Shown: piece after piece, positions 1 to 48,180 of the stretch | How the letters are laid out: every line of letters begins with the position of its first letter | How positions within the stretch are numbered: the stretch's first letter is position 1 | Assembly (NCBI GenBank): GCA_030583765.1 | Contig: CP129474.1 | Location: forward strand, 471,168 to 519,347 | Origin: Minisyncoccota bacterium | GTDB taxonomy: Bacteria > Patescibacteriota > Minisyncoccia > 2-02-FULL-40-12 > GWA2-44-9 | Length of the DNA: 48,180 nucleotides | Direction of reading: 5' to 3' | Notes under the pieces: model-generated | Databases searched by the model: none | Seen by the model: only the letters and a program-made list of their open reading frames with translations | What the model was told of the DNA's origin: nothing | Position numbers and translations under genes: made by a program

Positions 1-1
1 T

Positions 2-934
2 ATGGATACGTTTGTAGACTCTTCGTGGTACTACCTTCGTTATACGGATCCGCACAATGCTAAGGAGTTTGCGAGTAAAGAGAAAATGGCACAGTGGCTT
101 CCGGTGCCCATATACCTTGGCGGGTCTGATCACAATACGATGCATCTTTTGTACTCTCGCTTCTTTGCTAAGGTGCTCTATGACCTCGGCTATATTGCGT
201 TTGAGGAGCCGTTCTTGAAGCGTGTAAATCGCGGATGGGTGCTTGGTCCTGATGGGCAGAAAATGTCAAAGTCTCGCGGCAACGTTATCGATCCCGATAA
301 AGAAGTAGCGCAATATGGCGCTGACACGGTGCGTATGTATCTTGCCTTTATGGCGCCCTACGAGCAGGGCGGTCCGTGGGATCCACGTGGTATTGTTGGA
401 GTGCATAGGCTGCTTTCGCGTATCTGGACGTTGTTTTCTCAAGAGCCAGCAGGCGAAGCATCTCCTGACGTAGAGCGCGCATTGCATGAGGCAACGCGGA
501 ATGTGAGTAGAGATGTTGAGCTCCTTTCTCTAAATACCTGTGTAAGTGAGTTCATGAAATTTATGAACGTAGTTGATGGCGCGAAGACAACGCTTACCGT
601 TGCACAACGAGAACACTTTGCTCGACTTCTCGCACCGTTCGCGCCGCACCTTGCTGAAGAAGTATGGCATGGTGCGTGTGGGCATAGCGAATCAGTACAC
701 CAAGAATCGTGGCCAGCGTTTGATGCGTCGCTGCTGGATTCGCAGCTGATTACCATCCCTGTTCAAATAAATGGCAAGGTGCGTGCGACTATCGAAGTTG
801 CTCCAGACGCTTCAGAAGAAGCATTGAAGGCGCTGGCGCTAGCGGCAGATGGTGTGGTGCGTGCGCTTGGCGGTGCGCAAGTACAGAAGGTCATTGTTAT
901 ACCGAAGCGCATGGTAAGTATTGTGGCACGTTGA
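2..934 (+). CDS. leuS: Leucyl-tRNA synthetase, C-terminal portion (5' end outside window)
   Basis: The ORF is open at the window start. It carries DTFVDSSWYYLRY and the KMSKS loop (QKMSKSRGN) of class I LeuRS, plus a C-terminal tRNA-binding region. Confidence 0.93.
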   Translation: MDTFVDSSWYYLRYTDPHNAKEFASKEKMAQWLPVPIYLGGSDHNTMHLLYSRFFAKVLYDLGYIAFEEPFLKRVNRGWVLGPDGQKMSKSRGNVIDPDKEVAQYGADTVRMYLAFMAPYEQGGPWDPRGIVGVHRLLSRIWTLFSQEPAGEASPDVERALHEATRNVSRDVELLSLNTCVSEFMKFMNVVDGAKTTLTVAQREHFARLLAPFAPHLAEEVWHGACGHSESVHQESWPAFDASLLDSQLITIPVQINGKVRATIEVAPDASEEALKALALAADGVVRALGGAQVQKVIVIPKRMVSIVAR

Positions 935-1039
935 CGCCAGCGGGCGAATCTCTATACTGGTGGGCGATAGCATGATGGTACGTGTTTGCGCGTGGGCATG
1001 ACATGACCGGCGCACGCATATTGCCATTCTTTTCTCTCT

Positions 1040-1351
1040 ATGGCGCAGGAAGCCGACCGTGATTTTGTAGCATATGTTGTGCAATCGATCGTGAGTAAGC
1101 CTGAAGAGGTGCGGGTTACTCGTACCGTTGATGAATTGGGGGTTTTGATTTCAGTCAAAGTGCACCGTGATGACATGGGCCTCCTTATCGGTCGCAGCGG
1201 CGCAACAGCGAAGGCAATCCGAACGCTTGCGCGGATTGTTGGTATGCGTCATGAAGCTCGTGTAAATTTGCGCATTGAAGAGCCAGATGGCGGGAAGATG
1301 GCCGGAGCCTCAAAAGACGTTGATGCGGTAGTGAGTGAGCTGGGCATGTAG
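1040..1351 (+). CDS. KH-domain RNA-binding protein (YlqC/UPF0109-like)
   Basis: 103 aa with a KH GXXG loop (LIGRSGATAKAIRTLARIV). It sits upstream of trmD, the usual rpsP-ylqC-rimM-trmD context. Confidence 0.8.
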   Translation: MAQEADRDFVAYVVQSIVSKPEEVRVTRTVDELGVLISVKVHRDDMGLLIGRSGATAKAIRTLARIVGMRHEARVNLRIEEPDGGKMAGASKDVDAVVSELGM

Positions 1352-1370
1352 GCATAGGGGATACAAACAG

Positions 1371-1397
1371 CGGCATCTTGCAAGATGCCGTTTTTTA
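1371..1397 (+). terminator. Rho-independent terminator after the KH-protein gene
   Basis: Perfect palindrome cggcatcttgcaagatgccg followed by tttttt. Confidence 0.7.
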
Positions 1398-1443
1398 TTG
1401 CATAATAAGACGTTCACTCCATGGGAGTGATGGGAGGCAGCAC

Positions 1444-1713
1444 ATGAGCATGAAGATGACTCGTGAGGAGCAAGAAATGCTCCGTCAGATGTTCGCGGAA
1501 GTTGCGACTGTCTTTCTCGAATGCGATGGGATTCGGGAAGGGGAGCCGGCCTCCGTATTCATTCCGGACGCCTCGTGCGTGAAGGTTTTCGTCCTCGAGG
1601 TGCTTCGCCAAGAGCTTGCTGAGGCGGGGCTCGAGGTGGAGGTCAAGGAGTGGCCATACGATGCGAGCCCAACGTTCCTCGAGATCTCCAAGGCGCCCAT
1701 GCTGGAGAACTAG
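1444..1713 (+). CDS. Hypothetical acidic protein (89 aa)
   Basis: ATG at 1444 lies 8 nt after a GGGAGG Shine-Dalgarno (SD) sequence. The ORF is GC-rich and Glu-rich, and I recognise no family. Confidence 0.5.
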   Translation: MSMKMTREEQEMLRQMFAEVATVFLECDGIREGEPASVFIPDASCVKVFVLEVLRQELAEAGLEVEVKEWPYDASPTFLEISKAPMLEN

Positions 1714-1714
1714 C

Positions 1715-1933
1715 ATGAATAAGCGCCGGCCACGCTGTAGACGGCGCCGAGAGGGCGGGGCAGAAAGCCTCGACGATCTGCTCCTGAGGAGCGTGGTGGC
1801 GGAGCTTCAAGCGGCTCTACAGCCGCCCCTCACTCTTGCCGACGCCGTGCGCCAGATGGTGTGGGAGGGCCGCCGGCGACCAAGAAAGACGCCACGGCCA
1901 CGACCCCATTACGGCGCTCGCCGTAGTAGATAA
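1715..1933 (+). CDS. Hypothetical Arg-rich basic protein (72 aa)
   Basis: ATG at 1715 lies 1 nt after the stop of the preceding ORF (TAGCATG). Both termini are highly basic (RRPRCRRRR, RRRPRKTPRPRP). The ORF is GC-rich. Confidence 0.4.
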   Translation: MNKRRPRCRRRREGGAESLDDLLLRSVVAELQAALQPPLTLADAVRQMVWEGRRRPRKTPRPRPHYGARRSR

Positions 1934-1984
1934 TTCCTTCGCGCCGTCTATCCCATGGGTGGGCGGCGCACTTCTTTATACGAT

Positions 1985-2686
1985 ATGCGTATTGATATTA
2001 TTACTATTTTCCCAGACCTTTTCTCAGGATTCCTTAGTGAATCCCTTTTAGCGAAGGCGCAAAAGCCTCGACGCGTGAAAGGGTCGGGGTCCCGATCGCA
2101 AGCATCGGGAAAGCCATTGTTAACTATACAGACTCACTATCTGCGTGACTGGACGCACGACCGACACCAAACTGTTGACGGCAAGCCCTATGGTGGTGGC
2201 CCCGGTCTTGTGATGAAAGTAGAGCCGATCTATGCGGCTGTTCAAGAACTATTGAAAAAGAAAATTACGAAGGTCGCGAAGCCAAAACGGAAGGTTATTC
2301 TCTTTAGCCCACGAGGAGAACAGTTCTCACAAAAGTATGCTCAAAAGTGGGCGAAGGTTGATCAGCTTATTCTCATTTGTGGACGCTACGAAGGCATCGA
2401 TGAGCGTATCGCTGACCACGTCGCGGACGCGGTTGTCTCTATTGGCCCCTATGTTTTGAACGGTGGGGAAGTCCCTGCGATGACGGTTATTGAGGCCGTG
2501 GCGCGTCTCCTTCCAGGCTTCATGCATGACCCCGAGAGCCAGACAAAAGAAGATCACGCACAGTACACAAAGCCTGAGATTTTTGAGCCCAAAAAGGGTA
2601 CGCGTTGGCGCGTGCCAAAAGTGCTGCTTTCCGGCAATCACGCTAAGGTCGCGGAGTGGCGAAAAAGGGGCAAAAAGAGCTCTTGA
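1985..2686 (+). CDS. trmD: tRNA (guanine37-N1)-methyltransferase
   Basis: MRIDIITIFPDLF, DGKPYGGGPGLVM and CGRYEGIDERI motifs. It has a ~15-aa basic/Ser-rich insertion after the first helix. Confidence 0.92.
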   Translation: MRIDIITIFPDLFSGFLSESLLAKAQKPRRVKGSGSRSQASGKPLLTIQTHYLRDWTHDRHQTVDGKPYGGGPGLVMKVEPIYAAVQELLKKKITKVAKPKRKVILFSPRGEQFSQKYAQKWAKVDQLILICGRYEGIDERIADHVADAVVSIGPYVLNGGEVPAMTVIEAVARLLPGFMHDPESQTKEDHAQYTKPEIFEPKKGTRWRVPKVLLSGNHAKVAEWRKRGKKSS

Positions 2687-2712
2687 CGGGCGCAATGCCA
2701 CTAGGGTATACT
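2683..2712 (+). promoter_or_regulatory. Candidate sigma70-type promoter of the 16S rRNA gene
   Basis: TTGACG (2683-2688), an 18-nt spacer, then TATACT (2707-2712). It overlaps the trmD stop codon. Confidence 0.55.
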
Positions 2713-2780
2713 GCTCGGGCCCCTGAACTATCTATTCAGGTGTTGCACTTTCCCAATTCATACTCGCACACCAGTCTATT

Positions 2781-4270
<1,490 letters not shown>

Positions 4271-4464
4271 TTCAAGCAATTCACTTCGGTGGGTTCGGGA
4301 TAGAAAACCAAAGGTGTCGATAGAGGGTATGCACAGTTTGTTTGTCGATAGACAGATTCTGTGCATGGTCTCTGCCGGGTCCGACGGCGAAATCGGAGAT
4401 CAATGACTGTCTGATCTGAATGTCAGTCATGACTGGTGGGCGAGTATGAATGGGGAAGGGAACT

Positions 4465-4503
4465 GAACACCCCGCGCACATGCGCGGGGTGTTCTTGTTT
4501 CTT
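4465..4503 (+). terminator. Rho-independent terminator about 200 nt downstream of 16S
   Basis: Arms gaacaccccgcgca and tgcgcggggtgttc form a 13-14 bp hairpin, followed by ttgtttctt. Confidence 0.65.
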
Positions 4504-4515
4504 GCCCATGGTACA

Positions 4516-4800
4516 ATGCAGGGGATGGCAGACTTCTCAGCTATAGCAGAGCGCATCCCGTGGGGGCTGTTGATAAGTGCGGGAGTGTTTACAGTGTTTT
4601 GGATTGGCGTGTTTGCACTCCTATACCACCTCATTCGCTTTGGCATTGGTGTTGCACCCAAAATTGCGTCACTGACGCTTTTTATTGGTGCGCTTTTGTT
4701 GTTTATGATTGCAATTGCAGCGCTACAGAATGTGCATCTTGCTATTGCCGCCGACGCGCTCACTCCCCGCTTCCCTCTTCCTGATATTCTTACACCATGA
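4516..4800 (+). CDS. Small integral membrane protein
   Basis: Hydrophobic ORF with about 3 predicted TM segments. I place the start at M23 (4516) or M26 (4525), because the annotated N-terminus overlaps the 16S terminator. It overlaps the next gene by 4 nt. Confidence 0.5.
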   Translation: MQGMADFSAIAERIPWGLLISAGVFTVFWIGVFALLYHLIRFGIGVAPKIASLTLFIGALLLFMIAIAALQNVHLAIAADALTPRFPLPDILTP

Positions 4801-5369
4801 AGACACTCGACGCACTCACCCATTCTGAAAATTCTTTTGAGGGCCAGAAGTCATATGAAGTGACGAAGATTGTATTGCGTCGGCATCCGTTTGTTCTGCT
4901 CGTTCGTTTTGTGGGGATGGCGTTCCTCGCGCTTGCGCCGCCGTTTCTGTGGGCGCTCTTGGGCGATCTTCTTACCACGCTGGGACTGCGATCGGTTGCC
5001 ATCGCCGCCGGTGCACTCTATGCGCTCGTTTGGTGGTACGGGTTATTCTACCGCATCACCATGTACTTGCTTGATGTATGGATCGTAACAGACCACCGCG
5101 TTATTGATAGCCAGCAATTCGGGCTCTTCCGTCGTACGCATGCCGAACTAAACCTCGGAAAGATCCAAGATATCTCCGTATCGGTAAAAGGTGGCATGCC
5201 AACCCTCTTAGATTACGGCGATGTAGAAATTCAGACAGCGGCGGCAGACAAGAAATTCCTTTTTGAACAAGTGCCTCATCCACATCACGTGAAAGACCTC
5301 ATCATGAAAGCGCATACGCGGTATGTTGCGGATCACCCGCACGGCAAAGAGACGCATATGGAAGTGTAA
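4797..5369 (+). CDS. Membrane protein with bacterial PH (YdbS/YdbT-like, DUF304) domain
   Basis: Two N-terminal TM helices are followed by VIDSQQFGLFRRTHAELNLGKIQDISV...GDVEIQTA, typical of bPH_2 domains. Confidence 0.55.
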   Translation: MKTLDALTHSENSFEGQKSYEVTKIVLRRHPFVLLVRFVGMAFLALAPPFLWALLGDLLTTLGLRSVAIAAGALYALVWWYGLFYRITMYLLDVWIVTDHRVIDSQQFGLFRRTHAELNLGKIQDISVSVKGGMPTLLDYGDVEIQTAAADKKFLFEQVPHPHHVKDLIMKAHTRYVADHPHGKETHMEV

Positions 5370-5392
5370 GTGCTAGCCACTGCGCGAGCATA

Positions 5393-5421
5393 TTGACGCC
5401 GCTGTCGTATGGGCGTACCAT
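5393..5421 (+). promoter_or_regulatory. Candidate promoter of paralog cassette 1
   Basis: TTGACG, a 17-nt spacer, then TACCAT. The same arrangement recurs at 5916-5944. Confidence 0.55.
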
Positions 5422-5450
5422 CCCGCCAGTCCTTTTAAGGAGCAATAGAC

Positions 5451-5864
5451 ATGGCGAAGGCATGGTTGGTCCAGTTTACGTTCGAAGAAGAAAGCTTCGA
5501 CCAGTGCAAGGGTCGACGTACGCACATCGAAATGATGACCGGGCTGGAGATCGAACTTCTCGACGGTTCCCGCGTGATCTTAGCAGGTCGCGCTCAGGAT
5601 GTGGGCCAGCCCGGATACATGTTCCTGATGCGCGGGGATGAGATCGAAGCTCTCGAAGATCCTAACCTTCGCCCAAAGGTGGAGCGTATCCTCGCTGGGA
5701 AGTGCGAAGTACTGTGGAAGTGTCGCGATTTCTCAGACGATGCAGCTATCTGTTTGGCCGCTCGCATGAGGGACAGGCGACGCTTTCTTGACTCCAAGCT
5801 TACTGCGCTTCGAGTCTTGGACGAGGAGCGGGAGGAATATCTTCGCGGCGACGTACCGTTCTAG
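5451..5864 (+). CDS. Hypothetical protein, paralog 1 of a tandem pair (137 aa)
   Basis: SD sequence aaggag, then ATG. The protein MAKAWLVQFTFEEESFDQCKG... aligns along its length with ORF 5974-6411. Confidence 0.7.
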   Translation: MAKAWLVQFTFEEESFDQCKGRRTHIEMMTGLEIELLDGSRVILAGRAQDVGQPGYMFLMRGDEIEALEDPNLRPKVERILAGKCEVLWKCRDFSDDAAICLAARMRDRRRFLDSKLTALRVLDEEREEYLRGDVPF

Positions 5865-5878
5865 CGCTCTGTGCAAAA

Positions 5879-5908
5879 GGGCACCCCACCGAGGTGCCCT
5901 TTTTCTTT
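5879..5908 (+). terminator. Rho-independent terminator of cassette 1
   Basis: gggcacc-ccaccga-ggtgccc followed by tttttcttt. It is identical to the hairpin at 6427-6447. Confidence 0.75.
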
Positions 5909-5915
5909 AGGGATC

Positions 5916-5944
5916 TTGACGCCCTCGCACCAGAGGCGTACCAT
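5916..5944 (+). promoter_or_regulatory. Candidate promoter of paralog cassette 2
   Basis: TTGACG, a 17-nt spacer, then TACCAT. A 48-nt leader follows that is identical to the leader upstream of 5451. Confidence 0.55.
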
Positions 5945-5973
5945 CCCGCCAGTCCTTTTAAGGAGCAATAGAC

Positions 5974-6411
5974 ATGGCGAAGACGAGGTTGGTTCGGTTC
6001 GAGTACGAAGCTAGTAGCTACGACCCGTGCAAGGGCACCACCAGGTACATGCAGAAGGTGCTTGCCCTTGAGATCGATCTCCCCAATAACCATCGTTTGG
6101 TTTTCGCGGGGTATGATCAGGATCTTAGCAGTCTCGGCTACCTGTTCTTGATGTGTGAAGAAGGTCTTGCTGCAGTTGAATGTCCCGCACTAAGAATTGA
6201 TATCCATCGCATGCTCGCTGGAACGCGCACGGTTCTTCAGGAGGGTCCCGAGTTTTCTGATGATGCTGCACAGCGCATCGTCGCTCGCATGGAGGGCGAG
6301 ATGGCGTTCCACAATGCAAAGGAGGGCGGAATCTTCGCCCTTCAAAGTGAGCGCGAGCGATATTCGGAGCGCTTGCGTTCCGAGCGCACCAAGGACAGCC
6401 TGCGCCTCTAG
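5974..6411 (+). CDS. Hypothetical protein, paralog 2 of a tandem pair (145 aa)
   Basis: MAKTRLVRFEYEASSYDPCKG... shares CKG, GY.FLM, LAG and FSDDAA blocks with ORF 5451-5864. Confidence 0.7.
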   Translation: MAKTRLVRFEYEASSYDPCKGTTRYMQKVLALEIDLPNNHRLVFAGYDQDLSSLGYLFLMCEEGLAAVECPALRIDIHRMLAGTRTVLQEGPEFSDDAAQRIVARMEGEMAFHNAKEGGIFALQSERERYSERLRSERTKDSLRL

Positions 6412-6426
6412 CCGGTCTCGCAAAAA

Positions 6427-6457
6427 GGGCACCCCACCGAGGTGCCCTTTTTCTTTT
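6427..6457. terminator. Terminator of cassette 2, probably bidirectional with the convergent SIMPL gene
   Basis: gggcacc-ccaccga-ggtgccc is flanked by an A-run upstream and a T-run downstream. Confidence 0.7.
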
Positions 6458-6470
6458 CTAACACTACCAG

Positions 6471-7211
6471 CTACTTGATTTGATACGTGATCTGAACGTT
6501 TACGGAGATTTCATTCTCTCCGCCCGGGATTGCTGGACCACCACCACCCATGCCGTAGGCACGTTCCGACATAGCATCTTTATACATCGGCACTGGCATT
6601 CCAGCACCGCTTTCAGAGAAGTTCACGATGCGACCGAGTTTTACGCCAAGCTGGCGTTCCAGTGCGCGAGCTTTCTCTTTTGCATCCGCGATTGCTTCAT
6701 CACGCGCGTCAGCGAGAAGCTCTTCAGAATCATCTACGGTCAGTTGGAAGTTGTTGATCTGGTTTGCGCCAGCAGAAACAACGCCATCAAGAATGGTATC
6801 AACCGCATCAAGGTTGCGGACGCGGACCTGAATCATTTGGTTGACCTGGTATCCAGTGATGCGAGCCTTCTCATACTGGGGATATGTGTACTGCGGGTAG
6901 ATGTTATATCCCGTTGTCTTAATGTCTTTGTCTTCGATGCCTTCCTTTTTCAGGAACTCAACGAGACGCTTCGAGCGATTCGAGTTCTCATTCTGTGCCG
7001 CCTTTGACGTCTCTGCTTCCGTAAGAATAGAGAGATCAAGGAGTGCGATGTCTGGTTTGGCGACTACCTTGCCTTGGCCAGAGAACGAAATAGTGTTTGT
7101 GGTTGCTGCGGTGTTGGCTGCCTGATTGGTGCTTACCAAAAGGAACAGCGTGAGCGCCACAAGAACTGCCGAACCGAGCCAGAACAAGATGTTCTTTTGC
7201 TTTGGATCCAT
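6471..7211 (-). CDS. SIMPL/DUF541 family periplasmic protein
   Basis: N-terminal TM/signal segment, then GKVVAKPDIALLDLSI...YNIYPQY...YQVNQMIQVRV, typical of SIMPL (26-kDa periplasmic immunogenic protein) domains. Start taken at MDPKQK. Confidence 0.75.
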   Translation of the reverse strand: MDPKQKNILFWLGSAVLVALTLFLLVSTNQAANTAATTNTISFSGQGKVVAKPDIALLDLSILTEAETSKAAQNENSNRSKRLVEFLKKEGIEDKDIKTTGYNIYPQYTYPQYEKARITGYQVNQMIQVRVRNLDAVDTILDGVVSAGANQINNFQLTVDDSEELLADARDEAIADAKEKARALERQLGVKLGRIVNFSESGAGMPVPMYKDAMSERAYGMGGGGPAIPGGENEISVNVQITYQIK

Positions 7212-7297
7212 AGTGTGTGCGCACAACGCGGGTCTGGCGTCAGGAGCTCTGCCGCTCGTCCCTAGCGTTCAGTGCACGGGCAGTATACCATAGTTCC

Positions 7298-9049
7298 ATG
7301 GACTTGGTGAGGCGCTATGCTGTGCAGCTCAAAATACACTGGAGGCTCGTCTTTTCGCTCGCTCTGGCCGCGCTTTTGTGCTGGGTGCATATTGTCATTA
7401 TTCTTGATACGTTTGTTATCGATGACTCGGGCGCAATGCGCACCACGTATTCGGGATACGGTGATATCCCGCTCCATTTGACGCAAGTTTCTCGCTTCGC
7501 CTTTGGACAATGGGGAGATCTTGAAGAGCCTATTTTTGCGGGAACACGCATTGCGTATCCTTTCGGAATTAATGCTGTGAGCGGTCTTTTGTTGCGCGTA
7601 ACGGGGGCGTGGCACTTTTCTTTTCTCATGCCGATCGTGATCTGCGTGCTTTTGGCGCATGCGCTTTTGTTTGCTGTAGGGCGCATGGTGACTGGTAGTG
7701 TGTTGTGGGCACCGGCCCTAACCATACTGGTGCTTCTTGGTGGTGGGTGGGGCGGATGGTCGGTAGCGCGGGACGCTATCCAAAACGAATTTTCGTGGAG
7801 CGAATTTAAACAGCATCTTATCGAAAACAACATCTCGACGGTTAACCGCTGGGATGCGCAGTGGCCAGAACAAAATATCGCCTTTGGGGCGCCGCTGGGC
7901 TTAGTATTGGTGCACCAGCGGACATTCTTTCCCGGGCTCGTAGGTGTTTTATTGATGTGTGTCTTGCTGTGGGAGGGCGCTGCGCGTCATTCGCGTGCTC
8001 TTATGTATGCGGGGGGTATTGTTCTCGGCATACTTCCCATGTTTCATACACACTCATTTGTCGCTGGTGGTTTGGCGCTTGTCTCGGTGACACTTTGGGG
8101 GATGTTTCGTGGCATGTGGTGGTGGCGAGCATTTCTAAAAGTAGGGGTGCTTGCACTCGTGCTTGCTATACCACAGTTGTGGTTTCTCATGAGCGGAAAG
8201 CCACTTGGGAGCGATGGGGCATTTTCAGCAATGCGCCTCGGATGGATGGTCGAGCCTACTATTGGTAGTTTTAAGCCAGAGCCGGGGCACGCGCCTAGTG
8301 TGTTTTCAATGGCATATCTCCATTTTTTATGGACGAACTTGGGCGTTCCGTTTCTCGCGCTTATCTCTCTGTCCGTGGCCTATCTACTACGCAGTGTTCG
8401 CGCGCGTTTTCCGTATGCGGGCATTTTGGTTGTAACTGCCTGGGTTTTCTTTGTCGTTGCGCAGACAATTCGTTTCCAGCCTTGGGATTATGACAACAAT
8501 AAAATTCTTGTATATATGCAACTTGCAATCATGTGCGGAATTTTATACGTGGGTGCGCGCATGAAGTTGCGCGCACTTGCAGGCATTGGGGCTGTGCTTT
8601 TCGTAGGGGCTTCTGTGTTTTCTGGGGTCATTGATGTCATTCCGCGCCTGAGTATGCCCGCAGAGCGTCTCCCCGTTATCTTTGATGCTCATGCACAAAA
8701 CATTGCCACCTTCATTCGAGAGGCGTTGCCACGTGAGCCCATTATTGCATCGACGACTCATACAAACCCGATACCCGCACTCACGGGCAAGTCTGTATTT
8801 GTTGGATACCCTGGCTGGCTGTGGACGCGTAGCCTTCCGTATGGTTACCGTGAATCGTTGGTGCGAAACTTTTTCTATGATCCGGTTAGAGGCGCACCGC
8901 AGCTCGATGCACAATACCCAGCGAGATATGTGCTTGTGGATGATGCGGCGCGTAATGATTTTGGTGCGCGCGATGACGTATTCCAAAAGGCATTTCGACT
9001 CATTGTGCAAAGCGGGCAGTATTCGCTCTATGAGCGCGTGAGACCATGA
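7298..9049 (+). CDS. Large polytopic membrane protein, possibly a GT-C-type glycosyltransferase
   Basis: More than 10 hydrophobic segments, an acidic first loop (FVIDDSG) and a soluble C-terminal domain. The family assignment is tentative. Confidence 0.6.
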   Translation: MDLVRRYAVQLKIHWRLVFSLALAALLCWVHIVIILDTFVIDDSGAMRTTYSGYGDIPLHLTQVSRFAFGQWGDLEEPIFAGTRIAYPFGINAVSGLLLRVTGAWHFSFLMPIVICVLLAHALLFAVGRMVTGSVLWAPALTILVLLGGGWGGWSVARDAIQNEFSWSEFKQHLIENNISTVNRWDAQWPEQNIAFGAPLGLVLVHQRTFFPGLVGVLLMCVLLWEGAARHSRALMYAGGIVLGILPMFHTHSFVAGGLALVSVTLWGMFRGMWWWRAFLKVGVLALVLAIPQLWFLMSGKPLGSDGAFSAMRLGWMVEPTIGSFKPEPGHAPSVFSMAYLHFLWTNLGVPFLALISLSVAYLLRSVRARFPYAGILVVTAWVFFVVAQTIRFQPWDYDNNKILVYMQLAIMCGILYVGARMKLRALAGIGAVLFVGASVFSGVIDVIPRLSMPAERLPVIFDAHAQNIATFIREALPREPIIASTTHTNPIPALTGKSVFVGYPGWLWTRSLPYGYRESLVRNFFYDPVRGAPQLDAQYPARYVLVDDAARNDFGARDDVFQKAFRLIVQSGQYSLYERVRP

Positions 9050-9672
9050 TAACTCCCACCACAGAGCGGGAACTAATACTATGCGCCTCTGGTTACGAGC
9101 GTGTTATTGGTGTTGATGAGGTGGGGAGAGGTTGTCTCGCGGGGCCCGTCGTAGTGTGCGCTTTTTCGTGCTCCGCAGAATCTCTCGCCTCTCCATTGGC
9201 GGGGGTCCGTGATTCTAAGCTGCTCTCGCCTCGTCAACGCACCCGCATTGCCGAAGAACTTCGAAAGCTTCCCGGAGTATCCATTGCTATTGTAGAGGAA
9301 AGCTCGGCTACAATTGATCGCGTGAATATTCTTCGCGCAACTGACATGGCGATGCGCGGTGCAGTGGTATCGGTACTCACGTCCCACAAGAGCATGGTGC
9401 TTCTTGATGGTAGCCATACCGTTCCAGATCTGCCGTGTGCTCAGGAGGCAATTGTCGGAGGGGATAGGAACGTCTATGCGATTGCGTGTGCTTCTATTCT
9501 TGCGAAAGTATTTCGTGATGAGCTTATGGAGCGCATGGCGAAAAAATGGCCTGAGTATGGATTTGAAGCTCACAAAGGATACGGTACTTCAGCACATCTC
9601 GCTGCTTTAAAAAAGCATGGCCCTTGTCATATACACAGACGTACGTTCGCGGGAGTGAGAGAGCTGGTATAG
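9046..9672 (+). CDS. rnhB: Ribonuclease HII
   Basis: GVDEVGRGCLAGPVV and DSKLLS motifs. ATGA start/stop overlap with the upstream gene. Confidence 0.9.
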   Translation: MITPTTERELILCASGYERVIGVDEVGRGCLAGPVVVCAFSCSAESLASPLAGVRDSKLLSPRQRTRIAEELRKLPGVSIAIVEESSATIDRVNILRATDMAMRGAVVSVLTSHKSMVLLDGSHTVPDLPCAQEAIVGGDRNVYAIACASILAKVFRDELMERMAKKWPEYGFEAHKGYGTSAHLAALKKHGPCHIHRRTFAGVRELV

Positions 9673-9679
9673 TGAAGGC

Positions 9680-10714
9680 ATGGCAACCGTCGCAATTAAC
9701 GGATTTGGTCGTATTGGCCGAGCATTTTTTAAGCTTGCACGTCTTCATCGCGAGCTTAACATCGTGGCGATCAATGATCTTGGAGACCCAGAGGCGCTCG
9801 CATATCTTTTGCGGTACGACTCTACCTATGGACGCTTTGATAAGCCGGTATCGGTTCAGAAAAGTGGTTCACAAACATTTTTAATCGTTGATGACGTAGC
9901 CTATCAGCTTATTTGTGAAAAAGACCCAGCAAAACTTCCTTGGGACGACATGGGCGTTGACCTTGTCGTCGAGGCAACCGGAATTTTTGAGAGCTACGAA
10001 AAAGCAAAAGTACACATTGATGCCGGAGCTCAGCGCGTTGTACTTACTGCGCCTGCGAAGGACGCAGATTCAGAGAGTGCGCGCACGGTGCTTATGGGTA
10101 TCAACGCAGATGCGCTCCAAACATGCACCATTTCCTCTAATGGTTCATGTACTACAAATTCTGCAGCCCCCATCATTCGCATTCTTCAGGATGGCATAGG
10201 AATCCAGAAGGCATTTCTTTCTACGGTGCATGGATACACTGCGACACAGAGTCTGATTGACGGCCCTGTGAAGGGTGGCGATGTGCGTCGTGGGCGAGCG
10301 GCGGCAGTGAATATCGTACCTTCAAGCACAGGGGCGGCCATTGCGGTGACGCGCGCAGTGCCAGAGCTGGTAGATCGCTTTGATGGCGTGGCTATGCGCG
10401 TGCCAACTATTACCGGGTCTCTTTCAAGTATTACGTTTCTCGCAAAGCGTAAAACAAGCGTTGAGGAAATTAACGAGCTTCTTAGCGCGGCTGCGAAGCG
10501 TGATGAGTGGAAGGGTATATTCCGCGTGAATGCGGACCCGATTGTATCGACTGACATTGTTGGCGATCCTCATGCGGCTATCGCAGACCTCACGCTTACC
10601 AACGTAGTTGATGGAGACCTATGCACTGTGTACTCGTGGTATGACAATGAGTTTGGCTACACGAACGCGCTCGTGGAGCACGTTCGCGCAGTCGCTGCTC
10701 TTATTTCTCAATAA
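9680..10714 (+). CDS. gap: Glyceraldehyde-3-phosphate dehydrogenase, type I
   Basis: INGFGRIGR Rossmann motif, catalytic SCTTN, and WYDNEFGY near the C-terminus. Confidence 0.93.
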   Translation: MATVAINGFGRIGRAFFKLARLHRELNIVAINDLGDPEALAYLLRYDSTYGRFDKPVSVQKSGSQTFLIVDDVAYQLICEKDPAKLPWDDMGVDLVVEATGIFESYEKAKVHIDAGAQRVVLTAPAKDADSESARTVLMGINADALQTCTISSNGSCTTNSAAPIIRILQDGIGIQKAFLSTVHGYTATQSLIDGPVKGGDVRRGRAAAVNIVPSSTGAAIAVTRAVPELVDRFDGVAMRVPTITGSLSSITFLAKRKTSVEEINELLSAAAKRDEWKGIFRVNADPIVSTDIVGDPHAAIADLTLTNVVDGDLCTVYSWYDNEFGYTNALVEHVRAVAALISQ

Positions 10715-10968
10715 TGTTTCGAAGATATCGCGCATTTGTAGAGGCATTTGGATGGTACGGCGTTATCGCTGTGGTGCTTGCATATGCGATGCATAACGTG
10801 GGCGTATGGACCGCTCGCGACATTCCCTATGTCTTTCTCAACATTTCTGGAGGAATCGGTCTTATGATTGATAACTGGATGCACAAGGCGTACCAATCCA
10901 TGTCTGTAAATATTGTGTGGATCGTTGTTGGGTCATACGCTTTTTGGAACATTATTACCGGCGCATGA
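10714..10968 (+). CDS. Small 3-TM membrane protein
   Basis: 84 aa, hydrophobic, translationally coupled on both sides (TAATG upstream, ATGA downstream). Confidence 0.55.
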   Translation: MFRRYRAFVEAFGWYGVIAVVLAYAMHNVGVWTARDIPYVFLNISGGIGLMIDNWMHKAYQSMSVNIVWIVVGSYAFWNIITGA

Positions 10969-11825
10969 AGCATCTCCACGATGAAGATATAAAAAAGCTT
11001 GAAGTGATCGCGAATGATATTCGCCAGTCTATTATCGCGATGCTTGAAAGGGCAAAGAGTGGCCACACGGCAGGCCCGCTTGGTATGGCGGATATCTTCA
11101 CCGCATTTTATTTTCATATCTTAAACCACGACCCTGCGAATCCCGAGTGGGCGGAGCGCGACAGGCTCATCCTCTCCAATGGACACATCGTGCCGGTGCG
11201 TTACGCAGCGATGGCGCATGCCGGCTATTTTCCGAAAGAGGAGCTCATGACACTTCGAGCTTTTGGCTCGCGTCTGCAAGGACACCCAGAGCGCGAGCGA
11301 TTGCCCGGTGTGGAGACGACATCTGGTCCTTTGGGGTCCGGCCTTGGACAAGCTGCTGGAATCGCGCTTGCTGCGCGTATGGATGGCAAATCGTTTCGAA
11401 CCTACTGCCTCATGTCTGATGGCGAACAAGATGCGGGGGCTATCTGGGAATCAGCACTCTTTGCTGGTAAATATAAGCTAGCGAACCTTACCGGGGTTAT
11501 TGATCGGAATATGATCCAGATCGATGGCTCTACTGAAGTGGTTATGCCCCTTGAGTCATTGCGTGCAAAGTGGGAAGCATTCGGGTGGTATGTTCTTGAA
11601 TGTGATGGGCACAATTTCGCGGAGTTTATTAGCGCCATTGGGCAGGCGCACGCCGTTGTTGATCGGCCGACGCTGATCATTGCCCATACGATTCCTGGAA
11701 AAGGCGTCCCAGAAATCGAGTATGATTTTAAATGGCACGGGACGCCTCCAAATGCGGAGCAGGCGAAGCGATTTTTGCATGCGTTGCGTACGTTACACGG
11801 CAAAATTGTCAGTGAGCATGAGTAG
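10965..11825 (+). CDS. Transketolase, N-terminal (TPP-binding) subunit
   Basis: GHTAGPLGMADIF, SNGH, GSGLGQAAG and MSDGEQDAGAIWES motifs. Start taken at ATG 10965. Confidence 0.9.
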   Translation: MKHLHDEDIKKLEVIANDIRQSIIAMLERAKSGHTAGPLGMADIFTAFYFHILNHDPANPEWAERDRLILSNGHIVPVRYAAMAHAGYFPKEELMTLRAFGSRLQGHPERERLPGVETTSGPLGSGLGQAAGIALAARMDGKSFRTYCLMSDGEQDAGAIWESALFAGKYKLANLTGVIDRNMIQIDGSTEVVMPLESLRAKWEAFGWYVLECDGHNFAEFISAIGQAHAVVDRPTLIIAHTIPGKGVPEIEYDFKWHGTPPNAEQAKRFLHALRTLHGKIVSEHE

Positions 11826-11870
11826 TATGTGGTATGCTATGACTATGAACATCAGAAAGGGGGTGTCGGC

Positions 11871-12125
11871 ATGAAGCAATGTAATTGTGGTCACCACGCG
11901 CTGGCGCGCGTGATCCCTGCTTTGTCATGGGTGAGCGGTATCTTATTTTTCTGGGCTTCGTTTAGCGAAGGATTTGTATTTGGCTTTGACACCCAGTTTT
12001 ACTTTGAGGCGGCGGTTTTGCTCGTACTCTTGGGTATGGGTATGAGAGCGTGTGGATGCTGCTGTGAAAGTGGCTCGTGCGGGAAGATGATCTGTGGCTC
12101 GTGTGGCCCAGACGAGAAGCGCTAA
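11871..12125 (+). CDS. Small Cys-rich membrane protein
   Basis: 84 aa reading MKQCNCGHH, two TM segments, then a CGCCCESGSCGKMICGSCG tail. An SD-like aaggggg lies upstream. Confidence 0.5.
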   Translation: MKQCNCGHHALARVIPALSWVSGILFFWASFSEGFVFGFDTQFYFEAAVLLVLLGMGMRACGCCCESGSCGKMICGSCGPDEKR

Positions 12126-12172
12126 CCTATGGCGCCGGCCGCCTTTTGGGCGGCTCCGCAATAGGTGAGTGA

Positions 12173-13147
12173 TTGTATATGCTCGCAGATAACATAACAC
12201 AACGAGATGCACTACAGCAGATTCCTATCCGTGACGGCTACGGTCGCGGGTTGGTGCGCGCAGGAGAGGCCGACGAGCGCGTGGTGGTGTTGTGTGCAGA
12301 TCTTACTGAATCGACTAAGTCGCATTGGTTCGCGGAACGGTTTCCAGAAAGATTTATTCAAGTGGGTGTTGCAGAGCAGAATATGGCACTCGTTGCTGCT
12401 GGTATGGCTCAGTATGGGAAAATTCCATTTATTGCGTCATATGCAGCGTTTAGTCCTGGGCGCAATAACGAACAGATTCGCACGAATGCATGCCTCAATA
12501 ATGTGCCGGTAAAGATCGCGGGATCTCATGCGGGCATTTCTGTGGGCCCCGATGGAGCAACGCACCAAGCACTTGAAGATATTGGGCTCATGCGCATGAT
12601 CCCTCGCATGCAGGTGGTGGTACCATGCGATGCGTTTGAAGCAGAAAAGGCGACCATAGCTATTGCTCAGAATGGTGCCCCTTCATACATTCGCCTGGCA
12701 CGAGAAAAGACCCCCGTTTTCACGCTCCCTGACACACCGTTTGAGCTTGGCAAGGCGCTCGTCTTACGCGAAGGGCCTGATGTCGCCCTTATCGCGTGTG
12801 GTTCGCTTGTGTATGAAGCGCTTCTTGCCGCCGAGCAGCTTCAGAGAGAGGGTATTTCATGCACGGTAGTCAATAATCACACCGTGAAGCCTTTAGATAC
12901 AGAAACAATCAAGGCCGTTGCGCAGCGCTGTGGTGCGGTGGTCACTATAGAAGAGCATCAACGGGCGGGTGGCATGGGTTCTGCGGTTGCGGAATATCTG
13001 ATTCAACATGCACCCGTACCCTTAGCGTTTGTAGGCATGGCCGATTCGTTCGGGGAGTCGGGAGCTCCAGAAGAGCTTCTCAAACATTTTAGGCTTGATG
13101 CAGAGGGAATTATTGCGTCCGCCCGTGCGGTTTTGAAGAATAAATAG
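12173..13147 (+). CDS. Transketolase, C-terminal (pyrimidine-binding) subunit
   Basis: FIQVGVAEQNMALVAAGMA and GPDGATHQALEDIGLMR motifs. The start may be M3 at 12179. Confidence 0.9.
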   Translation: MYMLADNITQRDALQQIPIRDGYGRGLVRAGEADERVVVLCADLTESTKSHWFAERFPERFIQVGVAEQNMALVAAGMAQYGKIPFIASYAAFSPGRNNEQIRTNACLNNVPVKIAGSHAGISVGPDGATHQALEDIGLMRMIPRMQVVVPCDAFEAEKATIAIAQNGAPSYIRLAREKTPVFTLPDTPFELGKALVLREGPDVALIACGSLVYEALLAAEQLQREGISCTVVNNHTVKPLDTETIKAVAQRCGAVVTIEEHQRAGGMGSAVAEYLIQHAPVPLAFVGMADSFGESGAPEELLKHFRLDAEGIIASARAVLKNK

Positions 13148-13207
13148 GCTCAGTGTTGATAACGGTGCTTTTCCGTTGTGTGAAAAGGGGCGTATACTGG
13201 ATGGAAT

Positions 13208-15232
13208 ATGTATAAACGCCTCATCATCTTTTTTCTCGCTCTTGTAGTAGCTAGCCAACTTGGTTCTGTAGCGCTCGCGTACACGCCAGATGATATAGCC
13301 GCCGAAGCGCTTGCAGCGCAAGCGCAACCACAACAAATAGCTGGGTGGAAAATCCTTCTTAACAACATTACCAAGATTTTCGGCTTTGAGGCGTTTAAAA
13401 CAGAGTTCTCGGGAAGTTTTGCGTCTAGGGGCTATGGCAACGACCCTGCGCGATGCGAAAAGGCTGGTGGTACTTGGACGACCGATCCTGAGGGTAATAA
13501 TGGCAAATGTAGCGTTGTGTATACCGAAAGCGGGACTCCAGTTCAAACTAACCCATTTATTCCAAATAATCCGAGCAACGCTGGTGGTGGAGGTGGTGGC
13601 GGTGCCCCCGTTCCGAACGATCCAAGTGGAAGAGTCCCTGGCGCTGGAGGCGCTGGCCCTGGTGCTCAAGACATAGATAGCGATGGATATCTCTTGCGCA
13701 ACGACTGTAATGATCGGGACCCAGAAGTAAATCCTGGCCGTCCCGAAATTCCTGGCAACGGGAAGGATGATGACTGTAATCCGGATACTCCCGATGATCG
13801 TCCTACTGCCAGCAATGACGATCCGCAGAACGTGGTAGTCATCGCAACACCTGTTGCAACGCCCGCGGCAACACCAAAGACTGTCACTGGAAAGCCGACA
13901 ATTGATGGCGCGGTAAATCCTGTTGCTGTGCGCGCAGTTGAGCGGAGTAATACATCCCCATCTCTCTCCATTAGAGAGTCTGGTGATAGTGTTCAGGTGT
14001 CGTGGAGCTTTGGTTCCGGAGAAGCTTGGCCGCTTGATTGGATCGCGGTCTTTGATGCCCAATCAGGATTTCCTCTTGATTCTGGAGCATGGAGTAGGGT
14101 AGAGCAGCGCATTTGGAAATATGCCCACAATGGCAAGGATGTTCGCACCACAAGTGCTGGCGCATCGGGATCAGTTGTTCTTCAAAAGCCCGAAGGAGCA
14201 GCGGATGTTATTGCGGTGTATTACCGCGACAATGGATTTACGGTGCTTGCGAGTGCCGTATTGCGTGGTGCGCCAATCCGTCCGCAAATAGTTGAACCTA
14301 CGGCGGTAGTTACTGCACTGCCAACTCCATCAAGGGTTCCTGTGGCAAGCGTTGCTCCAGCTGAGGAGTTTGCCGACTGTTCACTTGTTGAAGCGAAGAG
14401 CGCCTCAACCAGAAGGCTTACTTCTAATATGGGCCTCTTTGAGAGAATCCGCTCTGCGGTGTCTGGGTCATCAGCCTCACAGCTTCCTGAAGATAACTGT
14501 CCCCGTATTACATCGGTGACACCGTCTGCTACCTCTCGAGATGGCGAACGTGTCGTGATCGCGGGCTCAGGCTTTACCACCAAGGGGAATGTAGTGTATT
14601 TCTTGCAGGGGAGAGTTGAAAAAGCGCGCGTTGCTGGTTCGGTTTCATTTAATCGCACTTCGCTAACTGTTGCCGTCCCTACTTTAACGCCAGGCTTATA
14701 TGATGTGCGCGTTATGAATGAGGCGGGGAAGATAGGAAATGCTATGCAGGTAAACGTACTCGGTGGGGTTGTGGGGCCAACGATGCTGCCAGCTGCAAGT
14801 GTTGCCCCCCTCCCCACACAAATTGCATGCGTCCAAGTCATAACCCCAGCACGCAACAATGAGACGGGAGTGTGTCGTGAATTCGCTACACCATGCGATG
14901 TGCCCACGGGATGGACTGTACTCCAACAAGGAGAGCAGTGTACTCGTACCGCAACACCCGCCCCTACCGTACGCCCAACCGTAACACCTCGCCCCACACC
15001 AGTGCCCCGTGTAGGTTGCTCACCAACAACACAAACTGTTCGCGTGGGAGACCCTGTAACACTCACTGCTCTCGGTGGCTCGGGAAGGTACACGTGGCGC
15101 GCACCCAAGTCAGCTGTCCTTGCTGGCGACGGACAGACCTTCACCACAGTATATGAAAAGAAGGGCCGTTATTATGTGAGTGTGAGTGATGGTGCCCGCT
15201 CTCGCAGTTGCCGCGTTATCGTAACCCAATAA
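13208..15232 (+). CDS. Large secreted multidomain protein (MopE-like metal-binding motif, IPT/TIG-like and Ig-like domains)
   Basis: Signal peptide MYKRLIIFFLALVVASQLGSVALA. Gly-run. DSDGYLLRNDCNDRDPEVNPGRPEIPGNGKDDDCN repeat motif. ITSVTPSATSRDGERVVIAGSGF. Pro/Thr linkers. C-terminal Cys-bounded beta domain. Confidence 0.75.
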   Translation: MYKRLIIFFLALVVASQLGSVALAYTPDDIAAEALAAQAQPQQIAGWKILLNNITKIFGFEAFKTEFSGSFASRGYGNDPARCEKAGGTWTTDPEGNNGKCSVVYTESGTPVQTNPFIPNNPSNAGGGGGGGAPVPNDPSGRVPGAGGAGPGAQDIDSDGYLLRNDCNDRDPEVNPGRPEIPGNGKDDDCNPDTPDDRPTASNDDPQNVVVIATPVATPAATPKTVTGKPTIDGAVNPVAVRAVERSNTSPSLSIRESGDSVQVSWSFGSGEAWPLDWIAVFDAQSGFPLDSGAWSRVEQRIWKYAHNGKDVRTTSAGASGSVVLQKPEGAADVIAVYYRDNGFTVLASAVLRGAPIRPQIVEPTAVVTALPTPSRVPVASVAPAEEFADCSLVEAKSASTRRLTSNMGLFERIRSAVSGSSASQLPEDNCPRITSVTPSATSRDGERVVIAGSGFTTKGNVVYFLQGRVEKARVAGSVSFNRTSLTVAVPTLTPGLYDVRVMNEAGKIGNAMQVNVLGGVVGPTMLPAASVAPLPTQIACVQVITPARNNETGVCREFATPCDVPTGWTVLQQGEQCTRTATPAPTVRPTVTPRPTPVPRVGCSPTTQTVRVGDPVTLTALGGSGRYTWRAPKSAVLAGDGQTFTTVYEKKGRYYVSVSDGARSRSCRVIVTQ

Positions 15233-15235
15233 CAG

Positions 15236-15754
15236 ATGCTCATGAAACGAATTTTTATTCCCCTACTCCTCTTGTGCGCACTGGTAGCTCCTGCCTCTGC
15301 CGCAAACGACGCAGCGCAAGATCCCGGACAGGTTGCTCGCATTCGGATTCGGATTAATAGGGTCATCTCGTGGCTTTTTGGAGTACAGCTAGAAACATCC
15401 TCTGGATTTGCCTCGCAGAGGAGTGGTATCTCATGCTCCCCAAAGACACAGACTGTTTTTTCTGACATCCCCACACTGCTCATGGCTCACGATGGCGTGG
15501 GTCCGTATACGTGGCGAGTCGGCGACACGGTTGCGCAAGGCGAGGGTCGTGATCCATCGCTCCGCGCATCATTTGCAATGCCTGGAGTTTACACCGTCTC
15601 TGTGACTGACAGTGCGGGCGATTCGGCAACGTGCTCGGTAACTGTTCGCAGAAATCCTGCCGTAACATCTTCCAGCGTGGACCTTTCATTTGGAGACACG
15701 CTCGCCCATATGCTCTCCGTCATGACGAAGAGCTTCCTTGGTGTGCAGGAATAA
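15236..15754 (+). CDS. Secreted protein, short paralog of the preceding gene
   Basis: Signal peptide MKRIFIPLLLLCALVAPASA. The CSPKTQTV...YTWRV...YTVSVTDSAGDSATCSVTV domain matches the C-terminal domain of ORF 13208-15232. Confidence 0.7.
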   Translation: MLMKRIFIPLLLLCALVAPASAANDAAQDPGQVARIRIRINRVISWLFGVQLETSSGFASQRSGISCSPKTQTVFSDIPTLLMAHDGVGPYTWRVGDTVAQGEGRDPSLRASFAMPGVYTVSVTDSAGDSATCSVTVRRNPAVTSSSVDLSFGDTLAHMLSVMTKSFLGVQE

Positions 15755-15765
15755 GCCTTCGGTGC

Positions 15766-15799
15766 AAGAAAAAACCACTCACATGAGTGGTTTTTTCTT
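15766..15799. terminator. Bidirectional terminator between convergent genes
   Basis: aagaaaaaaccactc-acat-gagtggttttttctt forms a 15-bp stem, with A/T runs inside the stem arms. Confidence 0.8.
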
Positions 15800-15817
15800 G
15801 CACGCACTATGCGCGTA

Positions 15818-16363
15818 TTATGCAGTGTGCGTAGCGATGATCTCTTTCAATCTCATAAAATCTGCCTCTAGTTGTGCCCGTGATGTTGGATCTGTAAGAG
15901 CTGCGCTTGGGTGGGCGGTGGGGAATACAGAGTAGCTGCCCATATTGAGCGCTTTGCCTCGTACATTGGCGAGGGGCTGACGGAGCCCAACGCCGTTAAG
16001 GGCGAGCGTCCCCATAGTAACTACAATGCGAGGAGCAATCGTTTTGAGCTCCTCTTTGAGAAATGTTGCGTGGAGACGTAGCTCTTTTGGATGCGCCTCA
16101 AGGTGTGACCCAAGCGAATGCTTCATCGCGGTAGTAATGTAAATTTTACGAGGCGTGAGCCCTGCATGCTTAAGAAGCTGATTGAAAAGCTTCTTTGCCG
16201 GACCTGCAATTGGCGCTCCTTCTTTCTCTTCGTGTGGTCCAGGTGCTTCAGTTACAAAAACAACTCGTGCATTGAGGTCGCCGCTGCCGAGGACGAGGGT
16301 GCGGTCCTTAAATTTTTCTTTCAGCTCAGCATGGATGTGCTTGAGGGTCTTGGGAGGTTGCAT
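15818..16363 (-). CDS. Uracil-DNA glycosylase, family 4
   Basis: VTEAPGPHEEKEGAPIAGPA (GEAPG-type motif A) and the AHPSAAL motif near the C-terminus. Confidence 0.85.
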   Translation of the reverse strand: MQPPKTLKHIHAELKEKFKDRTLVLGSGDLNARVVFVTEAPGPHEEKEGAPIAGPAKKLFNQLLKHAGLTPRKIYITTAMKHSLGSHLEAHPKELRLHATFLKEELKTIAPRIVVTMGTLALNGVGLRQPLANVRGKALNMGSYSVFPTAHPSAALTDPTSRAQLEADFMRLKEIIATHTA

Positions 16364-16440
16364 AGCTTCTTAACTAGACATATTACATCATTTCTTTTAT
16401 TTTGGCAAGGTTTTCTGCGGCGTGCGTGATCTTGCGATAT

Positions 16441-16469
16441 TTGCGCAGAGTGCGCATGTCTGGTATGAT
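16441..16469 (+). promoter_or_regulatory. Candidate promoter of the tRNA cluster
   Basis: TTGCGC, a 17-nt spacer, then TATGAT, 26 nt upstream of the first tRNA-Ile sequence. Confidence 0.5.
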
Positions 16470-16494
16470 TTTCGTGCCTTTTTGGCGTCGGTTT

Positions 16495-16529
16495 GGGCGA
16501 TTAGTTCAGTGGTAGAACGCTGTCCTGAT
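16495..16529 (+). pseudogene. Extra copy of the tRNA-Ile(GAU) 5' half (acceptor to anticodon, 35 nt)
   Basis: GGGCGATTAGTTCAGTGGTAGAACGCTGTCCTGAT is identical to positions 1-36 of the complete gene at 16583. It diverges right after the anticodon. Confidence 0.85.
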
Positions 16530-16582
16530 CAAAGGCACTTTGTCACTGGTTCGTTCGGCTGTCATACAACCTTCTGTTTCGG

Positions 16583-16654
16583 GGGCGATTAGTTCAGTGG
16601 TAGAACGCTGTCCTGATAAGACAGAGGTCCTAGGTCCGATTCCTAGATCGCCCA
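16583..16654 (+). tRNA. tRNA-Ile (anticodon GAU), complete
   Basis: Manual cloverleaf: GGGCGAT/ATCGCCC acceptor, GTTC/GAAC D stem, CTGTC-CTGATAA-GACAG anticodon arm, CTAGG-TCCGATT-CCTAG T arm, discriminator A, no encoded CCA. Confidence 0.9.
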
Positions 16655-16684
16655 CATTCAGGTTGTATGCAGTCTCACTGCCAG

Positions 16685-16725
16685 TGATAAGACAGAGGTC
16701 CTAGGTCCGATTCCTAGATCGCCCA
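16685..16725 (+). pseudogene. Extra copy of the tRNA-Ile(GAU) 3' half (anticodon loop to 3' end, 41 nt)
   Basis: TGATAAGACAGAGGTCCTAGGTCCGATTCCTAGATCGCCCA is identical to the 3' part of the complete gene. It shares TGAT with the 5'-half copy. Confidence 0.85.
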
Positions 16726-16730
16726 CACGT

Positions 16731-16764
16731 AGTACATGATGTGCCTTGAGGCACATCATGTACT
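16731..16764 (+). other. Perfect 15-bp hairpin
   Basis: agtacatgatgtgcc-ttga-ggcacatcatgtact, with no T-run after it. Confidence 0.8.
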
Positions 16765-16777
16765 CGTAGCATTGGAA

Positions 16778-16889
16778 GATCTAGGAAGCGGACGCCGGAG
16801 CAATGCCCCGCAAGCTTGCGGGGCCGCGAGGCGGTGCCTAGCCCGAGACTTGCGGCGGCAAGTCGAGAGGCGAAGGAGATTCCTAGATC
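16778..16889 (+). repeat. GC-rich structured repeat, copy E1 (112 nt)
   Basis: Closed by GATCTAGGAA / TTCCTAGATC. Internal perfect hairpins are ccccgcaagcttgcgggg and gacttgc-ggcg-gcaagtc. It shares GCGGA.GC, CGCGAG, GCGGCGGC and GCGAAGGRGATTCC blocks with 38856-38964. Confidence 0.7.
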
Positions 16890-16894
16890 GCCCA
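16878..16894 (+). pseudogene. Third copy of the tRNA-Ile 3' end (T loop to discriminator, 17 nt)
   Basis: GATTCCTAGATCGCCCA followed by CA, as after the other two copies. Confidence 0.8.
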
Positions 16895-16905
16895 CAGATA
16901 GTGTT

Positions 16906-16978
16906 GGGCTCATAGCTCAGCTGGTAGAGCGCCTCATTTGCAATGAGGAGGTCACCGGTTCGAATCCGGTTGGGTCCA
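16906..16978 (+). tRNA. tRNA-Ala (anticodon UGC)
   Basis: Manual cloverleaf: GGGCTCA/TGGGTCC acceptor with the G3:U70 identity pair, CCTCA-TTTGCAA-TGAGG anticodon arm, ACCGG-TTCGAAT-CCGGT T arm. Confidence 0.92.
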
Positions 16979-17025
16979 CAAACCGTCCACTGACACTTCT
17001 TGTACTGCACACTGTGCGCAGTACA

Positions 17026-17445
17026 ATGAGGCGTATGGACATATCTTTAAACATCTGGGCAGTTGTTGGTGCCGCAGTTGCGTATGTGGCGTTGGGTGCG
17101 CTTTGGTATGGCCCGCTGTTTGGGAAAAAGTGGCGCATGCTCGCAGGAATTTCTGAAGCGGACATGTCGCGCATGCCCCTTACTCCTTGGCAGGCAATGG
17201 GCATGGGATTAGTGTCGGCCGGCATTATGGCGTATGTCCTCGGCGCGTTCATGCAGGTTTGGGGCGCCTTTAGTAGTGGCGACATCGTCAGGCTCGTTTT
17301 TTGGATTTGGATTGGCTTTATAGCCGTCGTGCACCTCGGGAGTTTTCTCTGGGAGGGAAAGCCCTTGAAGCTTTTTGTGCTGAACGCGTCGTATAGCTTC
17401 TTCGCGCTCTGGCTCATGGCGTGCATTTTGGGACGTTGGGCATAA
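17026..17445 (+). CDS. DUF1761-family membrane protein
   Basis: The LGALWYGPLFGKKW motif and 4 TM segments. The start is trimmed to ATG 17026 because the longer ORF runs through tRNA-Ala. Confidence 0.6.
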   Translation: MRRMDISLNIWAVVGAAVAYVALGALWYGPLFGKKWRMLAGISEADMSRMPLTPWQAMGMGLVSAGIMAYVLGAFMQVWGAFSSGDIVRLVFWIWIGFIAVVHLGSFLWEGKPLKLFVLNASYSFFALWLMACILGRWA

Positions 17446-17462
17446 GCTCCGAATATGCGGAT

Positions 17463-17496
17463 AAACAACAACGGGAATAGCCCGTTGTTGTTTTTA
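17463..17496 (+). terminator. Rho-independent terminator
   Basis: aaacaacaacggg-aatag-cccgttgttgttt followed by tt. Confidence 0.75.
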
Positions 17497-17519
17497 TAGA
17501 GCCACGGTACACTGCGTAT

Positions 17520-18545
17520 ATGGAAACAGTATTTTTGATACTCGGCATTGTTATTGGGCTTGGTATCCTTGGCGCCCTCCTACTTTTAATTAAGCGCTCT
17601 CGTGAGCAAGGGGGCGCGGGAGATGCGGTCAGTGTTTTACATCAACGCCTTGACGCCCTCACGCAGCTAATTAGTCAGCAATTAAGTGAAGGGCGACAAT
17701 CGACAGAGCGCGCAACACAGTCGGTGCATCGGCAGGTTCAGGATTTTACGGCCGGTATGACGCGCCTTCAAGAAGAAGTGAGGCACATGCAAGATCAGGT
17801 AAAACACGTTGTTTCATTCCAAGATATTTTCCGTGCTCCAAAACTGCGAGGGAGCTGGGGTGAGTATTCGCTTGAGTCTGCTCTCGGGCAGTACTTTCCG
17901 CGTGCGAGCTGGAAAATGCAGCACATGTTTTCTACGGGCGACATTGTAGATGCTGTTGTGACGCTTCCTAATGGGCTTCTTGTTCCCATTGATAGTAAGT
18001 TCAACTGGGAGAATTTTAAGAAAATGATCGATGCAGAAACAGATGTAGATCGTGATCCGTTTCGTAAGCTTTTTATTGCTGACGTCAAAAAGAAAGTTGA
18101 TGAGATCGCTGCAAAATATCTTTTGCCCGGCGAAGGTACGACTGACTTTGCGCTCATGTATGTGCCTGCCGAGACGGTGTATTACGAAATGATAAACAAT
18201 ATCGGCGATACGGACATTGCCGACTACGCGCGCAAACGGAAGGTTATTCTTTGTTCTCCAAATACATTTTACCTGACCGTGACGGCTGTGATGCATTGGT
18301 TCAAAGATGTGCAGTTCGCCCAACAGACTCGCGATATCTTCAAGCGCTTAAAGCAGTTAGAGACCGATGCGAGTAAGTTGTCAGATGAGTTTCGAGTCCT
18401 CGGTAAACACCTTTCTAATGCGCAGGGCGCCTATGATGAGAGCGAAAAGCGTGTGGGATTATTTGTAGACCGCGCGCAGCGAGTACTGGAAATGGCAGAC
18501 GAGCAGGTTCCTCCTGGGAAGGATTCCCCAACTACTTTAGAGTAA
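17520..18545 (+). CDS. rmuC: DNA recombination protein RmuC
   Basis: N-terminal TM segment, coiled coil, then RGSWGEYSLESAL...VVTLPNGLLVPIDSKF...LMYVPAE, characteristic of RmuC. Confidence 0.85.
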   Translation: METVFLILGIVIGLGILGALLLLIKRSREQGGAGDAVSVLHQRLDALTQLISQQLSEGRQSTERATQSVHRQVQDFTAGMTRLQEEVRHMQDQVKHVVSFQDIFRAPKLRGSWGEYSLESALGQYFPRASWKMQHMFSTGDIVDAVVTLPNGLLVPIDSKFNWENFKKMIDAETDVDRDPFRKLFIADVKKKVDEIAAKYLLPGEGTTDFALMYVPAETVYYEMINNIGDTDIADYARKRKVILCSPNTFYLTVTAVMHWFKDVQFAQQTRDIFKRLKQLETDASKLSDEFRVLGKHLSNAQGAYDESEKRVGLFVDRAQRVLEMADEQVPPGKDSPTTLE

Positions 18546-18576
18546 AGTCTCTTGATTGAAGTGCCCGTGATGCGGT

Positions 18577-20598
18577 ATGCTGTCCGCCATGGATATTCTT
18601 CAATTTTCGTTCCTGGCGTCCCTTGCGTCGCTGGGATATGGCGCCATACTCATTGCTGGCGTTTTAAAAAAGTCGGCAGGGAATGAGCGCATGCGAGATA
18701 TCGCCAATGCCATTCAAGAGGGAGCGGAGGCATATTTACGCCGCCAGAATATGACCGTTCTCGCGGTTGGGCTCGTGCTCATGCTCGTTTTAGGAACGTG
18801 GCTCGGCACCGCAATGGCCGCCTCGTTTGCGGTGGGCGCATTTGCGTCTGCACTCGCCGGCTACATTGGTATGATGGTTTCTGTACGTGCAAATGTGCGC
18901 GTTGCTGAAGAAGCTCGTCATGGAATTTCTCGGGCATTTGCTCTTGGATATAAGGGTGGGGCAGTAACCGGATTTTTCGTAGTTGGACTTGCTCTCCTCT
19001 CTTTAACGGCAGTATTTTGGGCTACGGGAAATGTAAAAGATCTCATCGGTCTCGGGTTTGGGGCGTCCCTTATTTCTGTTTTCGCACGACTTGGCGGCGG
19101 CATTTTTACAAAAGGCGCTGATGTTGGTGCGGATATTGTAGGAAAAGTTGAAGCAGGCATTCCAGAGGATGATCCGCGCAATCCAGCAGTGATCGCGGAC
19201 AACGTCGGTGACAACGTCGGTGACTGCGCTGGTATGGCTGCCGACCTTTTTGAGACCTATGTTGTCTCGGCGATCTCTGTCATGCTGTTGGCCCATCTTT
19301 TAGTGCCCGCTGCTCCGGCGCTCGTCTATGTGCCGCTTCTTATCGGCTCCGCCGCTGTTCTCGCCTCGCTTATCGGCTCCCTCTTTGTTCGCCTCTCTTC
19401 TGGAGGATCTATTATGGGTGCGTTGTACCGTGGCTTGGGCGTTGCCTCTTTGATTTCAGTGGCATTTTTCTGGTTTATCGCTCAAGGCATGGACGGCCTT
19501 TCTGAGCTCTCTTTCGCGATTGGCATGGAGGTTACCGCGCTTCAGGTGTTTTGGTGTATGGTAACAGGCATTGTGGTCACTGCGCTCATGATGATGATCA
19601 CGGAGTACTATACTTCAAAGAGCTTTTATCCTGTGCGCGCTATTGCGCACGCCTCGACAACGGGTCATGGCACGAATGTGATTATGGGTCTTGCTATGAG
19701 TAAGCAATCAACCGCGATGCCGCTCATCGTCATCGTAGCTGCTATGTATGGTGCCTATTCGCTTGCTGGTCTGTACGGTGTAGCGCTTGCAACAATGAGC
19801 ATGCTCTCTCTTGCGGGCATTGTGGTCGCTATTGATGCGTTTGGCCCTATCACCGACAATGCTGGTGGGATCGCAGAGATGGCGGAGCTTCCTGATGAGG
19901 TGCGTGACGTAACCGATCCGTTGGATGCTGTTGGCAACACTACTAAGGCGGTGACGAAAGGGTACGCGATTGCATCTGCTGGGCTTGCGGCAATTGTGTT
20001 GTTCGCTGCGTATACTCAAGAGCTTGCCGAGTTTGGACGCATTGTGCAGTTTGATCTATCCGATATCCGCGTGCTTGTCGGGCTCTTTATCGGAGGCATG
20101 ATGCCGTACTTGTTTGGCTCTATGGCCATGCAGTCTGTGAGTCGTGCGGGCTCTGCTATCGTTGATGAAGTGCGTCGTCAGTTCCGGGAAATCCCTGGTA
20201 TTATGGATCGCACCGCGATTCCAGAATATGGTGCTGCGGTAGACATCGTCACTCGTGCGGCAATCCGTGAAATGACACTCCCAGCACTTGTGCCCATAGT
20301 ATTTCCTATTGTGGTCGGCTTCACATTGGGTGCAGAGGCGCTCGGCGGTCTTCTCGTGGGCGTGATTATCACGGGCTTATTTGTTGCCATCTCAATGACT
20401 TCAGGCGGGGGCGCTTGGGATAACGCGAAGAAGTTTATTGAAGAAGGCAACCACGGTGGCAAGGGATCGGATGCCCACAAGGCAGCGGTCACGGGTGATA
20501 CGGTAGGAGATCCGTACAAAGATACCGCGGGCCCTGCGATCAACCCAATGATCAAGGTGGCAAACATCGTTGCTCTGCTCATTGCTCGGTTTATCTAA
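18577..20598 (+). CDS. hppA: Membrane-bound H+(or Na+)-translocating pyrophosphatase
   Basis: [31 protein letters not shown] and [18 protein letters not shown] motifs. About 16 TM segments. Confidence 0.93.
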
Positions 20599-20721
20599 AA
20601 TAAAAAGTGGCTACCCTCAGCATGGCTGTGGATAACCACATTTTTCGACCGCCTGCGGCGGAACTCAAGGATCAAGAAACCAACAGATCCAAGGGTTCAA
20701 GACCGCAAGGGTCGATTACTG

Positions 20722-21618
20722 CTACACGAAGCCCGAGACGGAACCGTAGTAGCCGTGCGCATAGTCGAACCAGTACGTGCCGAACTTGGCCTCGCCGTCG
20801 CTGAAGTAGAAGACCGGCGCGTGCGAGAAGCGGCCATCGCCGTCGGGATCGTCGAACTCGTCACCCGAGCAGTCCATGTCCAGCTCCTCCCAGCGAACGA
20901 GTCGCTCGGGGTGAACCAGCACGATGGAACCGACCGCGAGGCTGGTCAGACCGAACTCGTTCTGCACAAAGACCTCGCGCGCCCGGCGAACCGAACGACC
21001 GCGATGCCGAAGCCCCAGCTGTGCTGCGATGATCAGGATGTCGCCCGGCTGCTTCTCCGCGACGAGATCGAGCGCATGCGCCGTGCGAGCCGAAACTCGC
21101 AACTGCGCCGGCGTGATCTGGCCGTCACGGTAGTTGTAGAACGAACGCGACTCCCCGATCTTCGTGTGCACGAGCTGAACGGCCCGGCAGTACTTGTCGG
21201 CGGGATCGGTCACCTCCGGGAAGTACTTCACGGCGATGGCGTCCACCGAGGGAACCGCGAACCATCCTTCGGCTCCTTCGGGGAGCGCGGGCAGGTTCTT
21301 GGCGTACTCGAGCGCCTGGGTCGGATCGAGACCGAAGATCGTGGCGACTGCCTTGATCTGGTCGACGATCGGCTTCGGGCCCTTGTACTCCTTCGGGTAC
21401 GTGTAGCTGGAACGGACTTCCTCGTCGGCGTACCGATCGGACTGGGACAGCTCGGCGATGAGCTTGGCAATCCCGTCCTGCAGTTCGCCGCCGCGCTCGT
21501 TGAGCCGCTGTGCGCGGGAGTCATCGAGCTTGGACTTGTTGTACGCGGCCTCGAAGAGACCGGTTGCGTGGAGACCTTTCGGGTCTCTGCTGGTGATCAA
21601 TGTCTGTGACATCGTCAT
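20722..21618 (-). CDS. DGR target (variable) protein, no signal peptide, VR at the C-terminus
   Basis: 298-aa GC-rich ORF (about 60-65% GC in sampled lines). The last 42 codons are the VR. The SD AGGAGG abuts the first ATG, so the real start is probably M3 at 21612. Confidence 0.85.
   Translation of the reverse strand: MTMSQTLITSRDPKGLHATGLFEAAYNKSKLDDSRAQRLNERGGELQDGIAKLIAELSQSDRYADEEVRSSYTYPKEYKGPKPIVDQIKAVATIFGLDPTQALEYAKNLPALPEGAEGWFAVPSVDAIAVKYFPEVTDPADKYCRAVQLVHTKIGESRSFYNYRDGQITPAQLRVSARTAHALDLVAEKQPGDILIIAAQLGLRHRGRSVRRAREVFVQNEFGLTSLAVGSIVLVHPERLVRWEELDMDCSGDEFDDPDGDGRFSHAPVFYFSDGEAKFGTYWFDYAHGYYGSVSGFV
20724..20849 (-). repeat. DGR variable repeat (VR), 126 nt
   Basis: The reverse complement aligns with TR 22080-22205. 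There are 12 mismatches, all at TR adenines. It ends at the T of the target stop codon. Confidence 0.9.
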
Positions 21619-22079
21619 CCTCCTTCTTCGTTGAATTACCCGAACCGCTCGGGCGAGCGTCTTGCCTCAACATGAGACGAGCACGATAGGTACAAGAGGT
21701 CTTTTACCCATTGTGCTCGGCTCAAATAAGGCCTTTTCAAAGAACTAACTTTGACGCTTAAGTATAGCAAAAATAAGCGGTTTTGTCAAGAATGGAACCT
21801 GTCCCCTTCTATGCTGTATAATATGCTTGAGCTTAGGCTAATGTACAGCCGTCCACGGATTGCTGTCGCCGAACTCTATCATTTCAACGATAACAACCAG
21901 AGTCCCGGAGACTACGGTTTCCGCGAGCGTGTTGTGTTGAGGAGATACTGCTTGCTTTCGCCTAGTGCAGGTTCCTTACCGGATGCTGCCGAATTAAATT
22001 CAGGACTGAGAGAATATAGGTCTGTTTCCAACAGGCAGTAAATCTCAAGGTTCGGTGCCACGGATGGGTGGAAGCAATT

Positions 22080-22205
22080 ATCCCGACGACGATGACCGCT
22101 TCTCGCACGCGCCGATCTTCAACTTCAACGACGGCAAGGCCAAGTTCGACACGAACTGGTTCGACAATGCGAACGACAACTACGGTTCCGTCTCGGGCTT
22201 CGTGT
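22080..22205 (+). repeat. DGR template repeat (TR), 126 nt
   Basis: It has adenines at all 12 positions that differ from VR, is rich in AAC/GAC codons, and is not part of a credible gene. Confidence 0.9.
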
Positions 22206-22223
22206 CGAAGTCTCTCCAAGACA

Positions 22224-22252
22224 GAAAGGGTATCCATTTTGGATACCCTTTC
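22224..22252. terminator. 13-bp hairpin between TR and the avd 3' end (terminator-like on the + strand)
   Basis: gaaagggtatcca-ttt-tggataccctttc is followed on the + strand by T-rich gtttattcggctttgatt. It lies 19 nt after the TR and 3 nt from the avd stop. Confidence 0.6.
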
Positions 22253-22254
22253 GT

Positions 22255-22605
22255 TTATTCGGCTTTGATTGAGCGTATCCACCCGCCCAACATTCGGCCT
22301 ATCTCATCTATTGGTGCTTCAAGCGCAATGTACTTCTTATTGTCTATGGTTTTCACATCCTTCATGAGTCGGATAAACATGCGAAGCATATTGAGTTTGA
22401 GGCTGGCACGTTCAAGTGTTGGGAGTTTTTTCTCCCGGTGCTCTCCGCTCGCCTGCATGATTGCTTCCAACACATCGAGTATCGCGCACTCGCATCGTTC
22501 GAAGACCGTGAAGCGATCTTGTTTGGGTACGAGTTTCCGGTACTGATTGAAGGTTTTGTACAAGTCGTAAGACTTTTTGAAGATTGGTATATCGAATTCG
22601 TTCAT
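22255..22605 (-). CDS. avd: DGR accessory variability determinant (Avd-like four-helix-bundle protein)
   Basis: 116 aa. IPIFKKSYDLYKTFNQYRKLVPKQDRFTVFERCECAILDVLEAIMQA matches the S23-IVS/four-helix-bundle pattern of Avd proteins. Confidence 0.8.
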   Translation of the reverse strand: MNEFDIPIFKKSYDLYKTFNQYRKLVPKQDRFTVFERCECAILDVLEAIMQASGEHREKKLPTLERASLKLNMLRMFIRLMKDVKTIDNKKYIALEAPIDEIGRMLGGWIRSIKAE

Positions 22606-22609
22606 AGTT

Positions 22610-23659
22610 ATGAAGGTTTATAAGAATCTATTTCAACAAATCGTCTCGCTAGAAAACCTATTCACGGCATGGGAAGAATTTCGAGCTGATAAGCGGCACA
22701 AAGAAGATGTCCAGGAGCTTGAATTTAATGTGGAGCAAAATCTTTTTGCGCTTTATCGAGAGCTGGTCTCGAAAAAGTACACTCACAAGCCGTATTTTGG
22801 CTTCTATATTCGTGACCCTAAGGTGCGACATATCCATAAGGCCACGGCCCGGGATCGGGTTTTGCATCATGCGGTGTTCCGCATTTTGAACCCGCTTTTC
22901 GACAGGACTTTTATCCCCACTTCCTTTTCTTGTCGGGTTGGTAAGGGATCGCATAAAGGAGTTATGGCATTGGAACAAATGATTAGGGCTGAGAGCAGGA
23001 ATTTCACTCGGCCGTGTTTTGTCCTGAAGTGCGACGTGCAAAAGTTTTTTGATTCGATTGATCACCAAACCCTTCTGGCCATTCTTCGTAAAAAAATAGC
23101 CGACATGGACACCATGTGGCTGATGGAAAGAATTATTGAAAGCTTTTCGACCGGACGGACTACCTTGTTCGACCGCCAAGGTGTGCCGATTGGCAATCTC
23201 ACCTCCCAGCTCTTCGCCAACGTGTACATGAATGAGTTTGATCAGTTCGTCAAACAACAATTGCGAATCAAACACTATGCCCGCTACACGGATGATTTCG
23301 TGATCGTCTCCACCGATAAAAAAGAGCTGACGAATTTGCTTGATCCTATACAGCAATTTCTCGGTGGCTGTCTGAAGCTGAAACTCCACCCCAAGAAAAT
23401 ATCTATTCGCCCCTGTCATCAAGGCATCGATTTTCTTGGTTATGTGGCCTTGCCTTACCATCGGCTGATGCGCCCCAAAACAAGGCGTCGAGTATTCCGC
23501 AAATTGAGAATACGGATTTCCCAATACCGGGCCGGAGCGATCAGCGAGGACGCTCTTTCCCAGTCTCTGCAATCTTATTTGGGTGTGCTCTCTCATGCGA
23601 ATACTCATCAACTGAGCGAGAACCTAAAGAACCAGTTTTGGTTTTGGCTGCATATGTAA
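22610..23659 (+). CDS. DGR reverse transcriptase
   Basis: FDSIDH (motif 3), PIGNLTSQLFANVYMNEFD (the DGR-diagnostic SQ motif) and YTDDFVIV (YxDD). An alternative TTG start lies at 22577. Confidence 0.9.
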   Translation: MKVYKNLFQQIVSLENLFTAWEEFRADKRHKEDVQELEFNVEQNLFALYRELVSKKYTHKPYFGFYIRDPKVRHIHKATARDRVLHHAVFRILNPLFDRTFIPTSFSCRVGKGSHKGVMALEQMIRAESRNFTRPCFVLKCDVQKFFDSIDHQTLLAILRKKIADMDTMWLMERIIESFSTGRTTLFDRQGVPIGNLTSQLFANVYMNEFDQFVKQQLRIKHYARYTDDFVIVSTDKKELTNLLDPIQQFLGGCLKLKLHPKKISIRPCHQGIDFLGYVALPYHRLMRPKTRRRVFRKLRIRISQYRAGAISEDALSQSLQSYLGVLSHANTHQLSENLKNQFWFWLHM

Positions 23660-23709
23660 CATTCTCCACACTCATTCCGTGCTCTTAGTGGTACAATGAA
23701 AGCATCTTT

Positions 23710-24441
23710 ATGCCTGACCTCGCGAAAGTGCGAGACATCATGACGACCAAAGTATTGACGGTCGGCTCTGATGACACGCTCGAAGTTGCTACAAAATTAT
23801 TCGAACAGTATGACTATGACGGTATTCCTGTCATAGATAACCAACGCAAACTCGTTGGTATTATCACTGCATATGACATGGTCGTGCAGAGCTCAGGTAT
23901 GCACTTGCCGACCCTTATGGAAATTATGCGCCAGATGTCAGCGAATAAGGCGGATAAAAAGGACATCGATGAACACTTTACTAAATTGCGGCAGATAAAA
24001 ATAAAAGAGGTGATGAATACGCAGCCCTTAGTGGTGGGGCCTGACCTGAGTATCGAAGAGCTCGCTCGCGTGTTTGCAGAGCATCACCGAGTAAATCCTA
24101 TTCCCGTCGTTGATGATCAAGGCATTCTCGTCGGTCTTTTAAGTCGCTACGATATCATTAGGTTTTTCAACGAACGTTATTTCCAACAAGTAGTGGGCGA
24201 GGTGAGCACGGTGCGTGGCGGAAAGGGAGCCCCGGAGGCTATCAACGCGACAGTTCAAGACATCTCGAAGGAGTTTCTCATTGTGAATCGTCGCCGGCCC
24301 CGTATTTGGAAATATGCGGCAATTGGAGCTTTTATTGCTGGACTTGTGGTGGCGACCGCTATGATTATTCGGATCGTGCGGGACGAAGAAACCGTATTCA
24401 TGCCCCGTACCATTGCGGTTGTGATATCAACATTACGCTAA
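23710..24441 (+). CDS. CBS-pair domain protein with C-terminal TM anchor
   Basis: Two CBS repeats (IMTTKVLTV...GIPVIDNQRKLVGIIT and VMNTQPLVV...PIPVVDDQGILVGLLS), then a hydrophobic helix. Confidence 0.75.
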   Translation: MPDLAKVRDIMTTKVLTVGSDDTLEVATKLFEQYDYDGIPVIDNQRKLVGIITAYDMVVQSSGMHLPTLMEIMRQMSANKADKKDIDEHFTKLRQIKIKEVMNTQPLVVGPDLSIEELARVFAEHHRVNPIPVVDDQGILVGLLSRYDIIRFFNERYFQQVVGEVSTVRGGKGAPEAINATVQDISKEFLIVNRRRPRIWKYAAIGAFIAGLVVATAMIIRIVRDEETVFMPRTIAVVISTLR

Positions 24442-24502
24442 CGTTATTTTATACACAAACGCTATACTACAAGCGTGAGATACATCAGAAAGGGGGTGCG
24501 AA

Positions 24503-25183
24503 ATGATTGAAACATCAGCTCCGGATATTGTCCGAGCATCGCTTCTGACGCTCTGGTCGGGTGTGGCCGGTTTTACGCCGCGCCTTATCGCCGCCATTAT
24601 CGTGTTCGTTGTTGGGTGGCTCGTCGCATCACTTCTTGGTAAGGTGGCGTTCCACATTGTACGCGTGTTGCATCTCGATGCAGCGCTCTCCCGCGTTGGA
24701 TTCCGTCAAGCATGGGAGCGAAGCGGTTTTCGCCTCAATAGTCCGGTATTTTTTTCTGATCTTGTCCGCTGGTTCTTTGTTGTCGTGTTTCTTATGGCGT
24801 CAACGAACATCCTGGGCCTTGATCAGGTGAGCCGATTCCTTGAGACTGTCGTTCTCTACATACCAAACGTTATCGTAGCGACGGTCATTCTCTTGATCGG
24901 TATCTTGGTTGCAAAGTTCTTGGAGAATGCGGTTCGTGCATCCGTGCGTGCAGCGGGGCTCGCATCCGGGAATTTCCTTGGTTCGCTAACAAAGTGGGCG
25001 GTATTCACGTTCTCTCTCCTTATTGCGCTAGTGCAATTGCGAGTAGCAGAAGATATTATCCGCATTGTTATTATTGGCCTTGTGGCAGCAGTGTCACTGG
25101 CGATCGGGTTATCCTTTGGTCTTGGTGGCGTCAAGCATGCTGAAGAGATGGTGGCATCGCTTCGTCGACGCATTGAGGACTAG
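24503..25183 (+). CDS. Membrane protein with conserved-TM-helix repeats (MscS-related N-terminal type)
   Basis: Four or five TM segments with repeated IxxIIVxxVGxLVA-like helices. Family call is tentative. Confidence 0.5.
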   Translation: MIETSAPDIVRASLLTLWSGVAGFTPRLIAAIIVFVVGWLVASLLGKVAFHIVRVLHLDAALSRVGFRQAWERSGFRLNSPVFFSDLVRWFFVVVFLMASTNILGLDQVSRFLETVVLYIPNVIVATVILLIGILVAKFLENAVRASVRAAGLASGNFLGSLTKWAVFTFSLLIALVQLRVAEDIIRIVIIGLVAAVSLAIGLSFGLGGVKHAEEMVASLRRRIED

Positions 25184-25194
25184 CGTCCGAACGC

Positions 25195-25230
25195 ATAACA
25201 AAGAGCGCCCATATGGGCGCTCTTTGTTAT
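25195..25230. terminator. Bidirectional terminator between convergent genes
   Basis: ataacaaagagcgccc-atat-gggcgctctttgttat forms a 16-bp stem. It overlaps the pth stop codon. Confidence 0.75.
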
Positions 25231-25814
25231 CGGACGGCAAGTGGGGTTGATGCTAATTTTTTCCAAATACTTGCGTGTACGTGAGTGAGCTTCGTGCGTT
25301 CTGTGGGTGAGAATTTTTTTAGTACAAATGTTTTGATCGCCTCATCTTTTACGCGAGCGGTTTGTGAGTGGGCTTTTACAACGGCACGCGTGGCTGTACC
25401 AACGCGTACTCTCCAAAACTTCTTGGTCTTCAGAGCGCGCATAACACTCTCTACGCCTTTATGACCTCCCGAGTTCTTATCAAATGAGACCTTGCCACCA
25501 CCAAAGGGAATATCGAGGTCATCGTGTGCGATAAGGATGTGCTCTGGCTTGATGCGGAGTCGTTCGGCAATGGCCTTCACAGGTTTTCCGCTCTCATTCA
25601 TAAAGCATGTTGGGAGAAAAAAGTGTGCCTTGTAGCGGGCAGATCCAATGGTGAGTGTCCCTGTTGCTTCCATGCCCTGAGGCCCCTCTTCCCACGCCGA
25701 AGCGCCCTCGTGGCGCGCAAGCCATCGCGTCCACAGCTCTCCTGCATTATGGCGCGTGTTGGCATATTCTTCGTCAGCATTCCTGAGTCCTATGACAAGC
25801 AGTGTGGGTATCAT
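25227..25814 (-). CDS. pth: Peptidyl-tRNA hydrolase
   Basis: YANTRHNAG, HDDLDIPFG and GGHKGVESV motifs. Confidence 0.9.
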   Translation of the reverse strand: MIPTLLVIGLRNADEEYANTRHNAGELWTRWLARHEGASAWEEGPQGMEATGTLTIGSARYKAHFFLPTCFMNESGKPVKAIAERLRIKPEHILIAHDDLDIPFGGGKVSFDKNSGGHKGVESVMRALKTKKFWRVRVGTATRAVVKAHSQTARVKDEAIKTFVLKKFSPTERTKLTHVHASIWKKLASTPLAVR

Positions 25815-25889
25815 AGGAGCAAGTATACTGCCTTCCTCACGACTGTCTATCCTTTTCTAGGCTTCGTTGGCGTGGTATACTTGTTTCGC

Positions 25890-26531
25890 ATGAATGAACA
25901 ACGTCCTCCTCTTTCTGGGCACGGCGTGACGGATGGCGTAGGCGGAGAGGTTCTCGCCTTTATTTGGGAGACTGCCAAGATCGTTTTGATCTCTCTTGCC
26001 ATAATCGTCCCGATTCGGTATTATCTTGTCCAGCCGTTTTTTGTAAAAGGGGAGTCAATGCTCCCTAATTTCGAGGATAAAGACTACATTATCGTTGATA
26101 AACTCTCGTATCGGTTCAGCGAGCCGCGGCGGGGTGATGTGGTGATATTCCGTTATCCTCGTGACCCACAAGAGTACTTTATCAAGCGGATTATTGCCCT
26201 CCCAGGCGAAACCATCCTTATCCATAAGGGGCGCATCATTATCTACAATGAGCTTTTCCCTAATGGTGGTGAGCTGGACGAATCCTTGTATTTGCCGAAA
26301 GGCGTTGAGACGCAACTCTGTTCTATACAGATGCCATACCGCCTTGATCAAAACGAGTACTTCGTGATTGGCGATAATCGAGATCACAGCTCGGACTCAC
26401 GGTGTTGGGGACCTGTAAATGAGTCATTTGTTTCCGGCCGCGCATGGCTGCGCCTCTGGCCCCTTGATCAGACATTCTTCATTGAAAGATTGAATCCGTT
26501 CGTAGAACGCTTAACCGAGCCACTCCGTTAG
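25890..26531 (+). CDS. lepB: Signal peptidase I
   Basis: GESMLPNF (catalytic Ser), GDVVIFRYP, IKRIIALPGE (catalytic Lys) and GDNRDHSSDSR. The start is trimmed to ATG 25890, since the longer ORF overlaps pth. Confidence 0.9.
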   Translation: MNEQRPPLSGHGVTDGVGGEVLAFIWETAKIVLISLAIIVPIRYYLVQPFFVKGESMLPNFEDKDYIIVDKLSYRFSEPRRGDVVIFRYPRDPQEYFIKRIIALPGETILIHKGRIIIYNELFPNGGELDESLYLPKGVETQLCSIQMPYRLDQNEYFVIGDNRDHSSDSRCWGPVNESFVSGRAWLRLWPLDQTFFIERLNPFVERLTEPLR

Positions 26532-26546
26532 TCTTTCTTGCACCAT

Positions 26547-27845
26547 ATGACCAAACCTAAAAAGGCGAAATCCTACCAAGCGCCGCGGGGAATGCACGAC
26601 ATTCTTCCAGAAGATCAAAAGTACTGGCGCTATCTTCAGAAGAAGGCCGAGTCGCTCCTTGAGGACTACGGCTTTGATCGCATTGATACTCCTATATTGG
26701 AAGACGTCGATGTCTTTTTAAAGGGCGTTGGTGATGCGACCGATATCGTTTCTAAAGAGCTCTATACGTTGAGTACAAAAGGTGGAGATCGTTTTGCTCT
26801 GCGCCCTGAGGGGACCGCATCTATTGCGCGCGCATACATTGAGCACGGTATGCACGTGCGTCCACATCCATTAAAGCTCTACTACTGGGGAGCTATGTTT
26901 CGCCACGATCAACCGCAGCGCGGTCGCTACCGTCAGTTCTTTCAGTTTGGCCTTGAAACCATTGGTGACGCGTCCGAAGCGGTCGACGCGGAGCTTATTT
27001 TTGTAGGATGGCGCTTTTTGGAGAGCATTGGCCTGAAGGGAATAAACGTACACATCAACACAATCGGAGACCAGAACTGCCGTCCCGCATATATTCGCGC
27101 CCTCCGCGATTTTTATAAGGCGCGCACGAAGAAAATTTGTGATTCATGCAAAGAGCGCGTGAAAGAAAACGTATTGCGCGTGCTCGATTGTAAGGAGCAG
27201 GGCTGTCGGGCGGTGATGCAGGAGGCTCCGCAGATCATGGATTTTCTTGATGCTGAGTGTAAGAACCACTTCCGTCGCGTGATGGAATTCTTGGATGCGG
27301 CTAATGTGCCCTACGTACTCAATCCGTATCTTGTACGCGGCTTAGACTACTATACGCGCACCGTGTTTGAGTTTGTCCCCGAGGATCGTGCTGATGGTGC
27401 GCCAGCACTGAGTGTCGGCGGTGGAGGGCGCTACGATCGTCTTATGGAACTTTTGGGCGGTTCAAAAACTCCCGCCGCTGGTCTCGCGCTTGGCCTCGAT
27501 CGCATCGTCGCAGAATTAAAAGAGCGCGAAGTGAGCGTCCCTGACGCTGTGCCAAAGCCGAAAGTGTTTCTCGTACAGCTCGGCGATGCGGCAAAGCGAA
27601 AGAGCCTCCCTTTATTTGAAGAGATTCGTCGCGCGGGTATTCGCATCAAATCTTCGCTTGGACGTGATAGTGTTAAAGCGCAATTGCGCATCGCGCACCG
27701 TCTGGGAGTAAAGTACGCACTCATTTTCGGACAGAAAGAAGCGCTCGATGGCACTGTAATCGTGCGCGAGATGGAGACGGGCGTACAGGAGAATATCCCA
27801 TTGGAAAAAATCGTCGACGAGCTTAAGAAGCGTTTGCGCGAATAA
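26547..27845 (+). CDS. hisS: Histidyl-tRNA synthetase
   Basis: PRGMHDILP, FALRPEGT, YRQFFQFGLE and GGGRYD motifs. Confidence 0.93.
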   Translation: MTKPKKAKSYQAPRGMHDILPEDQKYWRYLQKKAESLLEDYGFDRIDTPILEDVDVFLKGVGDATDIVSKELYTLSTKGGDRFALRPEGTASIARAYIEHGMHVRPHPLKLYYWGAMFRHDQPQRGRYRQFFQFGLETIGDASEAVDAELIFVGWRFLESIGLKGINVHINTIGDQNCRPAYIRALRDFYKARTKKICDSCKERVKENVLRVLDCKEQGCRAVMQEAPQIMDFLDAECKNHFRRVMEFLDAANVPYVLNPYLVRGLDYYTRTVFEFVPEDRADGAPALSVGGGGRYDRLMELLGGSKTPAAGLALGLDRIVAELKEREVSVPDAVPKPKVFLVQLGDAAKRKSLPLFEEIRRAGIRIKSSLGRDSVKAQLRIAHRLGVKYALIFGQKEALDGTVIVREMETGVQENIPLEKIVDELKKRLRE

Positions 27846-27847
27846 AT

Positions 27848-28195
27848 ATGCAAGATATTTTTTGCTCCATTATCTCCGGAGACGTGCCAGGTGAATTCGT
27901 TTTTCGCGACGAAAAGGTTGTGGTATTTAAGGATATTCATCCACAAGCTCCTGTTCACTTGCTCGTAGTTCCCGTGCGCCACGTTGAGGGTATCGGAGAT
28001 GCGGATCAAGAGATGCTTGGTATTCTTATGAGTACGGCACATCGCGTGGCGCAAGAACAAGGATTGGTCGACGGCTATCGTCTTATTGTGAACGATGGCG
28101 AGCACGGTGGAAAGCTTGTACCACACCTACACATTCACGTACTTGGGGGCAAGCACCTAGGGCCTAAGATGGTCCGAGAGGGCGACGCGATATGA
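27848..28195 (+). CDS. HIT-family (histidine triad) protein
   Basis: HLHIHVLGG histidine triad. Confidence 0.88.
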   Translation: MQDIFCSIISGDVPGEFVFRDEKVVVFKDIHPQAPVHLLVVPVRHVEGIGDADQEMLGILMSTAHRVAQEQGLVDGYRLIVNDGEHGGKLVPHLHIHVLGGKHLGPKMVREGDAI

Positions 28196-28265
28196 TGCAA
28201 GCGAGGGGCCGTAGACGCGGCTCGTCGCTTGCGGCATATACCGCAGGCAAGAAAGGAGGTCTTCT

Positions 28266-28532
28266 ATGGTTGATGTAAAACGAAAACCAAATGAAAGCAC
28301 GGGCAGCCTTCTGCGCCGTTTCTCTCGTTTTGTGCAGGTAAGCGGCGTGGTATCGAAGGCAAAGCAGTCCCAATTCCGTCCTAAGAAGCAGAATTTGCGA
28401 CGCATGAAAAATAGCGCCATTATGGGCGTGCATTTAAGCGCGCTCCGAAAGCGTCTTGAAAAGATGGGCGTTTATTCCGATGAGCGTTTTGAAGAGGAGA
28501 AGCGTAAGCTGAAGCAGACAATCAAGTTGTAA
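28266..28532 (+). CDS. rpsU: 30S ribosomal protein S21
   Basis: ESTGSLLRRFSR... basic protein with the S21 pattern. SD ggaggt lies upstream. Confidence 0.8.
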   Translation: MVDVKRKPNESTGSLLRRFSRFVQVSGVVSKAKQSQFRPKKQNLRRMKNSAIMGVHLSALRKRLEKMGVYSDERFEEEKRKLKQTIKL

Positions 28533-28541
28533 TGAGTGCCA

Positions 28542-28573
28542 GGCGCGCCATCTGGCGCGCCGCGCGCTTTTTT
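28542..28573 (+). terminator. Rho-independent terminator after rpsU
   Basis: ggcgcgcc-atct-ggcgcgcc followed by gcgcgctttttt. Confidence 0.7.
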
Positions 28574-28579
28574 GAAGAT

Positions 28580-29077
28580 ATGAGCATCACCGAACAGGTG
28601 TTAAAAGATGAGCTGAAAGCTGCGATGAAGGCGGGCGATACTTTGCGTCGATCTGTTATTGGTCTCATCCTTTCTGTTGCAAAGAACCGTTCTCTGGAAA
28701 AGCGCATGAAGATGGTAAGGGGTGGTGCAACTACCGAAGCTGCCGATGCGGAGAGTGTGCTTTCTAGCGATGAGCTTATGGATGTCGTCGCAAGCGAGGC
28801 AAAAAAGCGTCGCGAATCTATCGCAACATATGAGCAGGCGAATCGTCCCGAGCTCGCGCAAGCCGAAAAAGACGAGCTTGGTGTTCTCCTTTCATTCTTG
28901 CCGGAACAAATGAGCGATGAGGAGCTCCGTTCTGTCGTCGCTGAGGTAGTGGCCGCTGCTGGTGCGGTTTCCGCAAGTGACCAGGGTAAAATCATCGGCC
29001 AGGTGGTCGCGCGCACAAAAGGCCGCGCAGACGGATCGCGGGTGAGTGCGTTCGTTCGCGAGGCGCTTTCGTCATAG
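28580..29077 (+). CDS. GatB/YqeY domain protein
   Basis: ITEQVLKDELKAAMKAGD...RPELAQAEKDELGVLLSFLPEQMSDEEL. The start is placed after the terminator at ATG 28580. Confidence 0.82.
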   Translation: MSITEQVLKDELKAAMKAGDTLRRSVIGLILSVAKNRSLEKRMKMVRGGATTEAADAESVLSSDELMDVVASEAKKRRESIATYEQANRPELAQAEKDELGVLLSFLPEQMSDEELRSVVAEVVAAAGAVSASDQGKIIGQVVARTKGRADGSRVSAFVREALSS

Positions 29078-29080
29078 CTC

Positions 29081-29527
29081 ATGCAGTCACGCATTGATCT
29101 TGTGTTTCGCAATGAGGCGCGTGTGAAAGGATTTCCATCCTCATTCTTTCAATCTCTTATCGCGCAGACTCTACACACTGCTGGTATTTCTGGTCAGCGT
29201 GGCATAAGTGTGAGTTTGGTGTCCGCAAGGCGTATGCGCACTCTGAATAAGGAGCACCGGGGAGTTGACACAACAACAGATGTCCTCTCATTTCCTCTAG
29301 GCGATGGGCCAGAAAATGCGTATACTACACCTGTACTTGGAGACCTCTTTATTTGTGTCTCTTATATTCGCATTGCCGCAAAAGCAAGGGGCGTTCCAGC
29401 AAAACGCATGTTGGCATGGGCAACTATACATGGGACGTTACATTTGCTGGGGTATGACCATGAGCGTTCGCGGCATGAGGCAGAGAAAATGGAGAGACTT
29501 GAAGAGCAAATCCTTGCTGCACTGTAA
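29081..29527 (+). CDS. ybeY: rRNA maturation endoribonuclease YbeY
   Basis: HGTLHLLGYDH zinc-binding motif. Confidence 0.9.
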   Translation: MQSRIDLVFRNEARVKGFPSSFFQSLIAQTLHTAGISGQRGISVSLVSARRMRTLNKEHRGVDTTTDVLSFPLGDGPENAYTTPVLGDLFICVSYIRIAAKARGVPAKRMLAWATIHGTLHLLGYDHERSRHEAEKMERLEEQILAAL

Positions 29528-30774
29528 TGACCAAGCAACCTATTATCACGGGCATTGATGTCGGAAACGCCAATATTAAGGTGGTGGTTGCGACAATTGA
29601 CGCTGAAACATTTCGTCCCGTGGTAATTGGCGCAGGGCTTGCTCCGTCGCATGGTATGCGTAAGGGTATGGTGACGGACATGGAGGAGATTATTCAAAGT
29701 GTTCGTGCTGCTGTGCAGCAAGCTCATGCAACGGCGCAGACCTCTATACGTCGAGCCTTTCTCTCGGTGAGTGGTATGCATATGCGCACGCAGATTTCCC
29801 GTGGCGTTATTGCCGTTTCGCGTGCCGATAATGAGATCTCTCAACACGATATTGATCGTGTCATTCAGGCTGCCTCGGTTATCAGTCTCCCGCCAAATCG
29901 AGAAATTGTGCATGTCATCCCTCGTACCTTTATCGTTGACGGCACTGAACATGTGAAGAATCCACTTGGTATGAAGGGCGTGCGCCTTGAGGCTGAGGTG
30001 TTGATTGTTGAGGGTATGGCGCCGCACATTCGTAACGTCGTGAAATGCATCAATGAGGCAGGTATTGAAGTTGCCGGTCTCGTGTATGCGCCTCTTGCCG
30101 CTTCTCTTGGCGCCCTTGATAAGAATCAAAAAGAATACGGTGTGGTGCACCTTGATATTGGAGGCGGGACATCGAGTCTTGCCGTGTTTGAGGAGTCTGA
30201 TCTTATCCATACAGCGCTTTTTCCTGTTGGTTCCCGACACATCACCAACGATGTTGCCATCGCGCTCCGCACTTCTATGGACGTCGCTGAGCGTATAAAG
30301 CTGGAGCATGGCTCAACATCTGATGCGATTGATCTGCGTAAGAAAGACGAAATTGACCTCTCGGTACTCATGCCGGACGAGCCTCGCACATTACCGCGTA
30401 AGCAGTTGGCGCGCGTCATTGACGCTCGAGCTCACGAGGTGCTCGATATGACCATTGCTGAGTTAAAAAAGATTTCTCGCGAAGGCAATCTCCCGGCCGG
30501 CGTTGTACTTACTGGGGGAGGCGTGCATCTTCCGGGATTCGCGGCGCTTGCGAAAGAGAAGCTGCGTCTCCCCGTGCGCATTGCCCACTCTCCTCACGTT
30601 GATGGAATGCCCGAAGTTATCGCCGACCCAACGTTTACGGTTGCTCTTGGTTTAGTTATGTGGGGTCTCGATATGGAATATGGTTCGGGTAAGACGCGTA
30701 TAAGCTCGGTGCACGGCGAAGGAGATGGGCTTTTAGGCCGTGCCGTTCGATGGATTAAAAACTTCCTGCCGTAA
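29527..30774 (+). CDS. ftsA: Cell division protein FtsA
   Basis: [14 protein letters not shown] and [13 protein letters not shown] actin-fold phosphate motifs. The start overlaps the ybeY stop by 1 nt. Confidence 0.9.
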
Positions 30775-30881
30775 TACATATCCCCGAGGTTATCCACAGT
30801 AAAAACGAGCTTCCTTGCGCCCGTTTTTCTTTTGTGATAAGACGCACCTACGCTTTTCAGGAGACTGTAGCGTTTCTGCAT

Positions 30882-32057
30882 ATGCCACAAGTGAAACCCC
30901 AATTTGAAACATTTGCCCGCATTAAAGTATGTGGTGTCGGGGGCTCGGGCGGTAATGCGCTTGCACGAATGATTGAAGCGCGTATTCATGGCGTTGAGTT
31001 TATCGCAATTAATACGGACGCACAGGCGCTCCACAACTCGAACGCTCCGGTGAAAATTCACATCGGGAAGAGCCTCACTAAGGGTCTTGGGGCTGGGATG
31101 AATCCAAACGTGGGCCGAGAAGCTGCAGAGCAAACTCGTGAGGATATTCTCACCGCATTAAAGGGGGCGGATATGGTATTTATCGCATGCGGCCTTGGGG
31201 GTGGTACAGGTTCCGGCGCATCACCCGTGATCGCTGACATGGCCCGTGAAGTTGGGGCACTTACGGTTGCCGTAGTGACAAAGCCTTTTAGCTTTGAGGG
31301 CGCTCAGCGCATGCGCATCGCCGAAGAGGCGCTACAAACGCTTCGCGAACGTGTTGATGCGATCATTGTCATCCCGAATGATCGACTCCTTTCTATTATC
31401 GATCGCAAAACTCCTCTTCTTGAATCTTTTGCCATTGTCGACGATGTGCTGCGACAGGGCGTGCAAGGTATTTCCGACCTCATCACTATTCCGGGTCTTA
31501 TCAATGTAGACTTTGCTGACGTGAAGGCGGTAATGTCAAGTTCTGGTTCCGCGCTCATGGGCATCGGTCGCGCGAGTGGAGAGGAACGTGCTCTTGAGGC
31601 GGCGCGGCAGGCGATTAATTCACCGCTGCTTGAGCTTTCTATTGATGGTGCGCGCGGCGTCCTCTTTAATGTGACGGGTGGGGATGATATGACGATGGCA
31701 GAAATTTCTGAGGCTGCACGCGTTATTACCGAGCACATTGATACCGATGCGAAAGTTATTTTTGGTGCCGTAGTAAGCGATAACCTCAAGAAGGGCGAGA
31801 TGAAGATCACGGTTGTTGCAACTGGCTTCGTGAACGGCGGGATTGGCCCCATGCCACAACGTCAGATGACCGGAGATGGACTCTTTGACATTCTCAAGAA
31901 GCCTGAACCTATTTCATCTCCATCCTCACAGGCGACGCTGAACGGCTCGGCACAGCAACCACAAAAGGATCCAGTCAAAGAATTTATTGATTCTTCAGTT
32001 GAGGATGATAGTCAATTCGACATTCCTGCTTTTATTCGACGTAAAATGCAAAAATAG
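30882..32057 (+). CDS. ftsZ: Cell division protein FtsZ
   Basis: GVGGSGGNA and [15 protein letters not shown] tubulin signature, with C-terminal DIPAFIRRK. Start at ATG 30882. Confidence 0.95.
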
Positions 32058-32086
32058 CTTGCGCATTTCAAGAAAGTGATACAAAA

Positions 32087-32119
32087 CATACCCCCACGAT
32101 GCGTGGGGGTATGTTTTTT
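32087..32119 (+). terminator. Rho-independent terminator after ftsZ
   Basis: catacccccacg-atg-cgtgggggtatg followed by tttttt. Confidence 0.8.
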
Positions 32120-32269
32120 CCTGTGTTTTAGCGCATGTACATTATCAACAGTGCAGAGGAGCTCGCACTATGGTTCAATAGTGTCAGGATTTGTTCTCGG
32201 GAGTTTCTATGTAGCGATGCTCGCACCGTGTTTGTGCGAGCGGTTACGTCATAGGCTCTCGTTCTGTCT

Positions 32270-35104
32270 ATGACTGCACCACACATACACTCCCCATTGC
32301 CATCGTCGGAACGGCAATCGGGCAATGGTCACGCTTCCGACGAAGCACGCGGTTCTGCTATGCCAGCGCAAACTTCAAGAGGGCTCTCGTGGGAGCGCCG
32401 TTTTGGCGTTGGCCACCCGTACGATGCCATCTCGTGGGAGCGCCGCACGGCAAAAATTACCAAAGGCGATGGAACGGTTGTGTTTGAGCAGCGTGATGTT
32501 GAAGTGCCGGCATTCTGGACACAAACAGCAACCGACATTGTTGCGTCTAAGTACTTCCGTGGCAAGAAAAATACCCCACAGCGTGAAGCGAGTGTAAAAC
32601 AGATGATTGATCGCGTTGCAAAAACCATTGGTGCGTGGGGTTTGCAGGGCGGTTACTTTGCCACGCCGCTTGATGCACAAAACTTTACCTTCGACCTCAC
32701 TTATTTACTGGTAAACCAGTACTTCTCTTTCAATAGTCCCGTATGGTTTAACGTCGGTGTTTCTGATCATCCCCAATGCTCCGCATGTTTTATCTTGGCA
32801 GTTGAAGACACAATGCCATCGATCCTTGAGTGGTATCGGGAAGAGGGACTGATCTTCAAGGGTGGTTCGGGATCGGGATTGAATCTCTCAAAGCTGCGCT
32901 CATCAAAAGAACAGCTTTCAAAGGGCGGTTATTCATCGGGGCCGGTTTCATTCATGAAGGGGGCTGACGGCGTTGCAAACACCATCAAGTCAGGCGGCGC
33001 GACGCGTCGTGCTGCAAAAATGGTGGTACTGAACGTTGACCACCCAGATCTCAAGGATTTTATCTACGCTAAGAAGCACATTGAGGACATGACGAGCGCC
33101 TTGGTGGCAAGCGGGTTCACGAACAATCTCGATGGCGATCTTTTTAGCCCGTACACGCTCTTGCCGTATCAAAATGCGAATAATTCCGTACGTGTTTCTG
33201 ACGCGTTTATGCAAGCAGTCGAGGCAGACGGTCCCTGGGAGTTTAAAGCGGTGACAACAGGGGAAACAATCGAACAAGTTCGTGCCCGCGAAGTTATGGA
33301 CTGGATTGCCGATGCGGCATGGCACAGCGCAGATCCGGGCATGCAGTATGACACCACTATTAATCGCTGGCACACCTGTCCGAATACAGGTCCTATCACT
33401 GCATCGAATCCGTGCAGCGAATATATGCACATCGATAACTCAGCATGCAATCTCGCGTCACTCAATCTCTTAAAATACGTGCGTGAAGATGGTGTGTTTG
33501 AGACTGACTTCTTCCGCAAATCTGTCGATACGATCATCCTGGCGCAGGAGATTATCGTTGGCTTCTCGTCATACCCGACGGAAAAGATTGGTCGCAATGC
33601 TGTTGACTATCGTCAGCTCGGGTTGGGGTATGCAAACCTCGGCGCCCTTCTCATGGTGCTTGGCCTGCCTTACGATTCCGATGAAGGCCGCGCTCTTGCG
33701 GGCCAAATTACATCTCTGATGTGTGGTGAGGCGTACCGCATGTCGGCAGATATAGCATCTCGCATGGGGCCATTTGCGGGATACGCAAAGAATCGCGAGC
33801 CTATGCTCCGTGTGCTAGATATGCACCGTGCTGCTGCGGAAGATCTCTATCGTGTTGCTCAGAACTCTGGAAAAACCGACACGGCACTCGCCCATGCGTC
33901 GCGTACTGTGTGGCATGAAGCGCGCGAGCTTGCTGAACAGTACGGAGTGCGCAACGCGCAAGTTACCGTTCTCGCACCAACAGGAACTATCGCGTTCATG
34001 ATGGATTGCGATACGACGGGCATTGAGCCAGATCTCGCACTTGTAAAATACAAGAAGCTTGTCGGTGGCGGCATACTCAAGCTCGTCAACGGTCAGGTGC
34101 CGGCGGCACTTGCTCGCCTCGGCTACAGCGACTCTGAGATTCAAGACATCACCGCGTACTTGATGGAAAAGGATACTATCGAAGGTGCGCCACACCTCCG
34201 TCCTGAGCACCTCGCCGTATTCGATTGCTCATTTAAAGCTCAGCATGGCACTCGTAGCATCAGCTATATGGGCCACCTGCGCATGATGTCAGCAGCACAG
34301 CCGTTTATTTCGGGCGCCATCTCAAAGACGGTCAACCTTCCCCATGATGCAACCGTAGCCGATGTGCGTGATGCGTATATTCAGGCGTGGAAGTTGGGCC
34401 TCAAAGCTATCGCGGTCTACCGTGATGGATCGAAAGGTGTTCAGCCACTCAATACGAGCAAGGAAGACAAGAAAGACCCGGCGGGTGATGTCATGGCAGC
34501 TGGGACATATCGTCGCGATCGACTTCCAAATGAGCGACCGTCAGTGACGCATCGCTTCTCAGTGGCGGGCCATGAAGGCTATTTGATCGTCGGCCTCTAT
34601 CCAGAGTCGCGAATGCCTGGCGAAGTATTCATCTCAATCGCAAAGGAGGGGAGTACCGTATCGGGGCTTCTTAACACAATCGCTATTCTCATTTCAGTCG
34701 CACTTCAGTCTGGAGTTCCGCTCGCATCACTTGTCCGTAAGTTCAAGGATATGGCATTCACCCCCGCTGGCTTTACAGAGAATCAAGATATTCCTACGGC
34801 AAAATCGATCACAGACTATGTGTTCCGATATTTAGGCCTGAAATTCCTGCCGCCAGAGGAGCGTGAGGCAATCTTTGGTCCTGGATTTGATCACGTTGCA
34901 CCTGTGAGCGCCCCGCTTGCAGAAGTAATGGAGAGCACTCAAGCGCCGCTGCCTATACCAACCGCTACTGAGCATGTCACTAATCGTGTCGCTGCTCAGA
35001 CGAGCGTTGATGCTCCCGTGTGCCAGTGCGGTACTCTTATGGTGCGGGCAGGCTCCTGCTACTCATGCCCCAACTGTTTTGCGACTACGGGGGTGTGTAA
35101 CTAG
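32270..35104 (+). CDS. nrdJ: Ribonucleotide reductase, class II (adenosylcobalamin-dependent)
   Basis: SNPCSEY, VLAPTGTI and ISKTVNLP motifs, plus a C-terminal CQCG...CYSCPNC zinc ribbon. The true start may be internal (M at about 32360). Confidence 0.9.
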   Translation: MTAPHIHSPLPSSERQSGNGHASDEARGSAMPAQTSRGLSWERRFGVGHPYDAISWERRTAKITKGDGTVVFEQRDVEVPAFWTQTATDIVASKYFRGKKNTPQREASVKQMIDRVAKTIGAWGLQGGYFATPLDAQNFTFDLTYLLVNQYFSFNSPVWFNVGVSDHPQCSACFILAVEDTMPSILEWYREEGLIFKGGSGSGLNLSKLRSSKEQLSKGGYSSGPVSFMKGADGVANTIKSGGATRRAAKMVVLNVDHPDLKDFIYAKKHIEDMTSALVASGFTNNLDGDLFSPYTLLPYQNANNSVRVSDAFMQAVEADGPWEFKAVTTGETIEQVRAREVMDWIADAAWHSADPGMQYDTTINRWHTCPNTGPITASNPCSEYMHIDNSACNLASLNLLKYVREDGVFETDFFRKSVDTIILAQEIIVGFSSYPTEKIGRNAVDYRQLGLGYANLGALLMVLGLPYDSDEGRALAGQITSLMCGEAYRMSADIASRMGPFAGYAKNREPMLRVLDMHRAAAEDLYRVAQNSGKTDTALAHASRTVWHEARELAEQYGVRNAQVTVLAPTGTIAFMMDCDTTGIEPDLALVKYKKLVGGGILKLVNGQVPAALARLGYSDSEIQDITAYLMEKDTIEGAPHLRPEHLAVFDCSFKAQHGTRSISYMGHLRMMSAAQPFISGAISKTVNLPHDATVADVRDAYIQAWKLGLKAIAVYRDGSKGVQPLNTSKEDKKDPAGDVMAAGTYRRDRLPNERPSVTHRFSVAGHEGYLIVGLYPESRMPGEVFISIAKEGSTVSGLLNTIAILISVALQSGVPLASLVRKFKDMAFTPAGFTENQDIPTAKSITDYVFRYLGLKFLPPEEREAIFGPGFDHVAPVSAPLAEVMESTQAPLPIPTATEHVTNRVAAQTSVDAPVCQCGTLMVRAGSCYSCPNCFATTGVCN

Positions 35105-35175
35105 TATCTGTAGGGTGGGCGAAAAGTGGGCGAAAGCCCGCTTTTCGATTTACCAAGGACGCGCTACACTGGTGC

Positions 35176-36720
35176 ATGCATTCTTCCGTCTGGCTGGCGT
35201 GGCTCGGCGTCAGCTTCCTAGCAGGTGTCGCATTGGTATCGTATATGCCTTGGGTTGTTGGTGCGTTGCTATGGGTTATCTTGCTGGGCACTGCGATTCT
35301 CTGTATCTCCGTGTGGCGTGGTACGTTTGGTGAGTCGCGGAGCGGCATACAAAAGCGTCTGCGGGGCGTCCTCATAGGCCTCTGCGTGTTGTCGTGCGCT
35401 TTCGGTATGTGGCGTTTTGATACCACCGCCACGCTTCGTTCTCGACTTACTGTTTTTGCTGATCGGCGCGCTGGCGATATTGCTGTACCCTTCTCGCTCC
35501 ATGGCTTCGTTGACGGAGCGTTTGTGACACGAGGAAACGACGGCACATTTTCGTTGTATGTTACTGCGGTGCAGGCTGGGGAGCGTCTCGTACCCATCGG
35601 TGAGCGTGTGCTTGTCGAAACAAGTGCACTACCCGTGCATGTGCCGGGTACTCGGATGCAGGTTGACGGAAGTATCGTGACGACCACCGATCGCGATGTG
35701 TGGTTGTTGCGCGATGGTATTCGGATGAAGGTGCGTGCGGCGGCGGTTCGCCCCTATGACCATACGCCGTATGAAATAGATGCGATACAAAATATTCGCA
35801 TGCATGCACTCGGAGGCGTCATGGGTGTCCGATCGCTGTTTGAACGCGCCATACGCGCGAGTGTCCATGAGCCCGCGAGCGCACTTATTGAAGGCGTGTT
35901 GCTCGGAACGCGTCAATTTCTGCCCGACGCTATCCGTGACGCATTCCGCGCTACAGGAATGACGCACATTCTTGCAGTGTCTGGATATAATATTTCCGTT
36001 GTTGGGGCGGGAGTGCTTGCGCTCTTGTTACGCTGGGTGCGAAGGCGTCGAGCTTTTTGGTTTACGCTTGCTGTACTCGTGCTCTTTACACTCATGACGG
36101 GCGCTTCTGCGTCAGTGGTTCGTGCGGCGATTATGGGCGGCCTCTTATTTTTCGCGCAAAGCTATGGGCGATTACCCTATCTTACCAATGCACTTATTCT
36201 GGCGGCATGTGCTATGGTATTCGTACAGCCATTTGTATTGCGCTATGACGTTGGGTTTCAGCTCTCATTTCTCGCGGTGGTAGGTTTGTCATGGGGCGCT
36301 CCCGTGTTGACGAAGATGTTTGAAAAGACGCGGATGCCGTCCGTCTTACGCGAACCTCTTGCGGCAACACTTGCCGCGCAGGCGGCCGTGCTCCCTCTTA
36401 TTCTCGTGGTCTTCGGATCGCTTTCTATCGCAGCGCCCCTCGCTAACATTCTGACGGTACCCATTGTGCCGTTCGTCATGGCAACAGGGTTTTTTGCTGG
36501 TGTTGGAGCTATGCTTATTCCTCCGCTCGCGCCATTACTGGGTCTCCCCGCGTGGCTGGGATCTTCGTATGTCCTTTGGATTGTTGAACACATTGCGCGC
36601 CTTCCAGGGGCATCTATAAGCGTATCCTTGCCGTGGTGGGGTGGTCTCCTTCTTGCGTGTGGTATATGGGGCGCGTGGAAGTATCTTTCTCGATCATATG
36701 CAACTGTGGCTTCGGCGTGA
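35176..36720 (+). CDS. comEC: ComEC/Rec2 competence channel, membrane (DUF4131 + competence) part
   Basis: THILAVSGYNISVVG motif and more than 8 TM segments. Confidence 0.85.
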   Translation: MHSSVWLAWLGVSFLAGVALVSYMPWVVGALLWVILLGTAILCISVWRGTFGESRSGIQKRLRGVLIGLCVLSCAFGMWRFDTTATLRSRLTVFADRRAGDIAVPFSLHGFVDGAFVTRGNDGTFSLYVTAVQAGERLVPIGERVLVETSALPVHVPGTRMQVDGSIVTTTDRDVWLLRDGIRMKVRAAAVRPYDHTPYEIDAIQNIRMHALGGVMGVRSLFERAIRASVHEPASALIEGVLLGTRQFLPDAIRDAFRATGMTHILAVSGYNISVVGAGVLALLLRWVRRRRAFWFTLAVLVLFTLMTGASASVVRAAIMGGLLFFAQSYGRLPYLTNALILAACAMVFVQPFVLRYDVGFQLSFLAVVGLSWGAPVLTKMFEKTRMPSVLREPLAATLAAQAAVLPLILVVFGSLSIAAPLANILTVPIVPFVMATGFFAGVGAMLIPPLAPLLGLPAWLGSSYVLWIVEHIARLPGASISVSLPWWGGLLLACGIWGAWKYLSRSYATVASA

Positions 36721-37567
36721 ATGGGCGCGTATCGCCCTCTTATTGGTGTTGGGCGTTCTCTGCGCGCTTGTTGCATACGCGCCCGACGCAGGCTCTGAGC
36801 GTCTTGTTGTATCGCTTCTTAATGTTGGGCAGGGGGAAGCGCTTTTTATACAGACGCCGCAAGGTCGGCAGATACTCATCGACGGCGGTCCAGATGCTTC
36901 GGTATTAGAAGAATTGGGATCAGTCATGCCCCTTGGAGACAGGACTATTGACCTTGTAGTGCTTACTCATGCGCACAGTGATCATGTTTCGGGCTTAGTA
37001 CATGTCTTAGAACGGTACAACGTTTCCGGTATTCTTGAGACGGGCGCTCCGTATACAACAGGAGTATATAGTGCGTGGCGAGAGGCAGTGGCGCGCGAAG
37101 GTGCAACAGCAGTTCAGGCGCTTCCAGGACGACGCATTGTACTTGATAGCGACACAACGCTTACCGTGTATGCGCCAAATCCTACACGTGCGGCGGCGGA
37201 AAAGAACCCAAACAATGCATCGGTGGTACTCATGCTGCAACATGGTGTGGTGCGGATGCTGCTGACAGGCGATATTGAGGCGCCAGTCGAACAGCGTCTA
37301 TTGGCGCAAGGTGCGGATCTAGCCGCAGACATCCTAAAGGTGGGGCACCAGGGTTCGCGCACATCGTCGACCTTACCTTTTGTCATGCGCGTTTCTCCGC
37401 GCGTTGGAATTATGAGCGTTGGAGCGGGTAATACGTACGGACATCCTCACCGAGTAGTTACTGAACGCCTTGCGAACCTTGGGATTCCATACTATCGTAC
37501 AGACGTACACGGACGAATAACCATTGAAAGCGACGGCACCGCATTCGCAGTCCGTCCGCAACACTAA
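36698..37567 (+). CDS. ComEC-type metallo-beta-lactamase domain protein (separate, overlapping ORF)
   Basis: N-terminal TM segment, then NVGQGEALFIQT, VLTHAHSDHVSGL and GHQGSRTSS. It overlaps the upstream ComEC ORF by 23 nt in another frame. Confidence 0.8.
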   Translation: MQLWLRREWARIALLLVLGVLCALVAYAPDAGSERLVVSLLNVGQGEALFIQTPQGRQILIDGGPDASVLEELGSVMPLGDRTIDLVVLTHAHSDHVSGLVHVLERYNVSGILETGAPYTTGVYSAWREAVAREGATAVQALPGRRIVLDSDTTLTVYAPNPTRAAAEKNPNNASVVLMLQHGVVRMLLTGDIEAPVEQRLLAQGADLAADILKVGHQGSRTSSTLPFVMRVSPRVGIMSVGAGNTYGHPHRVVTERLANLGIPYYRTDVHGRITIESDGTAFAVRPQH

Positions 37568-37572
37568 CACGC

Positions 37573-38088
37573 ATGCATACCGAAAACGGATTAGAACGAA
37601 CGCTGGTTCTGTTAAAGCCCGATGCCATTGATCGCGGCATCGTAGGAGAGGTGATGACGCGCTTTGAGCGCGTGGGCCTTAAAATGGTGGGTCTCAAAAT
37701 GCTTGTGTCGGAAAAAGACACCGCAGAGAAACACTACACTGAAGATCTTGCGCGGCGCCGTGGAGAGGCGATTCGTAATCTCATGATCAGCATGCTCACA
37801 TCGGGGCCGATTATCGCGCTTGCTCTTGAGGGTGTCGATGCCGTTGAGGTGGTGCGCAAAATGATCGGCGCCACAGAGCCAAAAGCTGCGGCTCCTGGAA
37901 CGATTCGCGGCGACTACACGCATGTGAGCTACCGGTATGCCGATGCAAAAGGCATGGGTATATTTAACCTTATCCACGCGTCAGACTCTTCAGAGAACGC
38001 ACAAGCTGAATTAAGCGTGTGGTTTAAGCCAGAAGAGCTCGTATCCCACAAGCCGGGATATACGAAAATGACCTTGCGCGAGGACTAG
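37573..38088 (+). CDS. ndk: Nucleoside diphosphate kinase
   Basis: ERTLVLLKPDA, GTIRGDY and NLIHASDS (catalytic His) motifs. Confidence 0.92.
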   Translation: MHTENGLERTLVLLKPDAIDRGIVGEVMTRFERVGLKMVGLKMLVSEKDTAEKHYTEDLARRRGEAIRNLMISMLTSGPIIALALEGVDAVEVVRKMIGATEPKAAAPGTIRGDYTHVSYRYADAKGMGIFNLIHASDSSENAQAELSVWFKPEELVSHKPGYTKMTLRED

Positions 38089-38116
38089 TTGCGCAGGTTG
38101 TTTGGGAGAGTATACT
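38089..38116 (+). promoter_or_regulatory. Candidate promoter of a structured RNA
   Basis: TTGCGC, a 16-nt spacer, then TATACT. This is the same -35 hexamer as the tRNA-cluster promoter. Confidence 0.5.
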
Positions 38117-38122
38117 GAGGGT

Positions 38123-38325
38123 ACCCTTTCGGGATTTGTAAAAGCCTTACCGTATTTAATGCACAGGGAGTCTTATCCGGGCTTCGGCCCAATCCGAGAG
38201 TGCCGGTGAGCGAGCAATCGTTCCGACGTCCTCTCATGCGGACACCCACCAAAGCCTTAAGGTAAAGCGCTTTTACAGATTGCGGGAGGGCCAGAACGTC
38301 ACCCATAAGGGTGGCGTTGTGTTTT
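38123..38325 (+). ncRNA. Candidate structured ncRNA or leader (~200 nt), class unassigned (6S-like shape)
   Basis: No credible ORF. A long closing helix pairs 38124-38151 with 38261-38290. Internal GGGC-UUCG-GCCC hairpin. Apical helix gtgccggtgag/ctcatgcggacac. 3' terminator cgtcaccc-ataa-gggtggcg followed by ttgtgtttt. Confidence 0.45.
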
Positions 38326-38365
38326 AGAGGATAAGTTGGTAGTGTGCCATGCAAGGAGGCAGGAA

Positions 38366-38653
38366 ATGACACTGCACGATTACGAGCAAATTGGCCCCAT
38401 TCATCCTCGGGATGATGAGCCGGATAACCCGAGTGACCACGGCGAATGTGTCGCCGCTTCCGAGTTGCTGGCGCTTCGTGCTGACGAAGATCGAGACGAG
38501 GTAGTCGAAGCACTCTTCATACTCACGACCTGCGAGGGTTCTGATCTTCAGAAGGGCATCGAGGCGCTGCACGAAATCCTCTCGCAGCGCTGGAGCGAGT
38601 GCGGATCTGTCCCGCAAGGCCTTGCGAGTCTCGTGCGCATGAGGATGCGCTAG
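38366..38653 (+). CDS. Hypothetical small acidic protein (95 aa)
   Basis: Strong SD AAGGAGG 6 nt before ATG 38366. GC-rich, with no recognisable family. Confidence 0.55.
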   Translation: MTLHDYEQIGPIHPRDDEPDNPSDHGECVAASELLALRADEDRDEVVEALFILTTCEGSDLQKGIEALHEILSQRWSECGSVPQGLASLVRMRMR

Positions 38654-38660
38654 GCGTTTT

Positions 38661-38693
38661 GAGGAGCCCCCCACGGGCTCCTCTGTTCTTTTT
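38661..38693 (+). terminator. Rho-independent terminator
   Basis: gaggagccc-cccac-gggctcctc followed by tgttcttttt. Confidence 0.75.
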
Positions 38694-38725
38694 AAGAGTT
38701 CGTTGATACGCTAGAGAAGTTCGTG

Positions 38726-38796
38726 CGGGCTGTAGTATACCGGTAGTACGCGTCCATGGGGTGGATGTAGACCGGGTTCGATTCCCGGCAGCCCGA
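38726..38796 (+). tRNA. tRNA-Pro (anticodon GGG)
   Basis: Manual cloverleaf: CGGGCTG/CAGCCCG acceptor, GTAT/GTAC D stem, CGTCC-ATGGGGT-GGATG anticodon arm (G37), CCGGG-TTCGATT-CCCGG T arm, discriminator A. Confidence 0.8.
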
Positions 38797-38806
38797 CTTA
38801 TGAAAT

Positions 38807-38840
38807 AAAACAAGCACCATTTGGTGCTTGTTTTATTTTT
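38807..38840 (+). terminator. Rho-independent terminator after tRNA-Pro
   Basis: aaaacaagcacc-attt-ggtgcttgtttt followed by attttt. Confidence 0.75.
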
Positions 38841-38855
38841 ATGATATGGCGCTGT

Positions 38856-38964
38856 GGGGAATCGAAGGGCGGAGCGCTTCTGTTGTTCAGCAGAACAACA
38901 GCGCGAGCCCTGGCCCGGAGCGCGCGTTGAGCGGCGGCGAAACGCGACGCGAAGGGGATTCCCC
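38856..38964 (+). repeat. GC-rich structured repeat, copy E2 (109 nt)
   Basis: Closed by GGGGAATC / GATTCCCC. Internal hairpins are ctgttgttc-agca-gaacaacag and cgcgtt-(12 nt)-aacgcg. The right end GCGAAGGGGATTCC matches E1. Confidence 0.7.
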
Positions 38965-39026
38965 GCGGTGACCGAGCGCGAGCGAGGAAATACCAAAGCC
39001 AGTAGGCGTGGTGCCCGACAGTAGAT

Positions 39027-39058
39027 ACCAAAAGAGACCCTCACGGGTCTCTTTTGGT
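39027..39058 (-). terminator. Terminator downstream of rpmB
   Basis: accaaaagagaccc-tcac-gggtctcttttggt, a 14-bp stem with A/T runs. Confidence 0.7.
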
Positions 39059-39070
39059 TATACGATGTGC

Positions 39071-39262
39071 TTAGGCTACTGCGCCTTTTGCGATGGTCTT
39101 GATACAGTCTGTGCAGATCTTCAAGCGCTTGCCGTTTACGCGAGCCCACTGGAGGTTCGGATAGCGGCGGGAGCGGCTGGTCGGGTTGTAATGGCCACGG
39201 TGAAGCTTACGGGTGGTGACCATAACGGATCGCTTTGCACAAGTTGGACAACGTGTTGCCAT
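39071..39262 (-). CDS. rpmB: 50S ribosomal protein L28
   Basis: 63 aa: MATRCPTCAKRSVMVTTRKLHRGHYNPTSRSRRYPNLQWARVNGKRLKICTDCIK. The start is trimmed from a longer ORF. Confidence 0.85.
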   Translation of the reverse strand: MATRCPTCAKRSVMVTTRKLHRGHYNPTSRSRRYPNLQWARVNGKRLKICTDCIKTIAKGAVA

Positions 39263-39339
39263 AGAGATTTGAAAGCGCCCTTTGGGGACGCGAAGTACGT
39301 GGACAGGATAGCAGAACATTGGTACGCTGGTCAAGAGAT

Positions 39340-39954
39340 ATGCCTGACAGCTTCTTTCTTGGCGCCATTTCCATCGCAATGCTTGTGATGTCTGTTGTTG
39401 CGCACGAATATGCGCACGGCGCCGTTGCCGATGCCCTGGGTGATCCAACGGCTCGACTTTCTGGGCGCCTCACTCTCAATCCTCTCAAGCATCTTGATCC
39501 ATTCGGTTCCGTTATCCTCCCATTTCTGTTGGTGGTGAGCGGTTTGCCAGCTTTTGGCTATGCTCGGCCAGTGCCGTATGACCCGCTCCTACTCTCTGAT
39601 AGGCGGCGTGGGCCAGCTATGGTGGCCTTTGCGGGGCCAGCGACAAATATCATTCTCTCGCTCTTGTGCGCGCTTGCGCTACGAGCGGGGGTTGTTTCAG
39701 TGGACACAATCCCCGGAGCCCTAGTGGCGACTGCCGGCTTTATGAATGCCATTCTCGCGCTTTTTAATCTGATTCCAATTCCGCCGCTTGATGGCCACTG
39801 GATCGCCGGAACGCTTGGAGGACTTACGGGTGCGCGCCTTATGGCTGCGGCTCGCCGTATGCAGGTTCCGCTTTTTCTTGTCGCCCTTTTCTTTGTGGTG
39901 CCTATTTTGGGCAACATAGCGTATGCGATCTTCGCTGCCCTTGCTGGGATTTGA
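39340..39954 (+). CDS. Site-2 protease family (peptidase M50) membrane protein
   Basis: HEYAHG zinc motif in the first TM segment, and a [11 protein letters not shown] motif. Confidence 0.85.
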
Positions 39955-40028
39955 CGGTCGTTTCTGTTTCTGCTACGATGCACACCGCACGTTGTGCGCT
40001 GTTTCTTGCGCACGACGCTTACTGGCTC

Positions 40029-40439
40029 ATGCCAACATTGAATCAATTACTCAAGCGTCCGCGTGTCGCGGTCCGCGCAAAAACAAAAGCACCAGCGATG
40101 GTGTTCGGCTTGAATACTCTCAAGAATCGTCCTATTCGCTATCCAGCCCCATTTAAGCGCGGCGTGTGTGTGAAAGTCACTACGATGACCCCGAAGAAGC
40201 CAAACTCGGCTATCCGTAAGATTGCTCGCGTTCGTCTCTCAAATGGCATGGAAGTAACCGCATACATTCCAGGCATCGGCCACAATCTCCAAGAGCACTC
40301 TGTAGTGATGATTCGCGGCGGTCGCGTAAAAGACTTGCCAGGTGTCCGCTATCACATTGTGCGCGGTGTCTTGGATGCAGCTGGCGTAGACGGTCGCAAA
40401 CAAGAGCGCTCGAAGTATGGAGTGAAGCGTCCTAAGTAA
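40029..40439 (+). CDS. rpsL: 30S ribosomal protein S12
   Basis: [12 protein letters not shown] and KKPNSAIRK motifs. Confidence 0.95.
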
Positions 40440-40451
40440 TCTTAATATTCT

Positions 40452-40919
40452 ATGCGTCGTCCTATAAAAAAGCGTCCGATTGTAGATCCAGATTCTGTAT
40501 ATTCTAGCGCCCTTGTCGCGCGCATTATTAACTCCGTCATGAAAGACGGAAAGAAATCTATTGCGCAGCGCACTGTGTATGCTGCGTTGAATGATCTTGA
40601 AAAGCGCGCCGAAAAACCAGCGCTTGAAGCCCTAGAGCTTGCGGTTCAGAATGTCGCCCCAAACGTCCAACTCAAGTCTCGCCGTGTCGGCGGTGCGAAC
40701 TATCAGGTTCCGGTAGAGGTTGGGCCAGCTCGTCGCCTCGCGCTCGCAATTCGTTGGATTGTCGGCTCCGCGCGCTCTCAGAAGGGCAAGCCGATGAACG
40801 TGAAGCTTGCTGATGAACTCTTTGCCGCATTCCAAAATACTGGTTCTGCAGTGAAGAAGCGCGCCGACATGCATCGCATGGCAGAGGCAAACAAAGCATT
40901 CGCACATTTGGCATGGTAA
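40452..40919 (+). CDS. rpsG: 30S ribosomal protein S7
   Basis: DGKKSIAQR...SRRVGGANYQVPVEV pattern. Confidence 0.95.
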   Translation: MRRPIKKRPIVDPDSVYSSALVARIINSVMKDGKKSIAQRTVYAALNDLEKRAEKPALEALELAVQNVAPNVQLKSRRVGGANYQVPVEVGPARRLALAIRWIVGSARSQKGKPMNVKLADELFAAFQNTGSAVKKRADMHRMAEANKAFAHLAW

Positions 40920-40987
40920 TGATGATGTGAGTACTCGCGGAGCGACCACCCTATGTTGGTCGCTCCTGCGCTCTACTCTCCACGTGT

Positions 40988-43093
40988 ATGGCTGATTATC
41001 CTATTGAGAAAATTCGTAACTTTGGTGTCATCGCACACATTGATGCTGGTAAGACGACAACGTCTGAGCGCATTCTTTTCTATACAGGCATGAGCCATAA
41101 AATTGGCGAAGTGCACGAAGGCGATACGGTCATGGACTGGATGGAGCAAGAGCGTGAGCGTGGTATTACGATTACCGCCGCCGCAACGACTGCGTACTGG
41201 ACTCCTACCGATGCGGCAGGAGATGCGAGCAAGAAGGTTCGCATGAATATCATTGATACCCCGGGCCACATCGACTTCACGATTGAAGTGAAGCGCTCTT
41301 TGCGCGTACTCGACGGCGCCGTGGTGGTGTTCGATGGTGTCGCTGGTGTAGAGCCACAGTCAGAAACCAACTGGCGCTACGCAGATGACTACAAGGTGCC
41401 TCGCATCTGTTTTATCAATAAACTCGACCGTCTCGGTGCTTCATTTGAGCGATCCTATCTCTCCATTCTTGATCGTCTCTCGCCGAATGCAGTAAAGGTG
41501 CAAATTCCTGACGGCCATGAAGATCAGTTCAAGGGAATTGTTGATCTCATGACCATGGAGTATGTTTCGTTTGAAGGTGAGCGCGGTGAAAAGATTATTA
41601 AGGGCGAAATCCCAGCACACCTAAAAGAGGCCGCTGAGAAAGAGCGTGCAGTGATGATCGAGCGCATCGTAGAAAATGACGATGTTGCGATGAGTGAATA
41701 TCTCGAAGGCAAAGAAATCCCACTCGCGCGTCTTCGCGAAATCCTCCGCAAGGCAGTCATCGAGAACAAAATTTTCCCCGTATACTGCGGTTCTGCTCTG
41801 AAAAACAAAGGTGTGCAGTTGGTGCTTGATGCTGTGGCATACTACCTCCCATCGCCAATTGATATCGCTGATACAAAGGCAAAAGACGGCAAGACCGGCG
41901 AAGATACAACGGTGAAGCATGACGATAACGCTCCGTTTACGGCGCTCGCATTTAAAACGGCAACCGATCCATTCGTTGGATCGCTGACGTTCTTCCGTGT
42001 GTATTCCGGGAAGCTCACCGCGGGTTCATACGTCTTAAATACTCGCTCGGGCAATCAAGAGCGCATCAGTCGTATCGTGCGCCTCCACGCAGATCAGCGT
42101 GAAGAAATTAAAGAAATTTTTGCAGGCAACATCGCCGCAACGGTTGGATTGAAAGACACAAAGACGGGAGATACGCTTTGTGACCCAGCAACGCCAATGT
42201 TCTTAGAGGGCATCGATATCCCAGAGCCAGTCATCTCACTTCGCATTGAGCCAAAGACGAAGGCAGACCAGGAAAAAATGGGCTTGGCACTTAAGAAGCT
42301 TTCTGATGAAGATCCAACGTTCCGCATCCGCAGTGATGAGGAAACTGGCGAGATGATCATCGCGGGCATGGGTGAGCTCCACCTTGAAATTCTCGTGGAC
42401 CGTATGAAGCGCGAATTTAGCGTTGAAGCGAATGTCGGTCGCCCACAGGTTGCCTATAAAGAAGCTATTACTGATAAATCACAGGCGGAAGGTAAGTATA
42501 TTAAACAGTCGGGTGGCCGCGGTCAGTATGGGCACTGCTGGTTGCGTATTGAGCCGCTTGAACGAGGCGAAGGCTTCACGTTTAAGAACGCCATTAAAGG
42601 CGGATCAATCCCTCAAGAGTTCATTCCAGCTATTGAAAAAGGCGTGCGCGAAGCGCTCGATAAGGGCGTTGTCGCAGGTTTCCCACTCGTAGATTTGAAG
42701 GTTGAAGTGTACGACGGCTCCTACCACGACGTTGACTCTTCTGAAGTCGCATTCAAAATCGCGGGCGCTATGGCACTCCAAGAAGCGGTACGGCGTGCAA
42801 AGCCAGTCATTCTTGAGCCGGTCATGAATGTTGAGGTTATTGTTCCTGACAACTTCTTGGGCTCCACTACGGGCGACCTCTCCAGCCGTCGTGGCCAGAT
42901 TGTTGAAGTGACTGATCGCGGCTCGCTTGGGCTGAAGGTGATCCACGCCCACGTGCCACTTTCTGAAATGTTTGGCTATGCAACTTCGATCCGCTCGTTC
43001 TCTGAGGGCCGCGGCACGTTCACTATGGAATTTAGCCACTACGAACCAGTGCCCGCAAATATTGCGACTCAAATCGCTGCAGGAAAGAAATAA
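40988..43093 (+). CDS. fusA: Elongation factor G
   Basis: [17 protein letters not shown] and NKLD GTPase motifs. 701 aa. Confidence 0.96.
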
Positions 43094-43198
43094 AGCACAC
43101 AACCACTCGCCCAAAGAGCGCCCCATGTGGGGCGCTCTTGCTCGTTTATGGAATGCGTGGTATTAATGCATAACTCTAAAACGAGAGGAGGTGATAGT

Positions 43199-43408
43199 AT
43201 GGAGGCACTGTTCTGGTACAGCGGCGTGATGACTCGCGCGAGCCGTGGCGAGTTGCGTGCACGCTGTATCCGCGCGGCCATTCTTGCAACCAGTTTCGGT
43301 TTGCTGGTGGTGCAGGCGCAGTTGCAGTGGATCATGACGGATTCTCCCGGCATGCACCACTTCCTGCGGGCCCACTGGACGCGCGTGGCGCCCTGTTACG
43401 GCCACTAG
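43199..43408 (+). CDS. Hypothetical small protein (69 aa) with one hydrophobic segment
   Basis: Strong SD GAGGAGG 8 nt before ATG 43199, followed by a terminator. Confidence 0.45.
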   Translation: MEALFWYSGVMTRASRGELRARCIRAAILATSFGLLVVQAQLQWIMTDSPGMHHFLRAHWTRVAPCYGH

Positions 43409-43415
43409 CCCCCCC

Positions 43416-43459
43416 GCCCGCAGTCACTCATCATGAGTGGGTGCGGGCTTGCTTTTTTT
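43416..43459 (+). terminator. Rho-independent terminator
   Basis: The long imperfect hairpin gcccgcagtcactcat/atgagtgggtgcgggc, followed by ttgcttttttt. Confidence 0.7.
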
Positions 43460-43485
43460 AGCGGGTGCGGTAGAAGGAATGTACT

Positions 43486-43779
43486 ATGCTTGATATGCGC
43501 GAACTCAAGCCGCTCTTGCGGCAAAGCGGATCTGTCGTGGTAGTAGAAGATGGCCAACCATCTGTGGTGATCGTTGATTATGGTGTGTATCGGGGCCTTG
43601 TGAGAGCTCCCGCAGAAAGTGCCGTCCAACAGGGCTCCTCGCTAGCTTCGGCGGCTCCAAGCACCGCGGATGCGGAGTTTGTTGAGCGCCTCAATAAAGA
43701 GATTTTAGCCCTGAAAAACCAGATTGAATCAGAAGAGCGAGCTTTGGTAGGGGCTGAGGTAGGGGCTGAGAATGAGTAG
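43486..43779 (+). CDS. Phd/YefM-like N-terminal domain protein with coiled-coil tail
   Basis: RELKPLLRQSGSVVVVEDGQPSVVIVDYGVYRGLV resembles the Phd/YefM antitoxin fold. No toxin gene is adjacent. Confidence 0.45.
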   Translation: MLDMRELKPLLRQSGSVVVVEDGQPSVVIVDYGVYRGLVRAPAESAVQQGSSLASAAPSTADAEFVERLNKEILALKNQIESEERALVGAEVGAENE

Positions 43780-43782
43780 GCA

Positions 43783-43810
43783 TTGACTTTCGTTTAGTGT
43801 TTGCTAGAAT
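43783..43810 (+). promoter_or_regulatory. Candidate promoter of tuf
   Basis: TTGACT, a 16-nt spacer, then TAGAAT, about 120 nt upstream of the tuf start. Confidence 0.6.
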
Positions 43811-43929
43811 AGTCGGTACGCGTTTTATATTAAACAGCGCGGTACCGTGGTGGTTACTACACGAACGGCTTTCGAGCGGGTTTCGCGTCGTGTCCCTCAC
43901 GAGTATCGCCTCGTCACAACCCTAAGCAT

Positions 43930-45129
43930 ATGGCAGACACAAAGTTTGAGCGGACAAAGCCGCACTTGAATATCGGAACGATCGGACACGTAGACCACGG
44001 GAAGACAACCCTCACTGCGTCGATTTTGCACGTCTTAGACATGCACAAAGGCGAAGGGTACGGTGCCCGCGTTGAAGGTGTTGATGGTATCGACAATGCT
44101 CCAGAAGAAAAGGCACGTGGTATCACCATCTCTTTGCACCACTCTGAATATTGGACCCCAAAGCGTCACTACGCACACATCGACGCTCCTGGTCACGCAG
44201 ACTATATTAAGAACATGATCACGGGTGCCGCTCAGATGGACGGCGCAATCCTCGTGGTTGCTGCAACTGATGGCGCAATGCCTCAGACCCGCGAGCACAT
44301 TCTCTTGGCACGCCAAGTCGGCGTTCCTTCCATCATCGTCTTCTTGAATAAAGTAGACATGGTAGAGGACCAAGAAATGCTTGACCTCGTTGAAGCAGAG
44401 CTCAAGGAATTGCTTGCAAAGTACGGTTACACTGATTCTCCAATCATCCGCGGTTCTGGCTTGAAGGCCCTTGAGTCCAAGGATGCTAATGACCAGTACG
44501 CCCAGGCAGTGAAGAAGCTCATCGATACATGCGATGAATTTATTGCAGAGCCAACGCGTGAAATGGATAAGCCATTCCTCATGCCTGTTGAAGACGTGTT
44601 TACGATCGAAGGTCGCGGCACGGTAGTCACTGGCCGTATTGAACGTGGCCAGGTGAAGGTGAACGACGAAATCGAAATCGTCGGCATTCGCCCAACAGCC
44701 AAGACCGTGATCACGGGTATCGAAATGTTTAACAAGTCCCTCGATTCTGGTATCGCAGGTGACAACGCCGGCCTCTTGCTCCGCGGTTTGAAGAAAGAAG
44801 ATGTGGAGCGCGGCCAGGTGCTCGCAAAAGCTGGCTCCATCACGCCGCACACCGAATTTGAGGCTGAAATCTACGTACTCACGAAAGAAGAGGGTGGTCG
44901 CCATACGCCATTCATGAAGGGCTACAAGCCGCAGTTTTACTTCCGCACCACGGATGTAACCGGCGAGACCTTCCTGCCAGAAGGATCAGAAATGGTCATG
45001 CCTGGTGACACTGTCAACCTTCGCGTGAAATTAATTGTACCGATCGCCATGGAAGAAAAGCAGCGCTTCGCAATTCGCGAAGGCGGCAAGACCGTTGGTG
45101 CCGGTGCTGTAACAAAGATTATCGCCTAA
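43930..45129 (+). CDS. tuf: Elongation factor Tu
   Basis: [17 protein letters not shown] and NKVD motifs. 399 aa. Confidence 0.97.
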
Positions 45130-45139
45130 CCGTTCTATC

Positions 45140-45166
45140 GTTCCCGCCGCCGATGGCGGCGGGAAC
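45140..45166 (+). other. 12-bp GC hairpin between tuf and rpsJ (weak terminator or attenuator)
   Basis: gttcccgccgcc-gat-ggcggcgggaac with only a weak T tract after it. Confidence 0.5.
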
Positions 45167-45187
45167 ACACCGCTCTTTCTCAACACC

Positions 45188-45520
45188 ATGATGGCTAAAA
45201 AGACACAAGACGCAGCCCAGCGCATTCGGATCAAGCTGCGTGCATACGATACGAAGATCATCGACCGTTCCGCAAAGCAGATTGTTGAAACGATTGAGCG
45301 CTACGGCGGGACTCTCACGGGCCCGGTACCGTTGCCGACCGAGATCAAAAAGGTCACAGTCAACCGCTCTTCTTTCACAGATAAAGATTCCCGCGAGCAA
45401 TTTGAGATGCGCATTCATAAGCGCTTGATCGAAATCGGGAACCCAAATCCAAAGATCATCGAGGCACTCACAAACCTGAGTATGCCGGCGGGGGTTGATA
45501 TTGAGATCAAAATGGTGTAG
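45188..45520 (+). CDS. rpsJ: 30S ribosomal protein S10
   Basis: IRIKLRAYD...LTGPVPLPT...RSSFTDKDSREQFEMRIHKRLI pattern. Confidence 0.95.
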   Translation: MMAKKTQDAAQRIRIKLRAYDTKIIDRSAKQIVETIERYGGTLTGPVPLPTEIKKVTVNRSSFTDKDSREQFEMRIHKRLIEIGNPNPKIIEALTNLSMPAGVDIEIKMV

Positions 45521-45645
45521 AAGGTATAGGCATTGTTACTTTCCTCTCCCCATCATGCTGTGGTGGCGAGAGATAAAGCAATAATCCGGCTCGTGAGGCA
45601 CTCTGTGTGCCTTGCGACAGAGCAGAGGCGTGTCCTTCATGGGTT

Positions 45646-45670
45646 CCCGCTGTTCGCGGGTTTTTGTTTG
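45646..45670 (+). terminator. Terminator-like hairpin immediately upstream of rplC
   Basis: cccgc-tgttc-gcggg followed by tttttgtttg, ending 5 nt before the rplC ATG. Confidence 0.45.
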
Positions 45671-45674
45671 CAAA

Positions 45675-46289
45675 ATGGCGAAATTCATTCTTGGCACAAA
45701 AGAGAGCATGACCCAAATCTTCCGCGAAGATGGTGTTGTCGTTCCTGTAACGGTGCTTTCTGTTCGCCCTAACGTTGTTTTGCAACTCAAAAACAAGGAG
45801 CGTGACGGATATGTCGCAGTGCAAGTTGGCACTGGATCTCGTAAGCACGTCAAAAAGCCACAAGCAGGCCACTTCCGTGGTCGCGGCACATTTAATGCGG
45901 TGCGTGAATTTGCGTATACGCATCTTGGCGATAAAGAACTCGCAGAAGGTGACTCCTTCGATGCCTCCGTGTTTGCGGTCGGAGATACAGTAACGGTAAG
46001 TGGCACTTCAAAGGGTAAAGGCTTCGCGGGAGCTATGAAACGTCATGGCTTTTCGGGCATGCCTGCAAGTCATGGTCACCGATCAGTTCAGCGCCACATT
46101 GGTTCCACGGGTCAACGCTTCCCGCAACATACGCTTAAAGGTAAGCGCATGGCTGGGCACATGGGCGTTGCTCGTGTTTCGGTCCGTGGATTGAAAGTCG
46201 TTGCCGTTGATCCAGAGCTTGGTATCATTGCTGTTCGCGGTGCTGTCCCTGGTCAGCGTGGTTCTATTGTTGAAATTGTTTCACGATAA
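45675..46289 (+). CDS. rplC: 50S ribosomal protein L3
   Basis: MAKFILGTKESMTQIF...GTSKGKGFAGAMKRHGF pattern. Confidence 0.95.
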   Translation: MAKFILGTKESMTQIFREDGVVVPVTVLSVRPNVVLQLKNKERDGYVAVQVGTGSRKHVKKPQAGHFRGRGTFNAVREFAYTHLGDKELAEGDSFDASVFAVGDTVTVSGTSKGKGFAGAMKRHGFSGMPASHGHRSVQRHIGSTGQRFPQHTLKGKRMAGHMGVARVSVRGLKVVAVDPELGIIAVRGAVPGQRGSIVEIVSR

Positions 46290-46290
46290 T

Positions 46291-46965
46291 ATGGCAAACG
46301 TCCCCCTTCTTAATCAGCGTGGAGAATCTCTCGGCACCATGACATTACCGGATGCCGTCTTTGCAGTCCCGGTAAACATGGAACTTCTTGCACAGGTTAT
46401 TGCCGCACAGGAAGCAAATCAGCGACAGGGGACGGCGCACTCTAAGGGTCGCGGCGAAGTTCGTGGTGGTGGCAAAAAGCCTTGGCGTCAGAAGGGCACG
46501 GGCCGCGCACGCCATGGTTCGATCCGCTCTCCTATCTGGAAAGGTGGCGGTGCGACGCACGGCCCAACGTCGGAAAAGGATTATACGCAAAAGATTAATC
46601 GTCGTATGGCGCTTGCCGCGCTTCGTTCAATTCTTTCTGGTAAGGTTCGTGATGCGGAGCTGGTTGTTGTCGATGCGTTCGCTATCCCTGAGGCAAAAAC
46701 AAAAGAGGCCGTCTCTTCGCTTCGTGCGGTGATCCGCGCAATTCCTGGTGTTCGTGCTACAGACCGCACACTCCCGAAAGCTCTTGTGATCTTGCCGGGC
46801 GGCGAGGGTCATACCTCTGTTGTGCGCGCGTTGCGAAACGTGCCGCGCGCTGAGGTTGAGTCAGTGCGCAACGTTCAGGCGCTGAGTGTCGCGGACCATC
46901 AGTATATTATTGTGCACAAGGATGCCGTTGATGCGCTCGTTGCGCGTATGGGTAGCGCTGCATAA
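46291..46965 (+). CDS. rplD: 50S ribosomal protein L4
   Basis: GTAHSKGRGEVRGGGKKPWRQKGTGRARHGSIRSPIW pattern. Confidence 0.95.
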   Translation: MANVPLLNQRGESLGTMTLPDAVFAVPVNMELLAQVIAAQEANQRQGTAHSKGRGEVRGGGKKPWRQKGTGRARHGSIRSPIWKGGGATHGPTSEKDYTQKINRRMALAALRSILSGKVRDAELVVVDAFAIPEAKTKEAVSSLRAVIRAIPGVRATDRTLPKALVILPGGEGHTSVVRALRNVPRAEVESVRNVQALSVADHQYIIVHKDAVDALVARMGSAA

Positions 46966-46975
46966 TACACTTTGT

Positions 46976-47422
46976 ATGAAATTCCCATTTTTTGGATCAT
47001 CGGAAAAGAAAGAAAGCCCCAAGAAGAGCGCGTCTCCAAAGAAGGCGCAGGCTTCACGCGCGGTCAAGCCAACAAAAGGAGATGCGCCTGCAACTTCAGA
47101 GGGGCAAATGCTAATCGTTCCTGCAGGAGCGCATCGCGTTATTCGTGCTCCGTTCATGAGCGAGAAAGCATCCCGCCTTACTCAACAGAACCAGTATGTC
47201 TTCTTGGTTACGTCTGGGGCGACGAAATCAGAAGTAAAGAAGCATATCAGCACTCTTTTCAAGGTAAAAGTGATTTCGGTGAATATTGTAAACTTGCCTC
47301 GTAAGAAAGCGGGGATGATGCGCCGCCATTTTGCAGGCGTGCGCCCGCAGGTACGCAAGGCGATTGTTACGCTCGCACCGGGTAACACCATTGGTGCAAC
47401 TATGGCACAGCCACAATCATAA
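46976..47422 (+). CDS. rplW: 50S ribosomal protein L23 with Lys/Ser/Pro-rich N-terminal extension
   Basis: The core IRAPFMSEKASRL...YVFLVTSGATKSEVKKHISTLFKVKV is preceded by about 50 aa (KKESPKKSASPKKAQ...). Confidence 0.85.
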   Translation: MKFPFFGSSEKKESPKKSASPKKAQASRAVKPTKGDAPATSEGQMLIVPAGAHRVIRAPFMSEKASRLTQQNQYVFLVTSGATKSEVKKHISTLFKVKVISVNIVNLPRKKAGMMRRHFAGVRPQVRKAIVTLAPGNTIGATMAQPQS

Positions 47423-47428
47423 TCTGGT

Positions 47429-48180
47429 ATGAAACGCTATAAACCAACAACTGCATCGCGTCGCCACATGTCCGCATATGATACGGCGGGTTTGACCGAT
47501 ATCGCACCGCTTCGTTCTCGTACGAAGGGTTTCCACCGTGCGGTTGGGCGCAACAACCAAGGCCGCATTACCAGTTTCCACCGTGGCGGCGGCAACAAGC
47601 GTCTTTTCCGCGACATTGATTTCAGGCAACAGAAATATGACATTCAAGGCATTGTCGCGGCTCTTGAGTACGATCCAAATCGTACAGCACGCATCGCTCG
47701 CGTACACTATCCAGATGGCGATAAGCGCTATATCATTGCGCCTCAAGGCCTCTCGGTTGGCGACACCGTCATTAACGCGTCACGTGCACCTATTCGTGTA
47801 GGAAATCGTATGCAGCTCGCGAACATTCCTCAGGGCACTATCGTGCATAATATCGAGCTGCGCCCGGGTCAAGGTGGCCGCATTGTTCGCTCCGCTGGCA
47901 GTGGCGCCACCGTTCTCGCGAGTGATGCAGGATACGTACAGGTGGTCATGCCTTCATCTGAAGTGCGCCTCGTTCCTGGCGAGTGCTATGCCTCGATTGG
48001 TCAGGTTTCGAATGCAGAGCATGCTCTCGTTACATTGGGTAAGGCTGGCCGCTCACGCTGGCTCGGCCGTCGTCCAAAGGTTCGTGGCACTGCTATGAAC
48101 CCAGTGGATCACCCACATGGTGGTGGTGAGGGTCGCCAAGGTCGCGGTACGCGTCGTCCAAAGACACGCCACGGTAAGAT
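47429..48180 (+). CDS. rplB: 50S ribosomal protein L2 (3' end outside window)
   Basis: My own translation from ATG 47429 gives MKRYKPTTASRRHMS...GRRPKVRGTAMNPVDHPHGGGEG. It is open to the window end, so it is absent from the ORF track. Confidence 0.93.
   Translation, partial: MKRYKPTTASRRHMSAYDTAGLTDIAPLRSRTKGFHRAVGRNNQGRITSFHRGGGNKRLFRDIDFRQQKYDIQGIVAALEYDPNRTARIARVHYPDGDKRYIIAPQGLSVGDTVINASRAPIRVGNRMQLANIPQGTIVHNIELRPGQGGRIVRSAGSGATVLASDAGYVQVVMPSSEVRLVPGECYASIGQVSNAEHALVTLGKAGRSRWLGRRPKVRGTAMNPVDHPHGGGEGRQGRGTRRPKTRHGK

Follow-up and report, generated by a model that had tools for sequence, protein, structure and literature searches.

A tRNA-Ile(GAU) gene enclosed by the two halves of a second copy of itself: a recurrent architecture in CPR bacteria

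The stretch of DNA analysed here (48,180 nucleotides, "the window") comes from a bacterium of the Patescibacteria (CPR) and contains a full tRNA-Ile gene with one half of an identical second copy on either side. The nested structure is a conserved architecture, inherited and recurrent in CPR bacteria, and not a private scar. The most likely origin, to which we give roughly even odds (about 0.5), is that a cassette of ~155 bp, made of a tRNA-Ile gene and complementary arms, split a resident gene at its anticodon loop and replaced it functionally, leaving the outer halves as relics. We did not find the arrangement described in the literature on tRNA introns, split tRNAs or nested tRNAs in Patescibacteria/CPR.

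ARAGORN and Rfam detect a single complete tRNA-Ile(GAU) in the locus (16583-16654/5, 70.9 bits) and a tRNA-Ala(UGC) further downstream. The outer 5' half is made of 35 nt that are 100% identical to tRNA-Ile positions 1-35 (16583-16617), and the outer 3' half of 43 nt that are 100% identical to 16614-16656, the 3' part of the gene plus CA; the last 17 nt of tRNA-Ile, also followed by CA, are repeated at 16878-16896. The direct repeats in the locus thus measure 35 bp (88 bp apart) and 43 bp (71 bp apart). If up to 3 mismatches are allowed, the 17-mer is expected 0.13 times by chance in the 48-kb window and was found 5 times, 3 of them exact; for the 5' 24-mer the chance expectation is 0 per window, and 2 copies were observed. 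A first-pass annotation, made from the sequence alone, had described the halves, the full gene and the 17-nt fragment, and all its coordinates and identities were confirmed by ARAGORN, Rfam and repeat comparison; it had overlooked that the tRNA 3' end also recurs in inverted, degenerate form (16773-16793, 18/21). The exact TGAT overlap that it reported between the outer halves holds in the window's clade but is not a general feature, as the breakpoints of other lineages differ, with A35, T36 or A37 as the last base of the 5' piece and T36 as the first base of the 3' piece.

The motif TGGTATGAT, upstream of the outer 5' half, is unchanged in two sister species (L012 and L014) although adjacent bases vary, and TGnTAnnnT-like motifs are found 15-35 nt 5' of the outer 5' half in L050, L036, L094, L055 and L103. 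A promoter consensus scan did not call TGGTATGAT because a -35 element is missing. We consider it likely that TGGTATGAT is the promoter that drives both the old (outer) gene and the entire unit. The hairpin that follows tRNA-Ala is a possible end of the transcription unit. Feature coordinates are collected in Table 1, where P1 and P2 are the helices that the two spacers can form and E2 is a second insert.

Table 1. Features of the nested tRNA-Ile(GAU) locus, in window coordinates.
Feature	Position	Strand	Remarks
Extended -10-like motif TGGTATGAT	16461..16469	+	Read from sequence; candidate promoter of outer gene and whole unit
Outer 5' half	16495..16529	+	Acceptor 5' strand, D arm, anticodon-stem 5' strand, CTGAT of loop
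Spacer 1	16530..16582	+	P1 5' arm 16541-16549; GGTTCGTTCGG motif 16548-16558; P2 5' arm 16563-16572 (inverted repeats I8, I11)
Inner complete tRNA-Ile(GAU)	16583..16654	+	ARAGORN, Rfam; taken as working gene
Spacer 2	16655..16684	+	P2 3' arm 16660-16669; CTCACTG motif 16674-16680
P1 3' arm	16681-16689	+	Extends 2-5 nt into outer 3' half
Outer 3' half	16685..16727	+	TGATAA of anticodon loop to discriminator A (16685-16725), then CA
Second insert E2	16728..16877	+	Palindrome arms 16705-16746 / 16749-16793 (repeats I1-I3); conserved structured core 16790-16877
E2 right-hand direct repeat	16878..16896	+	17-nt copy of tRNA 3' end (T loop to discriminator), then CA
tRNA-Ala(UGC)	16906..16978	+	ARAGORN, Rfam; downstream member of tRNA-Ile unit
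Hairpin 3' of tRNA-Ala	17000..17026	+	Inverted repeat I5, 13 nt, 92%; T run absent; putative terminator

An assembly artefact, with repeats collapsed or chimeric, was a concern raised by the first-pass annotation; such an artefact, or one of binning, now has next to no chance of being the explanation. Assemblies built with k=31 do break at the 35- and 43-nt repeats: four Logan contigs from four samples all end at 16524, with precisely 30 nt of the 35-nt repeat covered, and a further contig begins at 16698, 30 nt short of the end of the 43-nt repeat, its 150-nt stretch being identical. These break points are, however, exactly those expected if reads of several samples hold both contexts of each repeat, and the repeats are shorter than the reads. 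Independent MAGs from two other species have an identical nested layout, and many contigs from unrelated metagenome studies show the same architecture with diverged spacers. Break points and MAGs together exclude the artefact for practical purposes; a corollary is that k-mer assemblers break CPR contigs at the nested tRNA-Ile locus.

Comparison with sister genomes, which the first-pass annotation had proposed, showed the window's nested layout in L012 and L014, two further species whose UDG is 91-93% identical; in both, tRNA-Ala lies directly 3' of the outer 3' half. The inner tRNA-Ile is 72/72 identical in L012, L014, L017 and L141. Three syntenic relatives (L017, L138 and L139) have one clean tRNA-Ile, and because deletion between direct repeats is scarless, gain and loss of nesting are not polarised by this contrast. 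In a wider sample of CPR tRNA-Ile(GAU) loci, 13 of 125 (~10%) are nested on both sides, two additional loci are cut off by contig ends, and others retain a 5' leftover alone or a 3' leftover alone. Every interrupted copy encloses a complete tRNA: the anticodon loop is interrupted without an inner tRNA in 0 of the 125 loci, as expected if the interruption cannot be spliced out.

Some of the nested loci hold two different tRNAs. The outer acceptor stem is unlike the inner one in L025 and L052 (GGGCACA/TGTGCCC), L128 (GAGTGTG/CACACTC) and L101 (GGGTGTG/CACACCC), and its two strands pair 7/7; the outer tRNA of L101 has its own anticodon stem too. These four loci speak for the insertion of a different tRNA-Ile into a resident gene. 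The same 72-nt tRNA-Ile is present where UDG is only 50-52% identical (L017 and L141), while a different tRNA-Ile is found in L138, with a UDG 57% identical, and in L141 the 5', promoter-proximal part of an older tRNA-Ile, unlike the present one, is retained directly upstream. This pattern and the leftover of L141 look like signs of gene replacement.

The sequences of the two spacers were also examined. Complementarity is 10/10 between CATACAACCT and AGGTTGTATG, and 9/10 plus one G-T between TTGTCACTGG and CCAGTGATAA. That the spacer arms can pair, as claimed in the first-pass annotation, is shown by compensatory changes, and P1, the junction-proximal helix, covaries about as well as a real acceptor stem: its 9 pairs are 94% paired with compensatory change at 4 of them, and the acceptor stem used as control changes at 5/7 pairs. 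Slid controls of P1 are paired at 49% or less, and its covariation score was reached by 0/500 shuffles. P2 shows two compensatory changes within the window's clade. The leader-trailer duplex has a z-score of -5.3 in 12 nested loci against -0.18 in 101 non-nested loci, so that such pairing is restricted to nested loci and was rejected as a general trait of CPR tRNA-Ile genes. Nine nested loci share the GGTTCGTTCGG motif, and lineages whose helices changed completely have still conserved the loop motifs GGTTCGYTC and CTCRCTG. P1 is intact in L088 and L105 despite decayed outer halves.

The predicted fold of the transcript has the nested topology (MFE -98.8 kcal/mol, z = -4.6), and the proposal that the outer ends are brought together around the inner tRNA is borne out in it. 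P1 would stack on the outer anticodon stem, and P1 and P2 would form an arm stem of ~25 bp with internal loops. When the P1 and P2 pairs are enforced, refolding of the full double cloverleaf gives -90.4 kcal/mol.

E2, a 169-bp insert made of a stretch of ~150-152 nt and the 17-nt fragment, is present in the window species, while the same site is empty in both sister species. It is identical in Logan contig L005, and its core has a homologue in L088, in an insert that follows tRNA-Ala (nhmmer E = 1.3e-12). By these comparisons E2 is an insert in its own right, specific to the species and belonging to a second conserved family. The T-loop breakpoint assigned to the 17-nt fragment by the first-pass annotation fits this picture, as the fragment and the 152-nt spacer behave as a small att-type duplication absent in two sister species. 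E2 is strongly structured (fold z = -7.9), with a long palindrome that takes in the tRNA 3' end; in the predicted fold, its antisense segment base-pairs with the T arm of the outer 3' half and thereby opens that arm. The sequence that abuts the 17-nt fragment on its left, GCGAAGGA, is similar to the 5' strand of the T stem in other tRNA-Ile genes of CPR bacteria.

The outer halves are conserved in some lineages and decayed in others. Among the window species and its two sisters, the outer 5' half shows 0/35 differences and the outer 3' half 0/41, hence 0/76 in all three species pairs, while the surrounding non-coding DNA is 11-30% different. By our own arithmetic, P is ~1e-6 at the pooled non-coding rate, and either frequent gene conversion or selection is required. 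Gene conversion is not open to the outer 3' half shared by L025 and L052, because it is unlike the inner tRNA; it is 37/38 identical between the two loci, with flanks nearly saturated. Outer halves are, however, degenerate, truncated or interrupted in L036, L088, L105, L052 and L136. In L042 the 5' half has been lost and the relic 3' half still matches the inner copy at 37/38 positions, so a half need not be functional to stay nearly identical. With a spacing of only 88 and 71 bp, the 35-bp and 43-bp direct repeats should be prone to deletion, as such repeats generally are, and the nested arrangement has been kept in three species despite them. Altogether, the perfectly conserved outer halves leave room for a role at the RNA level.

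The history that we place at even odds would start with a resident tRNA-Ile(GAU) at the UDG / tRNA-Ile / tRNA-Ala locus of a Patescibacteria lineage. An insert of ~155 bp, carrying a complete tRNA-Ile(GAU) gene between two mutually complementary arms, would have entered through the anticodon loop. The old promoter would then drive one transcript for the whole unit, in the order old 5' half, arm, new tRNA, arm, old 3' half, E2 (in the window species) and tRNA-Ala. The inner gene would be the working tRNA-Ile, freed by RNase P and a 3' endonuclease. The stem formed by P1 and P2 may shut the inner tRNA off from the redundant halves, so that the outer 5' half does not mispair with the inner 3' half, and may also be an RNase III-type substrate. 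The outer halves would be co-transcribed relics, held identical to the inner copy by gene conversion, and recombination at the 35-bp or the 43-bp direct repeats would delete one side per event, giving rise to relatives with a 5'-only leftover, a 3'-only leftover or a clean gene. Breakpoints are always found in tRNA loops (D, anticodon, variable or T), which points to a process that reads a folded or symmetric tRNA gene.

Several observations count against this history. Neither a recombinase nor a transposase was found within the 48-kb window or next to eight further nested loci, and IMG/VR holds neither an un-nested cassette junction nor a copy of the tRNA-Ile body. The view of the outer halves as relics sits uneasily with their 0/76 changes, with the 37/38 identity between L025 and L052 where conversion is impossible, and with the retention of a deletion-prone arrangement in three species. 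P1, moreover, takes in two bases of the outer 3' half, stacks on the outer anticodon stem and is kept in L088 and L105, whose outer halves have decayed, and the loop motifs are conserved across lineages.

The locus might instead have been shaped by ordinary integrases: successive full-size elements (one in the anticodon loop, one in the T loop and one carrying a 5' part) would have entered tRNA-Ile, each later shrinking to 30-150 bp. We regard this as improbable. Williams is said to have distinguished, in 2002, sublocation classes of integration within tRNA genes, and the first-pass annotation had compared the breakpoints with the crossover sites of tRNA-targeting integrases; the 43-nt and 19-nt 3' repeats do start in the anticodon and T loops, but no integrase or element body accompanies them in the 48-kb window. 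Islands and prophages that use tyrosine integrases leave displaced tRNA-gene fragments, attL and attR (Islander, PMC4383910; PMC9897764), and the locus resembles such scars in having partial tRNA copies beside a complete gene, with the 3' half and the 17-nt fragment running from the anticodon or T loop to the 3' end plus 2 nt. The resemblance extends to presence or absence between close relatives for E2 only, as the nested halves occur in all three species, and to GCGAAGGA, which looks like an element-derived core arm. The intervals between gene and fragments are, on the other hand, of 30 and 152 nt, the "elements" of 30-155 bp lack an integrase while those of islands measure 9-100 kb, and function is restored by a whole inner tRNA and not by a matching 3' part. 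Integration that restores the 3' part does not displace a 5' half, and we agree with the earlier remark that the 35-nt 5' half, duplicated with a whole tRNA inside, is not a product of simple integration. Mutually pairing, covarying spacers would also have to be left by three independent deletions, and the small sizes and homologous spacers recur in many lineages. Identity between spacer junctions and tRNA (2-4 nt) is too short for the overlap of a tyrosine recombinase, and is ambiguous as a target-site duplication.

Direct searches for an element gave a similar outcome. No integrase, recombinase, transposase or homing endonuclease is encoded in the large ORFs of the 48-kb window or in the neighbourhood of eight further nested loci, and the element with a matching att core that the first-pass annotation suggested looking for did not turn up there or in viral contigs. 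A phage or plasmid attP matching the tRNA 3' end was rejected, as the three 17-mer matches in IMG/VR all lie within coding sequence, without tRNA context; the 5'-half 25-mer and a 28-nt tRNA body had no match in IMG/VR. A degenerate pattern for the junction of a free cassette (end of spacer 2 joined to start of spacer 1) gave 14 IMG/VR matches, none with complementary arms or a nearby tRNA, and these are chance matches. A MITE or IS-type transposon was also rejected: the inverted repeats are internal and differ between lineages, and the spacers and E2 are single-copy, since apart from orthologues and the E2 of L088 neither the window nor a set of 137 loci contains a second one.

Explanations at the RNA level deserve separate consideration, since a single transcript might yield a second tRNA-Ile or a tRNA-like RNA. 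RNase P and RNase Z would excise the inner tRNA, and the outer halves, clamped by P1 and P2, would be joined or persist as a two-piece molecule; we think this improbable. The favoured nested fold, a covarying P1 that abuts the outer anticodon stem and the unchanged 76 nt in three species are in its favour. The same can be said of L025, L128 and L101, whose outer tRNAs differ from the inner ones and keep all stems paired, of the L025/L052 half with its saturated flanks, and of the fact that insertions lie in loops only. Archaea provide a parallel in the tRNA halves of Nanoarchaeum equitans, tri-split tRNAs and BHB introns (PMC4390854, PMC4033280). As in those, the break lies beside the anticodon, and complementary sequences after the 5' half and before the 3' half (here P1 and P2) would unite the halves. 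Here, however, the host is bacterial, both halves lie in cis, what separates them is itself a whole tRNA-Ile, and outer halves are decaying in many lineages (~5/13 nested loci). A combinatorial search for BHB (3-4-3) motifs in 13 loci found none in L055, L105, L088, L025, L052 and L024; the remaining nested loci gave weak matches only, with 2-bp flanks and away from the junctions, while the positive control was found. No BHB is thus consistently present at the junctions. Bacteria are not known to have a tRNA splicing endonuclease, and EndA-like or RtcB-like proteins are absent among the annotated ORFs of the 48-kb window. RNase P and RNase Z ends are expected at the inner tRNA, not at the half junctions; no cargo-less interruption of the anticodon loop was seen among the 125 loci; and the E2 antisense segment of the window is predicted to unfold the T arm of the outer 3' half.

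Other RNA systems offer partial analogies. Like bacterial tRNA genes with group I introns, which are abundant in metagenomic unnamed phyla, the gene is broken in the anticodon loop, but the covariance model Intron_gpI detects no core in 16380-17060 up to E 10, and the ~83 nt of non-tRNA sequence are well under any known group I intron. In Rfam 15 only tRNA models match; small ribozymes do not, and the spacers and E2 give hairpin-like chance matches alone. The joining of outer halves implied by the first-pass annotation is thus left without BHB, group I core or known ribozyme, and all interrupted copies enclose a complete tRNA. In bacterial rRNA intervening sequences and in two-piece (permuted) tmRNA, a helical insert is excised without re-ligation and the pieces stay base-paired, so that bacteria offer a precedent for structural RNAs with such inserts. 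There, however, the fragmented RNA is functional, while a tRNA opened in the anticodon loop could not decode. The archaeal pre-tRNA-Trp intron encodes a C/D box sRNA, and BHB endonuclease removes the intron before the exons are ligated; it likewise nests a functional RNA gene within the intervening sequence of a tRNA, but its cargo is a guide RNA and not a second copy of the host tRNA. A bolder speculation, which we hold to be very doubtful, is that CPR bacteria have their own unrecognised maturation of interrupted tRNAs, a counterpart of split tRNAs without BHB. The tRNA-carrying bacterial "intron" would release clamped halves that are trimmed and joined, or remain in two pieces, and one promoter would yield two tRNA-Ile. 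Were splicing to occur, the joined RNA of L025 would read GGGCACA...CCUGA + UAAGACAG...UGUGCCCA; in the window species, inner and joined-outer products would be identical in sequence.

The outer halves might also be maintained without decoding. A tRNA-like shell together with P1 and P2 could have been selected to fold, process, stabilise or regulate the precursor of tRNA-Ile (and tRNA-Ala), or could yield a by-product with a role of its own. This scaffold is an unlikely explanation, albeit one that draws on the same conservation as splicing (0/76; 37/38 in L025/L052), on loop motifs kept where helices have wholly changed, on P1 and P2 retained where outer halves decayed, and on the persistence of deletion-prone repeats. 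Against it, 101 non-nested CPR loci manage without leader-trailer pairing, the gene is clean in close syntenic relatives, there is no match to a known RNA family, and the existence of 5'-only and 3'-only derivatives indicates that neither side is essential.

A DGR reverse transcriptase is encoded nearby; in the region examined (19500-25500) there was no template/variable repeat pair and no tRNA-related repeat, and no link with the nested locus was found.

Disrupted tRNA genes (intron-containing, split and permuted) are central to the debate on tRNA evolution and have so far been largely archaeal or eukaryotic. What is new here is a bacterial gene interrupted by a complete copy of itself, recurrent in CPR and with a clamp backed by covariation. 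If the cassette history is true, a tiny DNA segment invades an essential single-copy gene in a self-compensating manner, breaking and replacing it at once, and the spread of identical tRNA genes among distant CPR genomes is explained as well. If an RNA-level explanation is true, bacteria possess a hitherto unrecognised route of tRNA maturation. On the practical side, tRNA finders report the inner gene alone, and island finders would take the halves for att sites.

The first-pass annotation had described two tRNA halves and a 17-nt end fragment around a full tRNA-Ile(GAU) gene, and this layout was borne out: all are exact copies of the window's single complete tRNA-Ile, and a degenerate inverted copy of its 3' end can be added to that description. 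When a 17-mer of the tRNA 3' end was searched with up to three mismatches, five matches were found versus 0.13 expected from shuffles, and the 5' 24-mer gave two matches versus none expected. The spacers are also mutually complementary, as had been claimed (CATACAACCT/AGGTTGTATG, 10/10; TTGTCACTGG/CCAGTGATAA, 9/10 plus a G-T). Position 55 of the tRNA-Ile is C, not the near-universal U; the GGTCCGATTCC T loop is common to many of the tRNA-Ile genes sampled in CPR (Patescibacteria), and others have the usual GGTTCGATTCC.

Features of the tRNA-Ile locus and other parts of the window (window positions)
Feature	Position	Strand	Remarks
16S rRNA gene	2784-4267
Transketolase	10917-13147		N-terminal and C-terminal parts are separate genes
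Outer 5' half	16495-16529	+	Exact copy of tRNA-Ile first 35 nt
Complete tRNA-Ile(GAU)	16583-16654	+	ARAGORN; Rfam tRNA, 70.9 bits
T loop of tRNA-Ile	16636-16642		TCCGATT
Outer 3' half	16685-16727	+	Exact copy of tRNA-Ile last 41 nt plus CA
Palindrome containing tRNA 3' end	16705-16746 and 16749-16793		Closed by left part of E2
E2 (second insert)	16728-16896		152-nt stretch plus 17-nt fragment; bounded by 19-nt direct repeats
Degenerate inverted copy of tRNA-Ile 3' end	16773-16793		18/21 matching
17-nt fragment	16878-16896	+	Copy of tRNA-Ile last 17 nt plus CA
tRNA-Ala(UGC)	16906-16978	+	ARAGORN/Rfam
Avd-like ORF and reverse transcriptase (RVT_1)	22255-23659	- (Avd-like ORF)	Low-GC patch (0.46)

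The nested layout is not an assembly artefact. Four Logan contigs (k = 31) from the UDG side (UDG being the gene left of the locus), assembled from four samples, all stop at 16524, 30 nt into the 35-nt repeat, where a de Bruijn unitig must end if the reads contain that repeat in two left contexts. A right-hand contig from another run starts at 16698, with the last 30 nt of the 43-nt repeat, and its next 150 nt are identical to the window. Since both repeats are shorter than a read, their order is resolved by a normal assembler.

A scan of species-representative genomes with the tRNA-Ile 3' 18-mer gave four true matches. Two of them, L012 and L014, are other species (UDG 91% and 93% identical to that of the window) with the same order: 5' half, 53-nt spacer, full gene, 33- or 30-nt spacer and 3' half, tRNA-Ala following directly. 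L017, with UDG 50% identical and left-hand synteny kept, has a single clean tRNA-Ile, identical over 72 nt, and L013, a Saccharibacteria MAG, has one tRNA-Ile adjoining tRNA-Ala, with no additional half copy. When differences were counted pairwise by segment across the three nested species, the outer halves showed 0/76 in every pair, compared with 2-6/53 in spacer 1, 2-6/30 in spacer 2, 16-23 in about 130 nt of upstream intergenic sequence and 11-14 in about 47 nt after tRNA-Ala. By our own arithmetic, zero changes in 76 nt has a chance of about 1e-6 at the pooled non-coding rate (45/269, window versus L014).

The arrangement is not confined to this clade. A metagenome scan with a 21-mer of the tRNA body, common to many CPR lineages whose acceptor stems differ, gave at least 120 matches, and 125 loci were classified. 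Among the matches listed, 13 loci are nested on both sides (the window, L012, L014, L055, L050, L105, L088, L036, L025, L052, L128, L136 and L101) and 2 are nested but truncated by a contig end (L094, L103). Others have a 5' leftover only (L059, L024, L119, L124, L134, L029, L075, L045) or a 3' leftover only (L042, L091, L058, L106, L120, L100; in L042, spacer 2 and the 3' half remain and the promoter lies directly on the gene), as would be expected of recombination between direct repeats, and about 95 have a clean tRNA-Ile. No anticodon-loop-interrupted copy lacking a complete inner tRNA-Ile was found among the listed matches of the 125 loci, nor was a description of the nested arrangement in the literature searched.

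In L025, L052, L128 and L101 the acceptor stem of the outer tRNA is unlike that of the inner one, and in L101 the anticodon stem differs too. Because the outer acceptor strands nevertheless pair 7/7 in each, the outer halves must derive from one tRNA-Ile gene, unlike the inner one, that was once intact. Elsewhere (L036, L088, L105, L052, L136) they are degenerate, truncated or further interrupted. Breakpoints always fall in tRNA loops among the matches listed: the hairpin of L050 is in the variable loop, E2-type inserts are in the T loop, and L101 is broken in the D loop, not the anticodon loop. In L101 (oriented, ~3440-3680), CTTGCCCCGCC, a complete tRNA-Ile and GGCGGGGTGAA interrupt a different, otherwise intact tRNA-Ile after GTAGTTCAG; these hairpin ends recur in L024, where no tRNA lies between them, and L134 and L029 are listed with this D-loop observation.

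Type 1 loci carry NNNNNGG and then a conserved GGTTCG(C/T)TC in spacer 1, and their spacer 2 ends in CTC(G/A)CTG-CC-NNNNN, followed by T36 and A37 of the outer 3' half. The junction-proximal helix formed by the spacers, P1, has 9 bp and is 94% paired in an eight-lineage alignment, with four pairs changing on both sides (5/7 in the inner acceptor stem, used as positive control); slid controls reached at most 49% pairing, and 0/500 shuffles attained the covariation score. The second helix, P2, has two compensatory changes inside the clade of the window, L012 and L014. Leader-trailer duplex energy versus shuffled flanks had a mean z of -5.3 in nested loci (n = 12) but -0.18 in non-nested ones (n = 101). 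Pairing of this kind is therefore a property of the nested unit, not a processing signal shared by CPR at large. Folding of 16485-16735 is predicted to give the nested topology (-98.8 kcal/mol, z = -4.6), and when every pair of the double cloverleaf plus P1/P2 was enforced, the refold came to -90.4 kcal/mol.

The locus is most economically explained by a small cassette, made up of a tRNA-Ile gene and complementary arms, inserted in a resident tRNA-Ile gene. Such a cassette would enter the anticodon loop of the resident gene and take over its function; the old promoter would drive the inserted tRNA-Ile, and the outer halves would stay as co-transcribed relics. Cassette insertion would explain the different and the decayed outer halves, the full tRNA in every interruption, why arms pair in nested loci only, the derivatives with just a 5' or just a 3' leftover and the non-tree-like spread of an identical tRNA. 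It does not account for the movement of the cassette: no recombinase was found in the window or beside eight other nested loci, and no free cassette form in IMG/VR. The account would also require gene conversion to keep the outer halves perfect, and it is hard to square with the conservation of the outer 3' half in L025 and L052 and of the loop motifs. These last three points keep two RNA-level readings alive: that the outer parts are a maintained processing scaffold, which we regard as unlikely, and that the outer halves are truly joined, which seems distinctly improbable.

An integrase or element with a matching att core, for which the first-pass annotation had suggested a search, was not found: the genes of the window include no integrase, recombinase or transposase, and IMG/VR contained neither an att core match nor a copy of this tRNA body, nor a free junction of spacer 2 with spacer 1. 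The spacers are single-copy, and housekeeping genes (DprA, pseudouridine synthase, transketolase, RF, methylases) flank the eight other nested loci. Island integration, the paradigm for displaced tRNA fragments (PMC4383910, PMC9897764), resembles the locus in its 3' fragments; however, the 5' half, the sizes and the covarying spacers do not fit. Only tRNA families match the locus in Rfam at E up to 10, so a detectable group I core and the known small ribozymes are excluded, and a direct search for a bulge-helix-bulge motif found nothing consistent at the junctions.

E2 is an event separate from nesting; L012 and L014 lack both its 152-nt stretch and its 17-nt fragment at the same position. It folds strongly (z = -7.9), and has no Rfam match and no ORF. 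Its core (GCCGGAGCA...CGCGAGGCGGTGSCTAGCCCGAG...GAGAGGCGAAGG) has a homologue (nhmmer E = 1.3e-12) in an insert that follows tRNA-Ala in L088 (oriented, ~6985-7125); the antisense and sense flanks there correspond to tRNA-Ala (T arm and 3' end), not to tRNA-Ile. Weaker relatives lie downstream of tRNA-Ile in L100, L106 and L036. The E2-type insert is a conserved, structured unit of ~100-150 nt at tRNA 3' ends, bracketed by antisense and sense copies of the host tRNA T arm/3' end. GCGAAGGA, directly left of the 17-nt fragment, is similar to the 5' strand of the T stem in other tRNA-Ile genes of CPR, the appearance expected of a core arm derived from an element after crossover in the T loop. E2 could belong to a family of miniature elements that target the T loop, or it could be an RNA of unknown kind. 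An integrase-like reading is the best available for E2, although no recombinase accompanies this conserved miniature "element".

The window clade shares its 72-nt tRNA-Ile with L017 and L141 (UDG 50-52% identical), whereas at the syntenic site of L138 (UDG 57%) and L139 (UDG 52%) the tRNA-Ile genes are clearly different, a sequence pattern that suggests horizontal replacement. Just upstream of its current gene, L141 retains part of a different tRNA-Ile (GGGCGCG...), namely its promoter-proximal 5' portion, with a two-hairpin D-loop insert. L025 (oriented, 2650-2770) has a third, more degenerate 5' half and spacer start upstream of the outer one, and L052 (oriented, ~1880-2020) has a 90-nt insert in the D loop of its outer 5' half that includes an acceptor-stem-only remnant (GGGCGATTAC...AATCGCCC) of a window-type tRNA-Ile. 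With an identical gene in distant genomes and these remnants and layers, the locus looks like a palimpsest of successive tRNA-Ile genes. The two-hairpin insert (CCCCGACG...CGTCGGGG AGCCGA...TCGGCT) occurs in the D loop of partial tRNA-Ile copies in L141 (1330-1400, minus strand), L075 and L077, and is conserved in three lineages with compensatory changes. The public ENA contig L139 ends in an untrimmed Illumina adapter (1-40, GATCGGAAGAGCACACGTCTGAACTCCAGTCAC).

The window is a segment of a Patescibacteria chromosome; UDG protein homologues with a source name are labelled Candidatus Paceibacterota. Its protein genes are housekeeping only (RNase HII, GAPDH, split transketolase, H+-PPase, RmuC, FtsA/Z, RNR, ribosomal proteins, EF-G/Tu). 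The 16S rRNA gene lies 12 kb from the tRNA-Ile/tRNA-Ala pair, with housekeeping genes between, and is not linked to it; no 23S gene occurs in the following 31 kb, and the rRNA genes are unlinked. The Avd-like ORF adjoins the 349-360-aa reverse transcriptase, arranged as in a diversity-generating retroelement; a search of 19500-25500 found no pair of template and variable repeats. The first transketolase gene is overlapped at its start by a small ORF that the Logan gene calls describe as CBU_0592-like.

Follow-up and report, generated by a model that had tools for sequence, protein, structure and literature searches.

Two elements of the window (the whole stretch of 48,180 nucleotides of Minisyncoccota DNA that we analysed), E1 (16778-16889) and E2 (38856-38964), are homologous according to a covariance model. 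Our preferred reading, to which we give an even chance, is that they are two subfamily members of a kind of gene-less, folded, non-autonomous mobile DNA that docks at the 3' ends of tRNA genes in Paceibacteria (CPR). This reading is suggested by the presence, absence or exchange of units at the same tRNA gene, both between sister species and within a species. A literature search did not find the family described, be it as the tRNA-docking insertion elements that it appears to consist of or otherwise.

A family of units behind tRNA genes

The sequence-only reading of this DNA took E1 and E2 for one structured family tied to tRNA genes, and the homology search agrees: the covariance model R1, built only from E1 and two further copies (L040 and L121; Table 1), recovers E2 at 68.8 bits (E=4e-18), even though E2 was left out of model building, and another copy (L122b) at E=1.5e-6. 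Scanned with R1, the window contains no further significant copy beyond E1 and E2, and a broader covariance model (R2) gave no additional copies in ~212 kb of Paceibacteria loci. Homologues were sought by pattern scans and by contig look-ups anchored on proteins, which brought the family to five further copies in four other Paceibacteria lineages, one of them a conspecific strain. The two copies of the window are not the only ones, a condition under which the sequence-only reading would have fallen: homologues exist in other genomes. Each of the seven distinct copies from the ~212 kb of Paceibacteria DNA sits directly behind a tRNA gene, at its 3' side and on its strand. Of about 19 distinct tRNA genes in the loci sampled, 7 have a unit behind them.

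The scan of genome contigs with the pattern GGAGC..GCGAG..GCGGCGGC..GCGAAGG gave a single real copy (L040) among the 120 matches listed, the chance matches coming from GC-rich genomes, and a stricter scan of metagenomes gave two real loci, one of which is on the contig of L040. A scan of IMG/VR with a looser 5' motif returned only noise, blastn of the E1 unit found no match among 50,697 phage records or 72,556 plasmid records, and exact-protein look-ups of the window's DUF1761 and L28 found none either. The sequence-only reading had suggested a check against Rfam, including ribozyme and tRNA-like models. No family of Rfam 15, the RtT, tRNA-like, tmRNA, self-cleaving ribozyme and HEARO/omega RNA families among them, matches E1 or E2, with nothing credible overlapping them even at E<=10, and the models above the gathering threshold in the window are those of rRNA and tRNA only.

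The units share one layout: a tRNA gene, a hairpin, an antisense arm (AS), a three-way-junction core and a sense arm (S2), with the order hairpin-AS-core-S2 kept in every copy. They measure ~115-125 nt, or 170-220 nt counting the leading hairpin. AS is complementary to the tRNA from position 54 to about position 68, and S2 repeats positions 57-76 along with 2-3 bases of trailer. Over the stretch that begins at G57 and ends 2-3 nt after the discriminator, S2 is identical to its tRNA at 19/19 positions in E1, 20/20 in both L040 and E2', and 19/20 in L122b. The direct repeat formed in this way always starts at T-loop 56|57 and ends 2-3 nt beyond the discriminator, usually lacking CCA; L121 is the exception to a repeat without CCA and with the gene trailer. 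In E1, E2', L040 and L122b, the direct repeats are 18-20 nt long and an intact tRNA is kept, the docking tRNA gene being intact in every case. The arms differ from copy to copy, matching each neighbouring tRNA. AS and S2 are separated by ~90 nt. In six of the seven copies they pair into a stem of 8-15 bp; in the copy of L153 they do not pair with each other. The elements have a GC content of 66-68%, vs 52% for the window.

The sequence features that the sequence-only reading listed are all there. The closing helices that it listed (GATCTAGGAA/TTCCTAGATC in E1, GGGGAATC/GATTCCCC in E2) exist, and the T-arm and acceptor sequence that it recognised in them is AS paired with S2. The motifs that it gave as common to E1 and E2 (CGGAGC, GCGAG, GCGGCGGC and GCGAAGGRGATTCC) are in both. 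Its extents of ~110 nt are too short for the units: that of E1 has 169 nt and that of E2 starts at the hairpin 38807-38834. It missed the arms that copy the tRNA tail, the upstream hairpin and the nature of the whole unit as an insertion.

The E1 unit was said to lie between tRNA-Ile copies and tRNA-Ala. A tRNA-Ala gene does lie downstream, but E1 follows a half-copy of tRNA-Ile and not the complete gene (Table 1). The first 12 nt of its S2 pair with AS, and GCGAAGGA closes the core at its end. The junction bases after the closing helix are GGA in E1 vs GAA in the other copies. This GGA mirrors the unusual TCC (normally TTC) in the T-loop of tRNA-Ile and has no partner in S2, so AS corresponds to the tRNA itself rather than just to S2.

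In E2, the closing helix reaches about 14 bp (38850-38863 with 38957-38970). Its AS complement TTCGATTCCCCACAGCGC matches 16/22 positions of the tRNA-Pro tail, that of the window and that of the sister species alike, and S2 fits the tRNA-Pro allele of the sister rather than the window's own, which has diverged from the E2 arms. S2 is split: when GATTCCCCGCGG and CCCGAC are joined, they give the tRNA-Pro tail of the sister species. A 45-nt insert separates the two parts. The same 45-nt module occurs behind tRNA-Pro in a distant relative (L144) that lacks the E2 core, and another contig of equal depth carries a second copy of it.

The neighbours of the units are housekeeping genes (UDG, DUF1761, NDK, L28, M50). 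The units hold no conserved reading frame and have too few nucleotides for a protein gene (the bounded segment of E1 has 169 nt), and we rejected coding potential because the variable hairpin differs by 1 nt in length as well as in sequence while the flanking core is identical.

Table 1. Features of the E1 and E2 loci in the window (positions are those of the window) and the five further copies.
Feature	Location	Strand	Basis or remark
tRNA-Ile(GAU), complete, unusual T-loop TCCGATT	16583..16655	+	ARAGORN; Rfam tRNA model, 70.9 bits
Extra 3' half-copy of tRNA-Ile	16685..16727	+	Repeat families D1, D2
Proximal direct repeat S1 of E1	16709-16727	+	Last 19 nt of the half-copy
E1 putative insertion unit, 169 nt	about 16726..16894	+	Empty site in L124, L125; frame ambiguous within the 18-nt direct repeat GATTCCTAGATCGCCCAC
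E1 leading perfect hairpin, 16 bp, 2-nt loop	16731..16764	+	Inverted repeat I3
E1 AS, TGGAAGATCTAGGAAGCGGAC	16773..16793	+	Complement of tRNA-Ile 53-73, 18/21; inverted repeats I1, I2
E1 core	16794..16877	+	Fold; models R1, R2; pair counts
E1 arm P2, variable hairpin (loop AGCU)	16805-16824		P2 also has CGCC/GGCG and internal loop GGA/GA
E1 arm P3, hairpin (loop GGCG)	16847-16864		P3 also has CCU/AGG and GCC/GGC
E1 S2	16878..16896	+	Exact copy of tRNA-Ile 57-73 plus 2 trailer nt; repeat family D1
tRNA-Ala(UGC), downstream of the E1 unit	16906..16979	+	ARAGORN, Rfam
tRNA-Pro(GGG), docking tRNA of E2	38726..38797	+	ARAGORN, Rfam
E2 leading hairpin, 13 bp then T-run, terminator-like	38807..38834	+	Sequence; hairpin present in the sister, absent in L161
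E2 AS	38849..38866	+	Complement TTCGATTCCCCACAGCGC
E2 core, architecture as E1	38867..38956	+	Fold, R1
E2 variable hairpin, loop AGCA	38882-38899
E2 S2, first part, GATTCCCCGCGG	38957..38968	+	tRNA-Pro 57-68 of the sister allele
45-nt module inside E2 S2	38969..39013	+
E2 S2, end, CCCGAC	39014..39019	+	Right boundary of the putative composite insertion; comparison with L128, L153, L161
Copy L040	Paceibacterota MAG, same contig as L122		Behind tRNA-Arg(UCG); S2 copies the last 20 nt exactly, CCA included
Copy L121	Metagenome contig		Behind tRNA-Glu(UUC)
Copy L122b	L122, 6266-6154	-	Behind tRNA-Pro(UGG)
Copy E2'	L128, sister species		Behind tRNA-Pro(GGG)
Copy in L153	Conspecific strain		Behind tRNA-Pro(GGG)

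Fold and covariation

Folded on the + strand, E1 (-60.8 kcal/mol, z = -5.5) and E2 (-63.1 kcal/mol, z = -5.2) each form a closing stem around a three-way junction, z being taken against dinucleotide shuffles. In the seven-copy alignment (A5), 90.4% of the pair cells are standard pairs, both sides have changed in 25 of the 35 pairs, and none of 500 shuffles reaches any of five measures, the alignment having seven rows only and being fitted to the model. When the 3' partner is slid by 1-3 columns, pairing is 33-42% and the covariation score goes from 0.59 to at most 0.13. The helices of the unit are supported by compensatory changes among homologues.

The perfect hairpin with unrelated sequences in E1 and E2, also noted in that reading, is present. 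Its claim that structure is kept while helix sequence is swapped holds in that the helices covary, but the first hairpin (P2b) is a different matter. Of P2b only the AGCN loop is kept, and the stem columns show some 45-50% identity in any pair of copies; for the orthologous pair E2/E2' the value is 44%, against 86% for the remaining core. The change in P2b is a near-total replacement and not gradual covariation.

The segments CGGAGC...GCGAG and GCGAAGG are conserved and unpaired, the loops are purine-rich, and tandem G.A pairs recur (13 cells). The conserved unpaired segments and the tandem G.A pairs look RNA-like, judging from sequence. Counts of G.U vs A.C (2 vs 4) give no signal as to the functional strand. 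In minimum-free-energy folds of tRNA plus element, AS pairs with the real T-arm and the 5' acceptor strand of the tRNA pairs with the distal copy. The contigs of four metatranscriptome runs leave E1 uncovered, and contigs cannot show absence.

Presence, absence and exchange at tRNA genes

The E1 site is occupied in the window and empty in the sister species (L124 and L125), where the 169-nt unit is absent exactly between the repeats. The sequence there reads ...GATTCCTAGATCGCCCAC|TGGTAGCGTTGGGCCC, and the window has 169 additional nt between two copies of GATTCCTAGATCGCCCAC. The synteny of UDG, the nested tRNA-Ile, tRNA-Ala and DUF1761 is common to both, and the L124/L125 proteins of the region are mostly 80-95% identical to those of the window. 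At the E2 site, the sister species (L128) has the orthologous E2' within an exact 20-nt repeat, GATTCCCCGCGGCCCGACTT. In a third species (L161, with an NDK 93% identical), the tRNA is followed directly by TTTATC..., with no hairpin, arms or core, and the E2 core is also missing in L165 and L144.

Variation is found within the species as well. The conspecific strain L153, 97.8% identical over 11.3 kb, has at the E2 site an E1-type core (90 bits with R1) together with a hairpin and arms that differ from those of E2, and the same replacement is seen in two metagenomes. One strain carries the compensatory changes A16739G and T16756C in the leading hairpin of E1 (A-T to G-C), and a strain-level variant has a 20-nt hairpin inserted in the E1 core after 16840. 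Metagenomes that hold the organism of the window contain contigs of similar depth with E1-like cores (~88% identical) and other antisense arms.

E1-type cores lie behind tRNA-Ile in the window, tRNA-Arg in L040 and tRNA-Glu in L121, and are 92-97% identical outside the arms and P2b, their differences all being in one stem and compensatory. The FtsZ of L121 is only 63.5% identical to that of the window, vs 96% for the sister species. The close likeness of the cores in distant hosts, together with the absence of E1 from the sister species, points to a recent acquisition or a horizontal transfer of the E1-type elements and not to long-standing residence.

Mechanism, rival explanations and known systems

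If the units are mobile, the pairing of AS with S2 would let a single strand of the element rebuild the duplex of the tRNA gene tail. This folded site would recombine with the tRNA gene at T-loop 56/57 through a recombinase encoded elsewhere and acting in trans. The boundaries of the repeat given above suggest an event at the DNA level at the gene and not the copying of a mature tRNA. We likewise disfavoured tRNA-primed reverse transcription, or any other origin of S2 in mature tRNA, because the 2-3 nt of gene trailer are copied and CCA is usually missing. The layout of an intact target, a body, an inverted target copy, ~90 nt and a direct copy is as folded single-strand integration would leave it. 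A precedent is CTX-phi, in which two inverted dif-like sites pair, host recombinases exchange one pair of strands and replication completes the process (PMC4246890, PMC3442271). The attP(+) of CTX-phi and IMEX (PMC4246890, PMC3442271) shares with the units two inverted target-like sites ~90 nt apart that pair into a mimic of the target, an element that encodes no recombinase, and the same integrated order. The target of CTX-phi is dif, however, whereas that of the units is the tail of a tRNA gene, and the units are ~40 times smaller; their intervening 90 nt form a conserved three-way junction, unlike those of CTX-phi, and the single-stranded form and the enzyme are hypothetical here. Anatomy, homology, covariation, empty sites, within-species replacement and the near-identical cores in distant hosts are observations; the single-stranded intermediate, the crossover point, the trans-acting recombinase and the matching of the arms to a new tRNA are inferred.

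Several observations weigh against mobility. In the loci and assembled contigs examined, we saw no recombinase, circular form or excision junction, and we know of no mechanism that rewrites both arms for a new tRNA. The unpaired arms of L153 count against it, as does the window's tRNA-Pro, whose divergence from the E2 arms shows that the match to the resident tRNA is not maintained. The conserved sequence of the core and its co-orientation with the tRNA are no less to be expected of a functional RNA than of a DNA recombination site. A resident cis-acting RNA is the explanation we would turn to here, as a minority possibility. It would be co-transcribed with the tRNA, and its AS could pair with the tail of the tRNA or, alternatively, with the decoy, thereby controlling 3' maturation or giving a stable small RNA; the transcript could have two states, or contain a minihelix resembling a substrate of RNase P, RNase Z or the CCA enzyme. 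Presence and absence would then reflect precise deletion between direct repeats, and the similarity of the cores purifying selection. The position of all copies directly 3' of a tRNA gene in one orientation, the strong covariation, the conserved unpaired purine-rich loops and tandem G.A pairs, the pairing of AS with the real T-arm in the minimum-free-energy folds, the mirroring by the E1 AS of T-loop bases 54-56, which are unpartnered in the sense arm, and the retention of orthologous E2/E2' in two species all speak for such an RNA. It accounts poorly for the strong terminator-like hairpin and T-run that part E2 and E2' from their tRNA, for close relatives whose same tRNA does without the module, for a different subfamily at the same site in a conspecific strain, and for cores that are 92-97% identical although they lie behind different tRNAs and the FtsZ of their hosts is 63% identical.

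The other explanations keep DNA integration and change its agent. The units might be decayed attR scars of kilobase-sized prophages or islands integrated in tRNA genes by a tyrosine integrase, because an intact tRNA with a displaced 3' copy is the classic signature of tRNA integration (PMC4383910, PMC9897764) and the repeat has its left edge in the T-loop, one of the sublocations known for integrases (Williams 2002, PMC100330, as reported in PMC9897764). We consider this very improbable, since independent decay would not converge on the same bounded covarying unit of ~115 nt behind five different tRNAs. Neither an integrase gene nor a remnant of one lies near the units, the searches of phage records, plasmid records and IMG/VR contigs gave no similarity, and scars have no antisense att copy at a fixed distance. 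The units could also be miniature derivatives of candidate serine-recombinase elements of Patescibacteria that would carry a second, inverted copy of their att site in the same inverted-plus-direct layout, with the arms as the two att sites and a core that would be invertible or excisable in trans. This derivation is improbable, because a recombinase is absent from the loci examined, the core has a single orientation relative to the tRNA in 7/7 copies, against frequent inversion, and serine integrases normally leave 2-bp repeats and not the 18-20 bp seen here. The single orientation of all seven distinct copies also led us to disfavour an invertible segment in general. A doubtful extension of the preferred reading is that the family represents a protein-less, guide-bearing class of element, in which a conserved three-way-junction scaffold carries an AS of ~12-20 nt whose pairing picks out a tRNA gene at its T-loop and 3' tail. 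The element, as folded single-stranded DNA or RNA, would then be inserted at 56/57 by a host or unlinked enzyme, duplicating the tRNA tail; a changed AS would retarget it to another tRNA, and the P2b hairpin and the 17-45-nt inserts might be by-products or cargo of the same machinery.

Known systems resemble the units in part. With tRNA-integrated islands (the logic of Islander, PMC4383910), they share an intact tRNA, a displaced 3' copy at the far end and empty sites in relatives. These islands have 3-100 kb and an integrase, whereas the units have 170-220 nt and no genes, and unlike the islands they have a conserved covarying fold and an antisense target copy ~90 nt before the direct copy. 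The signature of an island is therefore partial: the direct repeats are present, and the integrase and the kilobase cargo are absent. Like the attC sites of integrons, the units are imperfect inverted repeats (roughly 60-140 nt in attC) in which structure and not sequence is kept and which would be used in trans as a folded single strand. But attC sites flank cassettes in arrays beside intI and have an unconserved inner part, while the units have a conserved core and arms that copy a tRNA. We rejected attC sites or gene cassettes since the units are single, lie between housekeeping genes and tRNAs, have no ORF inside and lack an integron context.

Miniature inverted-repeat elements (MITEs) resemble the units in being small, structured, gene-less and present in several copies, and in having terminal inverted repeats, flanking direct repeats and insertion polymorphism. 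The inverted repeats of MITEs are the element's own and match the transposase, and their target duplications have 2-10 bp. We rejected this class because the inverted repeats of the units derive from the target and vary by tRNA, and because the duplication of 18-20 nt ends at the tRNA terminus. The E. coli RtT RNA of the 178-bp tyrT repeats (RF00391) is structured, lies directly behind a tRNA and consists of units that each end in a copy of the last ~19 nt of that tRNA; these units are tandem, confined to enterobacteria and of unknown function. To our knowledge, no antisense arm or insertion polymorphism has been reported for RtT, and we rejected identity with it because RF00391 gives no match at E<=10.

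The genomes of CPR/Patescibacteria are tiny and leave little room for selfish DNA, and still these units turn over within a species. The annotation of tRNAs and pseudo-tRNAs in the CPR should allow for them, as should the treatment of assemblies interrupted at these repeats. As functional RNAs, they would constitute an undescribed tRNA-linked regulatory layer in a major radiation of uncultivated bacteria. Should they prove mobile, they would be smaller than any site-specific insertion element known so far and a case of natural target recognition via a rewritable antisense arm beside a conserved scaffold, with a bearing on the biology of mobile elements, on genome engineering and on tRNA genes as universal docking sites.

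The nested tRNA-Ile locus and its assembly

Two extra halves of tRNA-Ile(GAU) enclose a full copy of the gene, the whole arrangement spanning positions 16495-16727 of the window, and the halves overlap each other by TGAT. The nested arrangement is kept in the sister species. The spacers on either side of the full gene can be joined by a helix, CATACAACCT/AGGTTGTATG, that pairs 16563-16572 with 16660-16669; its counterpart in the sister species, TGCAACCC/GGGTTGCA, differs from that of the window by two compensatory changes. Breaks recur in public short-read contigs of the window organism at the tRNA-Ile repeats (about 16698) and at the palindrome that follows E2, the structured tRNA-tail unit behind tRNA-Pro (about 39025), and the assemblies of both loci are therefore fragile.

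Coordinates in the window of the features discussed
Feature	Position	Remark
tRNA-Ile extra 5' half	16495-16529	followed by a 53-nt spacer, then the full gene
tRNA-Ile extra 3' half	16685-16727	separated from the full gene by a 28-29-nt spacer
P2b hairpin	16805-16824 (E1); 38879-38902 (E2)	equivalent positions in other copies
45-nt module TGACCGAGCGCGAGCGAGGAAATACCAAAGCCAGTAGGCGTGGTG	38969-39013	interrupts the E2 sense arm

Variable parts of the tail units

P2b, the first hairpin of the core, keeps an AGCN tetraloop across copies on stems that are unrelated from one copy to the next, and only 12 of its 27 columns are identical between E2 and its ortholog in the sister species. The 45-nt module is missing from the sister species; it is present behind tRNA-Pro in a distant relative (L144), at a locus that lacks the E2 core. 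A second copy of the module sits elsewhere in the same metagenome, on a 21-kb contig whose depth is equal.

Copies behind other tRNA genes and small palindromic inserts

At the metagenomic copy behind tRNA-Glu(UUC) (L121:286-316), CCA is encoded only in the displaced copy of the tRNA tail, which has the end ...GGGGTTACCA, and not in the gene itself (...GGGGTCAaaa). Directly downstream of the element behind tRNA-Arg(UCG) (L040:5150 onward) starts a gene whose N-terminus, in a translation judged by eye, resembles a CCA-adding enzyme or a poly(A) polymerase, an adjacency that is probably a coincidence. In another relative, a bAvd gene and an RVT_1 reverse transcriptase, together resembling a DGR, are found between EF-G and EF-Tu (L165:16373-17755).

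In one strain (run X19), the core of E1, the unit behind tRNA-Ile, carries a hairpin-forming insertion of 20 nt at window position 16840 (GCTTGCCTGCCGTCAGGCAG), and a similar insert of 17 nt (TGCCTGTGGCAGGCAGG) interrupts the sense arm of the tRNA-Glu copy. Because of these two cases, small GC-rich palindromes seem to have been inserted repeatedly into tRNA-tail units.

Follow-up and report, generated by a model that had tools for sequence, protein, structure and literature searches.

A chromosomal diversity-generating retroelement with a structured leader RNA 5' of its template repeat in a Minisyncoccota bacterium

Known diversity-generating retroelements and the layout of the locus

In the diversity-generating retroelement (DGR) of Bordetella phage BPP-1, whose components are arranged as mtd-avd-TR-brt, sequence is transferred from a template repeat (TR) to a variable repeat (VR) with changes specific to adenines, and the VR lies at the 3' end of the target gene and ends in an adenine-free shared block. 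The RNA spacer 3' of the TR carries, in order, the primer strand, a 2-nt linker, one strand of the 'stop' duplex, a stem-loop, an A-rich single strand and a long stem-loop that binds the reverse transcriptase (RT), and an Avd-binding stem-loop is found just 3' of the TR (Handa et al., bioRxiv 10.1101/2023.10.23.563531). This spacer RNA is the RT-10 motif of Rfam, which, like RT-7 (RF03028), is a structured RNA beside RT genes (Weinberg et al. 2017, PMC5737381). For bacteria of the candidate phyla radiation (CPR), Wu et al. 2018 (PMC5758913) described architecture B3, TR-(avd)-RT, together with VR classes of unknown fold, and a DGR clade restricted to CPR (clade 2), with targets devoid of recognisable domains, was described by Roux et al. 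2021 (PMC8144416).

The window analysed here is a stretch of 48,180 nucleotides of Minisyncoccota bacterium DNA (CP129474.1:471168-519347), and all positions are counted from its first letter. It contains a complete and genuine DGR in a compact locus of 3.1 kb with every part intact: the target gene (20722..21618, minus strand), the TR (22080-22205, plus strand), avd (22255-22605, minus strand) and the RT gene (22610-23659, plus strand). The order is that of B3, with the TR followed by avd on the reverse strand and then by the RT gene on the TR strand. As a whole, the locus is very probably best explained as a chromosomal DGR of the CPR/Patescibacteria type, TR-(avd)-RT, with the target inverted upstream and a homing scheme as outlined below. 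It is assigned to the CPR DGRs of architecture B3 because 15 related loci from Patescibacteria assemblies share with it both the TR-(avd)-RT module and the family of the target. The type is already known and common in CPR bacteria, and the element itself is ordinary. CPR/Patescibacteria DGRs are reportedly also treated by Paul et al. in 2017. Within the scope of Wu et al. 2018 and Roux et al. 2021, the parts with features so far undescribed are the template RNA and the target protein.

The locus shares with BPP-1 the adenine-specific transfer from TR to VR, the placement of the VR at the target 3' end followed by an adenine-free shared block, the presence of Avd, an RT matching the phage enzyme bRT over its full length with IGxLTSQLFANVY conserved, a stem-loop just 3' of the TR and a duplex closing the region beside the TR. 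Unlike in BPP-1, the avd gene between TR and RT runs in reverse, the target gene lies upstream in inverted orientation, and the large structured RNA is 5' of the TR instead of 3'. The target here is an apparently soluble cellular protein without detectable Mtd or C-type-lectin similarity, and a G/C hairpin that is adjacent to the VR in BPP-1 lies about 60 nt away. From the CPR DGRs (the 'CPR set', B3, of Wu et al. 2018; clade 2 of Roux et al. 2021) it does not differ in kind; the likeness is one of host lineage, gene order and target, both being cellular and chromosomal in a Patescibacteria host, with the core order TR-(avd)-RT and a target without recognisable domain or transmembrane segment.

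The repeat pair, the reverse transcriptase and Avd

An earlier note on this DNA had claimed, from manual alignment, that TR and VR match end to end once one is reverse-complemented, with 12 mismatches that all fall on TR adenines. In a computed pairwise alignment, the TR (22080-22205, plus strand) and the reverse complement of 20724-20849 (the VR, which forms the last 42 codons of the minus-strand target gene) aligned over 126 nt without gaps, giving 114 matches and 12 mismatches, in exact agreement with that claim. All 12 mismatches are at TR adenines (7 A>G, 4 A>T, 1 A>C), and the codon changes had likewise been listed correctly: GAC>GGC four times, AAC>TAC three times, and AAC>AGC, AAC>CAC, AAT>TAT, ATC>GTC and AAG>GAG once each. 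By chance, 12 mismatches would all land on the 29 adenines among 126 positions with a probability of 2.7e-9. These adenines are distributed over codon positions 1, 2 and 3 as 10, 19 and 0, and are spread over 21 codons, of which five are AAC and one is AAT (six AAY). This corresponds to about 10^17 possible peptides. The invariant G/C-rich 3' block reported for both repeats is indeed identical in the two: GGTTCCGTCTCGGGCTTCGTGT, 22 nt without adenine, occupies 20724..20745 on the minus strand at the VR 3' end and TR 22184-22205 (TR 22184-22205 = VR 20745-20724). By analogy with the IMH/IMH* of BPP-1, this block may have an IMH-like function.

The flanks of TR and VR diverge just beyond 22205, and the similarity runs 6 nt beyond that end, to 22211/20718, with two further mismatches. 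One is at TR A22208, where the VR has C, as does the equivalent VR base in every family member inspected. The other is at TR C22206, where the VR has A, so that the rule of adenine-only mismatches holds without exception within the 126 nt and is broken once in the 6 nt beyond. This C>A change creates a TAG stop codon (most homologues have TCG), and as a result the protein is 2 aa shorter here. When both strands of the window were scanned with TR adenines treated as wildcards, only the known VR was found and no second one.

The RT gene (22610..23659, plus strand) encodes 349 aa, its start most likely being the ATG at 22610 rather than the TTG at 22577; the start codon is 4 nt from the divergent start codon of avd, and a consensus scan revealed no promoter for either gene. 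The protein matches Pfam RVT_1 (E 1.5e-22) and phrog_1423 (E 1.6e-119), and its closest solved structure, over the full length, is 8ub7_A (171.6 bits, E 2e-49), which was identified as the Bordetella phage DGR RT, bRT, by residue numbering (I181, G182 and Q187 fit that of Handa et al., bioRxiv 10.1101/2023.10.23.563531). The DGR-diagnostic motif announced in the earlier note, PIGNLTSQLFANVYMNEFD (IGNLTSQ; pattern IGxxxSQ), and YTDD are both present. Kinship was checked by match scores: the best group II intron RT structure gave 81.3 bits (E 6.5e-22), and no group II, retron or DRT/defence RT model was matched at its cutoff, the retron and defence models falling far short. By scores and motifs together it belongs with the DGR clade, whose RTs are marked by [I/L]GxxxSQ in motif 4 and YxDD, and bRT is its closest solved relative.

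Beside it, on the strand opposite to TR and RT, the ORF 22255..22605 encodes the expected Avd-like protein of 116 aa. It scored 83.9 bits against the NCBIfam equivalog NF033474, DivGenRetAVD ('DGR protein Avd'), and thus passes the curated cutoff of 80; it also matches Pfam bAvd (59.5 bits, cutoff 40, E 5e-16) and PHROG 3206 ('Avd protein of DGR').

The target gene, its flanks and the related loci

The target gene was recognised as an ORF of 298 aa (20722..21618, minus strand) whose homologues have a hypervariable C-terminus. Its start is most likely the second ATG, at 21612, which lies 7 nt after AAGGAGG and would give 296 aa. Homologues number 2207 at 71-91% identity, and the family comprises more than 2000 sequence clusters; its N-terminal ~255 aa are 71-96% identical, and in the tail encoded by the VR a fixed scaffold carries hypervariable positions. 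The 39 genome loci that carry the family are mostly labelled as Patescibacteria MAGs. Several records labelled 'uncultured Gammaproteobacteria' and one labelled 'Margulisiibacteriota' are probably labelling artefacts, and a single Bradyrhizobium match concerns the N-terminal domain only. The GC content of the gene is anomalous, with a GC3 of 84%. A long antisense ORF, 20755-21609, was rejected as a gene, since it is the by-product expected of such a GC3.

The product appears to be soluble and cytoplasmic, as judged by hydropathy, which revealed neither a transmembrane segment nor a signal peptide. As a single sequence it had no match in Pfam, NCBIfam, PHROGs or PADLOC; 112 family members had none in Pfam, and PDB sequences, searched with the protein alone and also with a profile, yielded no match under E 0.6. 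An AF2 model was confident (pLDDT 91.7) when built from an alignment of 112 sequences for which a 43%-identical paralogue served as seed, whereas a shallow alignment of 32 near-identical sequences gave pLDDT 49. Foldseek searches of this model against PDB and BFVD found nothing significant and nothing better than E 0.5, the best matches being at E 0.53 in BFVD and, in PDB, at E 1.8, where a few venom proteins resembling C-type lectins appeared with a probability of at most 0.06. Foldseek of the target model thus did not confirm that the VR domain has a C-type-lectin or Ig fold. That the target has a binding partner may be presumed.

Upstream of the gene, a promoter-like site, TTGACA-17-TATACT, is TG-extended and matches the consensus at 11/12 positions (21761..21789, minus strand). 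Downstream, a conserved 3' flank with five CTTG repeats (20662..20721, minus strand) is kept in 29 target genes, some of them without a DGR within 6 kb. Five CTTG occur in the 82-nt stretch 20640-20721, where 0.44 are expected (P ~9e-5). Beyond it, about 60 nt downstream of the VR, follows the short G/C hairpin CCGCC-GCA-GGCGG (20649..20661, minus strand), which shows compensatory stem changes in many related loci and is absent from some. It is possibly a counterpart, much further from the VR, of the inverted repeat downstream of the BPP-1 IMH. The terminator-like hairpin GTGGTTATCCAC...GGGTAGCCAC with its T-run (20599..20641, minus strand) stands tail-to-tail between the target gene and an H+-PPase gene and is common to both. 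Its stem GGGYTATCCAC / GTGGATARCCC and T-run are conserved across loci, and it is predicted to end the target transcript.

In the related loci the TR/VR mismatches are almost exclusively at TR adenines (examples are 21/21, 21/21, 13/13, 21/21, 23/23, 12/12 and 13/13), and in three loci two target paralogues are served by one TR. One might suppose that the repeat arose by plain duplication of a gene fragment and that the RT stems from a group II intron, retron or defence system, and the RT does give sub-threshold group II, retron and DRT matches, as any RT does. This reading is extremely improbable and is refuted by the TR/VR, Avd, RT and 15-locus tests: adenine-only mismatches at the probability given above, no adenine at codon position 3, an Avd equivalog, bRT (8ub7_A) as the best full-length match, IGxxxSQ, and a pattern that recurs in 15 loci. 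A different matter is whether the element is a relic, that is, a DGR that still looks intact but has fallen silent, its VR having been rewritten at an earlier time and being fixed at present. The VR is identical in seven independent assemblies, namely the window and six Logan contigs from six sequencing runs; the latter agree with the window at 100.000% identity over 2.6-8.5 kb, a stretch that takes in the VR. The non-templated C>A in the VR 3' flank, which gives the early stop, falls within the presumed recognition region, and decay does occur in related loci: L033 has kept leader and truncated TR and lost avd and RT, and in about a dozen loci no DGR lies within 6 kb of the target gene. However, assemblies are consensus sequences in which minority VR variants would be hidden, and the six contigs provide no time depth, since they show zero differences anywhere. 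In addition, the element has kept intact its RT, avd and target ORFs, its TR, its leader helices and its promoter-like boxes. We regard a silent relic as rather unlikely. The window VR has clearly been rewritten in the past. In a strain 94% identical in the target region (L041), the VR differs from the window TR at 17 sites, 16 of them at window-TR adenines, in a pattern unlike that of the window VR. Homing may be ongoing. The earlier note had spoken of all parts of an active system within about 3 kb; each part was tested directly and is present, and the word 'active' was an overstatement.

The leader RNA and the elements around the template repeat

Directly 5' of the TR lies a structured RNA leader of ~250 nt (21829..22079, plus strand) with eight helices: H1 (21836-38 / 21868-70), H2 (21843-53 / 21858-67), H3 (21894-97 / 21931-34), H4 (21903-12 / 21917-26), H5 (21952-63 / 22066-77), H6 (21967-77 / 21979-89), H7 (22003-13 / 22043-53) and H8 (22020-22 / 22034-36), all on the plus strand. 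Each of the 14 other DGR loci has the leader, conserved at 66-80%. Its structure is supported by covariation, with compensatory changes in 42 of 59 pairs; 96.1% of cells are paired, against 80% in shuffled alignments (0/500 shuffles reach the observed value) and 33-48% when the structure is slid, and the minimum free energy has z = -2.6. A leader profile run with nhmmer matched only beside TR modules or their remnants. A 96-aa ORF over the leader (21751-22041) was rejected, as loci differ by indels whose lengths are not divisible by three, and the conservation is that of helical covariation. Just upstream of the conserved RNA is a TATAAT box (21817..21822, plus strand), and in most related loci a -10-like hexamer, often TG-extended, is found at the same position; it is the probable promoter -10 of the TR-containing RNA.

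At Rfam gathering thresholds no RNA family was found in the element or in 14 related loci, and there was one sub-threshold lead, to RT-7. Positions 1-43 of that model are matched by the hairpin 21896-21938 (CCAGAGU-stem-AGNGUG); positions 44-185 are replaced by 19 nt in the window, and with 23.6 bits against a gathering score of 116.8 membership in RT-7 was rejected. None of the related loci reached any threshold of the RT-motif RNA models. Neither the leader RNA nor the target 3' flank was found mentioned in Wu et al. 2018 (PMC5758913) or Roux et al. 2021 (PMC8144416).

Within the leader, motif M, TTGAGGAGA (21937..21945, plus strand), is complementary to the conserved segment just 3' of the TR, the tail CGAAGTCTCTCCAAGA (22206..22221, plus strand), whose core CGAAGT-YWCTC is present in 14/15 TR modules and differs in that of L025. 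We propose that M is the analogue of the BPP-1 primer strand. M can alternatively pair with the leader segment 21877-21887; the column-based test of this pairing was weakened by register shifts in the alignment, and per-locus duplex energies were added. Behind the tail, a 13-bp stem-loop with a T-run (22224..22252, plus strand), found in a terminator scan, abuts the avd stop codon. A hairpin of 10-15 bp, differing in sequence, occupies the same place in 15/15 loci (z = -2.5 to -7.9). The stem-loop is terminator-like, and its position corresponds to that of the Avd-binding stem-loop in BPP-1 RNA (Handa et al., bioRxiv 10.1101/2023.10.23.563531).

From these elements a course of homing may be proposed. 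A plus-strand RNA of ~430 nt, starting at ~21829, would consist of the 250-nt leader, the 126-nt TR, the conserved tail and the terminal stem-loop. RT (22610-23659) and Avd (22255-22605) would bind this TR-containing RNA, and the RT would copy the TR into cDNA, with random bases placed opposite the 29 template adenines. This cDNA would then take the place of the VR (20724-20849), with which the target gene ends, and the 3' boundary would be set by the adenine-free shared block. In this way up to 21 codons (~10^17 peptides) could be re-randomised in the C-terminal 42 residues of the target.

How such an RNA would be primed may be read in two ways. The order of elements 5' of the TR is M (21937-45), an AC linker, the H5 5' strand, H6, CGAATTAAATTCA, H7/H8 and the H5 3' strand abutting the TR, which corresponds to the BPP-1 order after a single permutation. 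It is possible, although we hold it only tentatively, that the DGR RNA of this lineage is a circular permutation of that of Bordetella phage, in which only the template-side tail and the Avd-binding-like hairpin would stay 3' of the TR. Somewhat doubtful, on the other hand, is that the leader is a mere 5' UTR or recruitment element, and that the elements for priming and RT binding lie 3' of the TR, in RNA antisense to avd, in keeping with the standard TR-spacer-RT layout. There is no space for an RT promoter outside avd, which makes it plausible that transcription from the TR promoter reads on through avd in antisense as far as the RT gene; the T-run of the post-TR hairpin is weak in some loci, and covariation support for the M:tail pairing is moderate. 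Against this, the leader is conserved above what is expected of a UTR and has its 42 covarying pairs, its order of elements fits the permutation, and the hairpin with T-run of the window scores as a terminator. The permutation, if true, would account for avd sitting reversed directly after the TR, and the leader segment able to pair with M would, if that pairing is true, give an off-state.

This DGR is one more confirmed example, presumably of a well-populated CPR clade, and leaves the concepts unchanged. The locus is useful as a clean reference for three questions, concerning target function, the supply of RNA elements and target recognition. One is what the domain-less, apparently cytoplasmic CPR targets do. 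Another is what recognises the target, a candidate being the 3' flank that has been kept throughout the family. The third is how TR-(avd)-RT elements supply the RNA elements that are placed between TR and RT in the Bordetella phage, and to this the covariation-supported leader offers a concrete and testable answer.

TR/VR pair and the proteins of the cassette

Computed alignment of the TR (22080-22205, + strand) with the reverse complement of the VR (20724-20849) runs without gaps over 126 positions and contains 12 mismatches, all 12 at TR adenines (7 A>G, 4 A>T and 1 A>C). The TR holds 29 adenines in its 126 nt, and the probability that 12 of 12 mismatches would hit adenines by chance is 2.7e-9. 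The adenine-only pattern reported in the earlier note is thus confirmed, and each of the twelve codon changes listed there is right in the VR reading frame. In this frame the TR adenines occupy codon position 1 (10) or position 2 (19) and never position 3; there are five AAC codons and a single AAT codon, and the TR can give rise to about 10^17 peptides. The 22-nt 3' end common to TR and VR is identical and free of adenines. No second VR was found in the window when both strands were scanned with TR adenines as wildcards.

The similarity extends 6 nt past this alignment (CGAAGT in TR, AGCAGT in VR). Here TR A22208 lies opposite a C, and at the equivalent position every family member inspected has CGCAG in the VR flank and CGAAG in the TR, so that A22208/C looks like a fixed boundary difference. 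TR C22206 lies opposite an A, a non-adenine change within the boundary region. This C>A change converts the TCG codon of most homologues, whose proteins end in GFVSQ or GFLSQ, into the TAG stop of the target (20722-20724).

The neighbouring genes are of DGR type as well. The 116-aa ORF at 22255-22605 (- strand), previously described as Avd-like, scores 83.9 bits on the NCBIfam equivalog model NF033474 'DGR protein Avd' (cutoff 80) and also matches Pfam bAvd and PHROG 3206. The RT (22610-23659, + strand) matches Pfam RVT_1 and phrog_1423 (E 1.6e-119), and does not reach the thresholds set for group II (153 against 300), retron and DRT models. Its closest solved structure is 8ub7_A (171.6 bits, E 2e-49, residues 2-345 aligned), compared with 81.3 bits for the top group II intron RT. 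We identify 8ub7_A as the Bordetella phage bRT, because it is 328 residues long and I181, G182 and Q187 in its segment IPIGSLTSQ fit the bRT numbering (Handa et al., bioRxiv 10.1101/2023.10.23.563531). That segment corresponds to PIGNLTSQLFANVY in the window RT, which has YTDD where bRT has YMDD. The full-length match, the PIGNLTSQLFANVY segment and YTDD agree with the DGR-type RT proposed earlier. The RT start codon is probably ATG 22610, the position to which bRT residue 3 and the RT start of the related locus L001 align. Taken together, the reading of 20722-23659 as a complete DGR is supported in both finding and interpretation, with the exception of the word 'active'.

Related loci, mobility and VR turnover

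Scanning one genome for each species gave 39 loci encoding target relatives, most of them labelled Patescibacteria, and a 171-kb ENA contig supplied one more. Fifteen loci, including the window, carry the full part set, and across these almost all TR/VR mismatches fall at TR adenines: 21/21 in L001, L003 and L012, 13/13 in L009 and L027, 23/23 in L022, 12/12 in L023, 19/20 in L005, 12/13 in L008 and 22/23 in L018. Three loci (L014, L021 and L030) have two target paralogues for a single TR. Several MAG records (L002, L005, L011, L020, L022 and L030) are titled 'uncultured Gammaproteobacteria bacterium', a title that on loci of a Patescibacteria-type family probably reflects mislabelling by the submitting pipeline.

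The constant core of the loci is TR(+)-avd(-)-RT(+), architecture B3 of Wu et al. 2018 (PMC5758913). The target lies downstream of the core's mirror image in the window, L001, L003 and L027, and upstream on the TR strand in all remaining full loci. L001 is 81.6% identical in nucleotides to the window over exactly 20591-23653, and its flanks, which contain methyltransferases and a transposase, are unrelated; therefore, the cassette moves as a unit. A LOOT RNA (RF03000, 75.8 bits) was observed at L001 3073-3197, about 750 nt beyond the RT gene. The window cassette is chromosomal, lying between the housekeeping genes for RmuC and H+-PPase on one side and those for a CBS protein, Pth, signal peptidase and HisRS on the other. 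The window also contains a full-length 16S rRNA gene (2784-4267); tRNA-Ile(GAT) (16583-16655) and tRNA-Ala(TGC) (16906-16979) do not adjoin it but lie 12 kb downstream, and no 23S gene occurs in the window, so the rRNA operon is unlinked.

About a dozen loci have a target without TR, avd or RT within 6 kb. A decayed DGR in L033 (7022-7330) has an intact leader and a TR that breaks off after ~55 nt, with no avd or RT, and another in L004 (5571-5615) is a 45-nt leader remnant downstream of the target gene. It follows that loss of the DGR beside a kept target is common. Five contigs that IMG/VR classes as viral (L048-L052) encode target-family members, and the leader RNA occurs in four of these as well (L048-L051); they may represent phages of CPR hosts or cellular contigs that were misclassified.

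Six Logan contigs, each from a separate run, match the window at 100.000% identity over 2.6-8.5 kb, VR and TR included. This match offers no hint of VR turnover, nor does it provide any time depth. In the strain of L041, 94% identical to the window across the target region, the VR differs from the window TR at 17 sites, 16 of them window-TR adenines, in a pattern unlike that of the window VR. This indicates diversification since the strains separated.

The target protein and its gene

The target (20722-21618, - strand) probably starts at ATG 21612, giving 296 aa rather than 298, because this codon lies 7 nt after AAGGAGG and the 296-aa form is present in other assemblies. Its homologues form 2207 clusters. 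Identity is 71-91% for the best 120, among which every member with a taxon name comes from a Parcubacteria/Patescibacteria MAG. Conservation is extreme over the first ~255 residues, and the VR-encoded tail is hypervariable on the fixed scaffold SGDEF.P....F...P.F.F..G.V.F............GS.SGF. The N-terminal ~60 residues (LITSRDPKG...AQRLNERG...) also exist as stand-alone small ORFs, of 106 aa in Bradyrhizobium manausense (L037 5962-6282) and 122 aa in a Parcubacteria MAG (L039 5998-6366), and are therefore an independent domain.

No family match was obtained in Pfam, NCBIfam, PHROGs or PADLOC, no sequence relative in PDB, and no TM segment or signal peptide by hydropathy (maximal 19-residue Kyte-Doolittle value 1.39). 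An AlphaFold model on a shallow alignment reached pLDDT 49; after a divergent family branch was added, it rose to 91.7 with pTM 0.83. Foldseek with the model found nothing significant (best E 1.8 in PDB and 0.53 in BFVD), the weak matches including a few C-type-lectin-like venom proteins at probability <=0.06. The VR may thus sit on a divergent C-type-lectin fold or on another one, in agreement with the CPR VR classes UVR1-6 left unassigned by Wu et al. 2018 (PMC5758913) and the CPR (clade 2) targets without recognisable domains of Roux et al. 2021 (PMC8144416).

The base composition of the target gene is anomalous (GC 63.5%, GC3 84%) against 46% GC in avd and RT and 52% in the window, and the family (L001-L033) keeps 54-64% GC despite host flanking DNA of 35-45%. 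Third positions are depleted in both A and T, so the effect is not adenine-specific. Between the window and L001, amino-acid identity of the target without VR (20725-21612) is 96% and third-position identity 89%, compared with 79% and 52% for the RT (22610-23656). This points either to exchange of target genes at a later date than the RT module or to strong constraint on the synonymous sites of the target genes. The 3' flank (20640-20721, - strand) contains five CTTG repeats against 0.44 expected (P ~9e-5), within a block of ~60 nt that is kept in 29 family members, including genes without a nearby DGR, and is followed by a G/C hairpin (20649-20661). Target-site recognition and a 3'-UTR element are both possible roles of this block.

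A structured leader RNA and its possible relation to the BPP-1 RNA

The ~250 nt directly upstream of TR (21829-22079, + strand) are 66-80% conserved in 14 of 14 other DGR loci, even where RT identity falls to about 50-60%. RNAalifold predicts 59 pairs in eight helices (H1-H8), 42 of them with compensatory double changes. Standard pairs fill 96.1% of cells, compared with 80.0 +/- 0.8% after shuffling (0/500 shuffles get as high as the real alignment) and 33-48% when the pairing columns are displaced by 1-3 positions. Just 5' of the conserved start is a TATAAT box (21817-21822), which in relatives is often TG-extended. No Rfam family describes the leader; the sole lead is RT-7, at a sub-threshold 23.6 bits (gathering 116.8) over the hairpin 21896-21938. 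RT-1 to RT-19 are RNAs beside RT genes, of which RT-10 was tied to the BPP-1 spacer (Weinberg et al. 2017, PMC5737381).

On the 3' side of TR, CGAAGT-YWCTC is found in 14 of 15 modules (L025 is the exception), and in all 15 a 10-15-bp hairpin of unrelated sequence lies 10-16 nt beyond it; that of the window is followed by a T-run and adjoins the avd stop codon. The leader motif M, TTGAGGAGA (21937-45), is complementary to this post-TR tail. M:tail pairing holds in 85.7% of cells, compared with 81.4% after shuffling (3/500) and 52-70% when slid, with double changes at four pairs, notably in L005 and L018. A segment of the leader can likewise pair with M (82.6% of cells paired), with weaker covariation. 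The two cognate duplexes have mean energies of -11.9 and -10.5 kcal/mol, whereas shuffled partners give ~-6.

The BPP-1 RNA consists of an upstream 'stop' strand, TR, an Avd-binding stem-loop, the primer strand, 2 nt, a downstream 'stop' strand, a short stem-loop, adenosines, a 13-nt 'Thumb Ring' single strand and a long RT-binding stem-loop with two interior loops (Handa et al., bioRxiv 10.1101/2023.10.23.563531). The window RNA reads M, AC, the 5' strand of H5, the H6 stem-loop, the conserved A-rich 13-nt CGAATTAAATTCA, the long H7/H8 stem with interior loops, the 3' strand of H5 (ending 2 nt before TR), TR, the M-complementary tail and a stem-loop. One cut, placed between the Avd stem-loop and the primer strand, turns the BPP-1 order into this one, and on this analogy we tentatively propose, at somewhat less than even confidence, that the window RNA may be a circularly permuted BPP-1-type RNA. 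The survey of Handa et al. covered only 40 nt on the 5' side of TR and 100 nt on its 3' side, so the leader would have escaped it. The main alternative is that transcription does not end at the hairpin but continues into RT in antisense to avd, and that the functional elements would lie in the read-through region. It is favoured by the start codons of avd (-) and RT (+), which are divergent and 4 nt apart (22603-22612), leaving no room for an intergenic promoter; the matching order of elements speaks for a permuted RNA. Related loci keep these divergent starts a few nt apart or overlapping, and both genes lack an obvious Shine-Dalgarno sequence and a consensus promoter outside the partner's coding sequence.

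The DGR itself is of modest interest, which is somewhat raised by the leader RNA and by the large target family lacking a fold match; the oddities of target-gene composition and flanking sequence also add to it.

Follow-up and report, generated by a model that had tools for sequence, protein, structure and literature searches.

DGR reverse transcription has reportedly been worked out in one phage system, where it is said to depend on a spacer RNA downstream of the template repeat (TR). CPR bacteria carry a large share of all known DGRs, and we know of no CPR DGR that has been reconstituted so far. In retrons, the priming nucleotide of the msr-msd RNA is located 5' of the template, whose 3' end it reaches by long-range pairing of the flanks. 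The DGR of Bordetella phage BPP-1 follows the order mtd/VR - avd - TR - spacer - brt. For CPR DGRs the order TR-(avd)-RT was described as Architecture B3, which according to Wu et al. [quoted passage not shown] TR and variable repeat (VR) on opposite strands are described as rare but real (PMC6602519). Bordetella-like elements were reported for CPR DGRs by Handa et al. using 40 nt upstream and 100 nt downstream of TR (bioRxiv 10.1101/2023.10.23.563531). The Rfam families RT-7 (RF03028) and RT-10 are candidate structured RNAs beside bacterial RT genes, and RT-10 is identified with the Bordetella phage spacer (Weinberg et al. 2017, PMC5737381).

Here, we analyzed a stretch of 48,180 nucleotides from a Minisyncoccota bacterium (contig CP129474.1, positions 471,168 to 519,347), referred to as the window. 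Its DGR is real: RT, Avd, TR, VR and inverted repeats downstream of VR were all found. We assign a probability of roughly 70% to the overall reading, namely an intact DGR of the CPR/Patescibacteria type with Architecture B3, a reversed target-gene module and the upstream RNA described below. The genes and repeats are the following:

20649-20690, - strand: inverted repeats past VR, namely GGATC...GATCC at 20690-20669 and a GC-rich hairpin, CCGCC-GCA-GGCGG, at 20661-20649; read from the window
20718-20849, - strand: VR at the 3' end of the target gene, forming an inverted repeat with 22080-22211
20722-21618, - strand: DGR target gene, an ORF of 298 aa with VR at its 3' end
21761-21789, - strand: promoter-like site facing the target gene, TTGACA-17-TATACT with TG, a consensus match only (11/12 in a consensus scan)
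22080-22211, + strand: TR, recognized by the inverted repeat and the substitution pattern
22255-22605, - strand: avd, 116 aa, divergent from the RT gene (Pfam bAvd PF22296, 5e-16)
22610-23659, + strand: DGR reverse transcriptase, 349 aa (RVT_1, 1.5e-22; IGNLTSQ and YTDD; match to 8ub7)

The translated RT contains both motifs of the DGR clade ([LIV]GxxxSQ and YxDD) as IGNLTSQ and YTDD, and its best match among solved structures was Bordetella phage bRT (8ub7, 2e-49, residues 2-345). The length of its homologues, 349 aa, supports a start at ATG 22610 and not at the upstream TTG 22577. No Pfam match and no PDB sequence match were obtained for the target protein, which AlphaFold2 modelled at a mean pLDDT of 51. 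Across CPR the N-terminal ~255 aa of the target are highly conserved and variation is limited to the C-terminal ~40 aa; among 2206 homologues, the best 120 clusters were 71-91% identical with variation confined to VR. The close homologues (91% identity) differ almost exclusively in VR, an indirect sign of mutagenic homing in this lineage, which may be ongoing.

TR and VR form an inverted repeat of 132 nt with 89% complementarity, and VR spans the last ~42 codons of ORF 20722-21618, the 3' end of a coding target as in other DGRs. Read on the + strand, 13 of the 14 mismatches are changes of a TR adenine to another VR nucleotide, and in the variable coding part (22089-22178) this holds for 12 of 12. 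As TR contains 31 A in 132 nt, the chance of the latter is ~0.235^12, roughly 3e-8. The mismatch at 22206 (C to A) makes the VR stop codon TAG, two codons early, and the one at 22208 (A versus C) is a fixed difference between TR (CGAAGT) and VR (CGCAGT) across relatives. Preceded by the GC-rich invariant stretch CGTCTCGGGCTTCGTG, this difference resembles an IMH/IMH*-type element, for which it is a candidate. The inverted repeats downstream of VR sit within an array of CTTGA motifs spaced ~8 nt apart. They occupy the same position in related loci of both orientations, where their stems co-vary (GGATC/GATCC, GAATC/GATTC, GAGGA/TCCTC).

A preliminary description of the locus had placed TR on the + strand with the RT gene and target/VR and avd on the - strand, and all coordinates and strands were confirmed. 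It had also called this layout non-canonical. Instead, it corresponds to the published Architecture B3: TR and RT lie on one strand, avd lies on the opposite strand between them and there is no other accessory gene. Antisense avd nearly fills the interval between TR and RT (398-404 nt from TR to the RT ATG). A divergent avd at the same position and on the same strand was found in 79 of 80 related Patescibacteria loci, and TR and RT share a strand in the near clade, where 33-70 nt separate TR from the avd stop. The window shares with the B3 DGRs of Wu et al. (2018) the single strand for TR and RT with avd reversed between them, the Patescibacteria/CPR host group and a target lacking a recognisable domain; it differs from the layout in the main text of that paper in that the target gene, and hence VR, is also reversed. 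VR was located on the opposite strand in 10 of 58 loci, comprising one RT clade (the window, L001, L003-L006, L008), L026/L030 and L061. Judged by these sequences, the flipped target is inherited within the RT clade of the window and arose at least three times. As the published norm for CPR DGRs, the gene layout itself changes nothing.

Two further features are found between TR and the RT gene:

22224-22252, either strand: hairpin whose stem is 13 bp long and perfectly paired, set in A/T-rich sequence in the gap that separates TR from the avd stop codon (terminator scan)
22588-22622, either strand: back-to-back start region with the avd ATG (22605-22603, - strand) and the RT ATG (22610-22612, + strand), in which GGTATATC and TTATAAA are conserved across loci

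The two ATGs are divergent and 4 nt apart, and CAT-agtt-ATG and the palindrome TTCATA-gt-TATGAA are both present as previously described. We considered the palindrome as an element of its own and rejected it: relatives do not keep it as a palindrome, and it arises mostly because both genes begin with ATGAA. No Shine-Dalgarno sequence was found upstream of the avd ATG or the RT ATG. A conserved -10-like TATATC (22588-22593, + strand) within avd is a putative promoter element for RT, and a -10-like TATAAA (22622-22617, - strand) within the RT gene is one for avd, which supports the earlier proposal that the expression signals of each gene lie inside the coding sequence of the other. Both genes would be expressed from back-to-back promoters within each other's first codons, yielding leaderless or nearly leaderless mRNAs.

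The hairpin was present between TR and avd in 47 of 47 loci examined, with a stem of 8-17 bp and differing sequence. It looks like a two-way intrinsic terminator, with a moderate U-tract following on the + strand, and it sits where the Bordetella phage RNA has its Avd-binding stem-loop (Handa et al.). Using 66 codon-aligned avd genes, no synonymous constraint was detected: codon identity was saturated throughout, including the 3' end (0.25-0.33 at four-fold sites). A hidden RNA element antisense to avd was rejected on this basis. Likewise discarded was a duplex of the TR 3' flank with the sequence just past the hairpin, for which close relatives gave a modest signal and the loci as a whole none (-8.8 versus -7.6 kcal/mol). 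A TR-RT cotranscript is probably not needed, since a terminator-like hairpin separates TR from avd and the synonymous sites of avd are unconstrained.

Conserved RNA structure was found on the other side of TR. The elements concerned are listed below:

21817-21822, + strand: putative -10 box of the TR RNA, TATAAT; in related loci a TATAAT/TATACT-like box is likewise conserved, directly ahead of the RNA
21829-22079, + strand: conserved structured RNA domain of ~250 nt directly 5' of TR (RNAalifold, covariation, nhmmer)
21846-54/21857-65, + strand: helix P1 of this domain
21907-12/21917-22, + strand: helix P3
21953-63/22066-76, + strand: helix P4, 11 bp
21967-74/21982-89, + strand: helix P5
22003-11/22045-53, + strand: helix P6
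21935-21949, + strand: 5' strand of a long-range helix, UGUUGAGGAGAUACU, the proposed analogue of the primer strand, followed by the linker GCU and P4 (duplex energies)
22206-22223, + strand: TR-specific conserved 3' flank CGAAGUCUCUCCAAGACA, absent from VR, of which 22209-22223 is the 3' strand of the long-range helix (motif conserved in 25 loci)

RNAalifold analysis of 47 loci gave 36 pairs for the upstream domain, 31 of them with compensatory changes. Pairing was retained in 96.6% of cells compared to 71% in shuffled and 35-49% in slid controls, and changes on both sides occurred in 441 cells compared to 145 and 52-79, respectively. An nhmmer profile found exactly one match per locus in 60 loci and the window, always ending at TR, and the domain of the window scored 223 bits, as good as any relative. 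In the distant clade L067-L080 the domain was not detected by the sequence profile. The stretch 21830-21940 is AAC-rich and TR-like; a second TR at this site was ruled out because it has no VR partner in the window and belongs to the structured RNA. The start, 3' end and hairpin termination of the TR RNA are suggested by consensus-like signals, the -35 region of the putative promoter being poor. An Rfam scan of 21600-22700 yielded nothing at threshold and one weak partial match to RT-7. The hairpin 21896-21938 with the flanks CCAGAGU...AGCGUG matches the RT-7 5' hairpin (E = 0.003), scoring 23.6 bits where the gathering score is 116.8 and covering model positions 1-43 and the last 6 only, which places it outside the family. 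RT-7 reached threshold in none of 21 related loci, and RT-10 had no match in the window region.

For the long-range helix, a column-wise covariation scan of the upstream domain against the flank found nothing, because the register of the aligned flanks shifts from one subgroup to another. Cognate and non-cognate duplex energies were compared in its place. Cognate duplexes had a mean of -13.0 kcal/mol versus -10.2 kcal/mol for non-cognate ones, a value reached in 0 of 5000 permutations. The signal was specific to 21931-21955, the only segment of the upstream domain pairing with the TR flank in this way. Between the window and L008, three changes occur on both sides (GGAGAUACU:AGUCUCUCC to AGGGAUGCU:AGCCUCCCU), and between L023 and L028 GGAG:CUCC is replaced by AGAG:CUCU. 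Some loci carry an internal mismatch of 1-2 nt, and the register shifts by 2 nt between subgroups. P4 ends 3 nt before TR and adjoins the long-range helix, so that TR is looped out between two adjacent helices.

Like BPP-1, the window has a homologous RT and an accessory protein of the bAvd family; its TR and VR differ specifically at adenines, VR forms the target 3' end, inverted repeats follow VR, a stem-loop directly follows TR, and two adjacent helices tie the TR ends together. In contrast, avd is reversed and occupies the position of the phage spacer: no Bordetella-type spacer lies between TR and the RT gene, where only the hairpin separates TR from antisense avd. The strand bridging the TR ends lies upstream of TR in the window and downstream in the phage, which we propose to be a circular permutation. 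Pairing with the TR 3' flank extends over 12-16 bp here versus about 7 bp plus non-standard pairs in BPP-1, and ~105 nt of extra conserved RNA (P1-P3) precede the bridging strand. The working principle of the Bordetella RNA appears to be preserved in the predicted pairings 21935-21949/22209-22223 and 21953-21963/22066-22076, the stem-loop 21967-21989 and the conserved CGAAUUAAAU, with priming being putative. The likeness to the retron msr-msd RNA is one of topology alone: no branching G was identified in the window, the RT is a DGR-clade enzyme and its product serves homing.

We propose that a promoter dedicated to TR (-10 box 21817-21822) drives transcription of TR as a non-coding RNA of ~430 nt, about 21829-22255, ending at the hairpin. 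The upstream domain would perform the role of the Bordetella phage spacer RNA in circularly permuted form. After the primer-like strand, a short linker, a stop-duplex strand, a stem-loop, conserved adenosines, a single-stranded stretch and a long stem would follow in the order of the phage spacer. cDNA synthesis by RT-Avd would be cis-primed near 21949-21952, with copying starting at about 22208 and proceeding into TR, and the adenine-mutagenised cDNA would replace VR. As homing is proposed to act in trans through homology, the strand orientation of VR would be irrelevant. Generalized to the B3-type DGRs of CPR, the DGR RNA would be a circular permutation of the Bordetella phage RNA. Primer strand, stop-duplex strand, stem-loop with adenosines and RT-binding stem would all lie upstream of TR in the ~250-nt domain, which a co-varying long-range helix connects to the TR 3' end; downstream there would be only an Avd-binding-like hairpin, also serving as a two-way terminator. 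We regard the odds of this generalization as even. The permutation model is built by analogy with one solved system, and the priming site is putative. If true, the generalization would explain how avd can sit antisense in the TR-RT gap. A permuted upstream DGR RNA was not found described in Rfam or in the literature searched, the scope of which did not extend to Paul et al. (2017, Nat Microbiol).

Among the other explanations, one that builds on the preliminary description is a TR-RT cotranscript running antisense through avd, with that stretch carrying the spacer or priming function or regulating avd. The RT gene needs a promoter and the TR RNA would be the only long upstream transcript on its strand, the Bordetella phage spacer sits between TR and the RT gene, and the moderate U-tract makes some read-through plausible. 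Moreover, Handa et al. reported putative downstream elements in CPR DGRs, and since 100 nt downstream of TR were used there, such an element antisense to avd is conceivable. Nevertheless, we consider the cotranscript unlikely, given the strong hairpin with terminator-like flanks at all loci examined, the last ~30 avd codons lacking extra synonymous-site conservation, the separate -10-like boxes for the TR RNA and, conserved inside avd, for RT, and the fact that the RNA structure pairing with the TR 3' flank is located upstream of TR. Read-through and antisense effects may still occur. A decaying or inactive DGR, whose layout would have no functional meaning, is a somewhat poorer explanation. 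The small number of TR/VR differences at variable positions (just 12) and the early VR stop codon caused by the non-adenine change at 22206 would fit it; the full-length RT with intact catalytic motifs, the intact avd, the restriction of those 12 differences to TR adenines, the undiminished score of the RNA domain and the VR-confined divergence of close target homologues do not.

It is also improbable, slightly more so than decay, that 21829-22079 is not DGR RNA but a separate small RNA, a regulatory leader or part of a 96-aa ORF (21751-22041). The ORF overlaps the domain, and RT-7, to which the weak partial match was obtained, is a motif of unknown function. However, covariation preserves base pairs and not codons, indels are not in multiples of three and the ORF has no Pfam match, while the domain always adjoins TR on the RT strand, once per locus, and pairs with the TR 3' flank in a co-varying manner. 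Finally, the metagenome-type source and the base composition of the target gene, very different from that of its neighbours, might suggest that the arrangement arose during assembly or is a local inversion private to this contig. Mis-assembly, named in the preliminary description as a potential refutation, is excluded by conserved synteny in related CPR loci: the same order and strands recur in the independently assembled MAGs L001, L003, L004, L005, L006, L008, L026, L030 and L061, whose VRs have adenine-specific differences of their own. The inheritance of the flipped target within a clade and its repeated origin argue likewise, and high target GC is a property of the gene family at every locus, flipped or not. 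We hold the probability of an artefact to be negligible.

The possible importance of the locus lies in the upstream RNA and not in the gene layout. The domain profile marks TR and its strand directly and could therefore improve DGR annotation. The proposed ~430-nt RNA (about 21829-22255) with its co-varying helix provides a concrete construct for asking whether cis-priming is kept in permuted form.

The sole long inverted repeat of the window pairs positions 20718-20849 with 22080-22211 (132 nt, 89% complementary). At 13 of the 14 mismatches the 22080 copy, read on the + strand, carries A and the partner copy another base. All 12 mismatches within the variable coding part (22089-22178) fall on adenines of the 22080 copy, the template repeat (TR) of a diversity-generating retroelement (DGR). 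As the TR contains just 23% A, this placement is far beyond chance. Near its end, C at 22206 is replaced by A in the variable repeat (VR), converting TCG (TR 22205-22207) to the stop codon TAG (VR 20722-20724). The window target protein is thus two residues shorter than its relatives (…SGFV versus …SGFVSQ), TR and homologues having TCG. At 22208, A in the TR versus C in the VR (CGAAGT versus CGCAGT) is a fixed difference shared by every close relative; it is therefore an IMH/IMH*-type distinction and no mark of mutagenesis. Three genes belong to the element:

20722-21618, - strand: target ORF, 298 aa, with the VR at its end
22255-22605, - strand: ORF of the accessory gene avd, Pfam bAvd PF22296 (5e-16)
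22610-23659, + strand: RT ORF with IGNLTSQ and YTDD; best solved relative Bordetella phage bRT 8ub7 (2e-49)

The ATGs of avd and RT are 4 nt apart. All coordinates and strands of the preliminary description were confirmed.

For comparison, 80 loci encoding RT relatives (L001-L080; 47-75% identity), nearly all from Patescibacteria/CPR genomes, were employed. An avd homologue was found directly upstream of RT on the opposite strand in 79 of them, with start codons spaced by -2 to +16 nt in the nearer relatives. A TR/VR pair with adenine-specific differences and the TR on the RT strand adjoining avd was present in 57 loci and the window, i.e., in 58 cases; in the near clade 33-70 nt separate the TR end from the avd stop. 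Given the avd placement and these TR/VR cases, TR-(avd)-RT is the rule within this lineage, and it was already published by Wu et al. [quoted passage not shown] The interpretation as a novel layout was consequently not upheld: the window DGR adds one more case to an architecture already on record, and its target orientation, though rare, is likewise known. One more distant relative, L067, is unlike B3, having the TR (4068-4180) downstream of avd and the VR (5924-6036) downstream of RT, both of them on the avd strand.

The VR lies opposite to the TR strand in 10 of the 58 cases (window, L001, L003-L006, L008, L026, L030, L061), an orientation described as rare but real (MyDGR paper, PMC6602519). 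In a neighbour-joining RT tree the window, L001, L003-L006 and L008 form one clade, while L026/L030 and L061 are found elsewhere. From these separate places, the target module was flipped no fewer than three times, and its inverted state has persisted throughout RT divergence to ~63% identity. Because the flip is repeated and shared by relatives across this divergence, a mis-assembly, which would have explained the layout as an artefact, is excluded. At flipped loci, a promoter-like site of the target (21789-21761, - strand) stands back to back with the putative -10 box of the TR RNA.

The target family yielded 2206 matches. Its first ~255 residues are more conserved than RT, and hypervariability is confined to the VR. 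No Pfam or PDB relative of the target protein was found, and its AlphaFold2 model was of too poor quality for use. Some JGI records (P0150, P0159, P0181) call target homologues “ribosomal protein S16”; the window protein has no supporting Pfam match. Window target GC is 0.63 and GC3 0.83, compared to GC3 values of 0.49-0.57 for avd, RT and four flanking genes. Nearly all related loci show the same gap (target mostly 0.55-0.65 versus RT 0.29-0.54; L048, for example, 0.60 versus 0.29). This bias, at the level of nucleotides, is particular to the DGR target family. Inverted repeats and a hairpin are expected downstream of the VR in DGR targets, and co-varying inverted repeats plus a GC-rich hairpin were observed there. 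Five or six CTTGA/CTTGG motifs with ~8 nt spacing (window 20669-20717, - strand) overlap a co-varying inverted repeat, are conserved in loci of both orientations and might be recognised during homing. The Rfam LOOT RNA (RF03000) was detected above threshold near two targets, at L003:1477-1596 (-, 72.6 bits; ~200 nt downstream of the VR, same strand) and L023:2912-3029 (-, 77.2 bits), with no match in the window.

Elsewhere in the window, each half of a tRNA gene (16583-16654) is repeated exactly next to the gene, one copy on either side (region 16495-16727; 16495-16529 equals 16583-16617, 35 nt; 16685-16727 equals 16614-16656, 43 nt), which could be the trace of an integration or a partial duplication. 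A tandem duplication covers 5412-6456 (period ~523-548 nt; 5412-5512 versus 5935-6035 84% identical), with identical 34-nt terminator-like hairpins at 5875-5908 and 6423-6456. A complete 16S rRNA gene (2784-4267) is followed by 44 kb without a 23S rRNA match; the rRNA genes therefore appear unlinked.

Upstream of the RT ATG, GGTATATC is conserved in relatives (window 22586-22593, TATATC being -10-like), as is TTATAAA upstream of the avd ATG (TATAAA at 22622-22617, - strand). No Shine-Dalgarno sequence was found upstream of either ATG. The proposal that each gene carries its expression signals inside the coding sequence of the other is reasonable in view of these boxes, and would imply leaders of minimal length or none. 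Both, however, double as codons for conserved residues of the opposite protein, and their conservation alone is therefore no proof of promoter function.

In the Bordetella phage, ~140 nt of RNA downstream of the TR are needed for cDNA synthesis. Within this spacer, Sp5-32 is the stem-loop to which Avd binds, Sp53-56 the primer strand with A56 as priming site, and Sp59-70 the stop-duplex strand, whose pairing partner is the segment just upstream of the TR. Further along it has a small stem-loop and adenosines, then a single-stranded “thumb ring” and a long stem that binds RT (bioRxiv 10.1101/2023.10.23.563531). An equivalent was sought in the TR-avd gap, antisense to avd and upstream of the TR. 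Each of the 47 loci examined has a perfect 8-17 bp hairpin of varying sequence in the gap, with A-rich 5' and T-rich 3' flanks. In the window (22224-22252) a terminator scan scored it as terminator-like, and it occupies the same position as the phage Avd-binding stem-loop. Its form resembles that of a terminator acting in both directions, on the convergent transcripts of TR and avd. Antisense to avd, the codon alignment of 66 avd genes revealed no sequence-conserved RNA element; synonymous codon identity was at the saturated level throughout, last 30 codons included (0.25-0.33 at four-fold, ~0.5 at two-fold sites). Upstream of the TR, ~250 nt preceded by a TATAAT-like box are conserved at all loci in either target orientation.

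RNAalifold assigned 36 pairs to this domain from 47 loci, with compensatory changes in 31. Paired cells reached 96.6% versus 71% after shuffling and 35-49% with the partner slid by 1-3 columns; both-side changes were found in 441 cells versus 145 (shuffled) and 52-79 (slid). A sequence profile matched exactly once per locus in 60 loci, 14 of them left out of profile building, and once in the window, at 21828-22092. Every match lies on the RT strand and ends at the TR. Loci without a match are those truncated where a contig stops and those of the most distant clade. Domain elements (helices P1-P6) and neighbouring features of the window, RT strand:

21817-21822: putative -10 box
21846-54 / 21857-65: P1
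21907-12 / 21917-22: P3
21935-21949: conserved strand UGUUGAGGAGAUACU
21950-21952: linker GCU
21953-63 / 22066-76: P4, 11 bp, 3' strand stopping 3 nt short of the TR
21967-74 / 21982-89: P5 stem-loop
about 21990-22002: near-invariant A-rich stretch CGAAUUAAAUUCA
22003-11 / 22045-53: P6
22206-22223: TR-specific flank CGAAGUCUCUCCAAGACA, downstream of the TR and followed by the hairpin

Judged by eye, an inner hairpin within P6 co-varies too. P3 with its conserved flanks (CCAGAGU and AGCGUG) matched Rfam RT-7 weakly and only in part (23.6 bits, threshold 116.8). The flank CGAAGUCUCUCCAAGACA is conserved in 25 loci and missing from the VR.

The conserved strand 21935-21949 is complementary to 22209-22223, forming 12 bp in the window (ACU:AGU, GGAGA:UCUCC, UGUU:GACA). 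Among 45 loci, cognate strand-flank duplexes were stronger than mismatched combinations (mean -13.0 versus -10.2 kcal/mol), with a median rank of 4-5 of 45 for the cognate partner and 0 of 5000 permutations reaching the cognate mean. Among all 18-nt segments of the domain, those at 21931-21955 alone both formed a strong duplex and favoured the cognate partner (-2.4 and -1.5 kcal/mol; all other segments within ±1). Compensatory changes distinguish L008 (AGGGAUGCU:AGCCUCCCU) from the window (GGAGAUACU:AGUCUCUCC; three double changes) and L023 (GGAUGGAG:CUCCAUCC) from L028 (GGAUAGAG:CUCUAUCC), and the outer helix part co-varies also (UGUUG:CAACA, GUGUGA:UCAC, AAAGA:UUUUU). As a structure, both the domain and its duplex with the TR 3' flank are well supported by these comparisons; their function is inferred.

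Flank helix and P4 are adjacent on one continuous strand, tying both TR ends into a single junction. Strand 21935-21949 has its 3' end towards the TR, the correct polarity for priming into it, the first template base being predicted at about 22208. Along the strand, a primer-like segment and a 3-nt linker precede a stop-duplex-like segment, a stem-loop, the conserved adenosines, a single-stranded part and a long stem, and this order is that of the phage spacer. The connectivity differs: upstream segment, TR, Avd stem-loop and spacer in the phage versus spacer-like domain, upstream segment, TR, flank and hairpin in the window. On the basis of this retained order and altered connectivity we propose that the DGR RNA is circularly permuted, ~430 nt long and made from its own promoter, with putative ends at 21829 and about 22255. 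If true, the permuted RNA would account for avd occupying the TR-RT gap, and the TR-RT cotranscript considered in the preliminary description would be unnecessary.
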